Below are positions 1 to 64,000 of a DNA stretch of 64,000 nt, in pieces. Source of the DNA: a virus. The position numbers and the translations under genes are program-made. Positions within the stretch are counted from its first letter, which is position 1, and each line of letters opens with the position of its first letter. The stretch is taken from positions 64,001-128,000 of IMG/VR virus record IMGVR_UViG_3300013004_000026, one strand, 5' to 3'. Below the pieces are notes generated by a model that searched no databases, had not been told where the DNA came from, and saw nothing but the letters and a program-made list of their open reading frames with translations.

Positions 1-86
1 TCATTATTCAACTCCGTCATCAACACTCAATACAACTAAACAGATCAGTATAATAAACAATACTAGGCCACCTAACAGAAATAGTT

Positions 87-323
87 TCATTGTTCAACTC
101 CAAAATGTTCTGCCAGCCATTGCCTTGCTTGAAACCGTGCTATTACTTGATTCTCACCTGGATCTAAAACATCCATACATTCACTCACAATCAACCCGGC
201 GAACTTTTCTAATTCTGGATACGGAGTATTCTCAAATGTACCGGCTCCATATTCACTGGCGTGTTCTTCAAGTATTTTGACCATACCAGCCTGTTCGGCA
301 AGTTCTTTAATTCGTTCGTTCAT
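87..323 (-). CDS. hypothetical phage protein (MNERIKELAEQAG-type)
   Basis: ORF track; overlaps neighbours in a tightly packed minus-strand run. Confidence 0.7.
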   Translation of the reverse strand: MNERIKELAEQAGMVKILEEHASEYGAGTFENTPYPELEKFAGLIVSECMDVLDPGENQVIARFQARQWLAEHFGVEQ

Positions 324-520
324 TTAGTAAACCTTGGTATGCCAGCAGGTGAACCAGCGTACTGAAAACTTGATAGCATGGGCAACAATTTCTCCAGATC
401 CTCTGCAGGGTGGCGTAAAATCTCAGGCATAGCCGCACCATCAATCAGCATAAAGTACAGTTTCTCTGTGCCTTCTTCTATCTGGCGATCAAAGATATGT
501 TGCAAATCTTCTAGAGTCAT
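320..520 (-). CDS. hypothetical protein
   Basis: ORF track; ATGA overlaps with both neighbours. Confidence 0.65.
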   Translation of the reverse strand: MTLEDLQHIFDRQIEEGTEKLYFMLIDGAAMPEILRHPAEDLEKLLPMLSSFQYAGSPAGIPRFTK

Positions 521-885
521 TCTTCAATTTCCTCTACTGGTTGGTTGGGGATGTTGTTAGAGTCTCCGTCCTGTGCAACAACAAATCCCAAGTCCAACAT
601 GATTTTTTGTTCGTCCCAGGTACACCGAGGACGGAACACAAACAGCCGTAAAGTAAGGTTATCTTGGCTGTAGTAGATTCTATACCGCACTTGCTCTATA
701 CCCAAAGACTCAGCCAGTTCCTGCAATGTGAATGTTTCAGGCCAATCCTCAGTTACACTAGCACGAGTCTTTTCAAAGTAGAAATCCAGCACTTGTGGCA
801 CAGCAGAAGGGTTACCCCAAAATGCGTTTTGCTCACACCATGCAATCTTGCGGTCCAGCATTTTCACAGTGATTTCGTTGCTCAT
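517..885 (-). CDS. hypothetical protein
   Basis: ORF track; 4-nt overlaps. Confidence 0.7.
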   Translation of the reverse strand: MSNEITVKMLDRKIAWCEQNAFWGNPSAVPQVLDFYFEKTRASVTEDWPETFTLQELAESLGIEQVRYRIYYSQDNLTLRLFVFRPRCTWDEQKIMLDLGFVVAQDGDSNNIPNQPVEEIEE

Positions 886-1181
886 TGTGTACGCAAGATC
901 CGTGTTACATTAGCCACACGGAAACTACGCCATTCCATCTTGTCCAAGCACCACACACTCAAGGTTTCTGGCTTGTAGGGTTTGGTACTGTGATGTTCCT
1001 TCAAGGGCGCTGGTGGCAGCAGGCTACTGTCAAGAGTGCAGGGCATGGTACGAACTTCTCCATTTACTTTGGTAAAGGTAACTTCACACACACCGTGGCC
1101 TAGCATGCGTCGCAATTCTCGATTGCGACTATCCACATCAAGTTCTTCTGGTTGGTCGTTGTAAACAATTTCCATGCTCAT
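882..1181 (-). CDS. WYL_2 / Sm-like SH3 beta-barrel protein
   Basis: VTFTKVNGEVRTMPCTL...VWCLDKMEWRSFRVANV pattern typical of phage WYL_2-like proteins. Confidence 0.7.
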   Translation of the reverse strand: MSMEIVYNDQPEELDVDSRNRELRRMLGHGVCEVTFTKVNGEVRTMPCTLDSSLLPPAPLKEHHSTKPYKPETLSVWCLDKMEWRSFRVANVTRILRTQ

Positions 1182-1411
1182 GATTTCAATTCCTTTAGTA
1201 TCATTTCTTTCGCACGATTATCTAGATCCTGTTCTTCAGCGGCTCGCATGAGCGGTGTCATTTCTTTTATGAAATCCAACACAGCCTCTTTGCCCTCGTC
1301 AGTCCAACGGCAGTAGCCTGCGCCTGAACTAGTGTAATAATAGAATCTCGTGTTACGGCTGAGTTCCTGGAGTCCACCGAACACTATGTCTTTGACTGCG
1401 TTCTTGTGCAT
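1178..1411 (-). CDS. hypothetical protein (start re-called at MHKNAVK)
   Basis: C-terminal part of track ORF 1178..1765; the ATG at 1411 directly follows the ligase stop. Confidence 0.65.
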   Translation of the reverse strand: MHKNAVKDIVFGGLQELSRNTRFYYYTSSGAGYCRWTDEGKEAVLDFIKEMTPLMRAAEEQDLDNRAKEMILKELKS

Positions 1412-1412
1412 G

Positions 1413-2729
1413 TTAGATTTTTTCACCTTTTGCAAAACCGCGGAATCGAAGGAAGCGGGGAAACCGTAACGAGTATACTTCCTCACTATCTTGATTCCTA
1501 GTCGTTGCATCCGCGCGGATTTCGACCACCTGTCCGAGTACAGCCGTTTGATCTGACCAAATGTCCAGGCGTAGATCGTCAGTGAGACCAGATCCAACAT
1601 TAGTGCGGATTTTCTTGCCGTCGTCTGTGCCTTCGCAGATAAGAGCACCCAGGCGTCCTGCATTCTTGCCTGTACCTTCTTCCAGTCCAACCACAGTGAG
1701 ACTGACTTCCAGAAATGGCTTGCGCTTGAGCCAAGCAGTGGTGCGTTTGGTTTCATATGATGCATCCAGGTCCTTGATCATTATACCTTCGTAACCACCG
1801 CGAATGGCTTCAGCATTGATGTCTTTGAATCTTTGTTCACCTGCGGCAGTATCCAGATCCACAGTTTCGGAACCCAGCACTTGTATATTGGGTGTTGCGT
1901 CAGCCCGGGTGTCTTTCCAGTCTTGCAGTTTTTGCAATCGAGCTGTTTGTGCCACCTTGTACTTGCCCTGTTGAAATGCTGCCAGCGGCACAAGATCAAA
2001 CAAGTGCAGTACCGCATCATTGGCATTTACATTGCTCTTGCGATGCACCTGCTTCATAAGGTCCTGGAAACTGGAGCTCATTACTTCGCCATCAAATACC
2101 ATGGGCTCGGCAATGCCTGAGGCAGTTTGCTCAAACTGCGATTCAATATGCGGAAAGTTTACAAGTTCTTTACCATTGCGGCTGAAAAGATTGCAAGCAC
2201 CATTAGGATACACGATAGCCACAACCCGGACTCCGTCCAGTTTGACCTGAATGATTTTCTTACCGGTGATCTTGGATTCGTGGTTAGCGCCATCATGAGC
2301 CAGCTGGCAGCTAAAAACAGGAATGGTATACTTTTCATTTTGTTTGCCTACTACACTGTTTATGGTCTTTTCACTGACACCACAGCGCAGATCCTTGATC
2401 AGAATGCGTCGGTACCACGAGTTCCACTCTGCTTGCGTGGCACGATTGGCCAGTGCAGAGATGGTGTTCTGTGCGGCATTGCCGGTTAGTTTACGCTCGG
2501 CCAATTCCTGTGCCACTGCCCAGAAAGCATCTGCATGAAGACCTTCGCCGTCTGCGTTTGCAGTAGGCACCTTCTTTACACCAAAGGTGATCATGGCATC
2601 CAGTGCCGCACGAGCACCACGAAAAAATTCGTCGTTGCCTTCAGTCACAGTGCCTTGCACAATGGCCTCTTTGGCCAAGCGGCTGTTGTCTGCTTCTAGT
2701 TCTTGAATGATTTCCCAGGGCTTACGCAT
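1413..2729 (-). CDS. ATP-dependent DNA ligase
   Basis: KLDGVR motif I, FDGEV, EGIMIK, WLKRK, C-terminal OB fold with SLRFPRF. Confidence 0.95.
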   Translation of the reverse strand: MRKPWEIIQELEADNSRLAKEAIVQGTVTEGNDEFFRGARAALDAMITFGVKKVPTANADGEGLHADAFWAVAQELAERKLTGNAAQNTISALANRATQAEWNSWYRRILIKDLRCGVSEKTINSVVGKQNEKYTIPVFSCQLAHDGANHESKITGKKIIQVKLDGVRVVAIVYPNGACNLFSRNGKELVNFPHIESQFEQTASGIAEPMVFDGEVMSSSFQDLMKQVHRKSNVNANDAVLHLFDLVPLAAFQQGKYKVAQTARLQKLQDWKDTRADATPNIQVLGSETVDLDTAAGEQRFKDINAEAIRGGYEGIMIKDLDASYETKRTTAWLKRKPFLEVSLTVVGLEEGTGKNAGRLGALICEGTDDGKKIRTNVGSGLTDDLRLDIWSDQTAVLGQVVEIRADATTRNQDSEEVYSLRFPRFLRFRGFAKGEKI

Positions 2730-3099
2730 TAGACTCTACCTCTTGAACATGGCGGCATGCACCGCGGAATTTGAAACCGGGACAAGTGCAAGTATACACT
2801 GAACCATCTTTTTCTACAACATATTCGGCGCCTTTGCTACCTGCCACACGCCAGGTTGGATTGACTGTGACAGGAATCACATCCTCCAGATCCGTCCATT
2901 TGTAGATGTCGTTGCGCACTTCTACAAATTTGCGACCCCTGGTGTCAATTTGAATTGGCTTGCAGAATGTCTGTGTGTCGCTGGGATTACCAAATCGAGC
3001 ATACGCATACATCTTGTTCTTGCTGTCATCCATCCAATACACATGGTTGCAGTTGAACTCTGTGTCTGCCCAGTTGGTAATTTCCAAAAATGCTTTCAT
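2722..3099 (-). CDS. SWIM zinc-finger protein
   Basis: CTCPGFKFRGACRH SWIM motif; start re-called at MKAFLEIT. Confidence 0.8.
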   Translation of the reverse strand: MKAFLEITNWADTEFNCNHVYWMDDSKNKMYAYARFGNPSDTQTFCKPIQIDTRGRKFVEVRNDIYKWTDLEDVIPVTVNPTWRVAGSKGAEYVVEKDGSVYTCTCPGFKFRGACRHVQEVESNA

Positions 3100-3482
3100 T
3101 ACTTGACCAAGGCGTAGTTTTTGTTCCACTGACCAATACTCAGGTGAGTGTAGAACGCGGTGTGAAAGTAGTCGGTCATTGCATCCGACTCATCAAAGTA
3201 AACACGACCACCTGCACGACCCGGTGCATTGTGCATGATCTCGTTGATTTTGTTTAGTGCAACACGAGCCTCAAGACTGGTCCAGTGGTCGTTGATCCAG
3301 TACTGGTTAACCTGGGTGTAACCGTTGTGCAGGTTCTCGCTGAAGTCCACAGTGCCCTGCAGGATGCTCACATCCACGCTGAGGCTACCGGAGCCTTTGC
3401 GGACGCCGAACTTCCAGTTGGGAAAAGCCTGCTTGAGTTCGGTACGAATTGCTTTGACATCGTCTGCGGAAATGTAAGCCAT
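3099..3482 (-). CDS. LPD29-like early protein
   Basis: KAIRTELKQAFPNWKFGVR...DESDAMTDYFHTAFY; AAGGAG SD and early promoter upstream. Confidence 0.6.
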   Translation of the reverse strand: MAYISADDVKAIRTELKQAFPNWKFGVRKGSGSLSVDVSILQGTVDFSENLHNGYTQVNQYWINDHWTSLEARVALNKINEIMHNAPGRAGGRVYFDESDAMTDYFHTAFYTHLSIGQWNKNYALVK

Positions 3483-3490
3483 TTGGAACG

Positions 3491-3550
3491 CTCCTTTTGT
3501 TTAACTTAGCCTATAGTATAGCAAAATGGACCATTTGGGTCAACCGTTTT
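3491..3550 (-). promoter_or_regulatory. repeated early promoter + leader + SD cassette (copy A)
   Basis: Minus strand AAAACGG-TTGACC-N17(TGc)-TATACT-ataggctaagttaaacaa-AAGGAG; near-identical copies at 13571, 22079, 22417. Confidence 0.9.
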
Positions 3551-3565
3551 AATAGTCTGCTAGTA

Positions 3566-3937
3566 TCATGCAGCCTTTCTAAAATAACCGTAGGGCAAGC
3601 CCACGCAAAAACAAAAATAGTCGTCGTCGCCTGTAGCGCCTTCGGCATCCATCAACCAAGCAATCACACGCTCGCGGGTGGTACCAGGGTGCATGAGATT
3701 GGCAACGCGATTTTCGAACTCAACAATGGCGCGAGCCTCGGCTTCACGGCGAGCAATGTTTTCTTGCTCAATCACACGACCCAGGCTTGCAAACTCCTGG
3801 TCGAAGTCCTCGAGGGTCCAAGTGGAAGTGTCCACACCGCGGGGGCGAACGCCATAGGCATCCTTGTACATGTCCCAATACATGCATTGGGCTTGCTCAA
3901 GAGCAGACAACTCTTCCCAACTTTTGAACTGTTCCAT
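3566..3937 (-). CDS. hypothetical early protein (YKDAYGVRPRG family)
   Basis: ORF track; AGGAG SD and own promoter. Confidence 0.8.
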   Translation of the reverse strand: MEQFKSWEELSALEQAQCMYWDMYKDAYGVRPRGVDTSTWTLEDFDQEFASLGRVIEQENIARREAEARAIVEFENRVANLMHPGTTRERVIAWLMDAEGATGDDDYFCFCVGLPYGYFRKAA

Positions 3938-3967
3938 CTTGGCTCCTTATCACTTAATATACTTCGT

Positions 3968-4058
3968 ATTATAGACAAAATGGGCTTTTAGGTCAACCGT
4001 TTTTAAGGGGGCTAAAACCCGCATAAATGCTAGAGTTTTTTGTTGCTTTTTTACAACA
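3968..4058 (-). promoter_or_regulatory. early promoter TTGACC-N17-TATAAT with upstream hairpin and 18-bp palindrome
   Basis: -10 at 3968-3973, -35 at 3991-3996; hairpin ~4014-4040; TGTTGC-N6-ACAACA at 4041-4058. Confidence 0.8.
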
Positions 4059-4500
4059 AAAAGTATGCTCCTGCGCCAGCCCAACAAACCAGCCCAACAG
4101 GATGGCGCAGTGCCACAGCCCAATCTGCTTGGCTGGGCAAGCTCTGCGCCAGCACAGCAGCCAAGCACCAAATAGCAAAAAGTTTGCCCCAAAAATCTTC
4201 TATGCCTTGTACAAAAGGCCAGGCCAGCAGAGCCAGTGGAATAGCCAGCAAAGGTGCCAGAGCAGTGGGTGCGGCATTGAAGGTATTGAAGTTTTCAAAG
4301 CTCACACTGCCGTAGGTCACATGATCTGATCCATATGAAGGCACCACATTAAAATTGTATGGGCGGGCACCCAACAGCTTGCCAATGATCCAGTGCAAGG
4401 ATTCATGCACAATCGTGCCCGGCAGTGCCACGAACCAAAAGGTAGAACTATGCCGTGTTGCAAAAATTGCAAGTGCTACCAAAATGATGAATAGAGTCAT
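4051..4500 (-). CDS. membrane Zn metallopeptidase (M50B/zincin-like)
   Basis: LPGTIVHESLH HExxH inside hydrophobic segments; promoter TTGACA-N17-TACAAT at 4530-4558. Confidence 0.65.
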   Translation of the reverse strand: MTLFIILVALAIFATRHSSTFWFVALPGTIVHESLHWIIGKLLGARPYNFNVVPSYGSDHVTYGSVSFENFNTFNAAPTALAPLLAIPLALLAWPFVQGIEDFWGKLFAIWCLAAVLAQSLPSQADWAVALRHPVGLVCWAGAGAYFLL

Positions 4501-4560
4501 GTTTGGACATTTGAATTGAACATGCTTGTATTGTAGATAAAGATGGAATTTGTGTCAACC

Positions 4561-4589
4561 AAAAAAAATCCCCCTTGCGGAGGATTTTT
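4561..4589. terminator. intrinsic terminator downstream of pqqA
   Basis: aaaaaaaatcc-cc-ttgc-gg-aggattttt hairpin with A/T tracts. Confidence 0.7.
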
Positions 4590-4605
4590 GGGTGTTAATT
4601 AAAAA

Positions 4606-4680
4606 TTAACGATTTGCGATATACATAGTGATCTCAAAACCGAAACTCATATCTTGAGCAGCTGGTGTAGTCCATGCCAT
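4606..4680 (-). CDS. pqqA: PQQ precursor peptide PqqA (24 aa, absent from ORF track)
   Basis: Hand translation MAWTTPAAQDMSFGFEITMYIANR; W-x-x-P...FGFE-x-x-x-Y motif; AAGGAG SD 7 nt upstream. Confidence 0.93.
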   Translation of the reverse strand: MAWTTPAAQDMSFGFEITMYIANR

Positions 4681-4800
4681 GGTGATTCTCCTTGTTAAGT
4701 TGACACATACATGTCTAATGTATGTATGAAAATTATACAACATGTTGCAGTGCAATCATATCCATAAAGTCATGATTTTCGCCTACAGAATTTCTGTAGG

Positions 4801-5217
4801 CTACTGAGCAATGTATTTGGTCAGATCACCCAACTCTTTGTAGCCTTTGTAGGTTGGGTGAACACCATCTGCACTGATGTTCTTTTCTGGACGAGGAATA
4901 ACTGTGTCTCCAAAATCCTGTGCAACCCATTTTACAGCTCGTACCTGTTCGGGCTTGAGTCGTTGACTGGGCAGCAGCCATAACACTCGATCGGCCTGAA
5001 CCCGAGATCTTAGGGTGCGAAGGTTTTGTTCTGTGTTTACTCCAAGATCGTTAGCACCCAGACTAATAATGAGTGTTTTGGTTGGCTTCAACTTATCAAG
5101 ATGTTGCTTGTTCCAGTTGCTGGAATTGATACCGCTTTTGGCAATGGCCTGACATTCTGGTCGTACCTGGCTTACTCCTACTGCAATACTGTCTCCAACA
5201 ATCAAACATTCTAACAT
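4801..5217 (-). CDS. SGNH/GDSL-like hydrolase
   Basis: GDSIA block I, LGAND block III, DGVHP block V. Confidence 0.85.
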   Translation of the reverse strand: MLECLIVGDSIAVGVSQVRPECQAIAKSGINSSNWNKQHLDKLKPTKTLIISLGANDLGVNTEQNLRTLRSRVQADRVLWLLPSQRLKPEQVRAVKWVAQDFGDTVIPRPEKNISADGVHPTYKGYKELGDLTKYIAQ

Positions 5218-5228
5218 AACTCCTCCTG

Positions 5229-5747
5229 TTAATTGGCTACCACTCGTGAGACACTGGTCATTACCGCAGCAATGCGGCCAATGTCTCTCAATTGCTCCAC
5301 ACTGTAACCCATCTTCTTAAGCCCACTGTAATGAGATTTCACACAGAAGTGACACTTGCCCACAATGCTGGCAGCTAGACTATAAGCTTCAAAACGCTCT
5401 TTGGTAGTGCCTCCGTGAGTGGAAATGGCATTCATGCGCAGTTGGGCAGGCAAGCCTTCTAGTTGGGGGTCGTCGGTCATTTCCACATAGGGATACCACA
5501 CATTGTTTTGTGCCATCAGCGCACCTGCTGTGAGTGCTGCCTGTGCTTCTGTGCGGTTGGCAATCTGACTGTCAATCCAGGTCCATAGCTTGCTGTTGCC
5601 GGTTGCAAAAGCCGCAGCCAAGGCCACAGCTTCTGCTTCTTCCACGGGCAAAGTGCTGCGTTTGATCACAGCATCTAAGTTGAGCTTGGTGTCCTTGGCA
5701 TACTCAGGTATGCTGGCTTCTTTTAATGCATCAACCCAGGCAGTCAT
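5229..5747 (-). CDS. ahpD: alkyl hydroperoxide reductase AhpD
   Basis: YAKDTKLNL, MAQNNVWYPY, GKCHFCVKSH CxxC-xxxH; directly after ahpC. Confidence 0.92.
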   Translation of the reverse strand: MTAWVDALKEASIPEYAKDTKLNLDAVIKRSTLPVEEAEAVALAAAFATGNSKLWTWIDSQIANRTEAQAALTAGALMAQNNVWYPYVEMTDDPQLEGLPAQLRMNAISTHGGTTKERFEAYSLAASIVGKCHFCVKSHYSGLKKMGYSVEQLRDIGRIAAVMTSVSRVVAN

Positions 5748-6292
5748 TATAGTGTTTCTCCACCAATGGGACGGCTGCATGGGCACAGTTCGCCAGTCTG
5801 CAGAGCATCCAAGATGCGCAGAGTTTCGTCTGGGTTACGGCCCACATCCAGATTGTTCACAGTCACATGCTGAATAACATTGTCTGGGTCAACAACAAAA
5901 GTAGCACGAAGTGCCGCGCCTGCTGGCTCATAAAAAATGCCTAGCTGGTCGGCCAAACTCAGCTCACCGCGAGCCACATCTGCAAAACTCCAGCTGCTGG
6001 TCTTCTTCAAATCGTCATGCGCATTGCGCCAGGCCAGCTTGCAGAATTCATTGTCAGTTGAGCCAATCAAGAGCACAGCATCGCGGTCTTCAAAATCCTG
6101 GCGCAGTTTGTCGTAAGCCACGATTTCAGTTGGGCACACAAAAGTAAAATCTTTTGGGTAGTACACAATAATTTTCCATTTGCCTTCAAAACTTTTTTCA
6201 GTAATGGTCTCGAAAGCATTGTCTGGCGTGAGAGCACCAGGTTTTACGCCGGTAACGGCAAAAGGTTGGATTTTATCTCCAATGGTTTTCAT
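5747..6292 (-). CDS. ahpC: peroxiredoxin AhpC
   Basis: YPKDFTFVCPTE peroxidatic Cys motif, GRNPDE, LCPC. Confidence 0.95.
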   Translation of the reverse strand: MKTIGDKIQPFAVTGVKPGALTPDNAFETITEKSFEGKWKIIVYYPKDFTFVCPTEIVAYDKLRQDFEDRDAVLLIGSTDNEFCKLAWRNAHDDLKKTSSWSFADVARGELSLADQLGIFYEPAGAALRATFVVDPDNVIQHVTVNNLDVGRNPDETLRILDALQTGELCPCSRPIGGETL

Positions 6293-6318
6293 TTGATTTC
6301 TCCTAAGGTTAAAATGAA

Positions 6319-6678
6319 TTATTTCTGTGATTTACAATTTGGGCAGATCAGTTGAAGATTGTCTTCACGGCTGTTGTAACTGTCACCGTCTAGGTAGTCA
6401 ACTACCAATGGTGCCGGATGGCCGAGCCACTCTGGCCATTCAGTGATACCACATACTTCACATTTGTGACCGCGTTCTTGAATCAGGTACTTCTTGACCC
6501 AGTCCGGAACTTGGCGCCAAGCCATGGGCTCTTTGCCTTCTTTCCATTCACGCACTAGACTACGGCTACGATACTGAGCTTGGCAACTGTTGTTGCAAAA
6601 CTTGTTGGTATAGCTGTGTCCTTTGATGGCATTGTTCTTGCCGCAGTTCAAACATGTAAAACAACCAAAACTTGACAT
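6319..6678 (-). CDS. HNH-like zinc-binding protein with degenerate active site
   Basis: CLNC..CNNSC, CEVC..ICPNC; VDYLDGD in place of the usual DHIDG. Confidence 0.7.
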   Translation of the reverse strand: MSSFGCFTCLNCGKNNAIKGHSYTNKFCNNSCQAQYRSRSLVREWKEGKEPMAWRQVPDWVKKYLIQERGHKCEVCGITEWPEWLGHPAPLVVDYLDGDSYNSREDNLQLICPNCKSQK

Positions 6679-6951
6679 TCACCCCTCACTTGGTAGAGCT
6701 ATTGTAAAAGCACTATGTAAATATTTACTGCTCTATTGTGTGCAATTATATACGCTTAGAACAGGAAAGTAAATGCTTTTGGTAAAATAAAAAAGCCCTT
6801 AGGCGCCTTTGTTATGAGTCACAGTTGACTGGATAAATATGTTTGAGACTAGTTAAAGCAACTTGTTCGCCGTTAGGCCATCACGCTATGTAATGTAGGA
6901 GCCAATTGATCTAAATAGTTTCCGAATAAAATCATTTATAAGGAAACTATC

Positions 6952-7425
6952 ATGAGAAAAACTATTCTCGCAAGTGCCATTGGCATGTTAGTACTAACTG
7001 GGTGTGCCAGTGGTCCTAGCAACTATCAAAAATACGCAGACACACAACGACAAATCGCCGAAGCTCGCGCCAAAGCTGAAATTGCAAGATATGAGGCTTT
7101 AGGAAAAATTGCCAACCAAGGCGATTCTACCACTCGAGTGGCCGCAGTGATTGCTTTACAACAAGGTGCACCACAAAGCAATCACAGTCCTGGTCTACAG
7201 CAACCGACTAGTACAGGTGACATAGCTCTTCGTTGGGCTAGCTTGCTGGTGCCTAGTCTTACTCAATTTTACAGTATTAGTAAAAATACTGATCTTGCCA
7301 TAGTCAACAGCAACAACAGCAAAGACATTGCCATTAACTCCAACGAAACTATGTTGGGGTTTGGTAAACTTATTGTTGATCCTGTGATTGGAACATCAAG
7401 CGATGTTCTATTGCATCCTCAATAA
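6952..7425 (+). CDS. lipoprotein
   Basis: LTGC lipobox; AAGGA SD; TAAATA elements upstream. Confidence 0.8.
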   Translation: MRKTILASAIGMLVLTGCASGPSNYQKYADTQRQIAEARAKAEIARYEALGKIANQGDSTTRVAAVIALQQGAPQSNHSPGLQQPTSTGDIALRWASLLVPSLTQFYSISKNTDLAIVNSNNSKDIAINSNETMLGFGKLIVDPVIGTSSDVLLHPQ

Positions 7426-7427
7426 AG

Positions 7428-7448
7428 AAAAGGCCCTATTGGGCCTTT
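7428..7448. terminator. bidirectional terminator
   Basis: aaaggccc-tatt-gggccttt between convergent genes. Confidence 0.75.
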
Positions 7449-7466
7449 ATTTCATGCTCTGTTAGA

Positions 7467-8024
7467 TTAGAACTTGAAACCAACGCTGACATTGGTTGCA
7501 TTGTATTCGCTGTCGCCGCGCACACGATCGTAGCCTAGACCAACAAAGTAGTTCTTGGTAATGGCATACTCAGCACCCAACCGATATGTACGGGTGGTGT
7601 CAGCATTTGCGCTGTCCATGGCAGCTCTATAACGATAGCCGGCCTTGACACTGATTACAGGAGTAACTGCATACTTGACGCCTGGTTCAACTGAGTAGTA
7701 GCTGTAGTTGGTGCTAGTCTTGAACTTCTCACCAACTGCACCACGGCCATACAAGCTGAGACCTGTACCGCCAACTGCCTGGGTGGCTGTTAAGCCGGCT
7801 TCCAGTCGTGTGTCGCTGAGATCGTTATCAGTGTTGGTCTTTTGACGAAGGCTGACATCAGCCTTCAACAGTTGATTGATATCTGTGCCCATGGTAACTT
7901 TGGTAGCACGAGCATCCGCTGCACCATTTACGCCATCACGGCCGCTGTACTCAACAGAACCAAATCCGCCAGCAAAAGCGGTACCTGCGGCCAATAGAGC
8001 GGCCAATGCTAAAAGTTTCTTCAT
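7467..8024 (-). CDS. small outer-membrane beta-barrel protein (paralog 1)
   Basis: Sec signal AFA; alternating beta-strands; C-terminal VSVGFKF BAM signal. Confidence 0.85.
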   Translation of the reverse strand: MKKLLALAALLAAGTAFAGGFGSVEYSGRDGVNGAADARATKVTMGTDINQLLKADVSLRQKTNTDNDLSDTRLEAGLTATQAVGGTGLSLYGRGAVGEKFKTSTNYSYYSVEPGVKYAVTPVISVKAGYRYRAAMDSANADTTRTYRLGAEYAITKNYFVGLGYDRVRGDSEYNATNVSVGFKF

Positions 8025-8093
8025 TCTATGTTTCCTCTTGAAAGTTGAAATGACAAATTGTTGTCATGCAGCATTATATATGAATGACATACA

Positions 8094-9098
8094 CTAGGTC
8101 AATGTTTTAGTTACCAAATTGTTTTGGAAGATTTCCCATGCTCGTTCCCAACTCCAACGCCCACTGCCTTCCCAAACTTGTTTGCGATCTAGCATGAGTG
8201 CATCTTTTACAGCCTGTTTCAAATCATTGTTTAGACAACCGGTTATACCTTCGTCCACAACATCCTCTGGCCCTTGACAAGGATAGGCTGCTACAGGTGT
8301 GCCGCAGGCCATGGCCTCGATCATGACAATACCAAATGTTTCCCACTGGCTAGGAAACACAAACACTTCTGCATTGGCATAGTATCGAGCCAGGTCCACA
8401 CCAGTCTTGTAGCCAGTGAAATGCACATCTGGATATTGCTTCTTGTATGTTTCCAGCATAGGGCCATCGCCTACCATGACTTTCAAATAGCCTGGATAGT
8501 CCATTTCAAAAAATGCTTCAAGATTCTTTTCTTTGCTAACACGACTCACGCACAAGAGATAGCGACTCACAGTTTCCACACGATGCACAGGATGAAATAT
8601 CTCACGATCAACACCTCGAGTCCAAGACACAATCTCGCCGTCAAAACCATGATCTCGCAGTTCCTGCACCATTGTGTCTGTTGTGGTCAATACCTTGCCC
8701 GAGTGTTTGTGAAACCAACGCACTAGAGGCCAAGTAAGGGCCTCAGGGATACCAAATAGTTTTCTAAGTCCTTCTGGAAACTTAGTATGATAAGCAGTAT
8801 TGTAGCGATAACCGTGTTTGTCAAGATATTGTCTAACACGCAAACCCACAGGACCTTCGGTGGCGATATGGATATAATCCGGATTGATCTCCTCAAGTAT
8901 CTGGCCCACCTTCCTGGGAAAGGCAATCTTGACTTCGTTGTAGCCAGGGCAATCAACATAGCGGAACCGCCCGGGATCAAGATATACAACACGATAGTTG
9001 TCCCGAATCGCACACGCCTCAATATTTTTGTAGGTTGTAACCACACCATTGATCTGGTCCTGTAAATTGTCGGTTACTATGAGTATTGTCTTTTGCAT
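8094..9098 (-). CDS. GT4 glycosyltransferase, Agt-like glycolipid synthase
   Basis: ILIVTD..QINGVVTT, HIATEGPVG, YHTKFPE, SRVSKEKN, ETFGIVMIEAMACGTPV. Confidence 0.85.
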   Translation of the reverse strand: MQKTILIVTDNLQDQINGVVTTYKNIEACAIRDNYRVVYLDPGRFRYVDCPGYNEVKIAFPRKVGQILEEINPDYIHIATEGPVGLRVRQYLDKHGYRYNTAYHTKFPEGLRKLFGIPEALTWPLVRWFHKHSGKVLTTTDTMVQELRDHGFDGEIVSWTRGVDREIFHPVHRVETVSRYLLCVSRVSKEKNLEAFFEMDYPGYLKVMVGDGPMLETYKKQYPDVHFTGYKTGVDLARYYANAEVFVFPSQWETFGIVMIEAMACGTPVAAYPCQGPEDVVDEGITGCLNNDLKQAVKDALMLDRKQVWEGSGRWSWERAWEIFQNNLVTKTLT

Positions 9099-9253
9099 TC
9101 TGCCACTACCTTGAATGATTCAAATTTTAACCAATAGGTCAAACTGTTTCGAGCACGCTCGCATGCCTGTTGAGTTTCAAATTCAATTTGTACTCTGCCT
9201 GGGATGTCGTTTGGGTCTTTGCTGTGTATCGCTAGTATTATCAACAACCACAT
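9077..9253 (-). CDS. small hypothetical protein (MWLLIILAIHS...)
   Basis: C-terminal part of track ORF 9077..9310; GGAG SD; overlaps the 3' end of the phosphoesterase. Confidence 0.5.
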   Translation of the reverse strand: MWLLIILAIHSKDPNDIPGRVQIEFETQQACERARNSLTYWLKFESFKVVAECKRQYS

Positions 9254-10004
9254 TGTCGTTCTCCCGAGTCCATGTGACAATCTCCCAATTGCCATTGTGA
9301 TGCTCCACAAGAGCTGTCATTGATTCCACCCAGTCACCGTCGTTCATGTAAACAATTCCATCTATCTGTTTGATCTCAGCATGATGTATGTGTCCACAGA
9401 TCACACCATCAAAACCGCGCTTTTTGCAATAGGCAGCAAGATTGACCTCAAATTGAAAAATAAAGTCAACGGCTTTTTTTACGCGGTGCTTAAGAAAACC
9501 GCTAAGACTAAAATACCCATAACCAATTCTATGTAAGAACCAATTGAACTTATTATTAACTGATAAGATGAAATCATACGCTTTGTCTCCTAAAAATGAC
9601 AGCCAGGGTGCCAGCCTTGTGATACCATCAAACAAATCACCATGAACCACTAGATAGTGTTTGGTATCTGCTCCGATGTGTTCGCATTGATTGACCACTT
9701 CTACCATGCCAAAACCAATACCATAAGGTATGAGTGGTCTGAGAAATTCATCGTGATTGCCGGCCACATATACCACTCGCGTACCACGCTTGGCATGACC
9801 CAATATGCGGCGAATCACATTGGTATGACTCTGTTTCCACCGCCATTTGTTTTGTTGTATCTTCCAGGCGTCAATGATGTCGCCCACGAGATACAGTGTT
9901 TCACAGGTATTGTGTTTGAGAAAATTGTTTAGTGCCTCGGCCTTGCAGTCCTTGGTGCCAAGATGAACATCTGAAATAAAAATACTGCGATAGGTTTTCT
10001 GCAT
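9183..10004 (-). CDS. metallophosphoesterase, PlcP/LpxH-like (probable phospholipase C)
   Basis: SDVHLG, GDIID, GNHDE, HGDLFD, CGHIHH, NDGDWVES; next to the Agt-like GT4. Confidence 0.85.
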   Translation of the reverse strand: MQKTYRSIFISDVHLGTKDCKAEALNNFLKHNTCETLYLVGDIIDAWKIQQNKWRWKQSHTNVIRRILGHAKRGTRVVYVAGNHDEFLRPLIPYGIGFGMVEVVNQCEHIGADTKHYLVVHGDLFDGITRLAPWLSFLGDKAYDFILSVNNKFNWFLHRIGYGYFSLSGFLKHRVKKAVDFIFQFEVNLAAYCKKRGFDGVICGHIHHAEIKQIDGIVYMNDGDWVESMTALVEHHNGNWEIVTWTRENDNVVVDNTSDTQQRPKRHPRQSTN

Positions 10005-10032
10005 AGTTTTATTTTTATTTAACACTATGCAG

Positions 10033-10050
10033 ATTACAATTCTGTTACAA
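10033..10050 (-). promoter_or_regulatory. Pho-box-like direct repeat
   Basis: TTGTAAC-agaa-TTGTAAT with 11-bp period just upstream of the plcP-like gene. Confidence 0.5.
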
Positions 10051-10052
10051 AA

Positions 10053-10601
10053 TCAAAACTTAAAAGTCAGCCCTGACATGACACCATTGTAGCTCATGTT
10101 GCCTCTGGACTGCTCGTAGGCTACATTAAGATCTGTGGACTTGGTCAACGGCAACACATAACCCACTCGCCAGGTTCTGCTGAGATCTGTGTAGCCAGAC
10201 TCCACTGCGTCACGATAACGCCAGCCCAGTCTTGCTGTGCCTGGGCCTACACGTACACGCACCCCTGGCTCCACACTGTAGTAGTTGAATTGGTTGCCTG
10301 ACGCTGTTTTGCTGCCCAAGGCTGTGCGCAAATAAGGAACAAATGCTGGATCAATGGGTAATGCAAAAGTTGCCCCTGCTTCCAGCCGACTGATGGTGGC
10401 CTTGCTGGAATTGGCCACCAAGGTCTCTGCGTTGGCATCAATGGTTAAGTTTTGTACTCTGTGGCCAATGGTAAAAAGATAGCCATGCATGTTAGGTGCA
10501 CCGTTGACTCCTGTGGCAAATTCTGCGTTGGCACTGGCAAAAGTCTGTGCCTGACACACTGGTGCCAAGGCGGCTAGTAATACCAAAATGTATTTTTTCA
10601 T
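10053..10601 (-). CDS. small outer-membrane beta-barrel protein (paralog 2)
   Basis: Signal peptide; YSVEPG, WRYRDA, C-terminal LTFKF shared with 7467..8024. Confidence 0.85.
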   Translation of the reverse strand: MKKYILVLLAALAPVCQAQTFASANAEFATGVNGAPNMHGYLFTIGHRVQNLTIDANAETLVANSSKATISRLEAGATFALPIDPAFVPYLRTALGSKTASGNQFNYYSVEPGVRVRVGPGTARLGWRYRDAVESGYTDLSRTWRVGYVLPLTKSTDLNVAYEQSRGNMSYNGVMSGLTFKF

Positions 10602-10628
10602 GTTTTCTCCTTGATAAAAATGATTGAA

Positions 10629-10820
10629 CTACAACGACAATTCGTCTACTTCTTTACAGCAATGACAAAATCTCAAAAGAAAATCTGTCAGCATGTGATT
10701 TTCTGGAACCCAAAATCTCGTGCGGTTGAGATGTACTTCATAATTCAAACTGTTAGCACCTAACCAATCCAGCACTGCTCCAAAGTCTGTGTCGCGAGTG
10801 TACACACAGTATTGCTTCAT
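10629..10820 (-). CDS. hypothetical protein
   Basis: ORF track; ATGA overlap with upstream gene. Confidence 0.65.
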   Translation of the reverse strand: MKQYCVYTRDTDFGAVLDWLGANSLNYEVHLNRTRFWVPENHMLTDFLLRFCHCCKEVDELSL

Positions 10821-11461
10821 CGCTTGAGCAAGTCGTTGGTAAAGTCAAGTAACAGCTTGTGGTGCTCGCCATCGTGATACTGTGACCGCATCCAGCTGTG
10901 ATGTTGGTACCAGCTGTCCTCGCTTTCGGGGTGGCATCCAATCAACCCTATACGATTCTGATATATGGCCATGGCATCACCATTGGCATAGGTTGCCACG
11001 GTTTGAAATCTTCTACGGTCGCCTACCAGGGCACATCCGTCATAGAAAAACATCTTGGTAGGTTGACCTTGCCACTTAACAGGGCAGGCCTTGGTGTGTG
11101 GTCGGCGAGTGTCTGTGCGTGGCCGCTTGATATATTGCACAGCATCTACACCTTGCAATATGTTGAAGTAATCTTTGCCAGCCCAGTATGCGCCCATGCA
11201 GATACCCAAGTACCTGCCTCCATTGTCCACAAAACGGCGTATCCTACGACCATGAAATCTCAGTAGATGACGATAATCTTCGGCATCACCTATACCGCCT
11301 GGAAAAGCCACAATGTCCACATCGTCAAAGAAATTGCGTTCAATTTCGTGCTTGGTAAAAATTTTGAACCTGTAGTAATCGGCAAAGATGTTCAGCATGG
11401 AATTTCCGCACTGTACGGAAGCTCTAGGCTGATGTAGGAACAAGGCGATTGTGGGCTTCAT
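10817..11461 (-). CDS. BPL_N / class I glutamine-amidotransferase-like protein
   Basis: FPGG, GGRYLGICMGAY nucleophile elbow, CHPE. Confidence 0.8.
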   Translation of the reverse strand: MKPTIALFLHQPRASVQCGNSMLNIFADYYRFKIFTKHEIERNFFDDVDIVAFPGGIGDAEDYRHLLRFHGRRIRRFVDNGGRYLGICMGAYWAGKDYFNILQGVDAVQYIKRPRTDTRRPHTKACPVKWQGQPTKMFFYDGCALVGDRRRFQTVATYANGDAMAIYQNRIGLIGCHPESEDSWYQHHSWMRSQYHDGEHHKLLLDFTNDLLKR

Positions 11462-11469
11462 GCTGGTAT

Positions 11470-11718
11470 TTATAAAGCCGTGCGTTTCCTGGCCTTAACT
11501 ATCATTCCAACCCAGGTTCCGCAGAATGCGCCCACCAGTGCAGGAGCCAAAAGCCAGTGATTTGAAGTGTAATTGATCACAGCAACACTGGCACCAAAAT
11601 AACAGGCCACGCTCCAAACGCTGGCCATGAACACGCGATTGTCAGCCACACATCTTAGATAGTATGTGTAGACCAGGTCTAGCATGAACACAGCAAAAAA
11701 TGTAAAAATGTAATCCAC
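11470..11718 (-). CDS. small membrane protein
   Basis: Three hydrophobic segments, GAFCGTW. Confidence 0.65.
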   Translation of the reverse strand: MDYIFTFFAVFMLDLVYTYYLRCVADNRVFMASVWSVACYFGASVAVINYTSNHWLLAPALVGAFCGTWVGMIVKARKRTAL

Positions 11719-11734
11719 AGAAGTCTTAGAAAAG

Positions 11735-11754
11735 AATGGGGCCGAAGCCCCATT
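11735..11754 (-). terminator. terminator after tmRNA
   Basis: aatggggc-ttcg-gccccatt followed by a T-rich run on the minus strand. Confidence 0.8.
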
Positions 11755-11755
11755 G

Positions 11756-12170
11756 GTTGTTTGCTTAACAAGGTAAGTCCTACCCCGCTGGTTTCGCTGT
11801 TTAGGCGAAAGCTGCCTCAGTGCGAGCAGACTTGGAACCGCCGAAACGGAAACCTTTGCCTACTGTTACTTTAACACCAGATTGTGTATTTGCTTTTGCA
11901 TTTACTTTTTTGCGTCTTCGGCCGAGTTTCCCCAACCCTACGGTTTCTGCCTTACCGTGCTGTCCACTTATCTACTCTTTGCCCTGTCGAAACCAATGTC
12001 AGGCCCATCAAAAACACACTACTTGTCGCCTACTTGTTCCGCTTCGTCTAGAACTTATCGGACCCTTCGCTGACTGCCCTACAATAGGTGAGCAATGTGT
12101 TTATGGTGGACCTGGCGGGAGTCGAACCCGCGTCCAGAACACTTTTCCTTCTGCTTCATACAGCAATAAC
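11756..12170 (-). ncRNA. ssrA: circularly permuted (two-piece) tmRNA
   Basis: Acceptor piece with T-arm GGTTCGACTCC and CAGGTCCACCA (CCA end at 12104) comes first. Coding piece starts GGGCCTGACATTGGTTTCGAC at 12006. The 7-bp acceptor stem has G3.U70. Tag ORF at 11899-11801. Outer ends approximate. Confidence 0.92.
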
Positions 12171-12329
12171 TTAAATTCTAACTAACACCCACTTGGCTGT
12201 AAATGACTTACCTTCGGCCTTGTGTTTCGCAATCTTGCGGAACTCTTTTTTTTGAAGTTCTGCAATCTTTTTGGCATCGTGGTCGAAGCAAGCCTTGTAC
12301 AGTTCCATTACTAATTTGTTCTGTTTCAT
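12171..12329 (-). CDS. small basic protein (52 aa, MKQNKLVMELYKACFDHDAKK...), absent from track
   Basis: Hand translation; AAGGAGG SD; TAAATA late promoter upstream. Confidence 0.7.
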   Translation of the reverse strand: MKQNKLVMELYKACFDHDAKKIAELQKKEFRKIAKHKAEGKSFTAKWVLVRI

Positions 12330-12349
12330 GGTGTGCCCCTCCTTGACAA

Positions 12350-12550
12350 TTATTTATTGCAGTTTACAGCATACCCTTGTGCAAATGCAACCACTGGATC
12401 TACCTTTTTTAACATCACCGCACCTGATGCAGTTTTGCACACTTGTAACATATCACCTTCTTTGAATCGAATCTTTTCCAGCGGAAGTTCATCATCTAAG
12501 ATGATGTATTGCCCATACTCAATGTCTATTGTGTAGTCAATATGTTTCAT
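12350..12550 (-). CDS. hypothetical protein, possibly AbrB-like
   Basis: MKHIDYTID...FKEGDMLQV; TAAATA-N5-ATG. Confidence 0.6.
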   Translation of the reverse strand: MKHIDYTIDIEYGQYIILDDELPLEKIRFKEGDMLQVCKTASGAVMLKKVDPVVAFAQGYAVNCNK

Positions 12551-12585
12551 GCAAGTATTTACACACTTGTTGATTTTGGTCAAAA

Positions 12586-12611
12586 GAAAGCCCGCATGTA
12601 AGCGGGCTTTC
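12586..12611. terminator. intrinsic terminator
   Basis: gaaagcccgc-atgtaa-gcgggctttc. Confidence 0.8.
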
Positions 12612-12629
12612 AGTTGCGTATGTAAACGC

Positions 12630-12959
12630 TTAGGCAGTAGCTTTGGCCTTGGCAGTAGCAGGGGCCTTGGCAGGAGCCTTGACCTTGACACCAGCAACTT
12701 TGACAGTTGTGGCACCGTTGTACTTCTCGTCGGCTGCATCAATAGCAGCCTTGAAGTCTGGACGCTGGTACAGCGCAGTAGACTTGAGGAAGGTGACCAG
12801 CTCAGGCTTGTCCATGGCTTTAGGAAGCTCCAGAAGCTCAATGTCAGTGTGACCAGTTTTGGCCAGCACTTTGACACGAGTCATGTCGTTGGCAAAGCGA
12901 ACCTTGTAAGAACCTTTGAGCTTGGAAACACCTGCGATAGTAAAAGTTTTGTCAGACAT
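12630..12959 (-). CDS. hypothetical protein with Ala/Lys-rich tail
   Basis: ORF track; AGGAG SD; promoter TTGACA-N17-TACAAT at 13013-13041. Confidence 0.8.
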   Translation of the reverse strand: MSDKTFTIAGVSKLKGSYKVRFANDMTRVKVLAKTGHTDIELLELPKAMDKPELVTFLKSTALYQRPDFKAAIDAADEKYNGATTVKVAGVKVKAPAKAPATAKAKATA

Positions 12960-13068
12960 TAGGATAACTCCTGTTTAGTTTAGTTATATGGTACACCGTG
13001 TACCATACCGTTATTGTAGTTGAAAACGAAATCGCTGTCAACCACATTTTGGACTTTTTTGTCCAAAA

Positions 13069-13191
13069 TCATTTGAGTTGCGCGGCTTCCTGCTTGACCA
13101 CGCCCACACCCTTATCGATCCATTTGGCCACACCGCTGGCACCCACTGTGGCCAGTACAATACCAAAGATCACACCAATTAGGAAATTCAT
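13069..13191 (-). CDS. small membrane protein (MNFLIGVIFGIVL...)
   Basis: AGGAGG SD; one TM segment. Confidence 0.6.
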   Translation of the reverse strand: MNFLIGVIFGIVLATVGASGVAKWIDKGVGVVKQEAAQLK

Positions 13192-13192
13192 A

Positions 13193-13564
13193 TTACACCT
13201 CCTGCTTGTATTCGTTACGGAGCACTTCCAAGCACTGTTCTCGGGTACGCTTGGTGACCACAACCTTGCCATCCATAAAGCCCACAAACAGATTGCGATG
13301 CTCTACGAATTTTACCTCGCCGTCGGCACCTGTGTGACGCTGACGAACTGGTGCTTTGGTAGGCACTGCCTTTTTGGCAGGCACTGTCTTGGTTACAGTT
13401 TTAGCAACCGGCGCAGGCACCCGAAGTGGAGTGTGTGCAATGCCATGCTTCTTGTCGTACTTGGCAATGGTAGCCTCGTCCTTGCCCCAAGTGTCAATCA
13501 GGCGTTTGAGTTGAGAAGAACCCAGCTGGTTCCAGTGTATGATAGGATCGGTCCAATTAACCAT
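13193..13564 (-). CDS. hypothetical early protein
   Basis: ORF track; directly behind the promoter cassette. Confidence 0.75.
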   Translation of the reverse strand: MVNWTDPIIHWNQLGSSQLKRLIDTWGKDEATIAKYDKKHGIAHTPLRVPAPVAKTVTKTVPAKKAVPTKAPVRQRHTGADGEVKFVEHRNLFVGFMDGKVVVTKRTREQCLEVLRNEYKQEV

Positions 13565-13570
13565 TGCAAG

Positions 13571-13630
13571 CTCCTTTTGTTTAACTTAGCCTATAGTATA
13601 GCAAAATGGGAAATTATGGTCAACCGTTTT
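13571..13630 (-). promoter_or_regulatory. repeated early promoter cassette (copy B)
   Basis: Identical to copy A over 39 nt, plus TTGACC/CGGTT. Confidence 0.9.
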
Positions 13631-13875
13631 TAGAAATCTGCTGTCATGTCTTTGGCATGGTTGTAGGTCACAAAAACCTTGCCCGGTGGAACACCAGTGT
13701 CGTTGGTGCCATCGTCATAGTAGCTCACACGGTAGCAGAACTGTCCACCGTTGGTGATGCCCAAAAAACGAGCAGACTCAAAGTTGCGATTTAAGTAACC
13801 ACTGTCTTTGAGAATAGTGGACAAGTGGTCAGGCCCCAACGTAGTGAGTGTAGCGAGCTCTTCTGCTGTGATCAT
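13630..13875 (-). CDS. hypothetical protein
   Basis: AGGAG SD before MITAEEL. Confidence 0.7.
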   Translation of the reverse strand: MITAEELATLTTLGPDHLSTILKDSGYLNRNFESARFLGITNGGQFCYRVSYYDDGTNDTGVPPGKVFVTYNHAKDMTADF

Positions 13876-13876
13876 G

Positions 13877-14161
13877 TTAGTCTCCTGAATCAATTTGATA
13901 GCGGTCGCCGCAGTGTTTGCAAGTGTATTCGGTCAGGCAACGGCCCGCAGTCTCACCAGAGTAAGAATGAGTGCAAGGTTCGCCTGCGTTGTTCAGACGC
14001 ACCTGTCCTGTGGCACGACCAAACATGTACTGGCCGCCGCAGTTGTTGCAACCAAAAGTGTCTGTGGTCTTGTCGTAGCCAGCAATCACGCTTTTGTATT
14101 TGTTGTCGCCAGCTGGCACACGGGTGGATCCGTTGCAAACTGGACAAGTGTTGTTGCTCAT
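13877..14161 (-). CDS. Cys-rich zinc-ribbon protein
   Basis: CPVC, CNNC, CTH, CKHC. Confidence 0.75.
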   Translation of the reverse strand: MSNNTCPVCNGSTRVPAGDNKYKSVIAGYDKTTDTFGCNNCGGQYMFGRATGQVRLNNAGEPCTHSYSGETAGRCLTEYTCKHCGDRYQIDSGD

Positions 14162-14189
14162 TGTTGCCTTTCTTTTACTCTATGCCATT

Positions 14190-14281
14190 ATTATAGCAAA
14201 ATGGAAAATTACGGTCAACCGTTTTTAGGCCACAAAAAACCCCAGCAAATGCTAGGGTTTTTATGTTGTTTTTTTGCAACA
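14190..14281 (-). promoter_or_regulatory. early promoter + hairpin + 18-bp palindrome
   Basis: TTGACC-N17-TATAAT; hairpin aaccccagc-aaat-gctagggtt; TGTTGT-N6-GCAACA at 14264-14281. Confidence 0.8.
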
Positions 14282-14308
14282 TTGCAATTTTTGCAACTTT
14301 AAGCGGAT

Positions 14309-14425
14309 TTATAACAGCATGAGCCAGCCTATTAGCAGTCCAAGGTCAAACGCGGCCACACAAATTCCTGCAAGGCTCAGCACATAGTATAGATCATTTT
14401 CTACAATCTTGTACAGCATGTTCAT
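14309..14425 (-). CDS. 38-aa membrane peptide (MNMLYKIVEND...GWLMLL), absent from track
   Basis: Hand translation; TAAATA-N5-ATG. Confidence 0.45.
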   Translation of the reverse strand: MNMLYKIVENDLYYVLSLAGICVAAFDLGLLIGWLMLL

Positions 14426-14433
14426 GCATGTAT

Positions 14434-15690
14434 TTAAGATTTTTCAAACAACCACAGGTCCTCAAAGTTACCATCGCGCATTTTGTTGGCCTGACGACCA
14501 GTACTGATTGCACTCCACTGCACCTTGTAGTGTTTTACAAACCCAAGATGTTTCTCAGCAACGGCTCGCATGTCTCCGCTGATGTTTACTTCTTGTTTGG
14601 CCTTGTTGCGATAGTTACTGATCACAAACGCAAATCTGCCGCCTGGGCGCAGCACCTGTTTGCAGATCTTCACTGTGGCTTCCCAATAGTTTGTTAACCA
14701 AGTGTCATAGTCTGGATAGTTGGCAAAACTTTGATCTGTACTGGGATAGATTTCAAGATCAAAGTAAGGCGGACTGAACAACACAGCATCCACTTTGTTT
14801 TGATACAATGCCACCATGTCTGTGGCACGACCAAGGTCTTCGCTGGGGCAGCAGTAGAGCTTGACCTTGCGCTCTGGCGTTTCAAACACACTGTTGTTTC
14901 TATACCGTGTCCATTCCTCATGCAGTTTTTTGCCATTGGATACCACTTCTGGAATAACATCTGTGGCCACCAGGTGCGTGAACTTGCTGCCATAAAAGCC
15001 CAACTGATACGCATTCCACCCCATGCAAGGTGCAAACAAGGTGTCGCCTTCAAAAAGGTCATCAATGATGCTACGATAGGTCACAGGATTGAATATACTG
15101 GCACGGTTACAACCTACCATGAAGTCAACCCAGAACTGTGAATAGTTGCTGTTTTCTATGCGACAAATATGATCAAAAAACGCAGGCGCGGCGAGACTGT
15201 TGCGAATCTTGAAGTCTTCAAACATGGACTTCATCAGTCCCAAAGTATACTCAAAGTCATTGGCATATAACTTTCGAGTATTGTAAAACTTGTCAAAGTT
15301 TATGTTCTTGCACACACGGCCATATTTGGCATTGGTCCGGCCTGCAAAGGTGTCGCCTACCAGCACAGATTCCGTGGGTATGTTGAAATAGAAGTCAAGA
15401 TCTTCAGTGAGCGAGGCTGTTTTGTCAAACCATTGACCCAATGCCACTTCTGGCTCCAGTACCAACATTTGATATAATTTGCGCTTGTAGGTATCCAGTC
15501 TTTGCAGCCGATTATCTTTCTTGGCCCACTTGGCCAAAAAACCATCTAGATAATCACGAATGACAAAGTTGCCGGATGTGTCGCTACCATTTAGCACAGC
15601 CAGCTGTTTTGAAAAATCCTCAAAACTGATTGTTTTGTTGAGATTGAATTGTTGTAGAAATTGTTCTTTGGTATACACTAGATTTGTCAT
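14434..15690 (-). CDS. amino (N4-C/N6-A) DNA methyltransferase
   Basis: LFAPCMGW motif I-like, FSPPYFDLEIY motif IV; start re-called at MTNLVY. Confidence 0.85.
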   Translation of the reverse strand: MTNLVYTKEQFLQQFNLNKTISFEDFSKQLAVLNGSDTSGNFVIRDYLDGFLAKWAKKDNRLQRLDTYKRKLYQMLVLEPEVALGQWFDKTASLTEDLDFYFNIPTESVLVGDTFAGRTNAKYGRVCKNINFDKFYNTRKLYANDFEYTLGLMKSMFEDFKIRNSLAAPAFFDHICRIENSNYSQFWVDFMVGCNRASIFNPVTYRSIIDDLFEGDTLFAPCMGWNAYQLGFYGSKFTHLVATDVIPEVVSNGKKLHEEWTRYRNNSVFETPERKVKLYCCPSEDLGRATDMVALYQNKVDAVLFSPPYFDLEIYPSTDQSFANYPDYDTWLTNYWEATVKICKQVLRPGGRFAFVISNYRNKAKQEVNISGDMRAVAEKHLGFVKHYKVQWSAISTGRQANKMRDGNFEDLWLFEKS

Positions 15691-15713
15691 GGTCACGTAT
15701 TTATACAGGACCA

Positions 15714-16286
15714 TTAGTCCTTGATCACTTCGCACCCATTTATGATAGTTGTTGTGATGCCAACAAGATTACCATGCATAACCTTTTCAGGCATGGTGAT
15801 TACATCGCGTTTCATTTTGCTCTGATCTTTTTTACCGCGCTCTAACCATTTATTCTTTTCATTGTTTAGATGATCTTGAATCAGTTTGGTATTAGCAGGA
15901 TTACTAACATCATAGATGCGAACCAGGTCAAGATTGGCTTTGTCTCTGCTGGCAAGAATGTACCTGCTATATTCAAGATCGCCCATGGCATGAAATTGAA
16001 AATCTGCCATAGGATACTCTTTACTGCGCTTCTTTTTTTGAATGCGGCTGCATTTCTGCTCAATCAATACACCTTGCGATTTAGCATCTTCGCCATTGCG
16101 TGAAAAATTGATATTGTAGTCTGCATCGTATTGTTGAACAACCTCGTACACACTGAGTGCGCTCAGTGTGTCATTGTCTAAAATATCAATATTGTGCTTC
16201 TTGTAAGCTTCTTCACGCAAGGCAAAGATCTGGCGCCGATATTCGTCTAAATCTACCAAAGCTTCTTTATCTAAATACAGCGCCAT
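15714..16286 (-). CDS. PD-(D/E)xK endonuclease, PvuII-like
   Basis: KHNIDILDN, RNGEDAK..LIEQK, FQFH, IYDV, NKWLER are collinear with R.PvuII motifs as recalled. Confidence 0.6.
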   Translation of the reverse strand: MALYLDKEALVDLDEYRRQIFALREEAYKKHNIDILDNDTLSALSVYEVVQQYDADYNINFSRNGEDAKSQGVLIEQKCSRIQKKKRSKEYPMADFQFHAMGDLEYSRYILASRDKANLDLVRIYDVSNPANTKLIQDHLNNEKNKWLERGKKDQSKMKRDVITMPEKVMHGNLVGITTTIINGCEVIKD

Positions 16287-16298
16287 GTTTTCTCCTAA

Positions 16299-17375
16299 TT
16301 AGAAAGCATAGTAATTGTACTTGGTTTCTCGCTCGCGTGTCAACACCAGTTGATCCCCGGCGCCATTGACGAATACAAATTTGCCTTCGTTAGGTTCGAC
16401 CTTTTTCAGATCCTGTTGCAAGAATCGCATGGCGTACCACTCGCCGTCGTCATTGTCTGGTTCAGGATCAAATCCATAGTTCCAATGACGCTCAGTAAGT
16501 GGATTGCCTTTCCAGCGATCACTACCATCCAACTGACGCTCAGTCAATGGTTGAGCATGGCCTACAGGCATCACAGTGACTTTGTACAGGCTACCATCGT
16601 CGAACTCAGGTTTGGCGTTCAGCATCTGCATGGCTTCCTGCGCAGTCTCGCCATAACGATTCATTTCTTCAACCAAGGCTTTGAGCATGTCAAAGTTGAA
16701 CTCACTGAACAGGCTACCCACGGTTACCACGCTGTCAATGTTCTTCAGGCTGGCATCTTTGAGATTGTCATAGCAGTACTCGCGAATGAACTCACCAGAT
16801 AGACCTTTGAAGTCTAGCATGTAAAAGATACGACCCGGACGATTACGCATGTGCTGGTTGATACGCCATTTGTCGTTGCAAGTGATCAAGAACAACTTCT
16901 TGCTGGGGAACACACCGTCCAGCAAGGTAAGCATTTCTTCCTGTTCGTCGGAATCATACACCTTTTCAAACTCATCAAACAACACCATGCAAGGCTGGCT
17001 GATATCTTGCAACAGGCTGTTGAAAGCTTCGCCACGCCAGGGTTGATTGATAAGAATGGTAGGAATGCCCTCATCTGCACACTTGAGCGCAAGACTCTTG
17101 GCCAACAGAGTTTTGCCACTGCCCTTTTCGCCTGTGAGCATTACTCCAGTGGAGGCGGTGCGATCAATAAAAGTATTAAAAATACGATCACGATTACGAT
17201 CATTGTCGCCATACTTTTTACCTTTGATTTCAAACGAATCCACAGTTTCAAGAAAGAAGTTGCCAAATTGGTCCTGTTTCACAATGTAGTTGCCAACAGG
17301 CAGGCGTTCTTGAATGTCCAAAGAATCTTTATCGGCTACCTTGAAGGTGTTGCCGCTTTTAATAAAATAGCTCAT
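16299..17375 (-). CDS. AAA+ ATPase
   Basis: GEKGSGKT Walker A, VLFDEFEK Walker B, NRPGR. Confidence 0.9.
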   Translation of the reverse strand: MSYFIKSGNTFKVADKDSLDIQERLPVGNYIVKQDQFGNFFLETVDSFEIKGKKYGDNDRNRDRIFNTFIDRTASTGVMLTGEKGSGKTLLAKSLALKCADEGIPTILINQPWRGEAFNSLLQDISQPCMVLFDEFEKVYDSDEQEEMLTLLDGVFPSKKLFLITCNDKWRINQHMRNRPGRIFYMLDFKGLSGEFIREYCYDNLKDASLKNIDSVVTVGSLFSEFNFDMLKALVEEMNRYGETAQEAMQMLNAKPEFDDGSLYKVTVMPVGHAQPLTERQLDGSDRWKGNPLTERHWNYGFDPEPDNDDGEWYAMRFLQQDLKKVEPNEGKFVFVNGAGDQLVLTRERETKYNYYAF

Positions 17376-17414
17376 TTTGTACTTCCAAAAAGTGGGGCTC
17401 AGCCCCAGGTTTGA

Positions 17415-18242
17415 TTACTTGTTGTCAGTCTGTGCGGCCAATGCGGCCTTGACTGCGGCTTCTACTGCAACACGGATCAAGTCAGCTGTTGCAGTGTCAG
17501 TAGCGGCTTCCACTTGCACAGGTGCAATGAACGCTTCGTCTGGGTGTACACCCAATTCACCAATTACTTCATAACGGCATGCACGGCCCTTGGTTGCATT
17601 GTAGTCAGCTGGGATGCTAACAACATCGCGTGGGTTGATCTTCAAGATCACAGTGCGGCTGTCATGCCTACCAAAGTGGTCCAAGTACTCCTTGGAGCAA
17701 AAGTGCAGGCCTGCGGAACAGGTGCGATTCTGATCGTCATCTACCTCATTGCGTTCCATTTCTACCACAGTGCCAGGAGCATTGCTCATGGTGCCTGAGT
17801 AGATGTCCAAAAAGTCGGCTCGCACTTTCTTGTAAGCCAAGAAGTGACCGTCTGGAGTGAGTGGCAGATTGCCTTTTTCCAAGAAGCCATACAGTTCTTC
17901 AACTGCTCGCTTGCTGGGGTTCTGCATCAGGTTCTCCATGAACATGATTAGCGGTTCAACTGGGAAACCATCTTGATACATTTCGATCAAGCGGTTGGTA
18001 AGTACACCTGACATTTCGCGTTCCTTGTAGAACACCTTGCTGCCTTGCACAGCCACATGGCCTGCACCATAGCTGAGAATCTCTCGGGCAGGATCCACAA
18101 CCTGCTTCACAGCATCCCAGTCATTGTCCTTGATAGCTTGTTTCAGCTTTTCGTAGCCAATGTGAGTGGATGTAACGGTATGGGGCTGGTTGTCAATGAT
18201 AACAACAATGTTCTTGCCCTGGATCAGATATGGAAATGCCAT
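17415..18242 (-). CDS. rIIB: RIIB-like protein
   Basis: NLMQNPS, TPDGHFLAYKKV, CSAGLHFCS, PRDVVSIPADY, RACRYEV; downstream of rIIA. Confidence 0.9.
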   Translation of the reverse strand: MAFPYLIQGKNIVVIIDNQPHTVTSTHIGYEKLKQAIKDNDWDAVKQVVDPAREILSYGAGHVAVQGSKVFYKEREMSGVLTNRLIEMYQDGFPVEPLIMFMENLMQNPSKRAVEELYGFLEKGNLPLTPDGHFLAYKKVRADFLDIYSGTMSNAPGTVVEMERNEVDDDQNRTCSAGLHFCSKEYLDHFGRHDSRTVILKINPRDVVSIPADYNATKGRACRYEVIGELGVHPDEAFIAPVQVEAATDTATADLIRVAVEAAVKAALAAQTDNK

Positions 18243-18243
18243 T

Positions 18244-20430
18244 TTATGCCTCTTTGTCAATCAAGTTAATGTACTGTGCCACCGCCACCGCATTGATGTC
18301 GTAGTCACGCAAACTGCTCAAGAGTGGATAGCGATTACGGATAGCAGTCAATTCACCTGTAATGCTTTGGACAACCGAATCTACATCAACTGGTGTTGCG
18401 TAGTCACGGCACAAACGTTCCAAACTGTGACGCTCAACTTTCACATCATCAATGCCTTTGAACTGAGCCAAAAACTTTGAGTATGGGCTGTTGCTGTCTA
18501 CCAGTTTTGCAATGTCGTTATTGTAACGGAAAACCTTGTTGAGGTCAATCTGTTTCATTGCACATTTCTGCACAATGGTTGCATCCAATTTTGCCAAAAC
18601 TGCACGGATATGATCCTGTACATTGATCCAATTAGATTGGGTCTTGATGTGCTCAATGTCTGTTTTACGAACGCCGTAAATGGTGATGCCATGCAGGCCC
18701 GAGATGCCTGATTCAGTAACCATGTCGCTGAAGTTGCGCAGATTATGGATAGCAGGACCTTCAGTTTCCACTGTGAAACCTTTGAGTGGCAGATAGTAGT
18801 AGGTTTCTGTATCTTCAAAGTCAGCGGTTGTGCCTGCATTCTTCCATACCAGCTCACGCTCTTTGTGATAACCACCGTAGCCTCGTCGTTGCAGGCTCAT
18901 GATCGAAACATTGGCACCCATGCCAGCACCGGTGGTCTTGCGATCTTTTTCAATCAAGTCACTGGCCAACATGCGCTGTTCCACAGGAGGTTCACGCAGT
19001 TCTGCGAAGAAACCCAGCGTGTCCATCACATGGCCTTTGGTAGCAGGGCTCATCACATACACTGTGGTACTGTAGCCAGTGCCAGGCAGCTTGACACCTT
19101 TGCTCTCTGCGGCACGCCAGTGATACTTGGCACGGCTCATGGCACCTACCCGTGTGTTGTTGGTAATAAACACTGACTGAGGATTGATGTTGAATTCCCA
19201 CACTTGCTCATAGTTGGTGTGAAGCTGGTCGTACACACGACCAGGCTTGACTTCTGAACAGGTGGCAGCACTGCGACCCTTGTTAAAAGCCAAGATTTCA
19301 ATATTGTAACGAGCAGCCAGGTCCTTGACATTGATCTTGAAAGGCACTGAGTGCATGTAGTTGTAACCACTTTGCGGGTCAATCAAATCAAAACCAGTGT
19401 CTTGCACATACTTGACCGCGGCTTGATTCCACAGGGTCTCACCTGCACCTGATCGCTTTTGCAGGAACTGCACTTTTTCCCAATCGTTGGTGATAGCATC
19501 TGCTTCCAGTGCCAGGTGAACAGCCAATTGGGCATTGAGTGCTTCTAGCTTGGTGCGGATAGCGTTGATGGTTTGTGGAATATAGCTCAGGCCTTCACGA
19601 CTGGCCTGGAAATCCAGTTCGCCAATGTCAAAGTGCATTTCCAACCCACAGCCCAAGAGCTTGTGCAATTCGCCTAGTGCAGTTTCTGGATTGGGCAAGT
19701 CAATTGGGTAGGCAATATTGCCCATCACAGCACGGCTGCCACGACCTGAAGTGTAGTGTACACCTGGAATGATGTTCCGGTCTTTGTACTCAACATCACG
19801 GAAGCGGAACTCACCGTCGCCACCAGATACCACAGGACGAAGTTGGAAATGGGTGTACACATAACGAGCTTCTTCTTCAAACTTGTAAAAGTCGCTACGG
19901 CTGTCAACTGCAAACTTGACCTCAACCCCATTGGGGTCTGTGCTGTCTTCACTGTGCATGAGCACAATGCTGGGCACGCCTTCGCCGTTGATAAAAGCAG
20001 AGTACACATTGCGAGTGCCGTCTTTGATAGCAGTCACAGTGAAATTGTCTGTGTAGGAGAAGGGCGACTTGGAGCCCAAGCCCAGGGCACCAATGAACGC
20101 ATTGGACTCTGTCTTGGTAGACTCAAAGTAGGTGGTGTAGATGCTTTGCACTTGCTCGTGGGTGAGACCAGTACCATAGTCACGGATTGAGAAAGTTGGA
20201 TCAATGGTGTTGGGCAGATGCACATCAAACGGTGTATCTTGTTGGCCTGCGGCTGTGTGGCTGTCCACAGCATTACAACTCAGCTCACGGACGATGGCGC
20301 GAATCTTGTTGGCATACAAACCTGAGGAAAGGATGTTGAAGGCCTTGGCACTGTTGCGAATACGGAACTCGCCAATTTCGCCTACATTAGACAGAACAGC
20401 TTCGTGGGCTGGTGCAGTATTGATAATCAA
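18244..20430 (-). CDS. rIIA: RIIA-like GHKL ATPase protein
   Basis: AFNILSSGLY, RELSCNAVDS, IRDYGTG, GALGLGSKSPF, SREGLSY; TTG start with AAGGAG SD. Confidence 0.9.
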   Translation of the reverse strand: MIINTAPAHEAVLSNVGEIGEFRIRNSAKAFNILSSGLYANKIRAIVRELSCNAVDSHTAAGQQDTPFDVHLPNTIDPTFSIRDYGTGLTHEQVQSIYTTYFESTKTESNAFIGALGLGSKSPFSYTDNFTVTAIKDGTRNVYSAFINGEGVPSIVLMHSEDSTDPNGVEVKFAVDSRSDFYKFEEEARYVYTHFQLRPVVSGGDGEFRFRDVEYKDRNIIPGVHYTSGRGSRAVMGNIAYPIDLPNPETALGELHKLLGCGLEMHFDIGELDFQASREGLSYIPQTINAIRTKLEALNAQLAVHLALEADAITNDWEKVQFLQKRSGAGETLWNQAAVKYVQDTGFDLIDPQSGYNYMHSVPFKINVKDLAARYNIEILAFNKGRSAATCSEVKPGRVYDQLHTNYEQVWEFNINPQSVFITNNTRVGAMSRAKYHWRAAESKGVKLPGTGYSTTVYVMSPATKGHVMDTLGFFAELREPPVEQRMLASDLIEKDRKTTGAGMGANVSIMSLQRRGYGGYHKERELVWKNAGTTADFEDTETYYYLPLKGFTVETEGPAIHNLRNFSDMVTESGISGLHGITIYGVRKTDIEHIKTQSNWINVQDHIRAVLAKLDATIVQKCAMKQIDLNKVFRYNNDIAKLVDSNSPYSKFLAQFKGIDDVKVERHSLERLCRDYATPVDVDSVVQSITGELTAIRNRYPLLSSLRDYDINAVAVAQYINLIDKEA

Positions 20431-20460
20431 CTCAAACTCCTTTTTACTTAATATGCTATT

Positions 20461-20518
20461 ATTGTAGCAAAATGGGCCAAAACGGTCAACCGTTTTTTTG
20501 TGTGGTAAAAATGCTACA
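20461..20518 (-). promoter_or_regulatory. early promoter + 18-bp palindrome upstream of rIIA
   Basis: AAACGG-TTGACC-N17-TACAAT; TGTGGT-N6-GCTACA at 20501-20518. Confidence 0.8.
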
Positions 20519-20759
20519 GATATCCGCGATCAAAATTTCCGTGTACAGCATACCACCGGAAAAAGATGGGCTCGTACTCTGTCCAACTGCATACCGCCCA
20601 CTCTTCTTCGCGTTCGACTTGCCAGGGCTTGAGGGTGTTACTCAGCAGGGCCCAGAACAATTTTTTGTTGTGCTTGGTAACCTGTGCCTTGGCCGAACTT
20701 TCCTTAGCATACATGCCAATCAACTGACCTGACTCTTTTTTATAAACTACAAATCGCAT
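20514..20759 (-). CDS. hypothetical protein
   Basis: ORF track. Confidence 0.7.
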   Translation of the reverse strand: MRFVVYKKESGQLIGMYAKESSAKAQVTKHNKKLFWALLSNTLKPWQVEREEEWAVCSWTEYEPIFFRWYAVHGNFDRGYL

Positions 20760-21185
20760 TTACCAACTCGAATTATAGAATACTTTGAGCCCGCAGAACA
20801 ATTCTGCTCTTGCATTACGGATAAATTCCAGGTCTTGATTCTTATAGTAATCATCAGATTGATCGCCAAAAAAGAACCCTGTGGTAGACGGAAGTTGGCT
20901 ATTCTTCACAACATATTCGAGCTCATCTAGATCTTCCCAGGTCAGCTCTAGCTCTACGCCGTTGAATGTAGGATCATCAGATGGGCCTACTTTGCCTTTG
21001 CGTACCCAAAGCTGGCGCATCCAGCCTTGGAGGTTGGGATGCTTGCGCCAGTAGGCAAGCTCTCGTGGTTTCTCCACGCTACGACTGTTGTAGTCCTTGG
21101 TCACAGGATCTATTTCCGCTGATTCCCAAAATTCAGCTTGTTGATTGGCCCGGGCGGCCACATACGCATATTGATCTAATCCCAT
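20760..21185 (-). CDS. conserved phage protein (MGLDQY...YWRKHP family)
   Basis: MGLDQY, AYWRKHPNLQGWM, GFFFG, YNSSW. Confidence 0.8.
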   Translation of the reverse strand: MGLDQYAYVAARANQQAEFWESAEIDPVTKDYNSRSVEKPRELAYWRKHPNLQGWMRQLWVRKGKVGPSDDPTFNGVELELTWEDLDELEYVVKNSQLPSTTGFFFGDQSDDYYKNQDLEFIRNARAELFCGLKVFYNSSW

Positions 21186-21194
21186 ATCAACTCC

Positions 21195-21434
21195 TTAAAC
21201 AAATGCTCTAAACAAACCAGTAGCACCAATTGACAGTGCTACCACATTTACCAACAGTTGCGGGCGGTTACTCACTCGCAGACTCCAAATCAAAAACAAT
21301 ATGGTACCAATAAAGAAAGCCACAATATTGTAGGGATACACCGTAGGGCCCACAGCATTGAGACTGTGGCCAGCAATGATAAACACTGCACCTATCCACT
21401 GTAGTATTTCGTTGGTCTTAATCAAAAGGCACAT
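21195..21434 (-). CDS. small membrane protein
   Basis: Three TM segments. Confidence 0.65.
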   Translation of the reverse strand: MCLLIKTNEILQWIGAVFIIAGHSLNAVGPTVYPYNIVAFFIGTILFLIWSLRVSNRPQLLVNVVALSIGATGLFRAFV

Positions 21435-21636
21435 CCTTCATTTTCTTTTTACCTGTCCAATGATCCATTGTAACACAAACGCCTCTAAACTGCACACCCA
21501 ATGGATCATCAGATCTTTTAGGCAATTCTTTGAGAGCTTGTTTACAGGCCGCCTTGGTGGGCATGGTTACCGAAATCTTGTCCATGAAATCACCACCAGG
21601 GCTTAATAGTTCAATTATCAGTACCCATTCTTTCAT
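21418..21636 (-). CDS. hypothetical protein
   Basis: ORF track; GAGG SD. Confidence 0.65.
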   Translation of the reverse strand: MKEWVLIIELLSPGGDFMDKISVTMPTKAACKQALKELPKRSDDPLGVQFRGVCVTMDHWTGKKKMKDVPFD

Positions 21637-21645
21637 AGTGCTTCC

Positions 21646-21783
21646 TCAAACATGCAGTGGGTTACGACGGCGCAGGTGTGCATTAGCGGCTTCTCGGCTG
21701 TCAAAGCGACCGCTGATAGGTGTCTGGTGTGCGCCACGCACAATGTACCAACCACCTAGTACTGCATTATACACGACTTTCAT
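21646..21783 (-). CDS. 45-aa hypothetical protein (MKVVYNAVLGGWYIVRGAHQTP...), absent from track
   Basis: Hand translation; TAATG stop/start coupling. Confidence 0.65.
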   Translation of the reverse strand: MKVVYNAVLGGWYIVRGAHQTPISGRFDSREAANAHLRRRNPLHV

Positions 21784-22073
21784 TATGCGGCTTCCAACAT
21801 GTTAGCAGGCACTTTCCACAAGCCACTGGTGATGCGACCAGTGTTGGATTCGCGAACGGTGACATACTTGATAGCAACCTTTTCCACAGTGCCCACAATG
21901 GTCACACCGCGTTTGGTGCTGGTAAACTTAACAGTGTCACCTTTACGGAACTCGCGAATCTTTACAGAACGAAGTTGTGCGCGAGCATACTGCACGGCGC
22001 TCTGGATTGAATCCAGTTGTTCATTGGTAAAGTTACCAAACATAATAGCAGAGTTGATTTGCTTGATGTCCAT
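21783..22073 (-). CDS. SH3-like early protein
   Basis: FRKGDTVKF..GTVEKV..WKVPANML. Confidence 0.7.
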   Translation of the reverse strand: MDIKQINSAIMFGNFTNEQLDSIQSAVQYARAQLRSVKIREFRKGDTVKFTSTKRGVTIVGTVEKVAIKYVTVRESNTGRITSGLWKVPANMLEAA

Positions 22074-22078
22074 GTGTG

Positions 22079-22138
22079 CTCCTTTTGTTTAACTTAGCCT
22101 ATAGTATAGCAAAATGGGAAATTATGGTCAACTGTTTT
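22079..22138 (-). promoter_or_regulatory. repeated early promoter cassette (copy C)
   Basis: Near-identical to copy B. Confidence 0.9.
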
Positions 22139-22410
22139 TATTCAGAAAACTCGTACATGAACTGGGCCATGCTGGGGTCCATTTTAACCAGATCTTGTGC
22201 GGCGCCAGTGAGAGCGCGATAGCGAGCCTGTACTTGACTGCGGGGTAGTTCACCATCACAGCTCAAATTTTCAGGGCTGAGCTTGCAGTCAATCATTTCT
22301 GCCACACGCTTGCGGCCCGCGGCTGTGGCAACTTCGTATGCTACAAACTTACCGTTGAACATGCTGGCCCATTGATTTTCCTGGGCGATCAGTGCGTTGA
22401 GTGCTTTCAT
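22138..22410 (-). CDS. hypothetical early protein (LSPENLSCDGE family)
   Basis: ORF track; behind cassette D. Confidence 0.75.
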   Translation of the reverse strand: MKALNALIAQENQWASMFNGKFVAYEVATAAGRKRVAEMIDCKLSPENLSCDGELPRSQVQARYRALTGAAQDLVKMDPSMAQFMYEFSE

Positions 22411-22416
22411 TACTGG

Positions 22417-22525
22417 CTCCTTTTGTTTAACTTAGCCTCTAGTATAGCAAAATGGGCCAAAACGGTCAACCGTTTGGATAGTTGCAAAAAAGCAACAAAA
22501 AACCCTAGTAAATGCTAGGGTTTTT
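22417..22525 (-). promoter_or_regulatory. repeated early promoter cassette (copy D) + palindrome + terminator hairpin
   Basis: Cassette 22417-22475; AGTTGC-N6-GCAACA at 22480-22497; aaccctagt-aaat-gctagggtt hairpin. Confidence 0.85.
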
Positions 22526-22540
22526 GTTAGTATTTTAGTA

Positions 22541-23914
22541 TTACATTTTGGCCCTGAGCTTGTAGCGTTGTATTTTGCCTGTTTGGGTGCGCGGCAGCTG
22601 ATCTATAATTGCCATTTCTTTCACGTGCTGGTGCACCAGTTCATGACTCACTGTTTGGTCTGGCGTTGGCACAATATATGCCTTGAGTCTAGCATGTCCA
22701 TTGTCCTGCACTTGCCCTACCACCACGGTTTCCTGCACACCTGGTATATTCAACAAGGCCTGCTCGATCGCTGACAGGTCAACATAGTTACCATTAACTT
22801 TGATTACATCGCTAGCACGACCCAGGAAATATAAATTGCCAGCTTGATCTTGTTCCACAATGTCGCCTGTGGGCATCCACTCGCCAAATTGTTTTGCACT
22901 CCAATGCTTGTCATGCCAATAATACAGTCCGGCAGTGGGCGCTTGAATGTACAGGTGTCCGTCTCGTATGTCAATTTCATACCCGGGGATCACCCGACCA
23001 ATTGAATGTACTGGTGCATCGCCACTGTTGTAGGCCAAAGCTCCGGCAATTTCTGTGCTGCCATAAAGATTATGAATGTCAATGCCAGTGATTGTTTTCC
23101 AGCGATCATAAATGGTTGCTGACAATTTATCTGCTCCAGAAATGCATTTGCGCAAACAGTGTCCTTGCAGATTTTGTTCGCTCAGCTTGCCATACAACAC
23201 CGGAATCATGATTAAAAATGTCACTTGCTTTGATACCACAAGATTGGCTATGGTAGTTGGCACAAAAATACCAGGGTGCAAAATCACAGTGGCGCCAGCA
23301 AACAGCGTGGCCCAGAGATTGAACATGCCAAAACTGTAAAACAGCTTGGCAGCATTGAAAGTTCTGTCTTTACTAGTGTACCCCAGATGCGGACCTGTCA
23401 CTGTGCCAATGATATAAGGTGTGGCCTGTCTATGAACCACGGCTTTGGGATGCCCGGTAGTGCCTGAAGTGTACATGAATATACAGGCTGCATCTCTATG
23501 TGACTTGTAACCTGCCACAGGTGCATGTTCGTATGATATCAATGACTTGTTCATTGAATAATCTAGGCCTAGTTCTAGGTCATTTTCTTTTACTACCATA
23601 ACAGCACCTGAGTGCTGTATACAGTAACACAAGGAGTCCTTGTTGGCTCGTGGATCCAACGGCACCGCTACCATGCCGCCGTAGATCACAGCTAGCATCA
23701 GCGCAACAGTTTCGGCTGAATCTTTCATTACAATGGCTACTCGTTGTTCAGGCTGAATGCCCAGGGCCTGTAGCCATGCAGCCAGTTGACCCACACGCTG
23801 TTCTAGTTCAGCATAGGTCCAGATTTGTTCTGCATCTTCAATGGCTATGGCTGCAGGATTAGATGTTTTGAAAAGTTCAACAACAAAATTAAATTGATCA
23901 GGTATGGTTTGCAT
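22541..23914 (-). CDS. AMP-forming acyl/aryl-CoA ligase (benzoate-CoA-ligase-like)
   Basis: YTSGTTGHPK P-loop, AAKLFYSFG, YGSTE, TGD, GRASDVIK, PRTQTGKIQR. Confidence 0.85.
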   Translation of the reverse strand: MQTIPDQFNFVVELFKTSNPAAIAIEDAEQIWTYAELEQRVGQLAAWLQALGIQPEQRVAIVMKDSAETVALMLAVIYGGMVAVPLDPRANKDSLCYCIQHSGAVMVVKENDLELGLDYSMNKSLISYEHAPVAGYKSHRDAACIFMYTSGTTGHPKAVVHRQATPYIIGTVTGPHLGYTSKDRTFNAAKLFYSFGMFNLWATLFAGATVILHPGIFVPTTIANLVVSKQVTFLIMIPVLYGKLSEQNLQGHCLRKCISGADKLSATIYDRWKTITGIDIHNLYGSTEIAGALAYNSGDAPVHSIGRVIPGYEIDIRDGHLYIQAPTAGLYYWHDKHWSAKQFGEWMPTGDIVEQDQAGNLYFLGRASDVIKVNGNYVDLSAIEQALLNIPGVQETVVVGQVQDNGHARLKAYIVPTPDQTVSHELVHQHVKEMAIIDQLPRTQTGKIQRYKLRAKM

Positions 23915-23926
23915 ACCTGTATTTAA

Positions 23927-25081
23927 TTAGTGGAACATCAGGAAACTATTAATCACATCCAAACGATTGGCAGCTCGATCACCGTGCCCTGCTGGGAATA
24001 TGACCACATTCCATTTGGGTTTGGGCCCTTCTGGAACAGTCAACATCTGATCATAGGTAATGATAGTGTCTGCATCCAGTTTGTGCATGGAAGCAAGTTT
24101 TTGTTTGAATTCTTCCCAGGCTTCGGGGCTGGCAACCTGTGTACGACCTTTTTCGTCTTTCACATACTTGCCCTTGGCATCGGTTACAAACAAAGTACGG
24201 AACATGTCCTTGGGCACAGTGATTGCATCCTTGACCACGTTGCCAGCCTGCTTGTGTACTGCCACCTTCTTGACTTCACGACTTTGAGAGCCCGAACTGA
24301 AATTCACAATAAAGTTGGCAGGCTTGTTGCCCACTGCCACATCGCCCATTTTGGTATAGGCATAGAACTTTACATCAGGATTGTTGTTGGCCACACTGTA
24401 GGCCAAGTCTAGGTATTCTTTTGAAAAGAAATCACCAGCATCATGCCAACGCACTACCAGTCTAATACTGTGCTTGTCTGTTTTGCCTTTGAGTGTTTTG
24501 ACTTCACGATCCACCATGGCCATATAACCTTCTGGGTCGTTTACCAAAAAGTTTAGAGCTTGTGCAGCACTCATTGAGCTGGCTGGAAACATCACATAAC
24601 CGCCTTTTCTAGCATAACAAAACAGTTGGCATTCACCTGCACCCGGGCAGGTTGTTATCTCAACAAAGTCGCCATTGCTTTCATCTACTACAATACCTGA
24701 CAGTGCTGGCAAAGTGAGGTCGTATACAATTTCGCCTTCTGTACGACTCTTTTCCATCTTGGCATTGGTGCCCAGGATCTTGGAAGGGCGTTTCATGATC
24801 TGTTGAGCCAGGTCGTCTAGATCCCATTTGTCGTCTGGATTATCGCTTTGTGTGATAGCTTTGATATTGCTACCATGAACAATTGGAGCAAACCTGTCGC
24901 GTTTGGTTTTGGTGCCAGTTTTGATACGATCAGCATAGCCTTGTAATTCGTCACGACTCATACGACGCTGCGGAGCATCTAGTTTAAGAGTTTCTTCAAC
25001 ATCTTGATCTTCGATGTTCAAAGCCTGCACCTGGAAACCGCCCAGCGTTCTTGTTTCGTTTACTAATTCATTGTATCTCAT
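23927..25081 (-). CDS. GP88-like protein with capsid-targeting-like N-terminus
   Basis: MRYNELVNE; TCPGAGECQLFCYARKG, RWHDAGDF, YAYTK. Confidence 0.75.
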   Translation of the reverse strand: MRYNELVNETRTLGGFQVQALNIEDQDVEETLKLDAPQRRMSRDELQGYADRIKTGTKTKRDRFAPIVHGSNIKAITQSDNPDDKWDLDDLAQQIMKRPSKILGTNAKMEKSRTEGEIVYDLTLPALSGIVVDESNGDFVEITTCPGAGECQLFCYARKGGYVMFPASSMSAAQALNFLVNDPEGYMAMVDREVKTLKGKTDKHSIRLVVRWHDAGDFFSKEYLDLAYSVANNNPDVKFYAYTKMGDVAVGNKPANFIVNFSSGSQSREVKKVAVHKQAGNVVKDAITVPKDMFRTLFVTDAKGKYVKDEKGRTQVASPEAWEEFKQKLASMHKLDADTIITYDQMLTVPEGPKPKWNVVIFPAGHGDRAANRLDVINSFLMFH

Positions 25082-25278
25082 TTTTGTCTTCCTGACTTCA
25101 TGTTTGCACACCAATGGTACATCTTGCCTTTTTCACCACCGTGCTTTTTAGCCTTGGCTCTGAGACTGGTCACACTGCCATCACAGCTGGCACCTGAGCG
25201 TTTTACACGACCAGGACGACTCTTGCCTTTGACCTTGCCGTCGGCAAAGTTTTCAGTGATAATTTCATTTATTTTCAT
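25078..25278 (-). CDS. small basic putative internal head protein
   Basis: MKINEIITE leader followed by a K/R/G-rich domain. Confidence 0.75.
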   Translation of the reverse strand: MKINEIITENFADGKVKGKSRPGRVKRSGASCDGSVTSLRAKAKKHGGEKGKMYHWCANMKSGRQK

Positions 25279-26105
25279 TATTGTACATAGTCCATGAGAT
25301 TCACATTCTGACTGTTTTCAAGGTATTCGCGAATGTCATATTTAATATCAGTATTTCCGTATAGCGGATACTCTTTCCAGATCTGAACACCTTCTAAAAA
25401 ACTGCGATTGAATGCAGCAATTACTTCTTGTACATATTTTTCTGAGGTTGGCATTAATGTACGACGACTGCCTGATTGTCTGCGACGCAGCCACAGTTCT
25501 AGATCCTGTGCAATCACCTTGCCATTGGGACGATCACTAAACAGGTCGTCATCGTCTGTGTCTTCGCCCAGTGCTCGTACCTCAGCATAGGCCTGCTGTA
25601 TGAGCTTGGTTAACAAACTGCCCAGGTTGTATTCCATGGATTGAGCACAGTCGTACTGTATTTCTTCAATTTTACTGATATCATCCTCATCATACACTTC
25701 CATGAGCATTTCTTCTACATAAGCCCATAGTTCGCTTTCTGCACGAACTTCTGGAATAAAGTCCATGAGTATGTCGCCCAACCGATCTTCGTCCTGGATT
25801 ATCTCAGGCTCAGCAGCTAGAGTGTTCATGATACCAGGTAGTACCTGCACAGCTTCACGAGTGATCATCTGGTCAGCTAGTTCGTACACCTCTTCATTGC
25901 CACGAAATACTCTGTTAGCAGCAGCAAGGTCGCTGGAGATAGCACGAATAGTTATACCAGCATTGCTGCCCAGACCCTGAATGATGTCTTGAATCATTTC
26001 TGGTATGTTGGCATTAAAGGTAGCGCGGCGAATGTCACGGCCCACACGCTCGCTGTTGCCAAACATGTCGTTATCGTCATTTTCTAATAGTTCGTTGTAT
26101 CTCAT
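25278..26105 (-). CDS. acidic-tag polyprotein 1 (2 modules)
   Basis: MRYNELLE-NDDNDMFG; internal LGE-DTDDDDLFS. Confidence 0.75.
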   Translation of the reverse strand: MRYNELLENDDNDMFGNSERVGRDIRRATFNANIPEMIQDIIQGLGSNAGITIRAISSDLAAANRVFRGNEEVYELADQMITREAVQVLPGIMNTLAAEPEIIQDEDRLGDILMDFIPEVRAESELWAYVEEMLMEVYDEDDISKIEEIQYDCAQSMEYNLGSLLTKLIQQAYAEVRALGEDTDDDDLFSDRPNGKVIAQDLELWLRRRQSGSRRTLMPTSEKYVQEVIAAFNRSFLEGVQIWKEYPLYGNTDIKYDIREYLENSQNVNLMDYVQ

Positions 26106-28219
26106 TTCAGCTTCTTCACATACTGGTCCTGGCCAATAGCGTCTTGTGCATCGTGGCTGTCTTCTTCTGGCCAACAGTAGATATACTGTCCTGCAAAGTC
26201 TTTTACCAGCATCCAGCGAATGCCTGCGGCAGTGAACATGTGTGTTTGTGCTTTATATCCTGGCATGACATTTTCAAAGTCAATGTCGCCTGGGCCTAGA
26301 TCTCGTCCGTAGTCTTTAAGGAAGCCAGCCACTGCATTTACTTCTGCTGAACTGTTGGGTCCTTGCCCGCCTAGATTGGCCACCACATGTATGCGCTTGG
26401 TAGGTGTCATGGTTAGACTGCCAAACAGGCTCTTGCCCAGCTGGCGAATTTGATCTGCCATATTGCCCGGCAGGTTGGCCACTTGATGGAAGTCAGGATT
26501 CTGTACACCTGCTGCTTGCAGTGCTTGTCCTGCCACAGCTGGCAAGTTGGCTGTGTTCACTTCCACGCTAGGCAACTGCTCAGGTGGTTCCTCATCTGGA
26601 TATGCTTCTAAATCACGATCAACTTCAATGTTGCGCAGTTTACCCAGCATGTCTGCCATGTCGTCACTGCCAATGCCTGCGGTCCGGCTCAAGGTATCTT
26701 TTTGCTTGGCCTTTTTAATATTAACCTTGGGTTCATCCCCCAAGCCTGCTTTCTTTTTAAGATCGTCCAATGGATCTGTTCGTGCCAGTGGATGATCTTG
26801 ATCCTGTTGAAAAGGAATATCAAACTTGATATCAGGCTTGGTCTTGGTTGTGGTCTTGCGTGGACGCTCTGGAGGCTCTTCAAGTTCTGCTTCTCCTAAT
26901 TTTTCCCACGAGTCATTTGTGCTGGTATCGCCCGATGGATCTGTGTTCCATGCATCACATACTTCTTCATATGCGCCAAATAGATCACCCATTTCATCAT
27001 CATCAACACCATATTCGGCTTGCATTTGGTCATCATACTCGTCAAACCTTGAAGTAACTTGCAGTGCCTGTTTCAAAGTTAGCTTATGGCTCAAAGCAAA
27101 TTCAGCTATGGCACGAAAATTATATCTATTAGGATCCACACGGCTCCACAGGTATAGTGCCTGTGCTGTTTTTGGTGGTGTTTGAGCAGTGCCAAACAGC
27201 TCATCATCTGACTCTGCATCTGCTTCTGTTACACTTTCAGAAGGATTGGCTCCAGTAATACTCACAGACGCCTTTTTACCCTTGTTACGCAACGATCTTG
27301 CAATATTCTCTGCTTGTTGTTTGTCAGCAAATACTTTCCAGGTACGGCCATCTATAACCACTGCATAGTTATTTTGTTCTTCTTGGCCATAACCTTCATC
27401 GTCTTCGCGTTCACGACGTCCGCCTAGACTAGGTGCAGTTGGACTTGCAAAACCATGACTGTACCCGCGGTTGCCTTCTAAATGTAATTTCTTCATGTTT
27501 CTTGCAACTTCGCCCGGGCGCACATCCTTGGTCAAGCTCATGCTGTAGCGAGGATCATTCTTTTGTTTTTTGCTGGCAACTACACCAACCCCTGCGGCAT
27601 CTTCGGACATGCTTCTGGAAGGCCCGTATACAAATGCTTTTGGATTAAGTCCGTACTTGTCTGCAACAGCGGCAATAAATGATTCCACTTTGCTATTTGG
27701 AATCTGTGCGCCAACTTTCTTTTGAATTGGCATGTTGTTTTTGCCTTTGCCTTTGATATAGATATCAACTAACTGGTCTTTGGTAATGATAGCACCTTCG
27801 CCCATGCCTTGTTCACCAATGTATGCATACACATCACTGGCAATTTTTTCCAGCTCAGACAGTGCTCTACTGACCTTTTGCACAGGCTCCTTGTAGGCAA
27901 AATCTTTGATAGGATCATCGCTCATCTGATCATCATACTTGTCAAACAGTTTTGCAAACATCTTGGCATTGGAAAAAATAGCATCAATACCAAGGTCGTC
28001 TGCTTCTTCGGTTATGCTGTTATATGCTGCTTGTAGACGCTGATGCAGTTTGTCACGCATGCTTTTGTCACCAAACAGGTCAGCATCTGTATCAGTGCTT
28101 TCATTCTTGTTACGGCCTGCGCAATGCGCTCGTTGGCTGAAGCCCTTGGGGCTGGCACAGTTGATACTTTTCTTGTATTTCTGGCTCCACTCGTCGTTTA
28201 GGAAATCTTTGCTTTTCAT
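26102..28219 (-). CDS. acidic-tag polyprotein 2 (multi-module)
   Basis: MKSKDFLNDE; KNE-STDTDADLFG; VTE-ADAESDDELFG; further hydrophobic-X-E junctions (MGE, MSE, LGE). Confidence 0.8.
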   Translation of the reverse strand: MKSKDFLNDEWSQKYKKSINCASPKGFSQRAHCAGRNKNESTDTDADLFGDKSMRDKLHQRLQAAYNSITEEADDLGIDAIFSNAKMFAKLFDKYDDQMSDDPIKDFAYKEPVQKVSRALSELEKIASDVYAYIGEQGMGEGAIITKDQLVDIYIKGKGKNNMPIQKKVGAQIPNSKVESFIAAVADKYGLNPKAFVYGPSRSMSEDAAGVGVVASKKQKNDPRYSMSLTKDVRPGEVARNMKKLHLEGNRGYSHGFASPTAPSLGGRREREDDEGYGQEEQNNYAVVIDGRTWKVFADKQQAENIARSLRNKGKKASVSITGANPSESVTEADAESDDELFGTAQTPPKTAQALYLWSRVDPNRYNFRAIAEFALSHKLTLKQALQVTSRFDEYDDQMQAEYGVDDDEMGDLFGAYEEVCDAWNTDPSGDTSTNDSWEKLGEAELEEPPERPRKTTTKTKPDIKFDIPFQQDQDHPLARTDPLDDLKKKAGLGDEPKVNIKKAKQKDTLSRTAGIGSDDMADMLGKLRNIEVDRDLEAYPDEEPPEQLPSVEVNTANLPAVAGQALQAAGVQNPDFHQVANLPGNMADQIRQLGKSLFGSLTMTPTKRIHVVANLGGQGPNSSAEVNAVAGFLKDYGRDLGPGDIDFENVMPGYKAQTHMFTAAGIRWMLVKDFAGQYIYCWPEEDSHDAQDAIGQDQYVKKLK

Positions 28220-29241
28220 TTCAGTCCACCTGTAAAATCTCGTACTGCGTTTTGGAACCAGTCTTCGCTTTCTATATCATCGTCGTTCTTGAATCGTTCC
28301 CATGCATCTGTGAGTTCATGGAACTGCCCATTATCCAACATCCAGCCAAAATCGTTCAAGCCTTCCATGCCAGCAAATTCACGAATAATGATGTCAACCA
28401 CAAACGCCTGTCTAAATGGCTTTTTGGTGATGCGTACCACTTGATCAAACTGAGCATCTGTGTCACCTGCTTCTTGGTATTGTTTGTATTCTGTTCGTAT
28501 GTCAGGCACGCTCCAGCTCTGTTCCAGTTGGTTCAATATCTGTTTACCAACCTGATAGATCATGCCTTTCGCGCCTGCAGGCTGTGCACCAAACAGTTCG
28601 TCGTCATGGTCTTCAACAGCTTCATTGATAATATGTTCTGGTTTGACCTGATGTGGACTGATGTTCTTTTCCAAAGGCCAATCCACATTCTTGAACTTTA
28701 CTTGTACTACCAAGCGACCACTGGGTGTGAGTCTAACCACCTTCCCCTTGTAGTATTTGCCGTTGTCCCACTTGACCATGAGTCGGGTACCAGGCTGTAT
28801 GTTCAATGCATCACGCTGTGCTGTGCGACGAATGGTTTTACCTCGGAGTTCATGCCGGCGGTCTAGCTTAGGACTGGTGGAGAACAGGTCGTCATCATCT
28901 GCGCTTTCTGGAATTTGTTTCACATAGTCGCGAAAGTCCATGTCAAATTCTATGTCTATGACATCATCCACTGCACCTTTCCAGCTTCTATCTAGGCTGC
29001 GATAAACTTTCACTCCCATGGCCATGCTTTGATTAAAAGCGTCTGCTATGTACCGGTAGTTACTGGCTTGTTTGGCAAACTCAGCAGCATTTTCTAAATC
29101 GCCAAGGCCACGCTCTTCATCTGATACACGCTGGTCTTCTTCACTCTGTGCCAACAGAGCATTGGCAATGCGATGATGCAGACCGCGACCAAACAGGTCA
29201 TCGTCATCATCCTGGCTCTCAATGATCTCGTTATAGCGCAT
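28216..29241 (-). CDS. acidic-tag polyprotein 3 (3 modules, middle one Tudor/SH3-like)
   Basis: MRYNEIIE-SQDDDDDLFG; IPE-SADDDDLFS; INE-AVEDHDDELFG. Confidence 0.8.
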   Translation of the reverse strand: MRYNEIIESQDDDDDLFGRGLHHRIANALLAQSEEDQRVSDEERGLGDLENAAEFAKQASNYRYIADAFNQSMAMGVKVYRSLDRSWKGAVDDVIDIEFDMDFRDYVKQIPESADDDDLFSTSPKLDRRHELRGKTIRRTAQRDALNIQPGTRLMVKWDNGKYYKGKVVRLTPSGRLVVQVKFKNVDWPLEKNISPHQVKPEHIINEAVEDHDDELFGAQPAGAKGMIYQVGKQILNQLEQSWSVPDIRTEYKQYQEAGDTDAQFDQVVRITKKPFRQAFVVDIIIREFAGMEGLNDFGWMLDNGQFHELTDAWERFKNDDDIESEDWFQNAVRDFTGGLK

Positions 29242-30706
29242 GGCGGTCCTCGTTGGATTCGTCGCTTTCATACAGTTGATCATGAACCAATTCATTTAGT
29301 TCGCCGCTGTCATGATACATGTCATTGAGTTGGTCTAACTGTTCGTCAGTTAGTGGTTTGCCGTCCTGAGTTTCTGCATACACAATATGTGCATCCACAA
29401 AGTCAGGATAGTCTCTGCTATCAATGCCGTCTATTTCAATGCTGCGGCGGTTAATGTTTTCATGCCAGCGACGCCCAAACAGTTCGTCGTCATCTGTTTC
29501 TCTTAATCGGCTGCTACGATCCAAGTGTAGTATCAGATCATGTTCGCCACCACTGATACCAACCACACGAAAATTTTTGTGGTCTTCAATATAGTGATTT
29601 ATTATATCAACATCTTGCTCGGGATCATCACCATAAGAAAATCCAAGTGCTTGTAACTGATCTTCGTCATACTCATTGAATACATCACCAAATCTTATCC
29701 TAGGTGCTGCAAACAAGTCATCGTCATCATTGCTTTCGTCAATCGGGTTATCAGTTATTGGAAAATGCGCTACAGGCACTCCACTGTCGTTGTTCCCACG
29801 CTGTTTGTACACCGTGATGAAATCGTCATCACCCCAGCCATCTTCTAGATATATCGGAACTTGTTTTTTGGCATGTGCTATTGCTTCGCGTATGTCACTG
29901 AACATGCCAAGTATTTCGTCGTCGGGTGCCGAGACTACAAATACCTTTTGTTCACCATCACCAAACAGTTCATCGTCTGACTCAGCGCTTTCATTCATGC
30001 CATGTTCGTCAAACAGTTGCTCTAGACTGATGTCTGTTTCTTCTTCTAGCTCTGCGGCAATACGCTCCCACCACCAGTCTTCACTGTTGTCCTGCCACAT
30101 GATCAGTCCGGCCTGCATGCCCTGTCTAATAAAAGCATCTGCTACCTGTTTCAGTGTCTTGGCTTCTTCGCGAATGTCTTCTAGGTCGCTGTCGTATTCT
30201 TCGCCGTCACTTGGATCCAGGCCCGATATCTCTGCAGGATTGTTGCGCATGGTGTTGGCAAAACCCATGAGCCACTGTCCTATGCGACGGTGTACAGGAT
30301 CACCAAACAGTTCGTCATCGTCACTTTCGTCTAGTATGTTTGAAAATGGTGGCGGCACACGCACACTGAGCCACTCGGAACTGGTAAACTTGCATTCAAA
30401 GCCTTGACTTTCTAGCTCTGCTTTGATCTCATGTGCCACAGGTGGAGCCTGTGGCAGCTCATCATCTGGTCCTCTGTCATAGTTGCCAAACCAGAATGTG
30501 GCTGTGCCTCGTGCTGCTTTGGTAGGCTGTGCGCTCACCCGAACCTTAACTCCAAACTGATTCTTGGCTATGTCCCGTACACGATGCACTGTGCGCTGGT
30601 ACGGATTTTGTATCTGTTTGATTGATTGTTTTATGTTAGTAGACAGCTCACCTGGCTTACTAAACAAGTCATCGTCTGTGTTTTCAATCAGTTCACTGTA
30701 GCGCAT
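29231..30706 (-). CDS. acidic-tag polyprotein 4 (5 modules)
   Basis: LIE-NTDDDLFS; LDE-SDDDELFG; MNE-SAESDDELFG; IDE-SNDDDDLFA; LRE-TDDDELFG. Confidence 0.85.
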   Translation of the reverse strand: MRYSELIENTDDDLFSKPGELSTNIKQSIKQIQNPYQRTVHRVRDIAKNQFGVKVRVSAQPTKAARGTATFWFGNYDRGPDDELPQAPPVAHEIKAELESQGFECKFTSSEWLSVRVPPPFSNILDESDDDELFGDPVHRRIGQWLMGFANTMRNNPAEISGLDPSDGEEYDSDLEDIREEAKTLKQVADAFIRQGMQAGLIMWQDNSEDWWWERIAAELEEETDISLEQLFDEHGMNESAESDDELFGDGEQKVFVVSAPDDEILGMFSDIREAIAHAKKQVPIYLEDGWGDDDFITVYKQRGNNDSGVPVAHFPITDNPIDESNDDDDLFAAPRIRFGDVFNEYDEDQLQALGFSYGDDPEQDVDIINHYIEDHKNFRVVGISGGEHDLILHLDRSSRLRETDDDELFGRRWHENINRRSIEIDGIDSRDYPDFVDAHIVYAETQDGKPLTDEQLDQLNDMYHDSGELNELVHDQLYESDESNEDRHAL

Positions 30707-31979
30707 GACCCTGCTCCTGTAGTTTGGCTGTGTACTGTTTGGCCACCTGTTTCATCATGAAACGAAACAGTGGATCACGCACAGTGAGTTCAATGATGTG
30801 TGCCATTGCATCCTTGTGAATCTTCTGTCCTGATTGTACCAGAGCGTCTTTTAGTTTGGTAACCACAGTGCTTTGCTCTGCCACAGCTCGCAGAGCATCG
30901 TTGGTGCTCAACATACTTTCAATACGATCTTCATCACGAGCCAGTTCTGGTGTACCACTCAGCTGTTTCCAGAAATTGCCCATGGCCTTCACACACTGTG
31001 CCAGATAGTCACGCATGTCACCGGACAGTTCTTGTTTAACGGAATCAGGCAGTCGCACGCCGTAGCTGTCAAGACCTTTGAAACCAAATGCAATAATACG
31101 ATCAGCATACTGATCAATCAACTGGGTGGTGGCCTTCTGCACTTCAGGTGTGGCTTCAATCACAATGTTTTTGTATTCGTCGGACAACAGTGCAGGAATC
31201 ATGAACTGCTCTGCAGGCTTCTGCAGGATCTTGGTCAACACAGGAAAACGTGCCACCAATTTCTTCATACCGTTGTCACCAATCTGACGATCCTGTTCAT
31301 TCATGAACTGCTTGGTTTCAAAGTGAAACTGATACTTTTCGCCCGGATAAGCCTGCTGGCGTGGAATGATCACATACAGTGGACGATCGCCACGAGTGTA
31401 GTAATCATACATGTTGTTGTTCTTGCCTGCGGTACACCAGCGTGTGCCTTGACCGTAGTAGCAGGCAGCTTCCACATCATTGGGTACAGTAACAATCAGC
31501 TGATTGTCACGATACAGCTCTGTGGCATTTTTCTTTTCTTCTGGTTTGGATTCTGCTTCTTCGTCTGGATACTCGTCTACCACATCATAAAAAGACTCTA
31601 GATCTTTATATCGATTGAAGTCATTGCGTGGAGGTTGAATCTTTTTGCGACGTTTGAGTTTGTCAAACTTGGCAAGATAGTCTGCCAAGGTACTGGCAAC
31701 ATCTTCTAACTTGCTTTGCCCCATGGCATACAGTTTGGCAATGCTCTGACTGTATTCTTTATTGCGGGTGGGATCACCGCGTTCAATCCAGGTCAACAGA
31801 TAGTCCAGTACCTGTTCAGGATTTTTTTTCACAGTGTCTTTGATATTACCACCTGGTAACGCATTGTTATACTGTTGCACAAACCATGCATCTCTTACGG
31901 CCACTGCCAAGAGTTTTTCGCCATAGGCTGCTGCGGTCTTGCCGCGATCATATTCTAATAAAAATTCTAAACTTTTCAT
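30693..31979 (-). CDS. putative internal head protein with GTRWCTA motif
   Basis: MKSLEFLLE leader; ACYYGQGTRWCTAG, KYQFHFE. Confidence 0.75.
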   Translation of the reverse strand: MKSLEFLLEYDRGKTAAAYGEKLLAVAVRDAWFVQQYNNALPGGNIKDTVKKNPEQVLDYLLTWIERGDPTRNKEYSQSIAKLYAMGQSKLEDVASTLADYLAKFDKLKRRKKIQPPRNDFNRYKDLESFYDVVDEYPDEEAESKPEEKKNATELYRDNQLIVTVPNDVEAACYYGQGTRWCTAGKNNNMYDYYTRGDRPLYVIIPRQQAYPGEKYQFHFETKQFMNEQDRQIGDNGMKKLVARFPVLTKILQKPAEQFMIPALLSDEYKNIVIEATPEVQKATTQLIDQYADRIIAFGFKGLDSYGVRLPDSVKQELSGDMRDYLAQCVKAMGNFWKQLSGTPELARDEDRIESMLSTNDALRAVAEQSTVVTKLKDALVQSGQKIHKDAMAHIIELTVRDPLFRFMMKQVAKQYTAKLQEQGHALQ

Positions 31980-32959
31980 TGTATAATCTCAGTGTGTTGT
32001 CTTACATACAATTTGATCAACATACCAGCTGCCATGTCTGCTTGACTTTCAATATCAGCTAGGTCTTGGGTAGCGTATGTGTTGCCATCTTCGCGTTGCT
32101 TGTGATGTGCCAGTTCGTGAGCCACAGTACGCATGATATCAATCATGTTTCTATTTCCTGTGTACACCCACAGCTTGCCAGTGTCAGGTCTATAATAACC
32201 AGTACGATTCTGATCAGGCGCTTCTTTTTCCTGCTGAAATTCAATCCCTGGCAACGAGTCGGTGATGTGTAACTTTTTCTTGACCCAGCTGATAAAATGT
32301 CCCATTCTGTCAGGATCAAAAGATTCTTTGAGATCTTGATCCTGTGTGGCCACTGGTAAACTTCTATCTACACTTTTCAACTGTTGGGGTTGGTGTTCTA
32401 TTTCTTTACGGATGATGGCCATTGCTCTTTGCAGTCCCTTGAGTACAATTTCAAGACTGTCTTCATCTGCTTGATATTTTATACCCACACCGCCGGCTGC
32501 TTCCCAGGCAGTGATGTTGCTGCCCCGGTCATCTATTAGAACATTGGGTGTGCCATCGGGCTGAATGGCATGTTTGGCCTTGTTAGGCGTTATGATCACT
32601 TGTGCAGGCTGTGTGCTTAGATTTTCTTTCAACCAAACTTTTTTATGGTGTGCGCTGTTGGCATGATCGCCTCGCAAGGGGCTGGAGCAAATGTTGTAGT
32701 GCCCAAAAATTTTAATTACCATGTTTACCAAGGCATCTGCTGTGGGAAACTTTGGCAAACGAGCAAAGAAATCCGTACCAATCATTTTGTTCAGTGTAGG
32801 ATCAGTTTTGGCTGCAGGAATGTTTCTGTAGTTATAACGACCACTGCCGTCTTTGGGATTACCAGCAAGTTTGGCATACTCTTCAAAAAAGTCGCAGAGA
32901 ACTCCGTCCATGTCCAAGAACACTTCGCTTTTGCCTTTGAGAAATTCTTTACTCTGCAT
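31976..32959 (-). CDS. HAD 5'(3')-deoxyribonucleotidase fused to a zincin-like domain
   Basis: MQSKEFL leader; DMDGVLCDF, LIDDR; after an LKE junction a second domain with RTVAHELAHH...E. Confidence 0.85.
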   Translation of the reverse strand: MQSKEFLKGKSEVFLDMDGVLCDFFEEYAKLAGNPKDGSGRYNYRNIPAAKTDPTLNKMIGTDFFARLPKFPTADALVNMVIKIFGHYNICSSPLRGDHANSAHHKKVWLKENLSTQPAQVIITPNKAKHAIQPDGTPNVLIDDRGSNITAWEAAGGVGIKYQADEDSLEIVLKGLQRAMAIIRKEIEHQPQQLKSVDRSLPVATQDQDLKESFDPDRMGHFISWVKKKLHITDSLPGIEFQQEKEAPDQNRTGYYRPDTGKLWVYTGNRNMIDIMRTVAHELAHHKQREDGNTYATQDLADIESQADMAAGMLIKLYVRQHTEIIQ

Positions 32960-33767
32960 GTATAACTTTCAATATCACGGTGTTAAGATGGTTTTCTAGT
33001 TCTGTAAACAATTTGTGTTTTAGAGTGCTGCAAAAAAGTTCTGCATGAGCGGCTGCTCTTCGTTGAGCTATTCGCTTGTAACTGCTGGAGTCTACCCATT
33101 GTTTTATTTCATCAGCTAATGCTAAATTTCTAGCTTCATAGTTTTCCATCACTTCTAGTGATAATTTATTGACTATGTCTAATACCAATTTGTGCCAGTG
33201 CAAGGGCAGTTCGTCTAACAATGCATCCAACAGAATAACATGATTACCTTTTTTTAACTGTAGTCCAGACAGCATACATTTAGCATGATAATGTTCGCGA
33301 ATGAATCTAAAAAGAGTATCGTTGTCTATCCAACTGTTAGCAGACTCTACAAATTTTTGTACTACCATGGCATGCTTGATCTCTAGAATGTCTAGATCAA
33401 AATGCAAACTCAGTATCGGAATATTTTTCCGCACATCGTTTAGTTCAGGCATCTGGAGCCAAAATTCTAGATCTGGATGTTGTTGTCTAAACTGCAAAGG
33501 CGATACTGGGTTGTTGTTTTTGTTATTAATACAACTGCCATGCAACAGAGCTATTTTTGCATTTATATCAAAATAGCGTTGGTGGTCACTTACTGAATAT
33601 ATTGGTGCCATGCTCTGAACAAATTTTGACAAAAACTGTTGATGCTTGTAACACTTCTCAATCGGAATATCCTGTGATTCAAAAGTACCAACAGTGCTGC
33701 TATCGTTCAACACATGAACTGCAATACCATTCTGATTCAAAATTTGAGTGCGAACAAAGTCAACCAT
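32949..33767 (-). CDS. hypothetical protein (no leader motif)
   Basis: ORF track; overlaps both neighbours. Confidence 0.65.
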   Translation of the reverse strand: MVDFVRTQILNQNGIAVHVLNDSSTVGTFESQDIPIEKCYKHQQFLSKFVQSMAPIYSVSDHQRYFDINAKIALLHGSCINNKNNNPVSPLQFRQQHPDLEFWLQMPELNDVRKNIPILSLHFDLDILEIKHAMVVQKFVESANSWIDNDTLFRFIREHYHAKCMLSGLQLKKGNHVILLDALLDELPLHWHKLVLDIVNKLSLEVMENYEARNLALADEIKQWVDSSSYKRIAQRRAAAHAELFCSTLKHKLFTELENHLNTVILKVIHAE

Positions 33768-34473
33768 GCCGTTGCTCCAGACTCATTTCGCGTGTTTTGA
33801 TATCAGTTATACGCTGTTTGAGATCACCAAGATCTCCTTCGGCCCGCAAAATCTTGAAAACCAAGTTTTCAGGACTGAATTCTCCGCCCCGGGCCAGACC
33901 AGCCTTGCGCATGTCGCGTATGCTCTGCCATAGACTGTTTATGGTCATAGCGTCATCATCTTTGAGAGCTTGTGCTATTCTACCTTTGTAGGTTTTGTAC
34001 TTTTGTTCTACGCTGGCATCATCCACCGTGGCCTTGGTCTGCTTGGGTTTTTGAATCCAGCGATCGTTGAGCAAACTGAATATGCCCATGCTATGATGTG
34101 GCTGTTCAACATCCTGTACATAAAGTTCCACATCATACCCGTGAATCTTAAAGTCAAATTGGTCGTTGTACTGGTATTTTTTTGCGTCGAACAGTTCGCG
34201 AAGTTCTGGGTCATGTGCATCTGGTATTACCACAACCAAATGTAGATCAATATCGCTGTTGGGAGTGTAGGTGTAGGCTGCGTTTGATCCACTTACTGTA
34301 ATGTCCACTAGATCAAAATTTTCAACACCAATAAACTGCTGAAAATCTCTAGCAATCTTCAGCAGTTTGTTGCGCACATCAGGCAGCATTTGCCCGTCGC
34401 GCCATAGGGCAGGATTCAGTGATTCATGAAATATCACTGCCTGCGATAGCTTGTCAAATTCTTGTAAACGCAT
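33760..34473 (-). CDS. Pol-beta-family nucleotidyltransferase
   Basis: GSNAAYTY..SDIDLH, VELYVQD, RKAGL..GEFSPENLVFKILR; MRLQEF leader. Confidence 0.85.
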   Translation of the reverse strand: MRLQEFDKLSQAVIFHESLNPALWRDGQMLPDVRNKLLKIARDFQQFIGVENFDLVDITVSGSNAAYTYTPNSDIDLHLVVVIPDAHDPELRELFDAKKYQYNDQFDFKIHGYDVELYVQDVEQPHHSMGIFSLLNDRWIQKPKQTKATVDDASVEQKYKTYKGRIAQALKDDDAMTINSLWQSIRDMRKAGLARGGEFSPENLVFKILRAEGDLGDLKQRITDIKTREMSLEQRHG

Positions 34474-34475
34474 TG

Positions 34476-34510
34476 TTGCACCCTGATCGTGTATTTATTG
34501 CAGGATGCAA
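34476..34510 (-). promoter_or_regulatory. late promoter in the loop of an RBS-overlapping hairpin
   Basis: TTGCATCCTG-caaTAAATAcacgat-CAGGGTGCAA-ca-ATG. Confidence 0.6.
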
Positions 34511-34528
34511 TAGCTGTTAATTTGAAAA

Positions 34529-35119
34529 TTAGCGGTTTTCTAGCACCCGATCTGCTAGTCCATATGCAACTGCTTCGGTTGCGTTCATGAAAAAATCTCG
34601 TTCCATGTCAGCAGCGATTTCGTCAAATGTGCGCTCTGCACTGTTGTGCTGTACATACACATCTGTTAGAGTATGCTTCATTTTGAGTATTTCTCTAACC
34701 TGAATTTCCATGTCTGTGGCTTGCCCGCCAGCACCGCCCGAAGGCTGATGAATCATGTGTCTTGCATGAGGAAGTATGAGTCGTTTGCCCGCGGCGCCTG
34801 CTTGTGCTAATAAACTACCCATAGAACAGGCCTGCCCCATCACAATAGTACTCACACTTGGTTTGATAAATTGCATGGTATCATAGATGGCCATACCTGC
34901 TGTGACCACACCACCTGGGCTATTGATATAGAACAAGATGTCTGTGTCTGGATCTTCGCTTTCAAGATACAGTAGCTGAGCCACAATCAAACTGGCACTG
35001 TGTTCATTTACATCAGTGTCCAACATCACAATACGATCTTTGAGCAAACGACTGTACAAATCATAACTGCGTTCGCCTGCTGAAGTGCGTTCAAGCACCA
35101 TGGGTACCAAATGTGGCAT
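34529..35119 (-). CDS. clpP: ATP-dependent Clp protease proteolytic subunit
   Basis: [25 protein letters not shown] (Ser), MIHQP (His), ERD (Asp). Confidence 0.97.
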
Positions 35120-35180
35120 CGAAATCTCCTAGTTGAATTATAGTGAATTATAGTGAACTATAGTTAATTATAGCAGTGAT

Positions 35181-35696
35181 CTAGGTTTTGCGCAAGTCTT
35201 GATGGCGGAACCAGCGTTTTTGTCCATGAGACTGTTTGAGAGTCAGTTGCCAGTCTTCAAACACATCTCGCCAGAGAAAAAAACTTGGGCCATGAGCACC
35301 GCTGTTGAGATGCATTTCTCGTCCAAATCGTTCTTTATGATCCCAACGATATATGTCCCACTGCCATTGGTGTACCATTTCATGCGCCAGTGTGTTGCAA
35401 AACCATTGGGGACAAAACCACTTGTCATAAAGTTCTATGGTACACCAAGTTCCGTTTTTGTTCCAGCCGCCTTTGCGTTGTCGTGTGTCTTGCCAACTGC
35501 AACGACCCCAGGCCTTTTGCAAAGTGCCAAGTGTAATGTTAGGTTGGGTCAGGGCGTTGTCAAAAATGTAACGATTAATAGCCCTATATAATGAATCCAC
35601 TTCTTGTGGCTCAGGGCGATAGGGTAATTTTTTTTGAACACTGATGCCAGGCAATCCTGCGTTCATATATTGGGTTATTAAATGTGGACGCCCCAT
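35181..35696 (-). CDS. SprT-like metalloprotease
   Basis: TLAHEMVHQWQ, HGPSF. Confidence 0.85.
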   Translation of the reverse strand: MGRPHLITQYMNAGLPGISVQKKLPYRPEPQEVDSLYRAINRYIFDNALTQPNITLGTLQKAWGRCSWQDTRQRKGGWNKNGTWCTIELYDKWFCPQWFCNTLAHEMVHQWQWDIYRWDHKERFGREMHLNSGAHGPSFFLWRDVFEDWQLTLKQSHGQKRWFRHQDLRKT

Positions 35697-35748
35697 AGAA
35701 AAAGCCCTCCGCTGACAGTATTTACTACTGCACTGGGAGGGCTTTCTA
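35696..35748 (-). promoter_or_regulatory. late promoter in the loop of an SD-sequestering hairpin
   Basis: AAAGCCCTCC...gTAAATAc...GGAGGGCTTT-tct-ATG. Confidence 0.7.
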
Positions 35749-35759
35749 TATTGCTTAAA

Positions 35760-36323
35760 TTACTGCTTGTCCAACTCGCGGAAAGCTTCTGTAGCGCGGC
35801 CTGCGGTGCCCTGGCGGATTTTTTCATCCACCTTTTCACGGCGTAACACATTGGCTTCACCCATGGGCAGAGCTACTAGCACATAACTACGAAAACGAGT
35901 GCCTTCGCTCACACGCTTGACCTCTACTACTTCTGAGCCAGTTACATCAACCTTGCGACACATGGCACGAATAGCCATTTCACTGTTTTCTGCAGAGGTC
36001 TCGCCCACATCCTGACGGAACACACGACTCTGCTTGTCTACTTCGCCACCTGCTGCTATACAGATTTTACCAAATGCAATTACCTTGGCTTTTTCATCTG
36101 CCATGGCAAAGTCTGGGCTAGTGGCTGTGCCTGCGGCGTAAACTGCACTCTTGCTTTCAGGCAGTTTTTCCATCCACTTGGGAGCTTTGTCAATGGCTCG
36201 TTCGGCATACTTTTCTTGCCGTTCGCGCTCGGCATCGGCTCTGCGTTGATAAGGGTCGCTGCTGGTACTAGAGCAACCAACCAGTGTCAGCACCATTGCG
36301 CCAATTGCTAGTTTGAGTTTCAT
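35760..36323 (-). CDS. lipoprotein, LPP20-like
   Basis: LVGC lipobox; APKWM, YAAGTA, YVLVALP. Confidence 0.75.
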   Translation of the reverse strand: MKLKLAIGAMVLTLVGCSSTSSDPYQRRADAERERQEKYAERAIDKAPKWMEKLPESKSAVYAAGTATSPDFAMADEKAKVIAFGKICIAAGGEVDKQSRVFRQDVGETSAENSEMAIRAMCRKVDVTGSEVVEVKRVSEGTRFRSYVLVALPMGEANVLRREKVDEKIRQGTAGRATEAFRELDKQ

Positions 36324-36332
36324 AGTGTTTCC

Positions 36333-36455
36333 TTATTTAGATTTAATCCAATCACCTGCTTTGCGCAGATCTTCACCTGCACCACCAACTGCACCACCAA
36401 CTGTGCCACAGCCTGTTAGAATAAAAGCCACTGTCAAAATTACAAGTTTTTTCAT
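36333..36455 (-). CDS. entericidin EcnA/B-like lipoprotein (40 aa), absent from track
   Basis: MKKLVILTVAFILTGC-GTVGGAVGGAGEDLRKAGDWIKSK. Confidence 0.7.
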   Translation of the reverse strand: MKKLVILTVAFILTGCGTVGGAVGGAGEDLRKAGDWIKSK

Positions 36456-36506
36456 TTACGACCCCTTGGGTATAGTTTACACAATCATAGTTTAACAAAA
36501 ATGAAA

Positions 36507-37100
36507 TTATTTGTCAATCGAATGTATCCATTTTTCTGCAACATACCATTGTTCACGATTGATCCTGCAGATCACACCTTCGCTTTGGACCAAGCCACCT
36601 TGGCCCATGGGTACCGTTTCAGTGAACCATCTGCACTCTGTGCCTTTGTGTTGAAAACTTTGGCGTTTGGCCAAGTCCCAATGTGGTGCAACCTGACTTT
36701 CTTTCACAGTTTCGTGTTTTTTAACCGGACGCCATTTGGGAATTTCTTGATCAGTGCATATTAATTCTTGATGCATGCTGGCGGTACTGCCAGCTGCTTC
36801 TTGTAGAATTTGGCTGTTGCCATAGTCCTGAGCTTGGACGCACAGTTGTTCTACATTTGCAGACCCTGCGTTGAGCGCGGTGCCCTGGGCAGTGTGCCAC
36901 TGGCCAGCAATCATAACACGAAATGTTACTGTGCAAGAAATTTGGCCATTGAGGCGTTTCACTTCTCGCTGTACATCAGCAGTGCGCTCAATGCGTTCGC
37001 GAAATTGGTTCAGTGTAACACTCTTGTAGTAACATTCAGCAGATACCGATGCACTACACAAAGCCAACACACCAGCGATTATTTTTTTGTTTGGCACCAT
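36507..37100 (-). CDS. secreted Cys-containing protein
   Basis: Signal peptide VSA-EC; paired cysteines. Confidence 0.7.
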   Translation of the reverse strand: MVPNKKIIAGVLALCSASVSAECYYKSVTLNQFRERIERTADVQREVKRLNGQISCTVTFRVMIAGQWHTAQGTALNAGSANVEQLCVQAQDYGNSQILQEAAGSTASMHQELICTDQEIPKWRPVKKHETVKESQVAPHWDLAKRQSFQHKGTECRWFTETVPMGQGGLVQSEGVICRINREQWYVAEKWIHSIDK

Positions 37101-37432
37101 GTCTCTAAGTAATTGATTTTTCTTCGCGCCACAGCCTGGTTCCAGCCCTGTGCATGGCTGCGCCGCTCAGCGTAGGTTCCGTCGGCCATGCTGTAAATGG
37201 CACCGCCGGTACTGTTGACTATTTGGTAATTTGTGATACGCCATGCAGGATTGGGGATTTGCCGTTTCAACAATGCAATTTGCTCGTCCTTGTTGTTGCA
37301 ATCAACAACAAAATTCTCAAGGTCCTGCAAAGGCATCAACGCCACTCTAGTGCCTGGTGCGCTGGCGCAACCGCTTAGTATCAGCGCCGTCGCGATGACA
37401 CTGGCTGTACACAGGTGCTTTTTATAGTCCAT
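37079..37432 (-). CDS. lipoprotein
   Basis: LSGC lipobox; DL..F..DC.N...QI..L. Confidence 0.7.
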   Translation of the reverse strand: MDYKKHLCTASVIATALILSGCASAPGTRVALMPLQDLENFVVDCNNKDEQIALLKRQIPNPAWRITNYQIVNSTGGAIYSMADGTYAERRSHAQGWNQAVARRKINYLETWCQTKK

Positions 37433-37653
37433 ATTAGATTCTTTGCATTAGCAACATATCTGCGTTCGTAATCAGAGCGTTCTGGATTGTATACACCTGC
37501 AGCCAGTTGATGTTCTAACCAACGCACCTGGATGGCTGCATTGGTACAATCTGGACGCATGGTGCTTAAATCATCTCGCTCCACCAAAGGAGGTGGTACA
37601 GTGGCACAACCACTCAGTGCCACACACCCCAGTATCAACCAGCGCGGTACCAC
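37381..37653 (-). CDS. lipoprotein (paralog of 37079..37432)
   Basis: LSGC lipobox; DL..M..DC.N...QV..L. Confidence 0.65.
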   Translation of the reverse strand: MVPRWLILGCVALSGCATVPPPLVERDDLSTMRPDCTNAAIQVRWLEHQLAAGVYNPERSDYERRYVANAKNLIWTIKSTCVQPVSSRRR

Positions 37654-37790
37654 AACATCACTCCGCGCAGAGCTGATTCGGCCTGCTCACGTTTCACACC
37701 AGTTTCCTGGACCACAAAACGCACTGCCCGATCAAAAGACATTTGACGACCAAAGATAGCCGTGTTAGCGGCCTGCTCAATTTGACTCAT
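37635..37790 (-). CDS. 51-aa hypothetical protein (MSQIEQAANTAIFGRQMSFDRAVRFV...), absent from track
   Basis: Hand translation; GGAG SD; ATGA overlap. Confidence 0.6.
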   Translation of the reverse strand: MSQIEQAANTAIFGRQMSFDRAVRFVVQETGVKREQAESALRGVMLWYRAG

Positions 37791-37960
37791 GATTCTCCAT
37801 TTAACAAGTTAGAGGTTTTCTCGTGCTTGGGCCGACGAGAGTAAGCCTTTTTGTTTTCTACTCTTTTTGGCTTGAAAGGCGTGCCAACAGCAAACAGTAC
37901 CATGTGGGCACGAGTACGCGGGCGAGGCATTTCAAAACAAATTGGAGTAGTCTTTTTCAT
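37787..37960 (-). CDS. 57-aa basic protein, ArfA-like, absent from track
   Basis: RAHMVLFAVGTPFKPKRVENKKAYSRRPKH; promoter TTGACA-N17-TAAACT at 37970-37998, near-leaderless. Confidence 0.55.
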   Translation of the reverse strand: MKKTTPICFEMPRPRTRAHMVLFAVGTPFKPKRVENKKAYSRRPKHEKTSNLLNGES

Positions 37961-38000
37961 GATGTTTGTAGTTTAACGAAATGAGTATTTACTGTCAACC

Positions 38001-38174
38001 TTATTTGAATTTGGCACTGAGCAAGCCGCCCAAGAGCACAGCCGCGGCCCAGGTATTAAGAGTGTAAGGAATTAACAGTGCCGGAAACAGAGTATTCAAA
38101 CTCCATACAATCAGCAAAGGACCTGCAGCCAACACCAGCAATATACCAATCACAATACCAATTTTGAATAGCAT
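38001..38174 (-). CDS. small membrane protein
   Basis: IVWSLNTLFP..IPYT..TW; GAGG SD. Confidence 0.7.
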   Translation of the reverse strand: MLFKIGIVIGILLVLAAGPLLIVWSLNTLFPALLIPYTLNTWAAAVLLGGLLSAKFK

Positions 38175-38294
38175 GTTTACCTCTTTGAAATAATCTAGCT
38201 CATAGTGTAGCAAAACTAGCATTAAGTGTCAACCTAAAAAAAAGCTCCATAATATGGAGCTTTTAGTGTTGCAAAATTAACAACTGTTGCAAGA

Positions 38295-38453
38295 TTAGTA
38301 ACAATCACGAAACTGTCTATAAGTCCATTGTTTGTACAAAATTTCCAAATCTGCTTCGCTTTGTGGATTACGACTAGCTATCCAACTTTCAAACTCACTA
38401 GGGGTGCGAAACATCTCTTGAACTCTTTCCCAAAGGCCCTTGACAGTGATCAC
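38295..38453 (-). CDS. 52-aa DUF3563-like protein, absent from track
   Basis: ..EFESWIASRNPQSEADLEILYKQW; GTGA overlap with the phasin stop. Confidence 0.5.
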   Translation of the reverse strand: MITVKGLWERVQEMFRTPSEFESWIASRNPQSEADLEILYKQWTYRQFRDCY

Positions 38454-38734
38454 TTGCTCTTGGCTGGTGTAAAGACCTTGGCAAAAGATTCAGCAGTTTC
38501 TGAAAAGTACTTGCTGTAGTCGTATTTGGCAGTTTCTTGTGCCGCTTTTACCATTTCTTTACCCATAGTTGTGAATGCATCTGTGCTAACTTTTACTGCG
38601 GTCTTGGCAGATTGAGCCTGTGCTTCGACCAAGTCTGACAGGGTCTTGGCAATTGCTTCGTTTTGAATAAACTTGATTGCTTGCTTTTGTGCAGTAGTAA
38701 CTGTGTCGATAACAGTGTCTGTAGTGTTGAACAT
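38450..38734 (-). CDS. phasin-like (PHA granule) protein
   Basis: Amphipathic helical A/K/T-rich 94 aa; AAGGAG SD; TGC-rich box upstream. Confidence 0.55.
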   Translation of the reverse strand: MFNTTDTVIDTVTTAQKQAIKFIQNEAIAKTLSDLVEAQAQSAKTAVKVSTDAFTTMGKEMVKAAQETAKYDYSKYFSETAESFAKVFTPAKSK

Positions 38735-38916
38735 GTTTTTCTCCTTTAGACGAAATGTTCCAATTTACTTGATGACCCAGAATTGGCGTCATGTTTCTAT
38801 TGTACATTTATTTATGCGGCAGTGCAACATATAAACACAGATTTTTTCTCCGAAGCCTAGTGAGTGATCACTAAATAATTAACTATCCATAAAACTTACT
38901 TCGAAGGAGATCAAAA

Positions 38917-39219
38917 ATGGAAATTCTGTTACTACTTGTAGCGGTTGTGGTAGTGGGTACTATCTGGTACATTAGCACCCAATCTACTAAATCTAAGCCT
39001 GCCCAACCAGCGGCACCTTACAAGGTCGAAGCGCCTGCTGCTCAGGAGTCCACACCAGTGGCTGAGCCCGCAAAGGAGGTGATTACTGAGACTGCTTCCA
39101 AACCTGGCAAGGCCAAAAAGGCCCCTGCCAAGAAGCCTGCAGCCAAAAAAGCTGTCAAGCCCAAGCAGGCGGTCAAAAAGCCCGTGCCGGCCAAAAAGCC
39201 AACAAAACCCAAGAAATAA
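38917..39219 (+). CDS. membrane-anchored protein with histone-H1-like PAKK tail
   Basis: N-terminal TM, APYKVE, repeated PAKK. Confidence 0.8.
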   Translation: MEILLLLVAVVVVGTIWYISTQSTKSKPAQPAAPYKVEAPAAQESTPVAEPAKEVITETASKPGKAKKAPAKKPAAKKAVKPKQAVKKPVPAKKPTKPKK

Positions 39220-39243
39220 AAAAGCCCCGAAAGGGGCTTTTTT
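39218..39243. terminator. bidirectional terminator
   Basis: aaaaaagcccc-gaaa-ggggctttttt. Confidence 0.85.
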
Positions 39244-39252
39244 AATGACTTT

Positions 39253-40293
39253 CTAAATTACACCTAGTTTTTTAGCATGGGTATAAACTTGCTCACTGGC
39301 AAGATTTTTACCTTTGGCTTCACACATGATATCGCCCCACTCTAGATGCGATACTGCCCATTCGTTCACACGCTCATTCCAATAAAAGTCGCTGTGTGCT
39401 CTGAGCTTTTGCTTTTTATAACCTCCATCAAGGAGTCCAGCAAGATCGGGAGAAGTTCTGGAGCAATGATCCACAAGAATATCTTCGCGACTAATACTGT
39501 AATGCAAAGCAGGACGAGTACCACGCCAAGAGTCAATAACCCTGCAAACACGATCATCCGTTGCCAGGATGTAGTCGCCATTCGAGTTGATCCAATGATG
39601 GTGAAGGTCAAGAACAAGAGCCACATGTTCACCAACAGCAAGAGTACAGTCCAATCCATTTGTCATCTCATCATTCTCAATGGTTATAAGATTCCGTGCT
39701 TCTGGAGTCAAGCGACCCAGTGTTTGCAGAAACTTTGCTGGCCCACCTTTACCAGACAAATGCACATTGATCTTGAAGCCATGATCATGCCATGACGCAC
39801 CGTAGCCCATCCACCGTGCCATGTCAACGTGATATTCAAATTCTAAAATACTGCGTTCTACAATTTCGGCCGACTCACTAGCCAACACACAGAACTGTCC
39901 AGGATGGAAGCTGAGTCGTACATCTAGTCGTCTAGCAGTTTCGCCAATGGGTGCAAAGATCTTTTCACAATGCGCCTGCACCTCAGCTCGTTGCCACCAG
40001 GTGATCCAGTCTTTTTCAGTGTAGCCTTGTAGCATTTCTGACCCCAGTCGCACCATTCTGCGTTCTGCAGGCAGTGTGGCCACACGCTCAATCAGTCGCA
40101 CAGCCGCGGCAGCGTTGTGGTTCATGATGTCCCACTGTCGTTGTTCGGCCTCTTCAGGATGCTCACGCAACCAGCGCATGGTGGTACTACGACCGTTGAG
40201 TTCACGGTCCACAGCATTGACTTTCATTCCGCCACATTCTGACGGGTCGTTCAACCATTTACAAGCAAAGCCAATTCGTTTTGTTATTGCCAT
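39253..40293 (-). CDS. uvsE: UV-damage endonuclease
   Basis: RIGFACK, LSFHPGQFCVL, IENDE, LDLHHH, RAHSD, MCEAKGKN. Confidence 0.92.
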   Translation of the reverse strand: MAITKRIGFACKWLNDPSECGGMKVNAVDRELNGRSTTMRWLREHPEEAEQRQWDIMNHNAAAAVRLIERVATLPAERRMVRLGSEMLQGYTEKDWITWWQRAEVQAHCEKIFAPIGETARRLDVRLSFHPGQFCVLASESAEIVERSILEFEYHVDMARWMGYGASWHDHGFKINVHLSGKGGPAKFLQTLGRLTPEARNLITIENDEMTNGLDCTLAVGEHVALVLDLHHHWINSNGDYILATDDRVCRVIDSWRGTRPALHYSISREDILVDHCSRTSPDLAGLLDGGYKKQKLRAHSDFYWNERVNEWAVSHLEWGDIMCEAKGKNLASEQVYTHAKKLGVI

Positions 40294-40403
40294 GGGTCTT
40301 TATCTTCAAAAGTTTCAAGGATTTTGGTAAGCAGGAACATAACTATACCGGCTATGCAACCGGCAAAAAGCACTAGCAACATGAAGTCAGTAAAGTTGTC
40401 CAT
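40284..40403 (-). CDS. 39-aa TM peptide (MDNFTDFMLLVLFAG...), leaderless, absent from track
   Basis: TTGACA-N17-TATACT at 40410-40438; ATG 6 nt after the -10. Confidence 0.5.
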   Translation of the reverse strand: MDNFTDFMLLVLFAGCIAGIVMFLLTKILETFEDKDPWQ

Positions 40404-40434
40404 ATGTGGAGTATACGCGAAAAAAGATTATTTG

Positions 40435-41697
40435 TCAACTCAGTGTGCCAAAACGGCTCCACGCTCCATTGCCCAAACTGATCCAGCCAGCTGGTTGCCC
40501 GGGGCCCGGAGCACTGTTGAACAGTACAGATCCTTTGGTTGCACCATGTGCAGGAGTACCTGCACTGAACCCAATTTGTTGTTGCCCTATGTACAACTCA
40601 TTGATGCTCACGGTACCATCTTTGTTTAGAACCAAATTGTCTTTACGGTTAGCACTGAGTACCACAGTTTGGTCCCTTGGCGTTCCCACCCATGCCACAT
40701 CGCGTTCACGCTTACCAAACCCAATTTCTACTTCTTGATCCCAAACACTGAGTGCATGTCCAGGTTCTAGCGTGTTTATGCCCACTCGTTTGTCGCCAAC
40801 ATACAGTGTTTGGCTCAACAATGCTTCGCCTGTGGTTTGTAAATCGCGTACTAATCCTAATCGTGTGATATTGGTGTCTGTCACACTATAACTAAGTTTT
40901 GATCCATCGATCACAGGATTGCCATTGAGTGTTAATTTGTTGAGATCAATACCATGTTCTTGTATGCGTTCAAACAAGGTGCTGCTGAAACCGTCGAACA
41001 GTTCTGTGTTTAGACTCTGTTTTGTGGCAGCCACGGTGTTTTCTATAATTCGTTGAGCAAATGTGCCAGTCATCGGAACATCGCCTTTGATATGCAGGTC
41101 ACCTTCAATTACTGTTTGACCTTTGACTTCAAGTCCCAGACTGATAATCTTGTTTTCAATCACTACTCCTGCATCCAACAAGGTCATCTGAACCTGTGTG
41201 CTCTTGTCCTCAATACCGTTACTGTTAAAGTTTTGTATTGTGCCACCGCGTATGTTGTTACCACTTACAATTAGGGTTCTGGAGTTGATTGCATCACCAG
41301 GGATGCTGGCGTTGGGAAAAGCAAAGGTAGCTAACTTTTTACTAATTTCTGTGAGCACAATTTCACGCACAGTATGATTAACATCTATTTCATTGTACAG
41401 TTTGTGTTTGACATGCTCTGTGGCCAGGCGTTTGGTTTCTGCTTCAAAGCTGTTGACCACTTGATCTGCAACAGCATCCAATCTTTCTTGAACTCTGGTG
41501 TGATCCACTTCCATGCCGGCAATTAAACCGTCCAGCTTGGTACTGGCCAGCCAGTTCAATTTCTTTTCGTAATCAATGTTATCTAACCGCTGCGTTAATG
41601 CTGCGGTTACTAAATTGTCCACACGAGCATTCAGCCGTGTTTCAATTTGTTTAACTAGATTTTCAACTATACTGTCTACTTGATTGGTTATGTCCAT
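40435..41697 (-). CDS. hypothetical protein, possibly virion-associated (helical N-term, beta-rich C-term)
   Basis: RVGINT and GWISLGNGAWSRFG segments typical of fibre-like proteins. Confidence 0.6.
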   Translation of the reverse strand: MDITNQVDSIVENLVKQIETRLNARVDNLVTAALTQRLDNIDYEKKLNWLASTKLDGLIAGMEVDHTRVQERLDAVADQVVNSFEAETKRLATEHVKHKLYNEIDVNHTVREIVLTEISKKLATFAFPNASIPGDAINSRTLIVSGNNIRGGTIQNFNSNGIEDKSTQVQMTLLDAGVVIENKIISLGLEVKGQTVIEGDLHIKGDVPMTGTFAQRIIENTVAATKQSLNTELFDGFSSTLFERIQEHGIDLNKLTLNGNPVIDGSKLSYSVTDTNITRLGLVRDLQTTGEALLSQTLYVGDKRVGINTLEPGHALSVWDQEVEIGFGKRERDVAWVGTPRDQTVVLSANRKDNLVLNKDGTVSINELYIGQQQIGFSAGTPAHGATKGSVLFNSAPGPGQPAGWISLGNGAWSRFGTLS

Positions 41698-42427
41698 TTA
41701 TAAATCTCATTGATATCACATGCTCATAATTTTTCTTGATCAGGCTCTTGTACATGATGTTCTTGTGTATTAAGAATTCACTTGCACCTGCATCAATGCT
41801 GAATTTTGCGCATTGTTTGAAAAACATTTGTCTACAATCAAATCCTGCAAAGGCTCGTAAATTTGTACCAGTGATTTCGTACACGCTGCGTTGCCAAGCG
41901 TTTCTATCTTGTACATCGTAGTCATGATATTCCAAATACAAACTGTCTGTTTGTTCGCTCTTGACCACGCTGGGTATACTAAATTCACGATCCTTGAAAC
42001 TTTGATTTTTGTAGTCTCTTAAAGTAGTTATCACCAATTGGGAACTGAGAGCGCAAATCTTGTTTAGATTTGCCAACTGTTCTTCGTCGGTTTTTGCAAA
42101 AGTTAAAAACTCATCCATGGCTATTACTGCATCAAATCTGTCGTGATCAGCTGACATATGATGCCACTCCATGTATTTGATGTCGCTACGATGAGCTTGC
42201 AAATAGGTCATTATAGAAGGAGTTACTTGTGTCACAGTTATCTGCTGTTTGCTGTCCATGGCCAAAATTGCAGGATTAAACCCAATAAACAACAGTTTTT
42301 TTGGAGCAGCACGATAGTGAGAAATCACATGATCAATGATTTCTTTCTTGCGTCTGATTGTTTCATCTTGCTTACTGCTGTTGCAAAAGGCATCAAAGCC
42401 AATTGCTGAATAGTTGATAAATTGCAT
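41663..42427 (-). CDS. class I methyltransferase-fold protein (divergent)
   Basis: LLFIGFNP, FDAVIAMDEFLTF. Confidence 0.5.
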   Translation of the reverse strand: MQFINYSAIGFDAFCNSSKQDETIRRKKEIIDHVISHYRAAPKKLLFIGFNPAILAMDSKQQITVTQVTPSIMTYLQAHRSDIKYMEWHHMSADHDRFDAVIAMDEFLTFAKTDEEQLANLNKICALSSQLVITTLRDYKNQSFKDREFSIPSVVKSEQTDSLYLEYHDYDVQDRNAWQRSVYEITGTNLRAFAGFDCRQMFFKQCAKFSIDAGASEFLIHKNIMYKSLIKKNYEHVISMRFINGHNQSSRQYS

Positions 42428-42528
42428 TGTTTTTTTTGTCCCTGACAACTTTACAGTATATTTAGTGCCACCCAAAGTTTTTGGGCTAGCCCATAAATAC
42501 CTTATAACAATATCAATAAGGAGCTGTA

Positions 42529-42810
42529 ATGGGCGACATCTTCAAAATCATTGGCGATCTAGGATTTCCTATAGCAGTAGCACTAGCCGGCGGTTACTTT
42601 GTGTATCTTACAATTAAACTTTTATTGCAGGGTGTGCTAGGCAGTATTAAAGGCATGGCAGGCATTATCACAGCCTTGGACAATCGTGTAAAAACCATGA
42701 ATCACGATGTTATCCGTATCGACACTATTGTATCAAATGCACTAGGGCTTAAACCTGACACTGATCGTATTGCCAGAGCAGATGGCAAGAATGACGCAAG
42801 GAGAGACTGA
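42529..42810 (+). CDS. holin-like / YvrJ-like membrane protein
   Basis: IGDLGFPIAVALAGGYFVY TM then coiled coil; TAAATA promoter and AGGAG SD. Confidence 0.6.
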   Translation: MGDIFKIIGDLGFPIAVALAGGYFVYLTIKLLLQGVLGSIKGMAGIITALDNRVKTMNHDVIRIDTIVSNALGLKPDTDRIARADGKNDARRD

Positions 42811-42956
42811 TGGGTAAGTATCAAAAATGGTGGGACAGTCTGAATCCACAAATGCAGGCCTATCTAAATGCACAACCAGTTTGGCATGATCGCGACTTAT
42901 ATAAAGCTGTGTTTTACGGTGCAGTGATTGGATTTTTATTGGGATTGCTATTTTGA
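42810..42956 (+). CDS. 48-aa membrane peptide (MGKYQKWWDSL...), absent from track
   Basis: TGATG coupling; C-terminal TM. Confidence 0.6.
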   Translation: MGKYQKWWDSLNPQMQAYLNAQPVWHDRDLYKAVFYGAVIGFLLGLLF

Positions 42957-43092
42957 TCTTTGAGGCATTCATGGTATTTTATTTGTTAGAATGCATGGTA
43001 TTGATCATGTGGTATCTATTGTACTGCAAAACTAAACCTGAAATTAAAAAGCGCATGTATGATCCCTGGGGATTCTGGAAAGGATATAATTG

Positions 43093-43494
43093 ATGGATGT
43101 TGTTGAATTAATTAACAAGTATGGATTTCCCATTGTCATGGCTGTGGGCATGGGTTACATTATCAAATATGTGTGGGAGTGGAGCACCAAAGAAGTCAAG
43201 CCAGTGATTTCTGAAGCAAACACAGTGCTCATAGCCTTGATTGATCGCATACGCATGTTGGACAATGATTTGATACGGTTGAATCAAAAAGTAAATACAG
43301 TACTGCATCTGCGAGGCAAGATGATTGAAAGCGATCGCGTGATGGAAACTGTAAAGGTCGAGCGCGAGGCAGCCAAACAGTTTGACCAAGCTGTGAGATT
43401 AGACGACGGAATTCACAGCAAACCCAAGAGTAAATCTAAAACAGAAACGTCTGACTCGTCAGATGATAAAGAAGCCAGAACAGGAAATCCTTGA
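43093..43494 (+). CDS. holin-like membrane protein, paralog of 42529..42810
   Basis: INKYGFPIVMAVGMGYII; AL.DR++.+.+D+IR. Confidence 0.6.
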   Translation: MDVVELINKYGFPIVMAVGMGYIIKYVWEWSTKEVKPVISEANTVLIALIDRIRMLDNDLIRLNQKVNTVLHLRGKMIESDRVMETVKVEREAAKQFDQAVRLDDGIHSKPKSKSKTETSDSSDDKEARTGNP

Positions 43495-43498
43495 TTGC

Positions 43499-44086
43499 AT
43501 GACAATCGTGTACATACACGGTGCATCTGCCACCAGTGAAAGTTTTACTCGCATACGAGAACATCTACCCAAAAGAGACCTGTGCATAGATTATCACAGC
43601 AGCGATGGGTTTGACACCAATCTCAAAAAAATGATTGAATTGTTGGACAATGTTGAAAAAGTGTTTTTTGTTGCCCACAGCTTGGGCGGCATCTATGCTA
43701 TACATCTTGCAGATAAATTCCCCAACAAAGTTTTAGGCGCAGTTACTCTTAGCACACCCTACGGAGGCAGTAGAGAAGCAGACTATGCTAGATACTTTTT
43801 GCCTTTTTCACAGCTGATGCGTGACATAGGAACTATGAGCCGTCCAATGAGTGTTGTAAAAGATCTACGATATCCCAAGAATAAGTGGACCAATGTGGTT
43901 ACCACTCAAGGTGCAAGTCCTTGGATCAAACAAGACAATGACGGTGTTGTTACCATTGAAAGCATGCGAGCAGTTACCGACATGGAACTGATAGAAGTTC
44001 CTCTAAATCATTATGAAGTGGTGATCAGCGATAAAACTATAAACATTATCAAGGATCGCCTGGCAAGAACACCCTTAGGACCGTAA
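43499..44086 (+). CDS. alpha/beta hydrolase
   Basis: YIHGA, AHSLGG nucleophile, NDGVV, NHY. Confidence 0.85.
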   Translation: MTIVYIHGASATSESFTRIREHLPKRDLCIDYHSSDGFDTNLKKMIELLDNVEKVFFVAHSLGGIYAIHLADKFPNKVLGAVTLSTPYGGSREADYARYFLPFSQLMRDIGTMSRPMSVVKDLRYPKNKWTNVVTTQGASPWIKQDNDGVVTIESMRAVTDMELIEVPLNHYEVVISDKTINIIKDRLARTPLGP

Positions 44087-44154
44087 CTTAGTTACGAGGG
44101 TGGCCGGCTGCTGGCCTCAGAAAACGATTCGCTACCGTGGACTGTAAAGTGAGC
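44071..44154 (+). ncRNA. candidate structured RNA (three hairpins + possible pseudoknot)
   Basis: Nested stems accct/agggt and cgtaac/gttacg; ggccg/tggcc; acg/cgt with loop ttcgct complementary to agtgag. Confidence 0.35.
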
Positions 44155-44155
44155 A

Positions 44156-44935
44156 TTACTGTTCTAGCTCTTTCAATTCACTTATAAACTCTGCTTCTGG
44201 AATGCGTGTGCGAGTATTTTTACTGCCCAGCACCACCACAATTCTATCGCCCAAATCAGTGTCCATGAGCATGACAATGCATCCGCCACTGGTAGTTATC
44301 CAACCAGTCTTGCTTACTATCACTCGCTGAGTTCTACCAACCAAGGGATTGGTTTGAGGAAATAAAAAATACTTTTTCTTTAGTTTGATTTGTACTTTGG
44401 TCTTTTGACTGGCTTCAATCACTGCACCATAAGTTCTGGCCGCACGAACAAGCATGACAAGTTCTCTAGCAGTACTGACATTTCTAGCATCTAGGCCTGT
44501 GGGCTCATATACCACACTGTTGACCATGCCCAGTGTTTTCATCTTGATGTTCATTTCATCAACACAGGCTCTAAGCCCGCCGGGGTAGTGTTCGCACAAG
44601 GTCTGTGCAGCACGGTTGTCACTCTTGACCATGGCCAGTTCAATCAAGGTGCGACGACTCAGAGTTTTTATCTTTCTGGGAATATGACTTTTAGGGGCTC
44701 GAGCCAGGGTAAGCTGTTCCTCCATGCTTTGACCTGCGTCTAACACAGTCATTACTGTGAGTAGTTTTGTGATACTGGCTATGCTGCGAACTTGATCCGT
44801 GTTATCGCTGCGGATTATGTTTCCTTGTGGATCTGACACAAGCCAGCTTTGTGCGGTAAGGTGTCCTTTTGCGACAGTTGACCCATGACCACAAATGGCG
44901 AAAAGTACCAATCCAATAATAATTTTATTGAACAA
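44156..44935 (-). CDS. D-alanyl-D-alanine peptidase, family S11 (PBP7-like)
   Basis: ASITK (SxxK), SDN, KTG; signal peptide. Confidence 0.9.
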   Translation of the reverse strand: MFNKIIIGLVLFAICGHGSTVAKGHLTAQSWLVSDPQGNIIRSDNTDQVRSIASITKLLTVMTVLDAGQSMEEQLTLARAPKSHIPRKIKTLSRRTLIELAMVKSDNRAAQTLCEHYPGGLRACVDEMNIKMKTLGMVNSVVYEPTGLDARNVSTARELVMLVRAARTYGAVIEASQKTKVQIKLKKKYFLFPQTNPLVGRTQRVIVSKTGWITTSGGCIVMLMDTDLGDRIVVVLGSKNTRTRIPEAEFISELKELEQ

Positions 44936-44956
44936 TCAAAAATCCAATCCAAGTAA

Positions 44957-47020
44957 TTATTTAGAAGTGGCACGATATACGCCATCCCAATCCTTGGGCA
45001 GTTTGGCCCGTTTCATTTCTTCACAGCGCAGGATCCAAAGTTCATAGTAGTGATCCATTTGTCCGTCAAACTCGCCTGTGAGTTCTTGGCACAGTTTGAT
45101 AGCTGCATCAAACTTTTGCTGTCTATACAGCACAATCATTTCATCATGAGTTTCTTTGGCCATGATGTACTCGGGCATGCCACCTGCATTGGTAGTCAAC
45201 GGAGTGTATATATTTAACCCAATTGCTTTGCCTTTCACCGCAATGCAATCTAGTTCCAGGCACAAGAAATCATCCTTGACCATTTGATAGGTGTCCGGGC
45301 CAATGATTATGAGCACCCCATAGCCTTTGGTTTGTCCTTCCAGTCGAGCAGCTACAGACACCGGATCGCCCAGCACATCGTATCCCATCTTACCTTCAGA
45401 TCCAATATTGCCTACCAAGATCTTACCGGTGTTGACACCGGCGCCCATGCCCACTGGTGGTTTGCCGATGCTGGCCAGGTGGTTGTTAAACTGTTCTACC
45501 GCTTGGATCATTTCCATAGTAGTCTTGACTGCACGATAGGCATGACGGTCGTCGTTAACTGGTGCACCGTGTATGTGCAAACTGGCGTCGCCGATGAACT
45601 TGATCAAACAGCCATCATTGGCAAACACAGGTCGGCTGATCGCAGTCATGTATTCATTCATGATGGCAGTGAAGCCTTCGACATCTGCACCATACTTTTC
45701 TCCCAGTCCAGTAAAGTTGCGCATGTCTGTCATGATCACTGACAGCACTTTTTCTTCACCGCCCAACTTGATCAGCTCGGGATTCTTTTGCAGTCGTTCA
45801 ACAATCACGGGACTCACATATGACCCAAATTGTTTCTTGATCTGTTGCTTCTGTAAGAACTCACTCACAAACTTAACGCCGTAAGTATGCAAAGCCACGA
45901 GCACAATACCAGCCGTGATTGCTGTCGCGTCTGCCAAGACGAGCCAGTTACTGAAAATATACTGAGTAACAGGAGCCACGGCAACGACCCCAAAAACAGT
46001 TGCACCCAAACCAACATAAGTCCACCTTGATAAAGAAATAATAATTAGTCCCAATAACAGCAATGTCAGAATCTCAGCGCCATCTGCATAGTCCGGACGC
46101 TGAATGGTAACATTGTTAAACATGGTTCCAATCACAGCAGCCTGCGCATCGTTGGGATACACCGCTCCTATGCTGGTGGGCACAGGATTTGAAATACCAG
46201 CTGCGGTAGGACCCACAAGGACTAGTGCGCCTTTAAGGTCTGCAGGCAGTTGTGTAATACTATAAGCGTGTGACTTTTGTGACCAGTCAATCCATATGCG
46301 ACCAAGATTGTCCGTGGCAATTGGACCAAATTTGGGTATGCGCATTTTTTCAACGCCATACTCATTTAACTTTATTTGAAAGGTGGTGTCACCTGCTGCT
46401 ACTCGCAACACTTCCATACCCAAACTTGGGTACAGAATGTCATTGACGCCAAATATCAAAGGCAGTCTTCGATTGACGCCATCTATTTCTGGCAGCGTGT
46501 GAGTACCACCTATGCCTGCCGCAGCATTTTCTATAGCAGGAATGTTAGCAATAATACCTGGATAGTTTACAATGTTTTCGATCCACTCTGGCCCAAGCAC
46601 TGCACTGCCAGGATTGCGAGGTTTGTTTTTTGTTTGATCACCTGGTACATTGGCAATGACCACAGGATATTTTTGCATTACCGCAGCTAGAGCAGCATCC
46701 CCGCCTAGCCTGTCTGTGTCCGGCATGAGCACATTCAGCACCACCAATCCTGCACCACGATTGTAAAGATCTTCTATCATGCGAGCATAGGTGTCTCGCT
46801 TGAATGGCCACTGTCCGTACTTGTCTAAAGCAGTTTCGTCAATGTTGGCCGTAACAATGTTGTTTTGTGTAGGAGCTTTGTCAGCTATTAGAGTATCAAA
46901 GTAGCGTAGTCTTATACTTTCTACAAAGACAGGATCAGCAATTCTTATACTTATAATAAGTGCCAATGTTAAAAGTGCGGTCCACGGATTTGACAGCACA
47001 GCTTTGATTTTGTTTTTCAT
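44957..47020 (-). CDS. CHASE2-domain class III adenylate/guanylate cyclase
   Basis: GQWPF.R and DGVNRR (CHASE2), TM helices, TDMRNFT, KFIGDA, YDVLGDPVSVAARLE, TPR-like tail. Confidence 0.93.
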   Translation of the reverse strand: MKNKIKAVLSNPWTALLTLALIISIRIADPVFVESIRLRYFDTLIADKAPTQNNIVTANIDETALDKYGQWPFKRDTYARMIEDLYNRGAGLVVLNVLMPDTDRLGGDAALAAVMQKYPVVIANVPGDQTKNKPRNPGSAVLGPEWIENIVNYPGIIANIPAIENAAAGIGGTHTLPEIDGVNRRLPLIFGVNDILYPSLGMEVLRVAAGDTTFQIKLNEYGVEKMRIPKFGPIATDNLGRIWIDWSQKSHAYSITQLPADLKGALVLVGPTAAGISNPVPTSIGAVYPNDAQAAVIGTMFNNVTIQRPDYADGAEILTLLLLGLIIISLSRWTYVGLGATVFGVVAVAPVTQYIFSNWLVLADATAITAGIVLVALHTYGVKFVSEFLQKQQIKKQFGSYVSPVIVERLQKNPELIKLGGEEKVLSVIMTDMRNFTGLGEKYGADVEGFTAIMNEYMTAISRPVFANDGCLIKFIGDASLHIHGAPVNDDRHAYRAVKTTMEMIQAVEQFNNHLASIGKPPVGMGAGVNTGKILVGNIGSEGKMGYDVLGDPVSVAARLEGQTKGYGVLIIIGPDTYQMVKDDFLCLELDCIAVKGKAIGLNIYTPLTTNAGGMPEYIMAKETHDEMIVLYRQQKFDAAIKLCQELTGEFDGQMDHYYELWILRCEEMKRAKLPKDWDGVYRATSK

Positions 47021-47073
47021 TTAATTATTTAAGGTTCTAGGTATTTGCCTATGGACCAGCATTGTATTTACAA

Positions 47074-47376
47074 TTACACAGATTCACCTAGTAACAAAGT
47101 AGAACCATCACCAACACCCACAATGCAAGCAATGCCTTCTGTGTTCATTTGCAGCATGGTCCAGGTGCCCAGTTTTTCATTTACAAACAAAGTATACCTG
47201 GTGTGGTCCACTGGATTTTTAGCTGACCAAATTGGTTTTTCGTTATAGTTAGACAAGGAAAAAAGCAAACTTTCAATGCTGTCGCACAGTACCGGTTTAC
47301 GAGCTTCAAATGGTTGGGCATTGACATTGGATAGTATTGACGCAAATGCTACGCATGACATAATTAATTTTTTCAT
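47074..47376 (-). CDS. small secreted protein
   Basis: Signal peptide; KPVLC...GTWT...ACIVGVG; GGAGG SD. Confidence 0.7.
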   Translation of the reverse strand: MKKLIMSCVAFASILSNVNAQPFEARKPVLCDSIESLLFSLSNYNEKPIWSAKNPVDHTRYTLFVNEKLGTWTMLQMNTEGIACIVGVGDGSTLLLGESV

Positions 47377-47457
47377 TTGTTGCCTCCGGTGGTGCAATAT
47401 TTATGTAAAAAAGCCCTCCGAAGAGGGCTTGAAACACAGCACTTGAGTATAGTTGTT

Positions 47458-49809
47458 TTAGTTAAATACCCATCTGATGCTTGCCTGTGCTGTGGAGTGT
47501 GACACACCATTTTGATACTGCTGTCCCACAGTAATACCTCCCACAATGTTTTGTCTTGGAGCAAAGTTGATTCCTGCTCTAACAGTGCTTAGGCTAGTAT
47601 CTGTGTGACTGGCTTCTAGCATGAAATTCACAGCGTCTTTGATCACAGTGTCATAGCGCAAGCCCAGTTCACTCACTGTGCGAGTACGATTAACACTGTC
47701 ATATGACATGGCTGTGATAGCATCACCAGACTCTATCAGTGCATTGCGCTTGTTCTGTTCCACACGAATACCACCAAACGGCCTAAAGCCGCGCCAGTCT
47801 GGCGTATACAATCTGTTGCTGATCCAAGCATCTGCACCTGTGGTTTTACCAGAGTTTGAATAACCTAGGTCTGGCAACAGATGATAGTTGGTAAAACTGT
47901 TCTGAGCATAACCTACATCAGTTTTGAACAACCAATTGTTATGGTTGTACAGGCTGTAGATACCCACATGGTCTTTGGTAAGTGATCCACCTGCATCTTG
48001 CCCTGACAGTGTGCCGCGCACATGATTGTATTGTAGACCCACTACCCAGTTGCCCTTGATCTGTTTTTCGTGCCCAACACCAAGGCGACGGTTGGTTAAC
48101 GAGTAGGTGTCGTTGGTGTTGGTTGTGCCACCTTCTGTAACTAGATACCACCAGCCTTTTTCCTGACTACCAGCATTACGAGTTCTGCTGGTCAATCCTT
48201 CACCATTGCTGGTATGACGACTTAACACATCGCTGTCCAAGTTCATGTTCATACGATTGTTAGCTGCCTCCAACTGACTGTATTGATCAATTCTAGTGTA
48301 ATAGTTTTGATTGCTTGAAGTTGTTACAACTTCGTTGGTAGTAGTTACATTGGTTGTGACATCGTTACGCACAGTCACAGTTGTCACTGGAGTTCCGTCG
48401 GCGGTAGTAGTAGTACCATCACTCCAGGTTGTTACTGTTCTAGGAGTGGTAACTGTGGTCACTGTTACAGGTGTTGTTTGAGTTGTAGTAGTGGTCACAG
48501 GTGTTGTGCTTACCACTGTGGTTGTACGCACCACTGCCAACTGTTTGTTATCAGCTGTGGCGTCACCGCGGTTATTGGCATGAGTAACTACCTCTACAGT
48601 GTTGCCACGCACAATAGTAGCACTTGTTACTGTGGTGCCTGGGGTTTCTGTTGTCACAACCTGCGAAGTACCAGGTGCGGTGCTGACCACAGTGGGGGTA
48701 GTATTCAAGCTAGATGTCGCTCCGGATGTGCCAGGATTGGCCACTGTACCATCGCCTGTGTCTGTGCTGGTTGTTGTGCTGGCGCTGTTGTAGTAATAGC
48801 TGACTTCAGATACTTGCACACTGTTACAATTTTCAGTTCCCAACCAACCACCACCGTAGGCCGCCATACAGTTTGTCATGTTAGGATATAAATCCAGAGC
48901 CTTGGTGCTGTCAAAGGTGATAAAGTAATACACATACGCATTGGTATTGGTAAAAGTGATATCGCTAGATGCAGTGAAGCGACTGTCACTGAGAGTTATG
49001 GCTTGATTGTCAACAATAGTAGTCCAAGTCTTGCCATCATTGGAGCCAAACAAACTGAATTTGCTAGGATCTCTTGGAGCATAGTCGTTGGCAGTGGTTA
49101 TAGTTAACTTTTCCAGCACACGACCTTGATCCAGCTTGATTGTAAAACCAGCACTGGCACGATCAAAGTTCAGGTATTTTGTGCCTGAGTTGCCATCAAT
49201 CACATTGGTAGCACCTTCTCCCGACGGACTGTTATTGCTAGTTGGAGTCACTTGTACCACATTAGCACTGGTAATTGCTGTGTATGTTGGCGTGGTGCTG
49301 CCGCTACCGGCTGTTTGCCCTGCTGCCAATGGGGTGGTGCTGGCCCAGGTGTAACTGCTTATATCACCGGCACTAACACTGGTGTCCATATTGGTAAAAC
49401 TGGCACTGGCACCGTAATTGTAGCCCTCTGCTGTGGAAATTACATTTCCAAGCCATCCACTACCAAGATAAAAGATAGCTCCACTTCCCAGTGCTGTTAT
49501 CTGTCCTGTAGAGTGGATTATTCTATTCAGTGTGTTGTCACTGTTGTACAATCCCATACCATGAGTGCCATCACCATTGTCAATGAATTTGAAATATTGA
49601 CCAGCGGTGGCTGTGACAGTTTGGAAATTGGAATCATACGGTGCAATAAAATTTGAAGCGTTTAAGGTAGTTCCGCTCCAGTTGTATTGCACATCAAAGA
49701 TTTGATTAATACTAAACGCACCATCTGTTACTGCGGCATTGGTGTTTGAAACCATGCCCATGGCCAAGGCCATAGCGGCCACGAAGGCCATTACTTTTTT
49801 TATTATCAT
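47458..49809 (-). CDS. autotransporter-like surface protein (discoidin/F5/8C domain, Thr-rich stalk, C-terminal barrel)
   Basis: Signal peptide; N.IDG...TKYL..TTAND...RDP..F.L.GSNDG..WT; long T/V-rich run; amphipathic strands ending RWVFN. Confidence 0.8.
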   Translation of the reverse strand: MIIKKVMAFVAAMALAMGMVSNTNAAVTDGAFSINQIFDVQYNWSGTTLNASNFIAPYDSNFQTVTATAGQYFKFIDNGDGTHGMGLYNSDNTLNRIIHSTGQITALGSGAIFYLGSGWLGNVISTAEGYNYGASASFTNMDTSVSAGDISSYTWASTTPLAAGQTAGSGSTTPTYTAITSANVVQVTPTSNNSPSGEGATNVIDGNSGTKYLNFDRASAGFTIKLDQGRVLEKLTITTANDYAPRDPSKFSLFGSNDGKTWTTIVDNQAITLSDSRFTASSDITFTNTNAYVYYFITFDSTKALDLYPNMTNCMAAYGGGWLGTENCNSVQVSEVSYYYNSASTTTSTDTGDGTVANPGTSGATSSLNTTPTVVSTAPGTSQVVTTETPGTTVTSATIVRGNTVEVVTHANNRGDATADNKQLAVVRTTTVVSTTPVTTTTTQTTPVTVTTVTTPRTVTTWSDGTTTTADGTPVTTVTVRNDVTTNVTTTNEVVTTSSNQNYYTRIDQYSQLEAANNRMNMNLDSDVLSRHTSNGEGLTSRTRNAGSQEKGWWYLVTEGGTTNTNDTYSLTNRRLGVGHEKQIKGNWVVGLQYNHVRGTLSGQDAGGSLTKDHVGIYSLYNHNNWLFKTDVGYAQNSFTNYHLLPDLGYSNSGKTTGADAWISNRLYTPDWRGFRPFGGIRVEQNKRNALIESGDAITAMSYDSVNRTRTVSELGLRYDTVIKDAVNFMLEASHTDTSLSTVRAGINFAPRQNIVGGITVGQQYQNGVSHSTAQASIRWVFN

Positions 49810-49888
49810 TTTTTTCTCCAACTTTATTATTGTTATTGGTGTTGGTGCTAGTATTTAGGCCAAAATGGACAAACCAAAAAATACTGAG

Positions 49889-50992
49889 TTATTGCTGTGT
49901 TATAGTGAGTGAGCTGGTACTGCCTTTGTTGACATTTTGTATAATGGTCTGACCGTCTTGGTTCAAAGTAAATGTAGCATTTTTATTGGTATCAAAAGTA
50001 GCAGTGGCCGTGTGTACACCTGCTTTGTACAGTGTGACCTTGCTGGAATCTTCATTGAAATAATACAACAGTCCCAGTGACTTGTTGGCGGCATAGCCAG
50101 GCAACACTGGTATATCTAGTTCGTTGCTCAACAACGAAGCATTTTGTCTGTCTAGTTCATTCAATTCATTGTAGGCCAATAAATCTGCGTCTAAGTCATT
50201 TCTATCCAAGGCTGTTTTTTCATCTAGCGCATTGACATCTAATTTTGAAAATTTCAGTAGGTCAATATCTAATTCATTGAAATCCAACAGTCCTTTTTCT
50301 TTTCTGGCTATGCCTGCTTGCTCTGCGTCTGTTATTTCTTTTGGCTTGCTGATGATCAACATGTTGCTGATATTGGCTTGATCCAATCTTACCACCGTGG
50401 GCTCGGTAGGCGGTTGATAGGCACTGTTGACCATGGTGGCCTGATAAGGAACATCCAATAACACAACTCCTGCTAGATTTCTGACTTCTATCACACCTGT
50501 AACACAACCGCCTTTGGGATCACAACTGGGCAGCAGCATCACAAGGCTGCGCCCTAGTTCATCCACTGTCATGGAAAAATCAGTACCTCGTACGGCAATG
50601 GTAGCAGTGGGTGTTTTGATAGCTACCTGCTGGGGATTGTTTTTGGCTATCTGTCCCGAGGCATATCGTGCCGTACCCAAGGCCATGTTGATGGCCAACT
50701 TGCCTGATCCTTTCTTTGGATCATATACAAAATCATCTATGATCATTTTTGAATGTTCAGTGAGCTTGACTGTGGTTTTGTCTTCAAAGGTAAGTTCGGC
50801 CCGAGACTTGGCTGTGGAAATGGCGTCGTTCATTTCAACACCAGTATTCACAGCCGAGGGAATACTTTTCTTGTTCCTCAGAATCTCTGTAGGACCAGTT
50901 TGTTCTGTTACTTTGCCAACTGCGGCAGCAGCTTCAATCGGACTGAGTAACAGTAACGTTGTTATTAGAACCGTTGCTGGTAATAACTGCAT
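49889..50992 (-). CDS. FecR-domain protein with curlin-like C-terminal tail
   Basis: VGKVTEQTG, F.D.T.V.LTEHS, IDDFVYDP, TPTATIAVRGTDF; ends TLNQDG...LTITQQ. Confidence 0.85.
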   Translation of the reverse strand: MQLLPATVLITTLLLLSPIEAAAAVGKVTEQTGPTEILRNKKSIPSAVNTGVEMNDAISTAKSRAELTFEDKTTVKLTEHSKMIIDDFVYDPKKGSGKLAINMALGTARYASGQIAKNNPQQVAIKTPTATIAVRGTDFSMTVDELGRSLVMLLPSCDPKGGCVTGVIEVRNLAGVVLLDVPYQATMVNSAYQPPTEPTVVRLDQANISNMLIISKPKEITDAEQAGIARKEKGLLDFNELDIDLLKFSKLDVNALDEKTALDRNDLDADLLAYNELNELDRQNASLLSNELDIPVLPGYAANKSLGLLYYFNEDSSKVTLYKAGVHTATATFDTNKNATFTLNQDGQTIIQNVNKGSTSSLTITQQ

Positions 50993-51605
50993 TTTTATTT
51001 GACACTCCACTCTGTACCAGTGTAACCGCATTTGGTGCACCGTTTGCTCCACTGCCCGATACCGTAATTTCTCCTGAATGCAACCCCACACCAGATGCAG
51101 TGTGTGTTACATTGTTGTAGTTGCCGGTTATGGCTATGGTGCTTCTTGTTGTTCCTCCGCTGAGTGTTTGTACAGTGTTGTTATTATTACCAACTATTTC
51201 AGATCTAATGGTGTTTGCATTGCAGTTGGAAGCCAATGCTGTACCGCAGCCTACAGTTTGATTATTGCCACTACCATCAGCAGATATAACCACAGTGGCT
51301 CCAGTGCCATTGGTTTCATTGTTTACCACTACAGAAACAGTGTTACTGGCGCCTATTTGCGTGATAGTCACGCTGTTAAGATCGCCTTTGATCAGTGCAG
51401 GATCATCTGTGTTGCCTGATCCGTCAACATTTCCATTCACAAGATTACCAGCTCCTGTTTGCGTGATTGATACTGTGGAATTATCTCCTATTTGCTCAAT
51501 GTAGACATCATTGGCCCAACTGTTGGATAGCATCAGCCCTGACGCTGATAGCATGACCAACAAACTTTTCCACAATCTACTTTTATTTTTTATTTTAGTT
51601 TTCAT
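50934..51605 (-). CDS. curlin-like beta-solenoid secreted protein
   Basis: Signal; NDVYIEQIGDNSTVSITQTGAGN; repeated (I/V)xQ/xGxxN units. Confidence 0.8.
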   Translation of the reverse strand: MKTKIKNKSRLWKSLLVMLSASGLMLSNSWANDVYIEQIGDNSTVSITQTGAGNLVNGNVDGSGNTDDPALIKGDLNSVTITQIGASNTVSVVVNNETNGTGATVVISADGSGNNQTVGCGTALASNCNANTIRSEIVGNNNNTVQTLSGGTTRSTIAITGNYNNVTHTASGVGLHSGEITVSGSGANGAPNAVTLVQSGVSNKNAVITSNGSNNNVTVTQSD

Positions 51606-51702
51606 TTTAGCTCCAGATGCTTGTGCATCCATGTGTTACTTTCCCTTACTGCTCTGCTCCTTTGAAGGCGGTGCTCTCATCATTTTTGCTTCTTGCATGA
51701 CT

Positions 51703-52602
51703 TTATCTCTCGCTGGGCTGCTCCGTTGCGGGGGCTGCGCTGGCATCTGACTGGGATGGCGCGACGGTTTGTGATTGAACCAACTCATCTTTGTTCTCCT
51801 TAATTTGCGTTGTGCCACTGGCTGCAAGTTTTTTATATCTCCACAAGCCTTTCTTTTCGCCTGCTATGACCATGTCATGTACTGCTTGTTCTATGGCAAC
51901 TCGCACAGCATAGGTAGTCGGTTCATTAAGAGCAGATCCATTTTCAAGCTCAAGGGCCTTGGTACCTGCGTCTACAAAACGCAACACACCCACATTGTGC
52001 TGAGTGCTATAGATAGTTTTGCTAACAGCATTGCTTATTAGAACTTCACCACTGTTAACACTGATCAATCTGAGACTGATAACGATTTCATCCACACGGT
52101 ATTGTTGGCTTCCACCAATGCCTAAAAATCTAGCACCGTTGCCGCCACTTCTTATGTTGCTGTCATACCCTATAATGCCACCTTCAATCAGCACTCCTGC
52201 CACAGTCATTGGTTTCAATGGCCTAGCATCTTTTCCTTCATATACTTCTCGTTGATTGCGTATCAGCTGGCGCTCTTTGATCAGATTATCAAGCCCCACA
52301 CGCTCTACCACTTTGAACCAGTTGTTGGCGTCTTGCAGTGATTTTATTAAAAACACTTCTGCGCCCTGAGTGACTGCTTTTGAAAACACAGCCAATCTGT
52401 CATTGGGTTTCATCTGCCCTGTTTTGTCCGCAAATCCATACACAGCTATGGTTATAGGTGGCCCATCCAAGTCAGGTAATTTTGTTACTAGATTTTCTTT
52501 TGGCAGTAGTGCAACAGGCTCTTCTTTGTTCAGGTCCATGTTTACATGAGCACATCCCGAGAGAGCTGTCGCAAGGATTGTGTATAGCAAGATGTGTTTC
52601 AT
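51703..52602 (-). CDS. csgG: curli secretion channel CsgG-like lipoprotein
   Basis: LSGC lipobox; AVYGFADKTGQ, SKAVTQG, WFKVVERVGLDNLIKERQLIR, EGGIIGYDSN. Confidence 0.93.
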   Translation of the reverse strand: MKHILLYTILATALSGCAHVNMDLNKEEPVALLPKENLVTKLPDLDGPPITIAVYGFADKTGQMKPNDRLAVFSKAVTQGAEVFLIKSLQDANNWFKVVERVGLDNLIKERQLIRNQREVYEGKDARPLKPMTVAGVLIEGGIIGYDSNIRSGGNGARFLGIGGSQQYRVDEIVISLRLISVNSGEVLISNAVSKTIYSTQHNVGVLRFVDAGTKALELENGSALNEPTTYAVRVAIEQAVHDMVIAGEKKGLWRYKKLAASGTTQIKENKDELVQSQTVAPSQSDASAAPATEQPSER

Positions 52603-53048
52603 TAAAATGCAAAGCTCGCTATTGGGACAATTATTTCTGTTCTGCCACCTGTAGCTTCAATTATGGTCAAAGTTACATCGGTGCCAGTTTTAACCCAACT
52701 GATATTTGTACCTTGAAAGTCCATGCTACCGCTGTTGCCGCCACCTTCAGCAAACATTTGATCAGCCAGCTGTTTGGATAATTGGGCGTAGATACGGGCT
52801 TCTACATTTACAAGAAATTTTGCAAGATTTGTTTGTTTTGCGGCTGCTTCTGCTTTGGCCAATGCTGCGGCTGCTTCTGCTTTGATTTCTTTGGCTTTGT
52901 TTTCTTCCATCTGGAAGATGGAAAGTACATGTTGGCTGTAGCCGTTGCCCGGTATAAACGCAGGGCTTTGAAATTGATGCACCAGCTCGGTTGGACGAGC
53001 AACCGCTGATACAGTGACTAGCGCCACCACCAGCAGTAACCTTTTCAT
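52602..53048 (-). CDS. csgF: curli assembly protein CsgF-like
   Basis: ELVHQFQSPAF..GNG after the signal; IYAQLSKQL; adjacent to csgG. Confidence 0.85.
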   Translation of the reverse strand: MKRLLLVVALVTVSAVARPTELVHQFQSPAFIPGNGYSQHVLSIFQMEENKAKEIKAEAAAALAKAEAAAKQTNLAKFLVNVEARIYAQLSKQLADQMFAEGGGNSGSMDFQGTNISWVKTGTDVTLTIIEATGGRTEIIVPIASFAF

Positions 53049-53157
53049 CTTCCCAGCTCCTTTTGATAATTCCGCAGGGCTTGTTGATGATTTTAATTGA
53101 TAGAAACGCCCTTGTTATGTAAGTATTTACAACATCAAGAGCATCAATTCACTGGTG

Positions 53158-53499
53158 CTATTTTGGTAAATTGGGCAGTATAAGTTTGGTTGACCCAGTG
53201 CTGATTATACGGTGCAGGATTTCACTGTAAAAACTGTCTAATTCGCCACTAAATTTTCCAATCAAACTTTTACTTAATTCTGTGGCCCTTGCACAATCGT
53301 TATTTTTTACAGCCTGTATCAACTGCTCGTGTAGTGCTACATTAGATTCAAGTGATGCCATTTCCATTACAATTTGCTCCACTGGCAACACACAAAAGGC
53401 AGGAACAAGGCCGTCAGGATGCGGCATACTGTCTAGCTCTAGCAAGGTATATCTTTTGCGTAATTCGTCGGCAACTGCTTGTGTAAGAACAATATGCAT
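53158..53499 (-). CDS. hypothetical protein (resembles the C-terminal tail of phage cyclases)
   Basis: YTLLELD...LIGKFSGELDSFY resembles LCLELD...LTGEFDGQMDHYY of the 44957..47020 cyclase. Confidence 0.6.
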   Translation of the reverse strand: MHIVLTQAVADELRKRYTLLELDSMPHPDGLVPAFCVLPVEQIVMEMASLESNVALHEQLIQAVKNNDCARATELSKSLIGKFSGELDSFYSEILHRIISTGSTKLILPNLPK

Positions 53500-53500
53500 G

Positions 53501-53740
53501 TTACCACCGTTGACTTTGTTCTCTAAACGCTTCTAGTCTAGCTGCTTTATTACTTTCTGTTGCGGAACTCTGATTGCCGGTGTTTGCTAGCATGGCTGTT
53601 TGTACCACAGTTTGTTCAATGCTGTGTACTGTGTTCTTTAGTTCTTCTACATCGTCAAGTATAAACTTGATTCTGGTATCCATGGCTTTGACAATACTAA
53701 TCAGTTCGTCAACTTTGCTATCAGTTTCTTTTTCGTACAT
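53501..53740 (-). CDS. coiled-coil hypothetical protein
   Basis: ORF track. Confidence 0.65.
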   Translation of the reverse strand: MYEKETDSKVDELISIVKAMDTRIKFILDDVEELKNTVHSIEQTVVQTAMLANTGNQSSATESNKAARLEAFREQSQRW

Positions 53741-54291
53741 TAGGCATGGGCCCTTTCTTTAGGGTTAACAACTTTTGCTTTTTTATATATTTCTTGAACA
53801 CCAATAGCTTGATAATAACAATCCATAAGAGCATTGTGTGCTGCTCTGCGCGATTTATCTCTTGGGTCGCCGTGTACACCAAACAATGTACGACTGTCAC
53901 GAATTTGCCAGAATTGCCATGGTGTGGGCTTGCCCAGCTGGCGATACAAGTTTTCTAAAATAACAATATCAAACGCAGGCCCTTGACACCAAATACTGTC
54001 AACTCCTACTAGAAATCTGTTCAGACTGGAGGACAATGTTTCTAGACTCACTCTGTTTGATTCGCCCATGGCTTCTTCAAAAACTTCAGATTCTTGTTTT
54101 CCCCACCAGTCAACAGTTTCTTGTTGTACATGACGGCCCAGGCTCAGTTGTTCGTCGACATCAATGCGCAGATATAAACCTGCTTCTGCATCAACATCCT
54201 CCTCCCAGGGATTGAATTTCACAGCGCCAATGGTTAAGATCACGCTTTCTGGGCGTGTGCTCAGAGTTTCTAAATCAAGCATCACATCCAT
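53740..54291 (-). CDS. DEDD 3'-5' exo(ribo)nuclease, Rv2179c-like
   Basis: MLDLETL, FDIVIL, RDSRT, HNALMD. Confidence 0.88.
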   Translation of the reverse strand: MDVMLDLETLSTRPESVILTIGAVKFNPWEEDVDAEAGLYLRIDVDEQLSLGRHVQQETVDWWGKQESEVFEEAMGESNRVSLETLSSSLNRFLVGVDSIWCQGPAFDIVILENLYRQLGKPTPWQFWQIRDSRTLFGVHGDPRDKSRRAAHNALMDCYYQAIGVQEIYKKAKVVNPKERAHA

Positions 54292-54620
54292 TAGCCGTCT
54301 ACCTCAAGTTTGATTTGCAAGGGAAATCCGTTGTTTCTTGCCAGCAGTGTGGTTTCTATACCTTTTTGCTCGGCCAATTCAAAAGGATACACTGCTACAA
54401 CACCACTGCCTTCTTCATGGATTTGAACAGTTTTGGCTTCGGCAGCTTCGGGTCCGTATTTGAATATATTTTTCAAGCATTCAACAATAAATTCCATGGT
54501 AGTAATTTCATCATTGACAAAAATTACTTTGAATAGTTTTGGCTCTTGAACATTCAACTTTGGATCATGTTTCAAAGCATTTTCTTGTCTGGGCTTGATA
54601 GCAGTGTCGGTTGGCATCAT
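54291..54620 (-). CDS. clpS: N-degron adaptor ClpS
   Basis: FKVIFVNDEITTMEFIV, IHEEG, AEQK, FPL. Confidence 0.92.
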   Translation of the reverse strand: MMPTDTAIKPRQENALKHDPKLNVQEPKLFKVIFVNDEITTMEFIVECLKNIFKYGPEAAEAKTVQIHEEGSGVVAVYPFELAEQKGIETTLLARNNGFPLQIKLEVDG

Positions 54621-54670
54621 TTTCTTTCCAAAAGTAAAAGGCTACGAGTTGCCTCGTAGCCTACATTATA

Positions 54671-55123
54671 TTACTTAGAGAAAGTAATTGCAACCTTCTT
54701 GGGTTTTTGTGTTTCCGGAACTTTGTGTTCCAGAGTCACAGTGAGAATGCCATTGGCCACACCAGCACCTATCACTTCCACACTTTCATTTAGTGGAAAC
54801 ACTCGTTCAAAGTTACGAGTGGCCAGGCCGCGATGTAGATATTGCCAGGTTTCTTCACTGTCGCGCTTGCGTTCACCCCGAATGGTCAGCACACTCTGTC
54901 CATAAGTATTTGTCACAGTTTCAATGTCTAATTCATTTTCCAAAAAGCCAGCCACTGCCATTTCGATAATGTATCTATTATCACCTGTGCGAATGATATT
55001 GTGCGGTGGGTAGTTTTCTTGTTTGCTCACTTGGAAAGAGCGTTGAATCTCTTCAAACAGTTGGTCAAAACCAACAAAACTGCGATGTAGGGTGGGTAGA
55101 TCTAGAGTTACATAAGTGGTCAT
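54671..55123 (-). CDS. small heat-shock protein Hsp20 (IbpA-like)
   Basis: VGFDQLF, YPPHNI, IEMAVAGF, YLHRGLATRNFER, NGIL, IXI-like KVAI. Confidence 0.95.
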   Translation of the reverse strand: MTTYVTLDLPTLHRSFVGFDQLFEEIQRSFQVSKQENYPPHNIIRTGDNRYIIEMAVAGFLENELDIETVTNTYGQSVLTIRGERKRDSEETWQYLHRGLATRNFERVFPLNESVEVIGAGVANGILTVTLEHKVPETQKPKKVAITFSK

Positions 55124-55190
55124 TTTATTTTCTCCTTTAAGCAAAATATGACTTGTAAGACCCCGTAGGCATCTTACATTTTATTTATAC
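55121..55190 (-). promoter_or_regulatory. late promoter + ROSE-like RNA thermometer
   Basis: TATAAATA, hairpin tgtaagat..tcttaca, then UUUGCU-uaa-AGGAG pairing over the SD. Confidence 0.6.
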
Positions 55191-55223
55191 TACATAAAAC
55201 TGCATAAGTCAAGTATTTTGATA

Positions 55224-55460
55224 CTAATAACTTTTTGGAGGCAAAGCATCGCTGGCTAATTTTTTGAGCCAGCGTCTACGAGCTGCACTTTTGGCTTTTT
55301 TCCTGGCCGTAGTAGGTTTTTCATAAAATTCACGCTCGCGCAGTTCTTGCAGTAACCCGCTTTCGGTAACTTTCTTTTTGAATTTGCGCAGTGCTTTTTC
55401 CACTTGGTCGTTGACCACTTCTACTCGTAAACCAGACAATTGGTTAGACTTAAATCTCAT
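55224..55460 (-). CDS. rpsU: ribosomal protein bS21
   Basis: VEKALRKFKKKV..SGLLQELREREFYEKPTTARKK; AGGAG SD. Confidence 0.93.
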   Translation of the reverse strand: MRFKSNQLSGLRVEVVNDQVEKALRKFKKKVTESGLLQELREREFYEKPTTARKKAKSAARRRWLKKLASDALPPKSY

Positions 55461-55467
55461 AATTCTC

Positions 55468-56658
55468 CTATTGAGCAACAGTATTAATTATCATCGATTC
55501 ATCAATGATTAAATCTTTAATGCCTTCTTTTTTCAGCTGAGTCATATTGAACAGCAAAGGCATCATGGTTGTTTCTAAAACAGCTTTGAGTCCTCGAGCA
55601 CCTATACCCATGGCATGAGCCTGTTGAGCAATAGCAAGTACTGCACTGTCATCAAACTGTAATTCAATTCCGTCTGTTTGAAAAAAGAACTGCATCTGTG
55701 CCAGTAGACTATTTTTTGGTTCTAATAACACTCGCATTAGATCTTCTAAATTCAAACTATGCAATGGTACCGTGACTGGAAACCTTCCAACAAATTCTGG
55801 AATCATGCCATAGCGCATGAAATCTTCAGCTGTGGCGCTGTCTGTGTGATTGGTTGTTTGCAAGTTAGTAAACCCAATGCTGCTGCCGCGTAATCGTTTG
55901 GCAATAATACCATCAAGCCCGTCAAAGGCTCCGCCGGCCACAAACAATATATTACTTGTATCAATTTCAACTGTTTCCAAAGCTGGATGCTTTTTATTTC
56001 CATTCATTGCAACACGACATTTTGTTCCTTCAACCATTTTAAGCAATGCCTGTTGTACACCTTCGCCCGACACATCTCTATGAAGACTAGCACTTTCACT
56101 CTTACGGCCAATTTTATCAATTTCATCAATAAACACAATGCCCTGCTCGCAGCGTTCTACATCATTGTCTGCTTCAGATAGCAAACGGCCAACCAAGGTT
56201 TCCACATCCTCGCCAACATAGCCGGCTTGTGTGAGGCTGGTAGCATCTGCAATTACAAATGGCACATTCAAATATCGTGCAATTGTTTTGGCCAACAGAG
56301 TTTTGCCAGACCCAGTAGGACCATAAAATAACAGGTTACTTTTTTCAATTTCAATTTTAGGTTTGAAAAACACTCGTTTGTAGTGATTGACCACAGTAAC
56401 GCACATGGCTATTTTGGCGGCGTCCTGCCCCACAATGTAGGTATCTAGAAATCGTTTGATTTTTACAGGATCAAGAGCTCGGCTGATTTTTTTATCAGAC
56501 TTGATATTTTCAATGCGTTCTTTGTCAAGAATGTTGGCACACAGTTCAATGCATTCATTGCAAATTGCAGCTTCATTGGCCACAATCAGTTTGTCAACTT
56601 CACTGCGAGCCTTGCCGCAAAAATCGCAGCTCATGTGCTGCACTTGATTTTCAGCCAT
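55468..56658 (-). CDS. clpX: ATP-dependent Clp protease ATP-binding subunit
   Basis: C4 zinc finger, GPTGSGKT, GYVGEDVE, IDEIDK, DVSGEGVQQ, IGF loop, GARGL. Confidence 0.97.
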   Translation of the reverse strand: MAENQVQHMSCDFCGKARSEVDKLIVANEAAICNECIELCANILDKERIENIKSDKKISRALDPVKIKRFLDTYIVGQDAAKIAMCVTVVNHYKRVFFKPKIEIEKSNLLFYGPTGSGKTLLAKTIARYLNVPFVIADATSLTQAGYVGEDVETLVGRLLSEADNDVERCEQGIVFIDEIDKIGRKSESASLHRDVSGEGVQQALLKMVEGTKCRVAMNGNKKHPALETVEIDTSNILFVAGGAFDGLDGIIAKRLRGSSIGFTNLQTTNHTDSATAEDFMRYGMIPEFVGRFPVTVPLHSLNLEDLMRVLLEPKNSLLAQMQFFFQTDGIELQFDDSAVLAIAQQAHAMGIGARGLKAVLETTMMPLLFNMTQLKKEGIKDLIIDESMIINTVAQ

Positions 56659-57013
56659 AATTTTTGATAAAGAAGTCCATGGGTGACTCTATCTTTTGCT
56701 TGTTTGCCAAGAAAGACTTGTTTCCGTAGTAGTACACATTTGGTGCTTTGAGCAACTGTTTCTTTATGTGATCCACTGCGCTGTTTGCTGTGTTTAGAAT
56801 AATTGTGTCAACACTGTTAATGGCCTGTACTAGCCAGATTTCATCCAACATGATGTCACTGTAGATGTAAACATTGAGATTCAAGGGTGCAGTTTTGCAC
56901 CACAGAGCAAGGGTATCAATGTCATTCCAGTCTGCATCAATGATAAGCACTGACGGAAAGTCATCATCAACAAAGTCTGGTGGAGTTACAAAATTACTAT
57001 AATGTTGTGTCAT
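56651..57013 (-). CDS. hypothetical protein
   Basis: ORF track; start re-called at MTQHYS. Confidence 0.65.
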   Translation of the reverse strand: MTQHYSNFVTPPDFVDDDFPSVLIIDADWNDIDTLALWCKTAPLNLNVYIYSDIMLDEIWLVQAINSVDTIILNTANSAVDHIKKQLLKAPNVYYYGNKSFLANKQKIESPMDFFIKNYG

Positions 57014-58937
57014 TGCGTTTGAGATGTTGTTCAATTTCATCTTTTTCAGTTTGACTTAGATCATCCACATCAGTTTCACCTTTGCGAATGCTGTCAATCA
57101 AATGTTCGATATACGCTTGGTTGTAGGCCAATCTGTCATTGCCAGTTTTATCAATTTCAATCCACTTGCTGTTGTTCCATTTGAACAGTCTGCTTGGCAA
57201 ATAATCTACTCGTAGAAAAATGTCACCTTTTTGCGGACTGGCAGGAAATTCAATTCCAAAATCTGCGTTCTCGTTGTGATCTGTGACTGGTGCTGTGTAC
57301 TTGCTAAAATAGCGTTGTTCGTAACCTAGTTTTGGATCATAGTTTGTTTCTTCGCCTGCTATGATTTGTTCTGGAGCAGGTGGCTCTGGGTCGGGCATTT
57401 GAACAACTATTTCTTCAGCCACTTCTTCCACCAGTACTGGAGGAGGCAGAGGAATCTGTGTCAATGCTGCATTTAATTTTTCGTTGCGTTCTTGTGCCAG
57501 TGCCACTGCTGCCTGCAAATCAGATTGCAAACTTTCAATGTATTGTTTTAACTGTGCCACTTCGGTGTCACTGTTGGTAAGCTGTATGCGCAGTTTGGCC
57601 GCTGTGTTATTGGCAGTGATTAGATCTTGTGCAAGTTGTGTTTTATCAGCAGTCAAGTCTTGATTGGTTGCTGTGGTAGCGTTTATGGCAATCTGCAGGT
57701 CGCTCTTGACCTGTTCGGCCTGTGCCAATTGAGCTTCAAGTTCTGCTCGGCGCTGTTCAGTTTCAGTGACTCTGGCCTCTACTTGCAAAAACTCTTGAGC
57801 AAGATTATCTAAAAATTCCTGTTGCTCGCGCACTTTGACTGCCAACTGTTCTTCAGATTCTGACACTGTTTTGGCTTGTTCTACCATGGCATCGACATCT
57901 ATTGCAGAATCAATCTCAGCCAGTTTTTCATTGGCTTCTTGAGTCAGGCGTTCAGCTTCTTCTGCGTCCAGGGCCTTGGCAATCATCCGGCCGCGCCAGA
58001 AAAAGCGTTCAACTTCTTCAAGTTCTTTCTTCTCGCGTTCTTCCTCTGAAAGAGGATGTTCTTGTTCGGTTATTTCTGCTGGCTCTGGTGCCTGTACAGG
58101 ACTTTTTTCTTTTGGTTCAAACACCGTGCGTTCAATTGGGCCTGGCCGGTCTTCTTCATCATGTATCCAACCGCCGCGACCTTGCCTAGCCCATTCCAGT
58201 TGTTTGTTGCCTGCGAGAATGAGTGTGAGAGCCAACGGATCAAACACAATAACAATCAAGATGATCACCCAGCGCACTGCGGCTTCCAGCATGTTCTGGC
58301 TGGCAGCATCTCCGTAGATCAGGGCCGCAATGTATTTGATAGGCCCAACTTCTGCCTCCACTTTTCGGAATTCAGCTCGCAGTGGCGCGGCCTCTTGGCT
58401 AAGGGCAGTAATAGTTTTCTGTTCGGCCTGGATCTCAGACTGAAGTCTGACTCGTTCTTTCTGCTGTGAGCGACGGATTTGCACAGCCTTATCGGCACCT
58501 TTTTCATCACTGCTTCGGCCCATGACCTGGTCCACAGCTTCATCCATCTGTTTAAGAGCTTTACGATTGGCCTCAATATTGTCTTTGGAGATTTGAATTT
58601 TTTCATCATATATGGCAACCCGAGCCATGGCGTCACCTGACACTAGACTTTGGTCACCGTGTGCTTTGGAGAGGAATCCAAAGATGCCCATGCTTGTGAG
58701 TAGCATGAGGAATATGATAGCAGGAATGAGATACAGCTTGAATGCCATGCCGACCCGCTGCCAGTTGTTGTGCAACCAAACAGTTGCTACAATTTTACCT
58801 GCTTCTAGTGCACCGCCCATGATCATGACGGGAACAACTGCGGCTGCAAAAATGGCTGTGAGACCTACCACTGAATAGTAGGCAGCAATGGCTGAGATTA
58901 GTACAGCCACTATGAGAATTAGGTATCCAAAGATCAT
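56997..58937 (-). CDS. multi-TM, coiled-coil phage membrane protein
   Basis: AAYYSVVGL..LEAGK..TSMGIFGFLSKAH, EVGPIKYIA, VFDPLA; C-terminal FPASPQKGDIFLRVD. Confidence 0.8.
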   Translation of the reverse strand: MIFGYLILIVAVLISAIAAYYSVVGLTAIFAAAVVPVMIMGGALEAGKIVATVWLHNNWQRVGMAFKLYLIPAIIFLMLLTSMGIFGFLSKAHGDQSLVSGDAMARVAIYDEKIQISKDNIEANRKALKQMDEAVDQVMGRSSDEKGADKAVQIRRSQQKERVRLQSEIQAEQKTITALSQEAAPLRAEFRKVEAEVGPIKYIAALIYGDAASQNMLEAAVRWVIILIVIVFDPLALTLILAGNKQLEWARQGRGGWIHDEEDRPGPIERTVFEPKEKSPVQAPEPAEITEQEHPLSEEEREKKELEEVERFFWRGRMIAKALDAEEAERLTQEANEKLAEIDSAIDVDAMVEQAKTVSESEEQLAVKVREQQEFLDNLAQEFLQVEARVTETEQRRAELEAQLAQAEQVKSDLQIAINATTATNQDLTADKTQLAQDLITANNTAAKLRIQLTNSDTEVAQLKQYIESLQSDLQAAVALAQERNEKLNAALTQIPLPPPVLVEEVAEEIVVQMPDPEPPAPEQIIAGEETNYDPKLGYEQRYFSKYTAPVTDHNENADFGIEFPASPQKGDIFLRVDYLPSRLFKWNNSKWIEIDKTGNDRLAYNQAYIEHLIDSIRKGETDVDDLSQTEKDEIEQHLKRNDTTL

Positions 58938-59008
58938 ATGATATTTACCAAGGGTTTGGCACTATATTACACGATTTATCAGGCTAGTGCAACTCAAACG
59001 GTAAATTA

Positions 59009-60472
59009 TCAAAACTCAATGGTGCGTATTTTTGTTGTGATTTGCCAATCAATGGTACTGGTGACTGCTGCGCCCGTGGGTGCTTCTAGTCGTAGCACCA
59101 GATCCTGGCTGCCGGCTGTGACATTAGCTTGAAGAAAAACCTTGCTGGCATTCACGGCGCCGGCTGGCCAATTGGTCGCATCTGAATTGTACGCAGTTTC
59201 CTGCAACACCTGATCCAACACAGTCCAATTGCCGGTGCTTGATGCATAGCTGATGGTGGCAATCCATCTCTTGCGTAGGCGTTTGACCACTGGTGGATTT
59301 ACCGCAGGATCTGTTACATAGACTCCTTGCACATGAAATTCCACATCTGATTGCTGATTGTTGGTGTAGGCCAGTGGAAAACCTCCCAGGGCTGAGTGAT
59401 ACGCAGTGAGACTGATGTTGGCTCTGTCACCGCCTGCAAAGCCGGCGTAAGTTTGAGTAAATTTATGGGCCACAACCACTTCCCTGAAGGAGTCTAACTC
59501 TCCACCATATTCAGTCCACTGGGAAGTGATTGCTGGGCTGATTGTGTAGGTTCCGGTACTGCTGTCATTCATCACAGGGTCAAAAGATCGTCCAAGGCCT
59601 GTGGAAGAAATCCTTCCGGCCACGGACTGGTTATACCCGACGGTGGCTCCAAATGTACCTTGCGAATTGCTTCTAAGATTCAAAACCAGGGTGGTACTGC
59701 CGGATCTTGCTGTGTAATGAGTCATTTCAGTCTGCCCCACAACACCTGATCCAATTACCGAAATTCTTGCACGAGTACCTGCTGATCCGCCGCTGGCATC
59801 TTCTCCTGCAAAGTCTATGTTGCCATAAATCTCGCCACTGGTCACTGTGGTGTCAGGCGAACGCACGAATTGTATGGTAGTTGTGTCCGTGCCAGTCATG
59901 ATCAAATTGCCACTGGCATTGATGTTGCCTACAGAAATATTGCCTTCGCCTACAAAAACATTACTGGCTATCACACCTCCATTGGCCAAGATATTGCCAG
60001 TGATATAATCAATATTTGATTGTATGGCTTGCACATTGCTGTAGGTGGCACTGATGTTGGCATTGGCTGCACTGACATTGTTTTGTAAACTTATGATGTT
60101 GGCATTGGCCAAAGAGATGCTGATATTAGCGGCAGCTATGTTACTTTGTAAACTTGCAATGTTTAGGTTAGCTGCGGTTGTATTGGCATTGATGCTGGTG
60201 ATAGTGGGATCAACAGGTAAGTAAGCAGCCACAACAACATTGCCATAACTGCCCGCCACAATAATAGCAGATGTTAAGCCTGCGTCTACATAGGTTTTCA
60301 TGCTGCTGTTTGCTGAAACAATGGCTGCATTGGCTGCATTGACATTGCCGATCATGTCGGTGGCAAAAGTGGCCAGGTTAAGTGCAGAGTTTCCAATGGC
60401 CAGTTGTCCATACACCGTGGTACTACCTATTACTCTCAAATTGCCTGCTACGCTGTAATCTTGTTGTGCCAT
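59009..60472 (-). CDS. putative virion fibre/structural protein
   Basis: N/A/I-rich heptads (ANANI), GNI repeats, beta-rich C-terminus. Confidence 0.65.
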   Translation of the reverse strand: MAQQDYSVAGNLRVIGSTTVYGQLAIGNSALNLATFATDMIGNVNAANAAIVSANSSMKTYVDAGLTSAIIVAGSYGNVVVAAYLPVDPTITSINANTTAANLNIASLQSNIAAANISISLANANIISLQNNVSAANANISATYSNVQAIQSNIDYITGNILANGGVIASNVFVGEGNISVGNINASGNLIMTGTDTTTIQFVRSPDTTVTSGEIYGNIDFAGEDASGGSAGTRARISVIGSGVVGQTEMTHYTARSGSTTLVLNLRSNSQGTFGATVGYNQSVAGRISSTGLGRSFDPVMNDSSTGTYTISPAITSQWTEYGGELDSFREVVVAHKFTQTYAGFAGGDRANISLTAYHSALGGFPLAYTNNQQSDVEFHVQGVYVTDPAVNPPVVKRLRKRWIATISYASSTGNWTVLDQVLQETAYNSDATNWPAGAVNASKVFLQANVTAGSQDLVLRLEAPTGAAVTSTIDWQITTKIRTIEF

Positions 60473-60590
60473 TTTTGCAATCTGATTAGTTCACTGTCAC
60501 AGCAACATAACATCCTGCTGCCAAGGCTGTGAAACAAGTGTAGTCGAGGTGGAATGCAATATTCATAATGTTGTCCTGTTTGGGTATTTA

Positions 60591-61247
60591 CTAAATTTTT
60601 TCGCCAATAAAAATGTGACTTTGTCTTTGTGATACCCAAGTATTGCTGTTAGTTGATCCGTAACCTGTGTTGATTGCTGAGCGTATACCCGCATCCAGTC
60701 CCGATGCATCATATACTACCAACACCGCAATGCGGTCACTGGCCACTGCACCCAACGCACTTGCTAGTGCGGCGCGGGCTCCTGGTGCTCCACCTGTATC
60801 CCATGTATCATACTGGGTAGGACCAGAAACGACATCACCGTATGAATCTAGCACTACCAAAGTATGTCCACGCAGGGCTGTATTTGCCACTGTAATATCG
60901 TTGACCACAATTCTGGCATTTTGATAACTGGGAACATCGTAGGTTGATGACTCGGCATAGATCTTGTTACCACTCACATACTGTGTGGTTGATATTGCTA
61001 CATTTGTGCCAAATGCTTCGTAGAATGTAAATGTGGATACTGTTTCAATCCACGGGCGTCCAACTACAAGTCCGCCTGCATTGGGATTGTTAATTATGGC
61101 ATTGCTGTTAAACTGTGTGGGTAACAATGTCAAATCATAAGTTGCTCTAGGGTCGCCTACAGCGGCTCTGTTGGCAGCGGCCAGATCCAATTTGGCCTTT
61201 TGCCTAAGCTCTTTTGTTGCCAGTGTCGATATGCCGTTTGCAGCCAT
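60591..61247 (-). CDS. putative virion protein with ILEI/PANDER-like domain
   Basis: RGHTLVVLD..YDTW..ALASAL..AVLVVYDAS; TAAATA promoter. Confidence 0.6.
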   Translation of the reverse strand: MAANGISTLATKELRQKAKLDLAAANRAAVGDPRATYDLTLLPTQFNSNAIINNPNAGGLVVGRPWIETVSTFTFYEAFGTNVAISTTQYVSGNKIYAESSTYDVPSYQNARIVVNDITVANTALRGHTLVVLDSYGDVVSGPTQYDTWDTGGAPGARAALASALGAVASDRIAVLVVYDASGLDAGIRSAINTGYGSTNSNTWVSQRQSHIFIGEKI

Positions 61248-61313
61248 TATTTTATTCCCTGATAAGAGTATTTATGGTGTTGACTGTTTGAACTGTTTAT
61301 GTTATATTCAGGC

Positions 61314-61883
61314 ATGAACATCCAAACTTTGCCCACTCTGCTGGAATCAGCTGAAATCACCTGCCCAAGTTCGGGCAATCAACGAGCCTACGCTGATCTA
61401 ATAGAAGAAAGTGCTTGTGCCATTGCGCAGAATCAATTTGCCGAACAGTATCGCAAGTCGCGTTCGGTCAAAAGCACCGAGGATTTTGCCTTGATTGAAA
61501 ACGGGCGCACCATCTACATTGATGTAAAAACTCGTCAGCTGGGCACGGATCTAAACATGCCCAACATGATCAGTGTGGACAAGTTAAACAAACTGTTGGA
61601 TGATGTTGACACAGAATTGTACTACTGGATGATTGACTATGAAGTGCGTGAGGATGGCTCTGCACAGGTCACGCATACCGAAATGCGAGCTGTATGGGAC
61701 TTGCCCTGGTCGGCCCTGGCTATTCAAAACCTTGGGCTAGGGCAGTTGCAAATTGCCAATTGGTCTGCAATGAATCAACCCGGCTTGCCCAGGGCCGCAT
61801 GGCATGCACAACTCAAACAGGAAATGCGGGCATTTTACACCCGTCAAGCTCAAAAGTTCCTGGATTTGGCCAGCAAAATCTAG
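61314..61883 (+). CDS. PD-(D/E)xK nuclease, leaderless
   Basis: EDFALIENGRTIYIDVKT; TTGACT-N17-TATATT with ATG 5 nt downstream. Confidence 0.65.
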   Translation: MNIQTLPTLLESAEITCPSSGNQRAYADLIEESACAIAQNQFAEQYRKSRSVKSTEDFALIENGRTIYIDVKTRQLGTDLNMPNMISVDKLNKLLDDVDTELYYWMIDYEVREDGSAQVTHTEMRAVWDLPWSALAIQNLGLGQLQIANWSAMNQPGLPRAAWHAQLKQEMRAFYTRQAQKFLDLASKI

Positions 61884-61892
61884 CACAAAAAC

Positions 61893-62017
61893 TGTTGCAA
61901 AAAAGTAACACTTTTGTACTACTTTTAGCCCTGCAAAATCAACAGGTTAGTGGGCACTAACTTAGCATTTTTGCAACAATTCAAACGGTTGACCGTTTTG
62001 GCCCGTTTTGCTATAAT
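61893..62017 (+). promoter_or_regulatory. early promoter with two 18-bp palindromes
   Basis: TGTTGC-N6-GTAACA (61893-61910); CTTAGC-N6-GCAACA (61961-61978); AAACGG-TTGACC-N17-TATAAT. Confidence 0.8.
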
Positions 62018-62023
62018 AATGAC

Positions 62024-62350
62024 ATGAACTTACAAAAGCCCACTCGCAAAAGACGCCAGGACACCAACCATGCTGTTTACTGTATTACCAATACAGTGAC
62101 AGGTGCTCAGTACATTGGCATCACAGTATGCGGTGGCAATGTACGCAAGGCACTCAAAGTGCGCATCCAAAAACATGTTCGCCGCGCTGTTACAGAAAAC
62201 AAAGATTGGGAATTGTGCAAGAGCATCCGTGAATACGGTACACTTGCACACACCTATGGACTTGTTGAAATTGTGCGTGGCCGCAAGCCAGCTCATGCTC
62301 GTGAGCGCGAACTGATCCGTACTTACAACCCTCAACTCAACTCACACTAA
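62024..62350 (+). CDS. GIY-YIG nuclease-domain protein, leaderless
   Basis: AVYCITN..QYIGIT, R..KH, ERELI, LN. Confidence 0.8.
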   Translation: MNLQKPTRKRRQDTNHAVYCITNTVTGAQYIGITVCGGNVRKALKVRIQKHVRRAVTENKDWELCKSIREYGTLAHTYGLVEIVRGRKPAHARERELIRTYNPQLNSH

Positions 62351-62359
62351 GGAGGCAAT

Positions 62360-62593
62360 ATGATCACAATTGATCCACGAGCCATAGCAGAAAAGTTTAT
62401 CCGCCACGGTGGTGCGTTTGATCGTGGCAGTGCAGACAGCTACTACCATCGTCCGGCCCGTCCGCATTACTTTGCAGGTGATACCTATGCAAGTGATCCT
62501 ATCACTGCCGAGCCCGGCTCGCCTGAATACGAAGCCTACATGGCAGGCTATGAGTACAACGAAGCACACGGTGACAAAAAAGACTGGGGTTAA
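62360..62593 (+). CDS. hypothetical protein (RHGGAFDRGSADSYY family)
   Basis: AAGGAGG SD. Confidence 0.8.
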   Translation: MITIDPRAIAEKFIRHGGAFDRGSADSYYHRPARPHYFAGDTYASDPITAEPGSPEYEAYMAGYEYNEAHGDKKDWG

Positions 62594-62594
62594 C

Positions 62595-62795
62595 ATGTCC
62601 TACACTGTTTTCAAACACAATCAAGAATACGGCCCCCGCAAGGGGCTGGAAGGTCCGTTTCATTTTGCCAATGGACGAGTGTTGTACTACGATGTCCGAG
62701 CAGGCGAGTACTGGGATCCCCGCACCGACTTTTATGTTGAGCGCGAGGAAGTGGACATGCTACACTGCATGACTGTTGAACTACTAAGGGCTTGA
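62595..62795 (+). CDS. hypothetical protein (GLEGPF..YYD..GEYWDP family)
   Basis: C-terminal part of track ORF 62409..62795. Confidence 0.75.
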   Translation: MSYTVFKHNQEYGPRKGLEGPFHFANGRVLYYDVRAGEYWDPRTDFYVEREEVDMLHCMTVELLRA

Positions 62796-62796
62796 T

Positions 62797-63012
62797 ATGA
62801 ACATTGAGATTCAAGGACTCACACCCAAACAAATGGCGCTGGCAGACATCATGTGGGCTATCAGTAGCCGCGAAGGCGTGGAGAGCTTTATTAGCACACT
62901 GCCCCGATCGGATCAGCGTGACTGCCGTACCATAATTGAACTCATGCAATTGGCGTTCGCAGATGAGATCACGGATACCACAGAAGCACAAGAACTGCTA
63001 TCACAGTTTTAA
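62797..63012 (+). CDS. hypothetical protein
   Basis: ORF track. Confidence 0.7.
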   Translation: MNIEIQGLTPKQMALADIMWAISSREGVESFISTLPRSDQRDCRTIIELMQLAFADEITDTTEAQELLSQF

Positions 63013-63031
63013 CTGCACAACACAAAACAAC

Positions 63032-63055
63032 AAGCCCGCTTCGGCGGGCTTTTTT
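63032..63055 (+). terminator. intrinsic terminator
   Basis: aagcccgc-ttcg-gcgggctttttt. Confidence 0.85.
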
Positions 63056-63059
63056 GTGA

Positions 63060-63299
63060 CTAGTGTATGGTGCCGTCTGTATCAAAGTCCAGCATGTTGA
63101 TGTCTTTGATTCCTAATACCTTGAGAATCTTCTTTACCACTGGTGGGGGATTGAGATTGAATTCGTTGGGCGTGAACATGTGTTTGAGTTCGCCGTCGGG
63201 CCCAATAATAAACCCGTAGTCGTTTTCGTCAGCAAGGTCTTCCAGTGCCTCAAGTTCTTCTACTTCTACTTCTTGGTCTTTTTGAATTTTGTTGGTCAT
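63060..63299 (-). CDS. acidic hypothetical protein
   Basis: ORF track; GGAGG SD. Confidence 0.7.
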   Translation of the reverse strand: MTNKIQKDQEVEVEELEALEDLADENDYGFIIGPDGELKHMFTPNEFNLNPPPVVKKILKVLGIKDINMLDFDTDGTIH

Positions 63300-63921
63300 G
63301 GTAGTCAGCCTCCAGCCGACACAAGTATTTACTAATCTGCTGCCTTAATTTTAACACAACAGATTGATCTGTGTCAAAAGCACTAGAGTACACACGCCAC
63401 ATCACTATGTTTTCAAGCTCAGGAGAATCAATGCTAAAGGTGCCATGCATGGCACTTAGTTCAGCAGCAATACTAAATCCATATGCTTCTATTTCTTCCC
63501 TAGTGCCTAGATATTCTTGCTCTTCTTTTTTGTGCGAACAATGTTCATGACTCGCATATTCACGAATAGCACGATATTTTCTGCGCTTGGCCTGTTCTCG
63601 ATGAACAAACTCATGACCCACACACTCAGCAACATCAAAACAAAGCCTACGCCACTGAGTCTGATCCAACACCAAGTGCTGTTGGTCTGGGTGATACAGT
63701 AGGTTCACCTCCACGCAAAGACCACGAGCTTGATCCTCATCTGGGTCGTAATTGCCACTCACGCACACTTGTCCTGTTTCCACAAAACCGTGTCGTTGTG
63801 TGGTAACTTTTACCAATGGATTTTTTATCGACTGTCTAAAAACTGCTGTGAGTTGGCCAGGTGTGATTGACCCTTGATGTCTGGGTACTCTAGCTAGAGC
63901 ATACATCAAGGGTACAAACAT
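63250..63921 (-). CDS. zincin-like HExxH protein
   Basis: GHEFVHREQ...YL...EIEAY. Confidence 0.7.
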   Translation of the reverse strand: MFVPLMYALARVPRHQGSITPGQLTAVFRQSIKNPLVKVTTQRHGFVETGQVCVSGNYDPDEDQARGLCVEVNLLYHPDQQHLVLDQTQWRRLCFDVAECVGHEFVHREQAKRRKYRAIREYASHEHCSHKKEEQEYLGTREEIEAYGFSIAAELSAMHGTFSIDSPELENIVMWRVYSSAFDTDQSVVLKLRQQISKYLCRLEADYHDQQNSKRPRSRSRRT

Positions 63922-64000
63922 ATTATTTGAAGATCATTAACGCCATGAGCACTGCTTGAATTGCAAACCCTAAACCAATGGTAATAATGTTCAGGCCATC

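Follow-up and report, generated by a model that had tools for sequence, protein, structure and literature searches.

An uncultured giant lake phage carries a genuine tmRNA gene (ssrA) in circularly permuted form, and we conclude that this gene is probably functional, betaproteobacterial in structural type and the source of a modular tag. This degree of confidence applies to the explanation as a whole, from a working gene, its processing and its charging to the modular tag, a Clp-read end and an add-on used for docking or spacing. The gene lies on the minus strand at approximately 11727-12168 of the window (the entire 64-kb stretch of phage DNA that was analysed), as located by ARAGORN and by the Rfam model for permuted tmRNAs (RF04321). 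Across the lineage to which the gene belongs, about half of the copies place a conserved module of 15-25 residues ahead of the usual short tag.

Anatomy of the permuted gene and its genomic setting

The first-pass annotation of this DNA had read the locus as a circularly permuted, two-piece tmRNA borne by a phage, and had suggested ARAGORN and Infernal with permuted models as a check. ARAGORN and RF04321 both call a tmRNA, and ARAGORN returns exactly the 32-residue tag that had been noted. ARAGORN reports a single tRNA-like gene in the window, and likewise in the whole 168-kb record, at complement 11710-12196 and labelled "Permuted"; its 3' domain (gene positions 55-93) is followed by a spacer and then by the 5' domain (191-218), which is the permuted order. 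RF04321 (tmRNA_permuted) matches 12165-11871 over the full-length model (positions 1-213) with 98.6 bits, where the gathering score is 47 bits (E 6e-18 in a search of the 64-kb window), and with 99.3 bits when the sub-region is searched on its own.

The acceptor piece comes first in transcription order (12104-12165, minus strand; its 5' end is approximate). According to ARAGORN and Rfam it comprises a 5' tail that forms helix 2 with the coding piece, a T-arm, the acceptor 3' strand CAGGUCC and an ACCA end. The T-arm reads GGGUUCGAcUCCC, and the 3' end of the piece reads ...CAGGUCCACCA, with A76 at 12104 and the encoded CCA at 12106-12104. Pairing of GGGCCUG (12006-12000) with CAGGUCC closes a 7-bp acceptor stem with G3.U70, so that a 7-bp stem, T-arm and encoded CCA are all evident from sequence reading and from the ARAGORN tRNA-domain calls.

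Between the two pieces lies an intervening segment of 97 nt (12007-12103, minus strand), whose removal by tRNA-end processing is expected. It had been described as self-complementary. This holds for its ends, which form a stem of ~12 bp that prolongs the acceptor stem, and not for the segment as a whole, where the fold (MFE -24.4 kcal/mol) is only marginally better than those of shuffled sequences (z -1.76). Neither the length nor the sequence of the spacer is conserved, with lengths ranging from ~50 to ~260 nt among relatives (L066 and other loci). The spacer in the window contains no ATG.

The 5' part of the coding piece (11906-12006, minus strand) was delineated from Rfam alignments and folding, and includes GGGCCUG, the D-loop analogue UGGUUUCGAC, the return strands of helix 2 and a hairpin region at the position of pseudoknot 1. 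It leads into the resume context GUAAAU (11900-11905, minus strand), identified by sequence, Rfam and ARAGORN alike; most relatives in the lineage have GTAAAT or GTAAAC ahead of the tag. The resume codon GCA at 11899 follows directly and is aligned to the RF04321 resume codon at high posterior probability. From there the tag reading frame (11801-11899, minus strand) runs for 32 codons (11899-11804) to a TAA stop (11803-11801), as defined by ARAGORN, the alignment of its tag class and the in-frame constraint presented below. The end of the acceptor piece at 12104, the spacer at 12103-12007, the start of the coding piece at 12006, the tag at 11899-11801 and the G3.U70 pair had all been placed correctly in the first reading, as the raw sequence confirms.

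Downstream of the tag, folding and covariation identify two elements on the minus strand: a lineage-conserved hairpin of the GGGGUA...UACCUU type (11767-11789) and an intrinsic terminator (11727-11754) with an 8-bp stem and UUCG loop at 11754-11735 and a U-rich tail. Covariation across 28 relatives is strong for the terminator. In the post-tag hairpin, four of the six pairs have both sides changed in at least one sequence, most clearly a UA to CG exchange that is seen in 6 of 28 sequences. In relatives, the loop of this hairpin also changes together with a word of 5-6 nt that lies ~15 nt downstream (window 11759-11789; alignment columns 17-50), giving the combinations GTTAT/ATAAC, GCTAT/ATAGT, TGGTTA/TAACCA and TAGTTA/TAACTA, which points to a pseudoknot behind the tag in these phages. 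The window variant has GGACU in the loop and CAACC downstream, and the pseudoknot pairing is not evident. An Rfam search of the locus gave no riboswitch match, and a twister-P3 match inside the tag (18.8 bits, E 0.62) was treated as chance.

Upstream, a promoter-like site of the sigma-70 type (TTTACA, 17 nt, TAGAAT; 12175-12203, minus strand) agrees with the consensus at 10 of 12 positions. As judged from this consensus match alone, it would start transcription a few bases ahead of the acceptor piece. Two relatives, L083 and L066, have an ATAAATA word, like that of T4 late promoters, where the window phage has TTTACA/TAGAAT, so the time of expression may differ between relatives. The end of a 52-residue open reading frame (12171-12329, minus strand), which had no family match, extends over the promoter-like site and into the start of the acceptor piece. 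This frame is conserved with 63-85% identity in 11 related loci; at L037, if at no other, ~2 kb separate it from the tmRNA. On the other side of the gene, a 214-residue protein (10817-11461, minus strand) contains a BPL_N domain (biotin-protein-ligase N-terminal, glutamine-amidotransferase-like) and is found near the tmRNA in nine related loci at 55-64% identity.

The record as a whole spans 168,427 bases and is a fragment, ~47% complete by CheckV, of an uncultured T4-like jumbo phage that carries rIIA and other T4-type genes. No close cultured relative was found, its rIIA being less than 41% identical to that of any isolate, and no INPHARED isolate matches the tmRNA beyond the T-arm. ARAGORN finds no tRNA gene besides the tmRNA in this ~47% complete record. 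Among cultured Stenotrophomonas and Xanthomonas phage records, jumbo-type phages of Stenotrophomonas annotate a tmRNA whose T-arm region is ~80% identical to that of the window, and several of the records label this position tRNA-Leu or give it no annotation.

Tag lengths and add-on modules across a phage lineage

The window gene is one member of a large phage-borne lineage. An exact run of 32 nt from the T-arm to CCA (12135-12104) is identical in at least 119 IMG/VR contigs; ARAGORN called permuted tmRNAs on 103 loci among the matches listed, and further members were added by two more pattern scans. A flanking metallophosphoesterase is 77-84% identical in 16 loci, and such linkage of flanking genes indicates that the contigs belong to one clade of jumbo phages. 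Several of these contigs are 320-383 kb long and rated complete. A 26-nt acceptor end was found in only 21 cellular assemblies, all MAGs from assorted phyla; the tmRNAs that ARAGORN called in 12 of them are all one-piece with short tags. No cellular source of the permuted form was found among these 21 MAGs.

Tag lengths fall into two groups. The 94 distinct tag DNAs encode either 8-15 or 22-34 aa, and intermediate lengths do not occur. Short tags resemble ANDEQFALAA (ANDxxFALAA type). Long tags start with A-[KN]-A-[NDS]-T and continue with an add-on from one of three classes, which are FDFSAMSFTGN-like, TFEYF-like or basic and VKV...G[KR]GFRFG-like. They end either canonically or in a degenerate, Ala-rich sequence. 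Behind the add-on, 24 of the 46 distinct long tags have a complete canonical tag of the N[DE]xx[FY]xLAA type, which indicates that the add-on is placed between the resume codon and an ordinary degron. Within each class, tags differ in length by whole codons. The basic class, which includes the window tag, comprises ~30 contigs, and in much of it, the window copy included, the AND element is gone and the Ala-rich end alone is left. One branch of this class (L172, L174 and L176) ends in ATFA, and others end in VAA, LAA, LLAA or VLA.

In a phosphoesterase tree, short-tag and long-tag phages are intermixed, most branches being weakly supported. The pairing of L109, which has a short tag, with L083, of the basic class, is supported at 93/88. 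A search for a gene that travels only with long tags was negative, as the genes flanking the locus recur beside tmRNAs of all tag classes.

Translation of the long frames was assessed by Nei-Gojobori pN/pS, calculated for the tag frame and, as a control, for each of the two shifted frames. Ratios were 0.33 in the tag frame against 1.93 and 1.29 in the shifted frames for the FTGN class, 0.51 against 1.07 and 1.35 for the TFEYF class, and 0.33 against 1.41 and 1.09 for the 10-residue short tags. The signal is weakest of the four in the basic class, where a 21-column core gave 0.59 in the tag frame and 1.37 and 0.74 in the shifted ones. In codon alignments, changes occur at wobble positions and residues are kept. 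Constraint in the tag frame, and not in the shifted frames, argues that the long frames are translated. For the window gene this holds for the class rather than for the individual copy, since its tag DNA is only ~55-58% identical to that of its nearest relatives.

Two other accounts of the long frame were rejected. The first-pass annotation had set its long frame against the use of a different, short resume frame; both shifted frames stop after 8-10 codons and are without constraint, and the constraint is found in the long frame, at the level of the class and with the weakest signal of the four. An RNA structural insertion is likewise not favored, as the tag stretch folds no better than shuffled sequences (z -0.77) and its variation is biased toward wobble positions.

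The window tag itself had been singled out as exceptionally long, basic and ending in AAFA, and this description stands. Its 32 residues consist of an AKANT start, a basic VKV...GFRFG module and a linker rich in Ser, Lys and Arg before the AAFA end. With six K/R and one E, its net charge of +5 places it among the most basic of 78 distinct lineage tags, which range from -5 to +6. Among the same 78 tags, one ends in AFA and two in TFA (3 of 78 for xFA), and 63 end in LAA, MAA, VAA or IAA. AAFA is a rare variant, yet it conforms to the usual small-hydrophobic type with a final Ala. Unlike many long tags, this one has lost the internal AND-type element. AlphaFold2 gave neither a confident fold nor secondary structure for the tag (pLDDT 61); a beta-hairpin could be suggested by the alternating residues V-K-V-T-V / F-R-F on either side of a G-K-G turn, judging from the residue pattern alone.

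Proposed fate of the tagged proteins

We infer how the RNA is processed and charged, that tagged proteins are degraded, and what the add-on does, as follows. One precursor would be transcribed from the gene's own promoter, and the tRNA-end processing enzymes of the host would remove the 97-nt spacer, leaving an acceptor piece and a coding piece joined by pairing in the acceptor stem and helix 2. The tmRNA would be charged through G3.U70 by host AlaRS, and host SmpB and EF-Tu would bring it to ribosomes that stall on broken mRNAs in the infected cell. Translation would then resume at GCA 11899, adding Ala and the 32-residue tag. The short, Ala-rich, hydrophobic end would serve as a degron for Clp-type proteases, either host ClpXP or ClpAP or the phage ClpP with its ClpA-like protein or ClpX. 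The add-on is most likely an extra docking or spacing element for recognition rather than a replacement of the C-terminal degron. Against the degron reading, AAFA differs from LAA, the end that ClpX reads best, and the AFA end of the window tag departs from the canonical ClpX-read degron, which is a C-terminal LAA or xAA with a free carboxylate.

SmpB was found neither in the 168-kb record nor in 19 related large records, of which seven are at least 90% complete, and would thus need to be supplied by the host; the absence of smpB from the window had been noted at first reading and extends to all of these records. In contrast to SmpB, a full set of Clp components is encoded by the phage. Its ClpX (396 aa; 55468-56658, minus strand) matches NF003745 with 505 bits (cut-off 359), its ClpP (196 aa; 34529-35119, minus strand) matches NF001368 with 296 bits (cut-off 249), and a ClpS-like adaptor (54312-54548, minus strand) matches PF02617 with 82 bits (E 3e-24). 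The ClpA-like protein, of 769 residues, is encoded at 8091-10400 of the 168-kb record, outside the window. The ClpX aligns with solved ClpX structures over its whole length and keeps the zinc-finger cysteines, GYVG, the pore-2 Arg and an RKH-type loop that reads KKH. With GYVG, pore-2 and RKH loops all present, it is a possible reader of the tag, as a candidate only.

Among related phages, ClpP is found in all seven of the near-complete relatives within the first set of 19, and a ClpA-like protein of ~760-785 aa is present in most relatives. True ClpX is sporadic, occurring in 5 of 29 related large records, all of them with short tags. When only genomes that are at least 90% complete are considered, ClpX is present in none of five with long tags and in three of four with short tags. 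The ClpX-free long-tag genomes include L173 (329 kb, with terminal repeats) and L066 (97% complete), both of which have tags of the basic class; among the long-tag members, only the window phage was seen to have ClpX. A positive association between long tags and phage ClpX was therefore rejected across the 29 records, the trend being opposite; as the genomes are few and several are near-duplicates, these counts were put to no further use.

These results bear on the proposal, made in the first-pass annotation, that the tag is a private degron, perhaps matched to a ClpXP encoded by the phage itself. On this reading, rescued products would be routed to the phage protease and not to those of the host. 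The enzyme was correctly anticipated, since the phage does encode ClpX and ClpP, together with ClpS, and the AFA end of the tag is unusual. However, the tag is not private to this phage, with ~30 contigs having tags of the same class, and two of the five near-complete long-tag relatives that lack ClpX belong to that class. Retuned pore loops were also rejected, as those of the window ClpX are ordinary (standard GYVG and pore-2 Arg) and its KKH loop is common to the ClpX of two short-tag relatives. There is thus no sign that a long or AFA-ending tag is matched to the phage ClpX. The genomes compared are few and non-independent, so they argue against a general ClpX rule and not against a pairing specific to the window phage; such a pairing is possible but unsupported, and overall we consider a private degron distinctly unlikely. 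Delivery to the host Lon protease, as in Mollicutes, would be another route by which a long AAFA tag could lead to degradation. By analogy, the tag of Mesoplasma florum is longer than that of E. coli, ends in NYAFA and is recognised by Lon (PMC9382460), and the window tag is likewise long and ends in AFA. The likeness amounts to three residues, Lon was not found in the phage record, and endings in VAA, LAA, LLAA or VLA predominate within the tag class, which together make a Lon-type degron very unlikely.

The add-on might instead confer a non-degradative or additional function, as a docking handle for a ClpA-like unfoldase, an adaptor or nucleic acid, or as a shield from host SspB/ClpX, with the swapping of classes reflecting conflict with the host. 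Such a role would fit the occurrence of three unrelated classes, and of short tags, intermixed among phages whose phosphoesterases are 77-84% identical, and the conservation of the modules at the peptide level; the span of tag charges from -5 to +6 further indicates that the modules are not mere spacers of one composition. We nevertheless regard it as doubtful, given that no gene was found to travel only with long tags, that degradation fits the half of the long tags in which a full canonical degron is retained, that AlphaFold2 gave no support for a folded module (pLDDT 61), and that support values in the tree are weak. Finally, the RNA could act mainly as a decoy that titrates host SmpB or competes with host tmRNA, leaving the tag frame irrelevant. 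A tmRNA fragment of mycobacteriophage DS6A that consists of the tRNA-like domain only is known, and a similar molecule inhibits tmRNA (PMC4131195); the lack of a phage SmpB in the record and 19 relatives would also be compatible with a decoy. More than 100 contigs retain the full coding piece with its resume context, an open frame and a stop codon, and selection in that frame is purifying; we find a decoy role hardly credible.

Degradation through a Clp-read, Ala-rich end, with the add-on as an extra docking or spacing element, remains our preferred reading. Beyond it, we offer only tentatively, and as an improbable extension, that the tag of this lineage is a swappable two-part signal, in which at least three unrelated modules of 15-25 residues, conserved as peptides and exchanged or lost among close phages, serve as phage-specific handles and, by way of a phage adaptor or unfoldase or by host evasion, determine what becomes of rescued proteins.

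Comparison with known tmRNA systems

tmRNA tags are normally treated as short degrons of ~10 residues. Here, a purely phage-borne lineage splits into short canonical tags and tags that are two to three times longer, with the extra part conserved as a peptide. The window gene alone is a modest finding, being one further lineage member. If the add-ons change which protease or adaptor sees the rescued proteins, these phages would reprogram the output of host ribosome rescue, and if the two-part swappable signal is true, phage and host would be in conflict over tmRNA tags, which would then be no fixed degradation signal. New orthogonal degrons could also be drawn from the modules, as happened with the Mesoplasma tag.

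Phage tmRNAs have long been known (PMC4131195), and huge phages carry them (PMC7162821). In a tmRNA database of 97,179 sequences, 79 are from phages and the commonest tag length is 10 aa (PMC11915505). Two-piece tmRNAs in phages are likewise already published: 53 were reported in phage genomes, 50 of these aquatic, and their proposed role is ribosome rescue and recycling of the tagged proteins (PMC9004378). We found no mention of long modular tags in that report, and no description of modular long tags in phage tmRNAs was found in PMC9004378, PMC4131195, PMC7162821, PMC11915505, PMC9382460 or their supplements. The present analysis contributes the two length groups, the architecture of an add-on plus degron in three classes, the test of the reading frames and the negative result for ClpX.

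The closest phage counterparts are those of the Methylophilales phage Melnitz and pelagimyophages (PMC9004378), in which, as in the window phage, a permuted ssrA with its own promoter is carried by a T4-related aquatic phage with no phage SmpB reported. The two genes differ in that Melnitz has the alphaproteobacterial type and a glutamine riboswitch (PMC9004378), whereas the window gene is best matched by the betaproteobacterial model and gave no riboswitch match. The ssrA tag of Mesoplasma florum (PMC9382460) resembles the window tag in being unusually long and in ending xAFA. In contrast to the window gene, it is encoded by a one-piece tmRNA in a cellular lineage without active ClpXP, and the window tag shares its last three residues alone.

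Among the older Rfam subtypes, beta_tmRNA (RF01850) gave the best score, 62.9 bits, which is below its gathering score of 84 and leaves the window gene outside that family. The order of parts, the UAAAUGC resume context, the layout of helix 2 and the terminal hairpin are shared with this betaproteobacterial two-piece tmRNA, which was reportedly described by Sharkady and Williams in 2004 (PMC516066, as cited in PMC9004378). The long tag, by comparison, cannot be placed by the RF01850 model, and it is the short-tag relatives that carry ANDEQFALAA-type tags. For the logic of the add-on, the nearest parallel is the E. coli ssrA tag, which is said to be bipartite, with SspB binding its N-terminal part and ClpX its C-terminal LAA (work attributed to Flynn et al. 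2001 and Levchenko et al. 2000). As in the arrangement proposed here, an upstream element is separate from the C-terminal degron. The lineage described here departs from the E. coli system in that no SspB was found in the phage record and in that the add-on, at 15-25 residues rather than 7, comes in unrelated classes.

What the first reader, a model, noticed from the sequence alone, without database searches (positions are those of the whole stretch)
25278..30706. Candidate new system: polyproteins of tandem modules, each opened by a protease site plus an acidic DDD(D/E)LF(G/S) tag
Seen: four consecutive genes hold 12 copies of E-[0-4 aa]-acidic run-[LM]-F-[GSA], at about nt 30684, 30329, 29992, 29737, 29500, 29220, 28908, 28623, 28100, 27226, 26084 and 25566. 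A weaker DDDEMGDLFG lies near 26990. Eleven of the 12 follow hydrophobic-X-E (LIE, LDE, MNE, IDE, LRE, IIE, IPE, INE, VTE, LLE, LGE; exception KNE). In three of the genes the tags separate mostly unrelated domains of about 80-170 aa, and the first tag directly follows the CTS-like leader. Codons differ among copies, so selection acts on the peptide and this is not a DNA repeat. Known: T4-type prohead proteases cut after Glu in [ILV]-X-E. Inference: capsid-loaded polyproteins are cut into about a dozen small effectors, each with the same new N-terminal tag. The tag could be an ejection/sorting signal, a protease exosite, or a docking mimic of acidic-aromatic motifs such as the SSB tail DDDIPF or the clamp-binding DLF. 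I know of no description of such a tagged effector array.
Basis: partly seen in the sequence, partly recalled or inferred. Interest (0 to 1): 0.92.

Follow-up and report, generated by a model that had tools for sequence, protein, structure and literature searches.

The report
Tagged cargo polyproteins of a jumbo phage
Four neighbouring genes of an uncultured T4-related giant phage encode strings of small, swappable protein domains; each domain is preceded by a head-protease-type cutting site and a conserved acidic "DDDELFG" peptide, so they are probably loaded into the capsid and cut into a kit of small injected proteins, but no cutting or packaging has been measured.

Summary
Ten fit a strict pattern, against 0.05 expected by shuffling. 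In the 168-kb contig the pattern occurs almost only in these four genes.

A complete 355-kb syntenic relative also confines its 17 tags to the same four genes. That relative encodes a T4-type prohead protease and capsid protein.

Of 270 tags in homologs, 92% have [LIVM]-x-Glu just upstream, against 14% of control windows. This is the published cutting rule of T4 gp21.

Homology blocks break at the tags, and module order is shuffled between phages. AlphaFold2 places the tags in disordered linkers between folded domains.

A junction profile finds about 90 protein clusters, some with 13-15 tags. Five cultured relatives have none.

The neighbouring gene's homolog in phage PA5oct is a virion protein by mass spectrometry.

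The capsid-cargo reading is therefore well supported by sequence but has no protein-level data. What the acidic-LF tag does is unresolved. The weak 13th tag is probably not a junction.

I found no published description. This scan has noted the same kind of system on other DNA, in at least 36 genomes.

The parts
29231..30706 (-). Gene A, 491 aa. It has the leader MRYSELIE followed by five tagged modules of 79-119 aa.
   Evidence: ORF. The AF2 model shows five folded domains (pLDDT about 90) separated by low-confidence linkers at the tags, with pTM 0.35. It has 84 homolog clusters, mostly covering only part of the query.
28216..29241 (-). Gene B, 341 aa counted from the MRYNEIIE methionine. It has three tagged modules; the middle one is basic, with a weak Tudor-like hit.
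   Evidence: The G001 ortholog is 80% identical over the first two modules.
26102..28219 (-). Gene C, 705 aa. It has the leader MKSKDFLNDE, a 30-aa basic Cys-containing peptide, two true tags, and several folded domains joined by untagged disordered stretches.
25278..26105 (-). Gene D, 275 aa counted from the MRYNELLE methionine. It has two tagged modules.
30659..30691 (-). Junction A1: LIE|NTDDDLFS, directly after the leader.
30302..30334 (-). Junction A2: LDE|SDDDELFG.
   Evidence: AF2 gives pLDDT below 50 at residues 125-132. Homology segments (HSPs) end at residue 135.
29960..29998 (-). Junction A3: MNE|SAESDDELFG.
   Evidence: AF2 gives pLDDT below 50 at residues 241-250.
29708..29743 (-). 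Junction A4: IDE|SNDDDDLFA.
   Evidence: AF2 gives pLDDT below 50 at residues 323-327.
29474..29506 (-). Junction A5: LRE|TDDDELFG.
   Evidence: AF2 gives pLDDT below 50 at residues 399-412. Twenty-nine HSPs end at residue 411.
29188..29226 (-). Junction B1: IIE|SQDDDDDLFG, after the leader.
28879..28914 (-). Junction B2: IPE|SADDDDLFS.
28588..28629 (-). Junction B3: INE|AVEDHDDELFG.
28070..28108 (-). Junction C1: KNE|STDTDADLFG. This is the one junction without a hydrophobic residue at P3.
   Evidence: It lies in a disordered stretch, residues 13-50.
27191..27232 (-). Junction C2: VTE|ADAESDDELFG.
   Evidence: It lies in a disordered stretch, residues 325-368.
26975..27007 (-). Weak look-alike VDDDEMGDLFG. 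It is probably not a junction.
   Evidence: There is no hydrophobic-x-E upstream. It lies in a predicted helix, residues 407-425.
26058..26090 (-). Junction D1: LLE|NDDNDMFG, after the leader.
25536..25571 (-). Junction D2: LGE|DTDDDDLFS.
30693..31979 (-). Gene F, 428 aa, with leader MKSLEFLLE and no tag. It is found next to or close to the polyproteins in every lineage examined.
   Evidence: It is 75% identical in G001. F-like genes with an LLEYDRxKT start occur in loci L031, L032, L036 and L038. The PA5oct homolog EST35_0205 is a 'structural protein, ESI-MS/MS'.
25078..25278 (-). Small basic protein of 66 aa with leader MKINEIITE and no tag.
23927..25081 (-). Gene E, a GP88-family protein with leader MRYNELVNE and no tag. 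It is the last gene of the leader-bearing block.
   Evidence: Pfam PF17338, E = 2.4e-31. Leader. GP88 genes lie in the same block in L031, L032 and L036.

Best explanation
Genes A-D encode capsid-cargo polyproteins of a T4-related jumbo phage.

Proposed mechanism (inferred):
1. The N-terminal leader (MRYxE[LI][LIV]E, a close look-alike of the T4 capsid targeting sequence) takes each chain into the assembling prohead core.
2. The phage's T4-gp21-type prohead protease cuts after the Glu of each [LIVM]-x-E in the flexible linkers.
3. This releases 2-5 small folded proteins per chain here, and up to about 15 in relatives. Median module size is about 100 aa, the size range of T4 internal proteins.
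4. Each released protein then starts with the same acidic peptide, [SNT]-x(0-3)-[DE](3-5)-[LM]-F-[GSA].

I read that peptide as a docking tag recognised by one conserved partner that differs between lineages. The partner is most likely inside the head, and the tag would serve retention, placement or exit with the DNA. I do not read it as a mere spacer.

Shown here: the motif, its position in linkers, module shuffling at the tags, and the protease and capsid genes in a complete relative.

Inferred: packaging, cutting, ejection and the role of the tag.
For: 1. Specificity match. Of 270 distinct tags in homologs, 248 (92%) have [LIVM]-x-E within 12 residues upstream, against 14% of control windows in the same proteins. 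T4 gp21 cuts after L/I-x-E (PMC9026906).

2. The clade has the enzyme. The complete syntenic relative G001 (354,959 bp) encodes Peptidase_S77 (96 bits) beside a Gp23-type capsid protein (337 bits). Its capsid protein carries YLAE|SATAG, and its acidic core protein starts MNKYEKLIE.

3. Leaders resemble T4 ipII/ipIII MKTYQEFIAE. They head successive genes of the block in five lineages.

4. Tags lie in disordered linkers between independently folded domains.

5. Homology breakpoints fall on the tags, and module order is permuted between phages.

6. The tag is kept right after the leader and in single-module genes. It is therefore not just an inter-domain spacer.

7. Leader-only proteins exist, so the leader and the tag are separable signals.

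8. Tag flavour is uniform within a protein and differs between lineages (all MFA, all LFA, all LFG). Homogeneity exceeds all 1000 shuffles. This fits one co-evolving reader.

9. The homolog of adjacent gene F in PA5oct is a virion protein by ESI-MS/MS.
Against: - There are no protein-level data of any kind.
- The window's own contig is 47% complete and lacks Peptidase_S77 and Gp23. The protease is inferred from a relative.
- The block lies about 200 kb from the head genes in G001 and next to rIIA. It is preceded by sigma-70-like promoters, and no T4 late motif TATAAATA lies nearby. That suggests early expression, although I recall that T4's internal-protein genes are also transcribed early.
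- Modules are mostly acidic (median pI about 4.3), whereas T4 internal proteins are basic (pI 8.9-9.5).
- Three other protease genes lie nearby: a SprT-like protease, ClpP, and a weak zincin-type match (Pfam DUF6782).
- [LIVM]-x-E could instead be part of one longer binding motif.
Confidence: 0.5

Rival explanations
1. Packaging and cutting occur as in the best explanation, but the acidic-LF stretch is only the prime-side or exosite part of the cut site plus a soluble spacer. It would make linkers between folded domains good substrates and would have no role after cleavage.
For: The tag always accompanies the [LIVM]-x-E and lies in the linker. Lineage-specific flavours could track the lineage's protease.
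Against: Leader sites on tagless proteins have the same [LIVM]-x-E without any tag. The distance from Glu to Leu varies from 4 to 11 residues, which is loose for an exosite. The tag is conserved directly after the leader and in single-module genes, where no inter-domain cut is needed.
Confidence: 0.2
2. These are not capsid cargo. They would be cytoplasmic, possibly early, multivalent proteins whose repeated acidic-LF peptides are short linear motifs. The motifs would dock many copies of a host or phage hub, such as a sliding clamp, with or without cleavage.
For: Sigma-70-like promoters lie upstream and early-type genes are neighbours. Acidic-LF repeats work as multivalent docking motifs in eukaryotic FAM21 (PMC3374753). 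FAM21-like proteins also scored with the junction HMM. The T4 polymerase ends SLDFLFG and the G001 polymerase ends FDSLFSFE, which loosely resemble the tag.
Against: This reading does not explain why 92% of tags carry the exact gp21-type site. It does not explain why whole blocks of genes share a T4 CTS-like leader. It does not explain why the neighbouring gene's homolog is a virion protein. Known T4 clamp-binding peptides are C-terminal, and the bacterial motif's conserved Gln is absent.
Confidence: 0.15
3. This is a polyvalent-protein model. The chains are cut by a protease encoded beside the block rather than by the prohead protease. The candidates are the SprT-like protease, ClpP, or the zincin-like domain of the NT5C gene. 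Cutting might occur after delivery.
For: SprT-like and ClpP genes sit upstream of the block in the window, G001 and L036, and ClpP also in L031. Iyer et al. predict release of domains by zincin-like peptidases in polyvalent proteins (PMC5512222). [LM]-F would suit a hydrophobic P1 preference.
Against: The DUF6782 hit is below Pfam's cut-off (20.1 against 27 bits). No ClpP lies within 10 kb upstream in L032. ClpP needs an unfoldase and degrades processively rather than making single cuts (general knowledge). None of these enzymes explains the [LIVM]-x-E signature.
Confidence: 0.1
4. The tag is a DNA-level recombination joint or a chance low-complexity feature.
For: Module shuffling does occur exactly at the tags. 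The GAY-rich coding could offer microhomology.
Against: Codons vary freely while the peptide is nearly invariant. Phe is invariant and two other columns are at least 90% conserved in 130 junction windows. Shuffling predicts 0.047 copies against 10 observed.
Confidence: 0.03

Closest known systems
Phage T4 internal proteins IPI, IPII, IPIII and Alt, with their capsid targeting sequence and gp21 processing
   Same: Both have a short N-terminal leader of the same pattern (T4 MKTYQEFIAE; here MRYSELIE, MKINEIITE, MKSKDFLNDE). The leader ends in hydrophobic-x-Glu. A T4-type Peptidase_S77 is present in the clade. The products are small, about 80-190 aa. The loci are variable.
   Different: T4 has one protein per gene. 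Here 2-15 modules are strung in one chain with internal cut sites. Every module carries an extra acidic-LF peptide that T4 proteins lack. Modules are mostly acidic rather than basic. Nothing here has been shown at the protein level.
Polyvalent proteins of phages and conjugative elements (Iyer, Burroughs, Anand, de Souza, Aravind 2017; PMC5512222)
   Same: Many unrelated domains sit in one polypeptide, with extensive mosaicism. Delivery with the DNA is presumed, as is release into separate units by proteolysis.
   Different: Those proteins are defined by a known repertoire of enzyme domains and an embedded zincin-like peptidase. Here no module matches Pfam, and no peptidase is embedded. The joints carry a uniform prohead-protease-type site plus a tag, a feature that did not appear in the parts of that paper I searched.
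Inner-body and ejection proteins of phiKZ, 201phi2-1 and SPN3US
   Same: Many head-internal proteins are cut, often at several sites, after Glu by a gp21-related protease.
   Different: Their motif is S/A-x-E (PMC9026906). Here P3 is L/I/V/M in 92% of tags. Their cuts mostly remove propeptides rather than separating tandem independent modules, and they have no shared tag.
FAM21 (WASH complex) LFa repeats
   Same: A short acidic run followed by Leu-Phe is repeated many times in one protein and serves as a docking peptide. Such proteins were picked up at low score by the junction HMM.
   Different: FAM21 is eukaryotic. Its motif is L-F-acidic-L-F inside one long disordered tail. It has no folded modules between copies and no protease site. 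This is an analogy of chemistry, not of descent.
Encapsulin cargo-loading peptides (from my own knowledge; not tested here)
   Same: A short peptide tag on otherwise unrelated cargo proteins docks them to the inside of an HK97-fold shell. This is what I think the tag may work like.
   Different: Those peptides are usually C-terminal, hydrophobic and Gly-rich rather than acidic. The shell is not a virus. No docking has been shown here.

Membership tests
T4-type capsid-targeted internal proteins (CTS plus gp21 processing) | An N-terminal leader of about 8-10 aa like MKTYQEFIAE, ending in L/I-x-E | tested here: met
   T4 ipII and ipIII leaders were read from NC_000866. Window leaders are MRYSELIE, MRYNEIIE, MRYNELLE, MRYNELVNE, MKINEIITE and MKSKDFLNDE.
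T4-type capsid-targeted internal proteins (CTS plus gp21 processing) | The phage encodes a gp21-type prohead protease (Pfam Peptidase_S77) | tested here: inconclusive
   It is absent from the window's own 168-kb contig, which is only 47% complete. It is present at 96 bits, next to a Gp23 capsid protein, in the complete syntenic relative G001.
T4-type capsid-targeted internal proteins (CTS plus gp21 processing) | The protein is found in virions with the leader removed | not testable with these tools
   Five cultured relatives carry no tag. The only indirect support is that the PA5oct homolog of neighbouring gene F is a virion protein by MS.
T4-type capsid-targeted internal proteins (CTS plus gp21 processing) | Small basic proteins | tested here: not met
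   Size fits: median module length is 101 aa. Median pI is 4.3, and only a minority are basic. T4 IPs have pI 8.9-9.5.
Polyvalent proteins (Iyer et al. 2017) | 2-15 unrelated domains in one polypeptide with mosaic architectures | tested here: met
   AF2 shows five independent domains in gene A. Module orders are shuffled between phages. Relatives have up to 15 tags.
Polyvalent proteins (Iyer et al. 2017) | An embedded zincin-like metallopeptidase and the known domain repertoire | tested here: not met
   Genes A-D have no significant Pfam or PHROG family; the only match is a sub-threshold Tudor_2 hit in gene B (18.2 against 31.4 bits). A neighbouring gene has only a sub-threshold DUF6782 hit.
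phiKZ/SPN3US-type processed head proteins | Cleavage motif S/A-x-E | tested here: not met
   P3 counts are L 125, I 71, V 32, M 18, Y 8 and F 2 among 256 sites.
SSB C-terminal tail mimic (DDDIPF-COOH) | An acidic run ending in a C-terminal Phe with a free carboxylate | tested here: not met
   In 296 junction contexts selected on the pattern acidic-[LMIV]-F-[GSA], the Phe is by construction followed by G/A/S (198/69/29) and then by a folded domain, so it is never C-terminal. The need for a free carboxylate is from general knowledge.
Sliding-clamp-binding peptides (bacterial QL[SD]LF; T4-type C-terminal SLDFLFG) | A conserved Gln/Leu core, or a C-terminal position on a replication or transcription protein | tested here: inconclusive
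   There is no Gln, and the tags are internal. The match is limited to [DE]-L-F-[GS], shared with T4 gp43 SLDFLFG and G001 polymerase FDSLFSFE. No binding test was possible.
FAM21 LFa motif | L-F-[DE](3-10)-L-F in a disordered tail of a eukaryotic protein | tested here: not met
   The phage tags have a single LF after the acidic run and are separated by folded domains.

The most novel reading that the evidence does not exclude
The acidic-LF peptide is a new kind of address label for virion cargo. It would be a portable tag of about 8 residues, exposed at the N-terminus of each module by the prohead protease. One phage-encoded reader (shell interior, portal, or the conserved F protein) would use it to hold, order or eject a mixed kit of up to about 15 small proteins per precursor. 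This would amount to a programmable multi-effector delivery system in uncultured T4-related jumbo phages.
Probability: 0.3. Interest if true: 0.85.

Novelty: new variant of a known kind. Interest (0 to 1): 0.68.

Why it matters
If this is right, T4-related jumbo phages deliver a shuffled, fast-evolving kit of many small proteins with their DNA, not just a few internal proteins. The kit would be made economically from a few precursors with one loading leader.

The modules are uncharacterised. They are small, mostly acidic proteins with no family assignment, and they are good candidates for host-takeover or counter-defence factors acting in the first seconds of infection.

The leader, cut site and tag together would form a compact, portable grammar for loading and releasing cargo in phage heads. 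That would interest work on phage-based protein delivery, which already uses the T4 leader.

The finding also gives a concrete, testable handle on an open question: how proteins inside the head are retained, arranged and expelled.

Tried and rejected
- Pfam and PHROGs on genes A-D gave nothing significant, only a sub-threshold Tudor_2 hit in gene B.
- megablast and tblastn of the region and of gene A against 50,697 phage records found no match.
- Foldseek of the gene A model against the PDB gave nothing at E <= 0.001. Against BFVD there were only weak matches of one module to small stand-alone phage proteins.
- Peptidase_S77 and Gp23 were not found in the window's own contig, which is a fragment.
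- The T4 late promoter motif TATAAATA is absent near the block and not enriched in the window.
- A search for a T4 gp45 clamp homolog in G001 and G000 by tblastn found none. The gp55-like protein of G001 has no SLDFL-type tail. The clamp idea could therefore not be developed.
- GP88 homologs in cultured phages carry no virion annotation.
- The ESM Atlas look-up of gene F returned only unnamed viral clusters.
- Four literature searches for a description of tagged cargo polyproteins found none.
- The DNA-repeat explanation was rejected on codon variation.
- The SSB-tail mimic was rejected because the Phe is internal.
- A 2A-like ribosome-skipping peptide or an acidic stalling peptide was considered from general knowledge. 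I set it aside because the tag lacks the NPGP core and has only 3-5 acidic residues. This was not tested.


Full report
WHAT IS THERE

The window is bases 64001-128000 of a 168,427-bp IMG/VR virus contig that CheckV rates 47% complete. The whole genome is therefore probably about 350 kb. rIIA and an ATP-dependent DNA ligase lie in the window.

On the minus strand, four translationally overlapping genes fill 25278-30706:
- Gene A, 29231-30706, 491 aa.
- Gene B, 341 aa from the MRYNEIIE methionine near 29241.
- Gene C, 26102-28219, 705 aa.
- Gene D, 275 aa from the MRYNELLE methionine near 26105.

Eleven follow hydrophobic-x-Glu and one follows KNE.

IS IT MORE THAN CHANCE?

Ten copies fit [DE][DE][LM]F[GSA]. 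Five thousand residue shuffles of the same proteins give a mean of 0.047 and never more than 2.

In all six frames of the 168-kb contig, a looser pattern hits 11 times, 10 of them in these genes.

Codons differ between copies. Selection is therefore on the peptide, not on a DNA repeat.

RELATIVES

Gene A has 84 homolog clusters in metagenomes. Most cover only part of the query, and together they hold 370 tags. Most of these proteins start with MRYxE[LI][LIV]E or a close variant.

One relative is a complete genome, G001 (IMGVR_UViG_3300017917_002374, 354,959 bp, with terminal repeats). The whole block is syntenic there. Its 17 tags lie only in the four orthologous genes.

G001 encodes a T4-type prohead protease (Peptidase_S77, 96 bits) next to a Gp23-type major capsid protein (337 bits). 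Its head cluster runs portal, acidic core protein, protease, scaffold, capsid. The capsid protein carries YLAE|SATAG, and the core protein begins MNKYEKLIE.

By capsid protein, the nearest cultured phages are Sinorhizobium phage Phosso, Vibrio phage 2.275.O, Pseudomonas phage PA5oct and Erwinia phage pEa_SNUABM_19. None of these has a single DD[DE]LFG, and neither does Salicola phage SCTP-2. The tag system is therefore confined to an uncultured subgroup, and no virion proteome covers it.

THE JUNCTION

Aligning 296 junction contexts on the Leu-Phe gives this consensus: hydrophobic-x-E, then S/N/T, then 3-5 Asp/Glu, then L/M, F, G/A/S, often with Pro two or three residues later.

Of 270 distinct tags, 248 (92%) have [LIVM]-x-E in the 12 residues upstream. 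The figure for control windows from the same proteins is 14%. Only 18% of other Glu residues have such a P3.

The distance from that Glu to the Leu varies from 4 to 11 residues. This suggests two adjoining elements rather than one rigid motif.

T4 gp21 cuts after Glu in L/I-x-E. The first 10 residues of IPIII are sufficient for loading into the head (PMC9026906). The T4 leaders were read here from the T4 record: MKTYQEFIAE for ipII and ipIII.

MODULES

BLAST alignments between these proteins and their homologs start a few residues before a cut site and stop just after a tag. For example, 29 alignments end at residue 411 of gene A, the last residue of TDDDELFG.

Cutting all proteins at the tags and clustering the pieces shows the same module families in many orders, for example F1-F4 in some proteins and F4-F1 in others. 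Median module length is 101 aa.

AlphaFold2 on gene A, with a 100-row alignment, gives five well-folded domains with pLDDT about 90. They are separated by low-confidence stretches at 1-30, 125-132, 241-250, 323-327 and 399-412, which are the tags. The pTM is 0.35, as expected for beads on a string.

Gene C is modelled less well. Its two true tags (aa 38-50 and 330-343) lie in disordered stretches. The weak DDDEMGDLFG lies in a predicted helix and has no cut site, so I do not count it.

No module has a Pfam, PHROG or PDB-fold assignment. One module resembles small stand-alone phage proteins. Most modules are acidic, with median pI 4.3. This differs from the basic T4 internal proteins.

HOW WIDE IS THE FAMILY?

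I built a profile from 130 junction windows and ran it against 1.84 billion representative proteins. It found 94 proteins at E <= 0.001 and 38 at E <= 1e-10.

The new hits include chains of 1,441, 1,750 and 1,332 aa with 13-15 tags. They also show other leader variants (MRLFDLFE, MNLFDIFE, MFIHDLFE).

In five lineages (the window, G001, L031, L032, L036) the polyproteins sit in a block of genes that share such leaders. The block includes a GP88-family protein and the conserved F protein. A sixth, short contig (L038) also carries leader-bearing polyproteins beside F-like genes. SprT-like and ClpP genes lie upstream in three of the lineages, and ClpP also in L031.

Some leader-bearing proteins have no tag: GP88, F and a 66-aa basic protein. 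Some single-module genes have leader plus tag. Leader and tag are therefore separable, and the tag is not just a spacer between domains.

Tag flavour is uniform within a protein and differs between lineages (all MFA, all LFA or all LFG). The homogeneity exceeds all 1000 shuffles, although relatedness contributes to this.

The lowest-scoring profile hits look like eukaryotic proteins with FAM21-type acidic-LF repeats, a known multivalent docking motif.

INDIRECT EVIDENCE FOR VIRION LOCATION

Gene F is translationally coupled to gene A. It has a homolog in PA5oct (36% identity over 191 aa) annotated as a structural protein detected by ESI-MS/MS. That protein also begins with a leader-like MKLFEVFTLYE. 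PA5oct has no tags.

INTERPRETATION

The leaders load the chains into the prohead. The gp21-type protease cuts them at the junction Glu. Each released module keeps the acidic-LF peptide at its new N-terminus. I put this at about 0.5, and about 0.7 if the cut-site-only variant is included.

The role of the tag is open. I favour a docking peptide for one lineage-specific reader. Three observations support this: the tag is kept where no inter-domain cut is needed, tagless leader sites show that the cut site itself needs no tag, and tag flavours are concerted within lineages.

Points against the cargo reading:
- There is no protein evidence.
- The setting looks early: sigma-70-like promoters, rIIA next door, and no TATAAATA.
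- The modules are acidic.
- Three other protease genes lie nearby.

The SSB-tail idea fails because the Phe is never C-terminal. The clamp idea rests only on a loose likeness to the C-termini of the T4 and G001 polymerases.

NOVELTY

The T4 leader system, processing of head proteins after Glu, and the concept of polyvalent proteins are all known (PMC9026906, PMC5512222).

What I could not find described is the combination seen here: tandem independent modules, each opened by a prohead-protease-type site plus a conserved acidic-LF tag. I class it as a new variant of a known kind.

This scan has noted the same kind of system before on other DNA: 45 notes in at least 36 genomes. Those are AI notes of the same type, not independent evidence.

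Noticed in passing
window 11871-12165 (-): A permuted (two-piece) tmRNA gene. It matches Rfam RF04321 at 98.6 bits over the full model. ARAGORN also calls a tmRNA at 11710-12196 with a 32-residue tag peptide. A phage-borne tmRNA in a jumbo phage deserves its own look.
   Followed up: partly
window 34529-35119 (-) and 35181-35696 (-): A ClpP gene (Pfam CLP_protease, E = 1e-77; 85% identical in G001) and a SprT-like metalloprotease gene sit just upstream of the leader-bearing block. The same pair is found there in G001 and L036, and ClpP also in L031. Whether they act on the polyproteins is unknown.
   Followed up: partly
window 28097-28189 (-), gene C aa 11-41: A basic Cys-containing peptide (WSQKYKKSINCASPKGFSQRAHCAGR) lies between the leader and the first tag. 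The same peptide follows the leader in an unrelated deaminase-family protein (P0189). A similar basic Cys motif is in the 66-aa protein at 25078-25278.
   Followed up: no
proteins P0126-P0198: This is a large set of metagenomic phage proteins of 400-1200 aa. They start with MFIQQLFE- or MYAHELFE-type leaders followed directly by a cytidylyltransferase-like domain (PF01467). They share internal modules with gene C but have no acidic-LF tags. One relative (P0218) has both the enzyme and four tags.
   Followed up: partly
window 22541-23914 (-) and 32949-33767 (-): An AMP-binding/acyl-CoA-synthetase-like gene and a 272-aa gene of unknown function are present here but have no counterpart in the syntenic block of G001. 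They look like lineage-specific insertions.
   Followed up: no
window 31976-32959 (-): A fusion of a 5'-deoxynucleotidase (NT5C) with a C-terminal HExxH domain, which gives a sub-threshold DUF6782 hit and matches the PHROG metallo-protease family. It lies inside the block. In L031 the NT5C part is fused to a different N-terminal domain.
   Followed up: no
window 38264-38240 (-) and 22525-22498 (-): Strong terminator-like hairpins bracket the region. Good sigma-70-like promoters lie at 38232, 37998 and 36517 (-). The block may therefore be transcribed by host polymerase.
   Followed up: no
proteins P0224, P0227, P0233, P0252, P0255, P0256, P0259, P0265, P0266: These low-scoring hits of the junction profile have dense DDDLFG-type repeats with no folded modules and no hydrophobic-x-E. 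They look like eukaryotic FAM21-type LFa proteins and appear to be convergent, not related.
   Followed up: no
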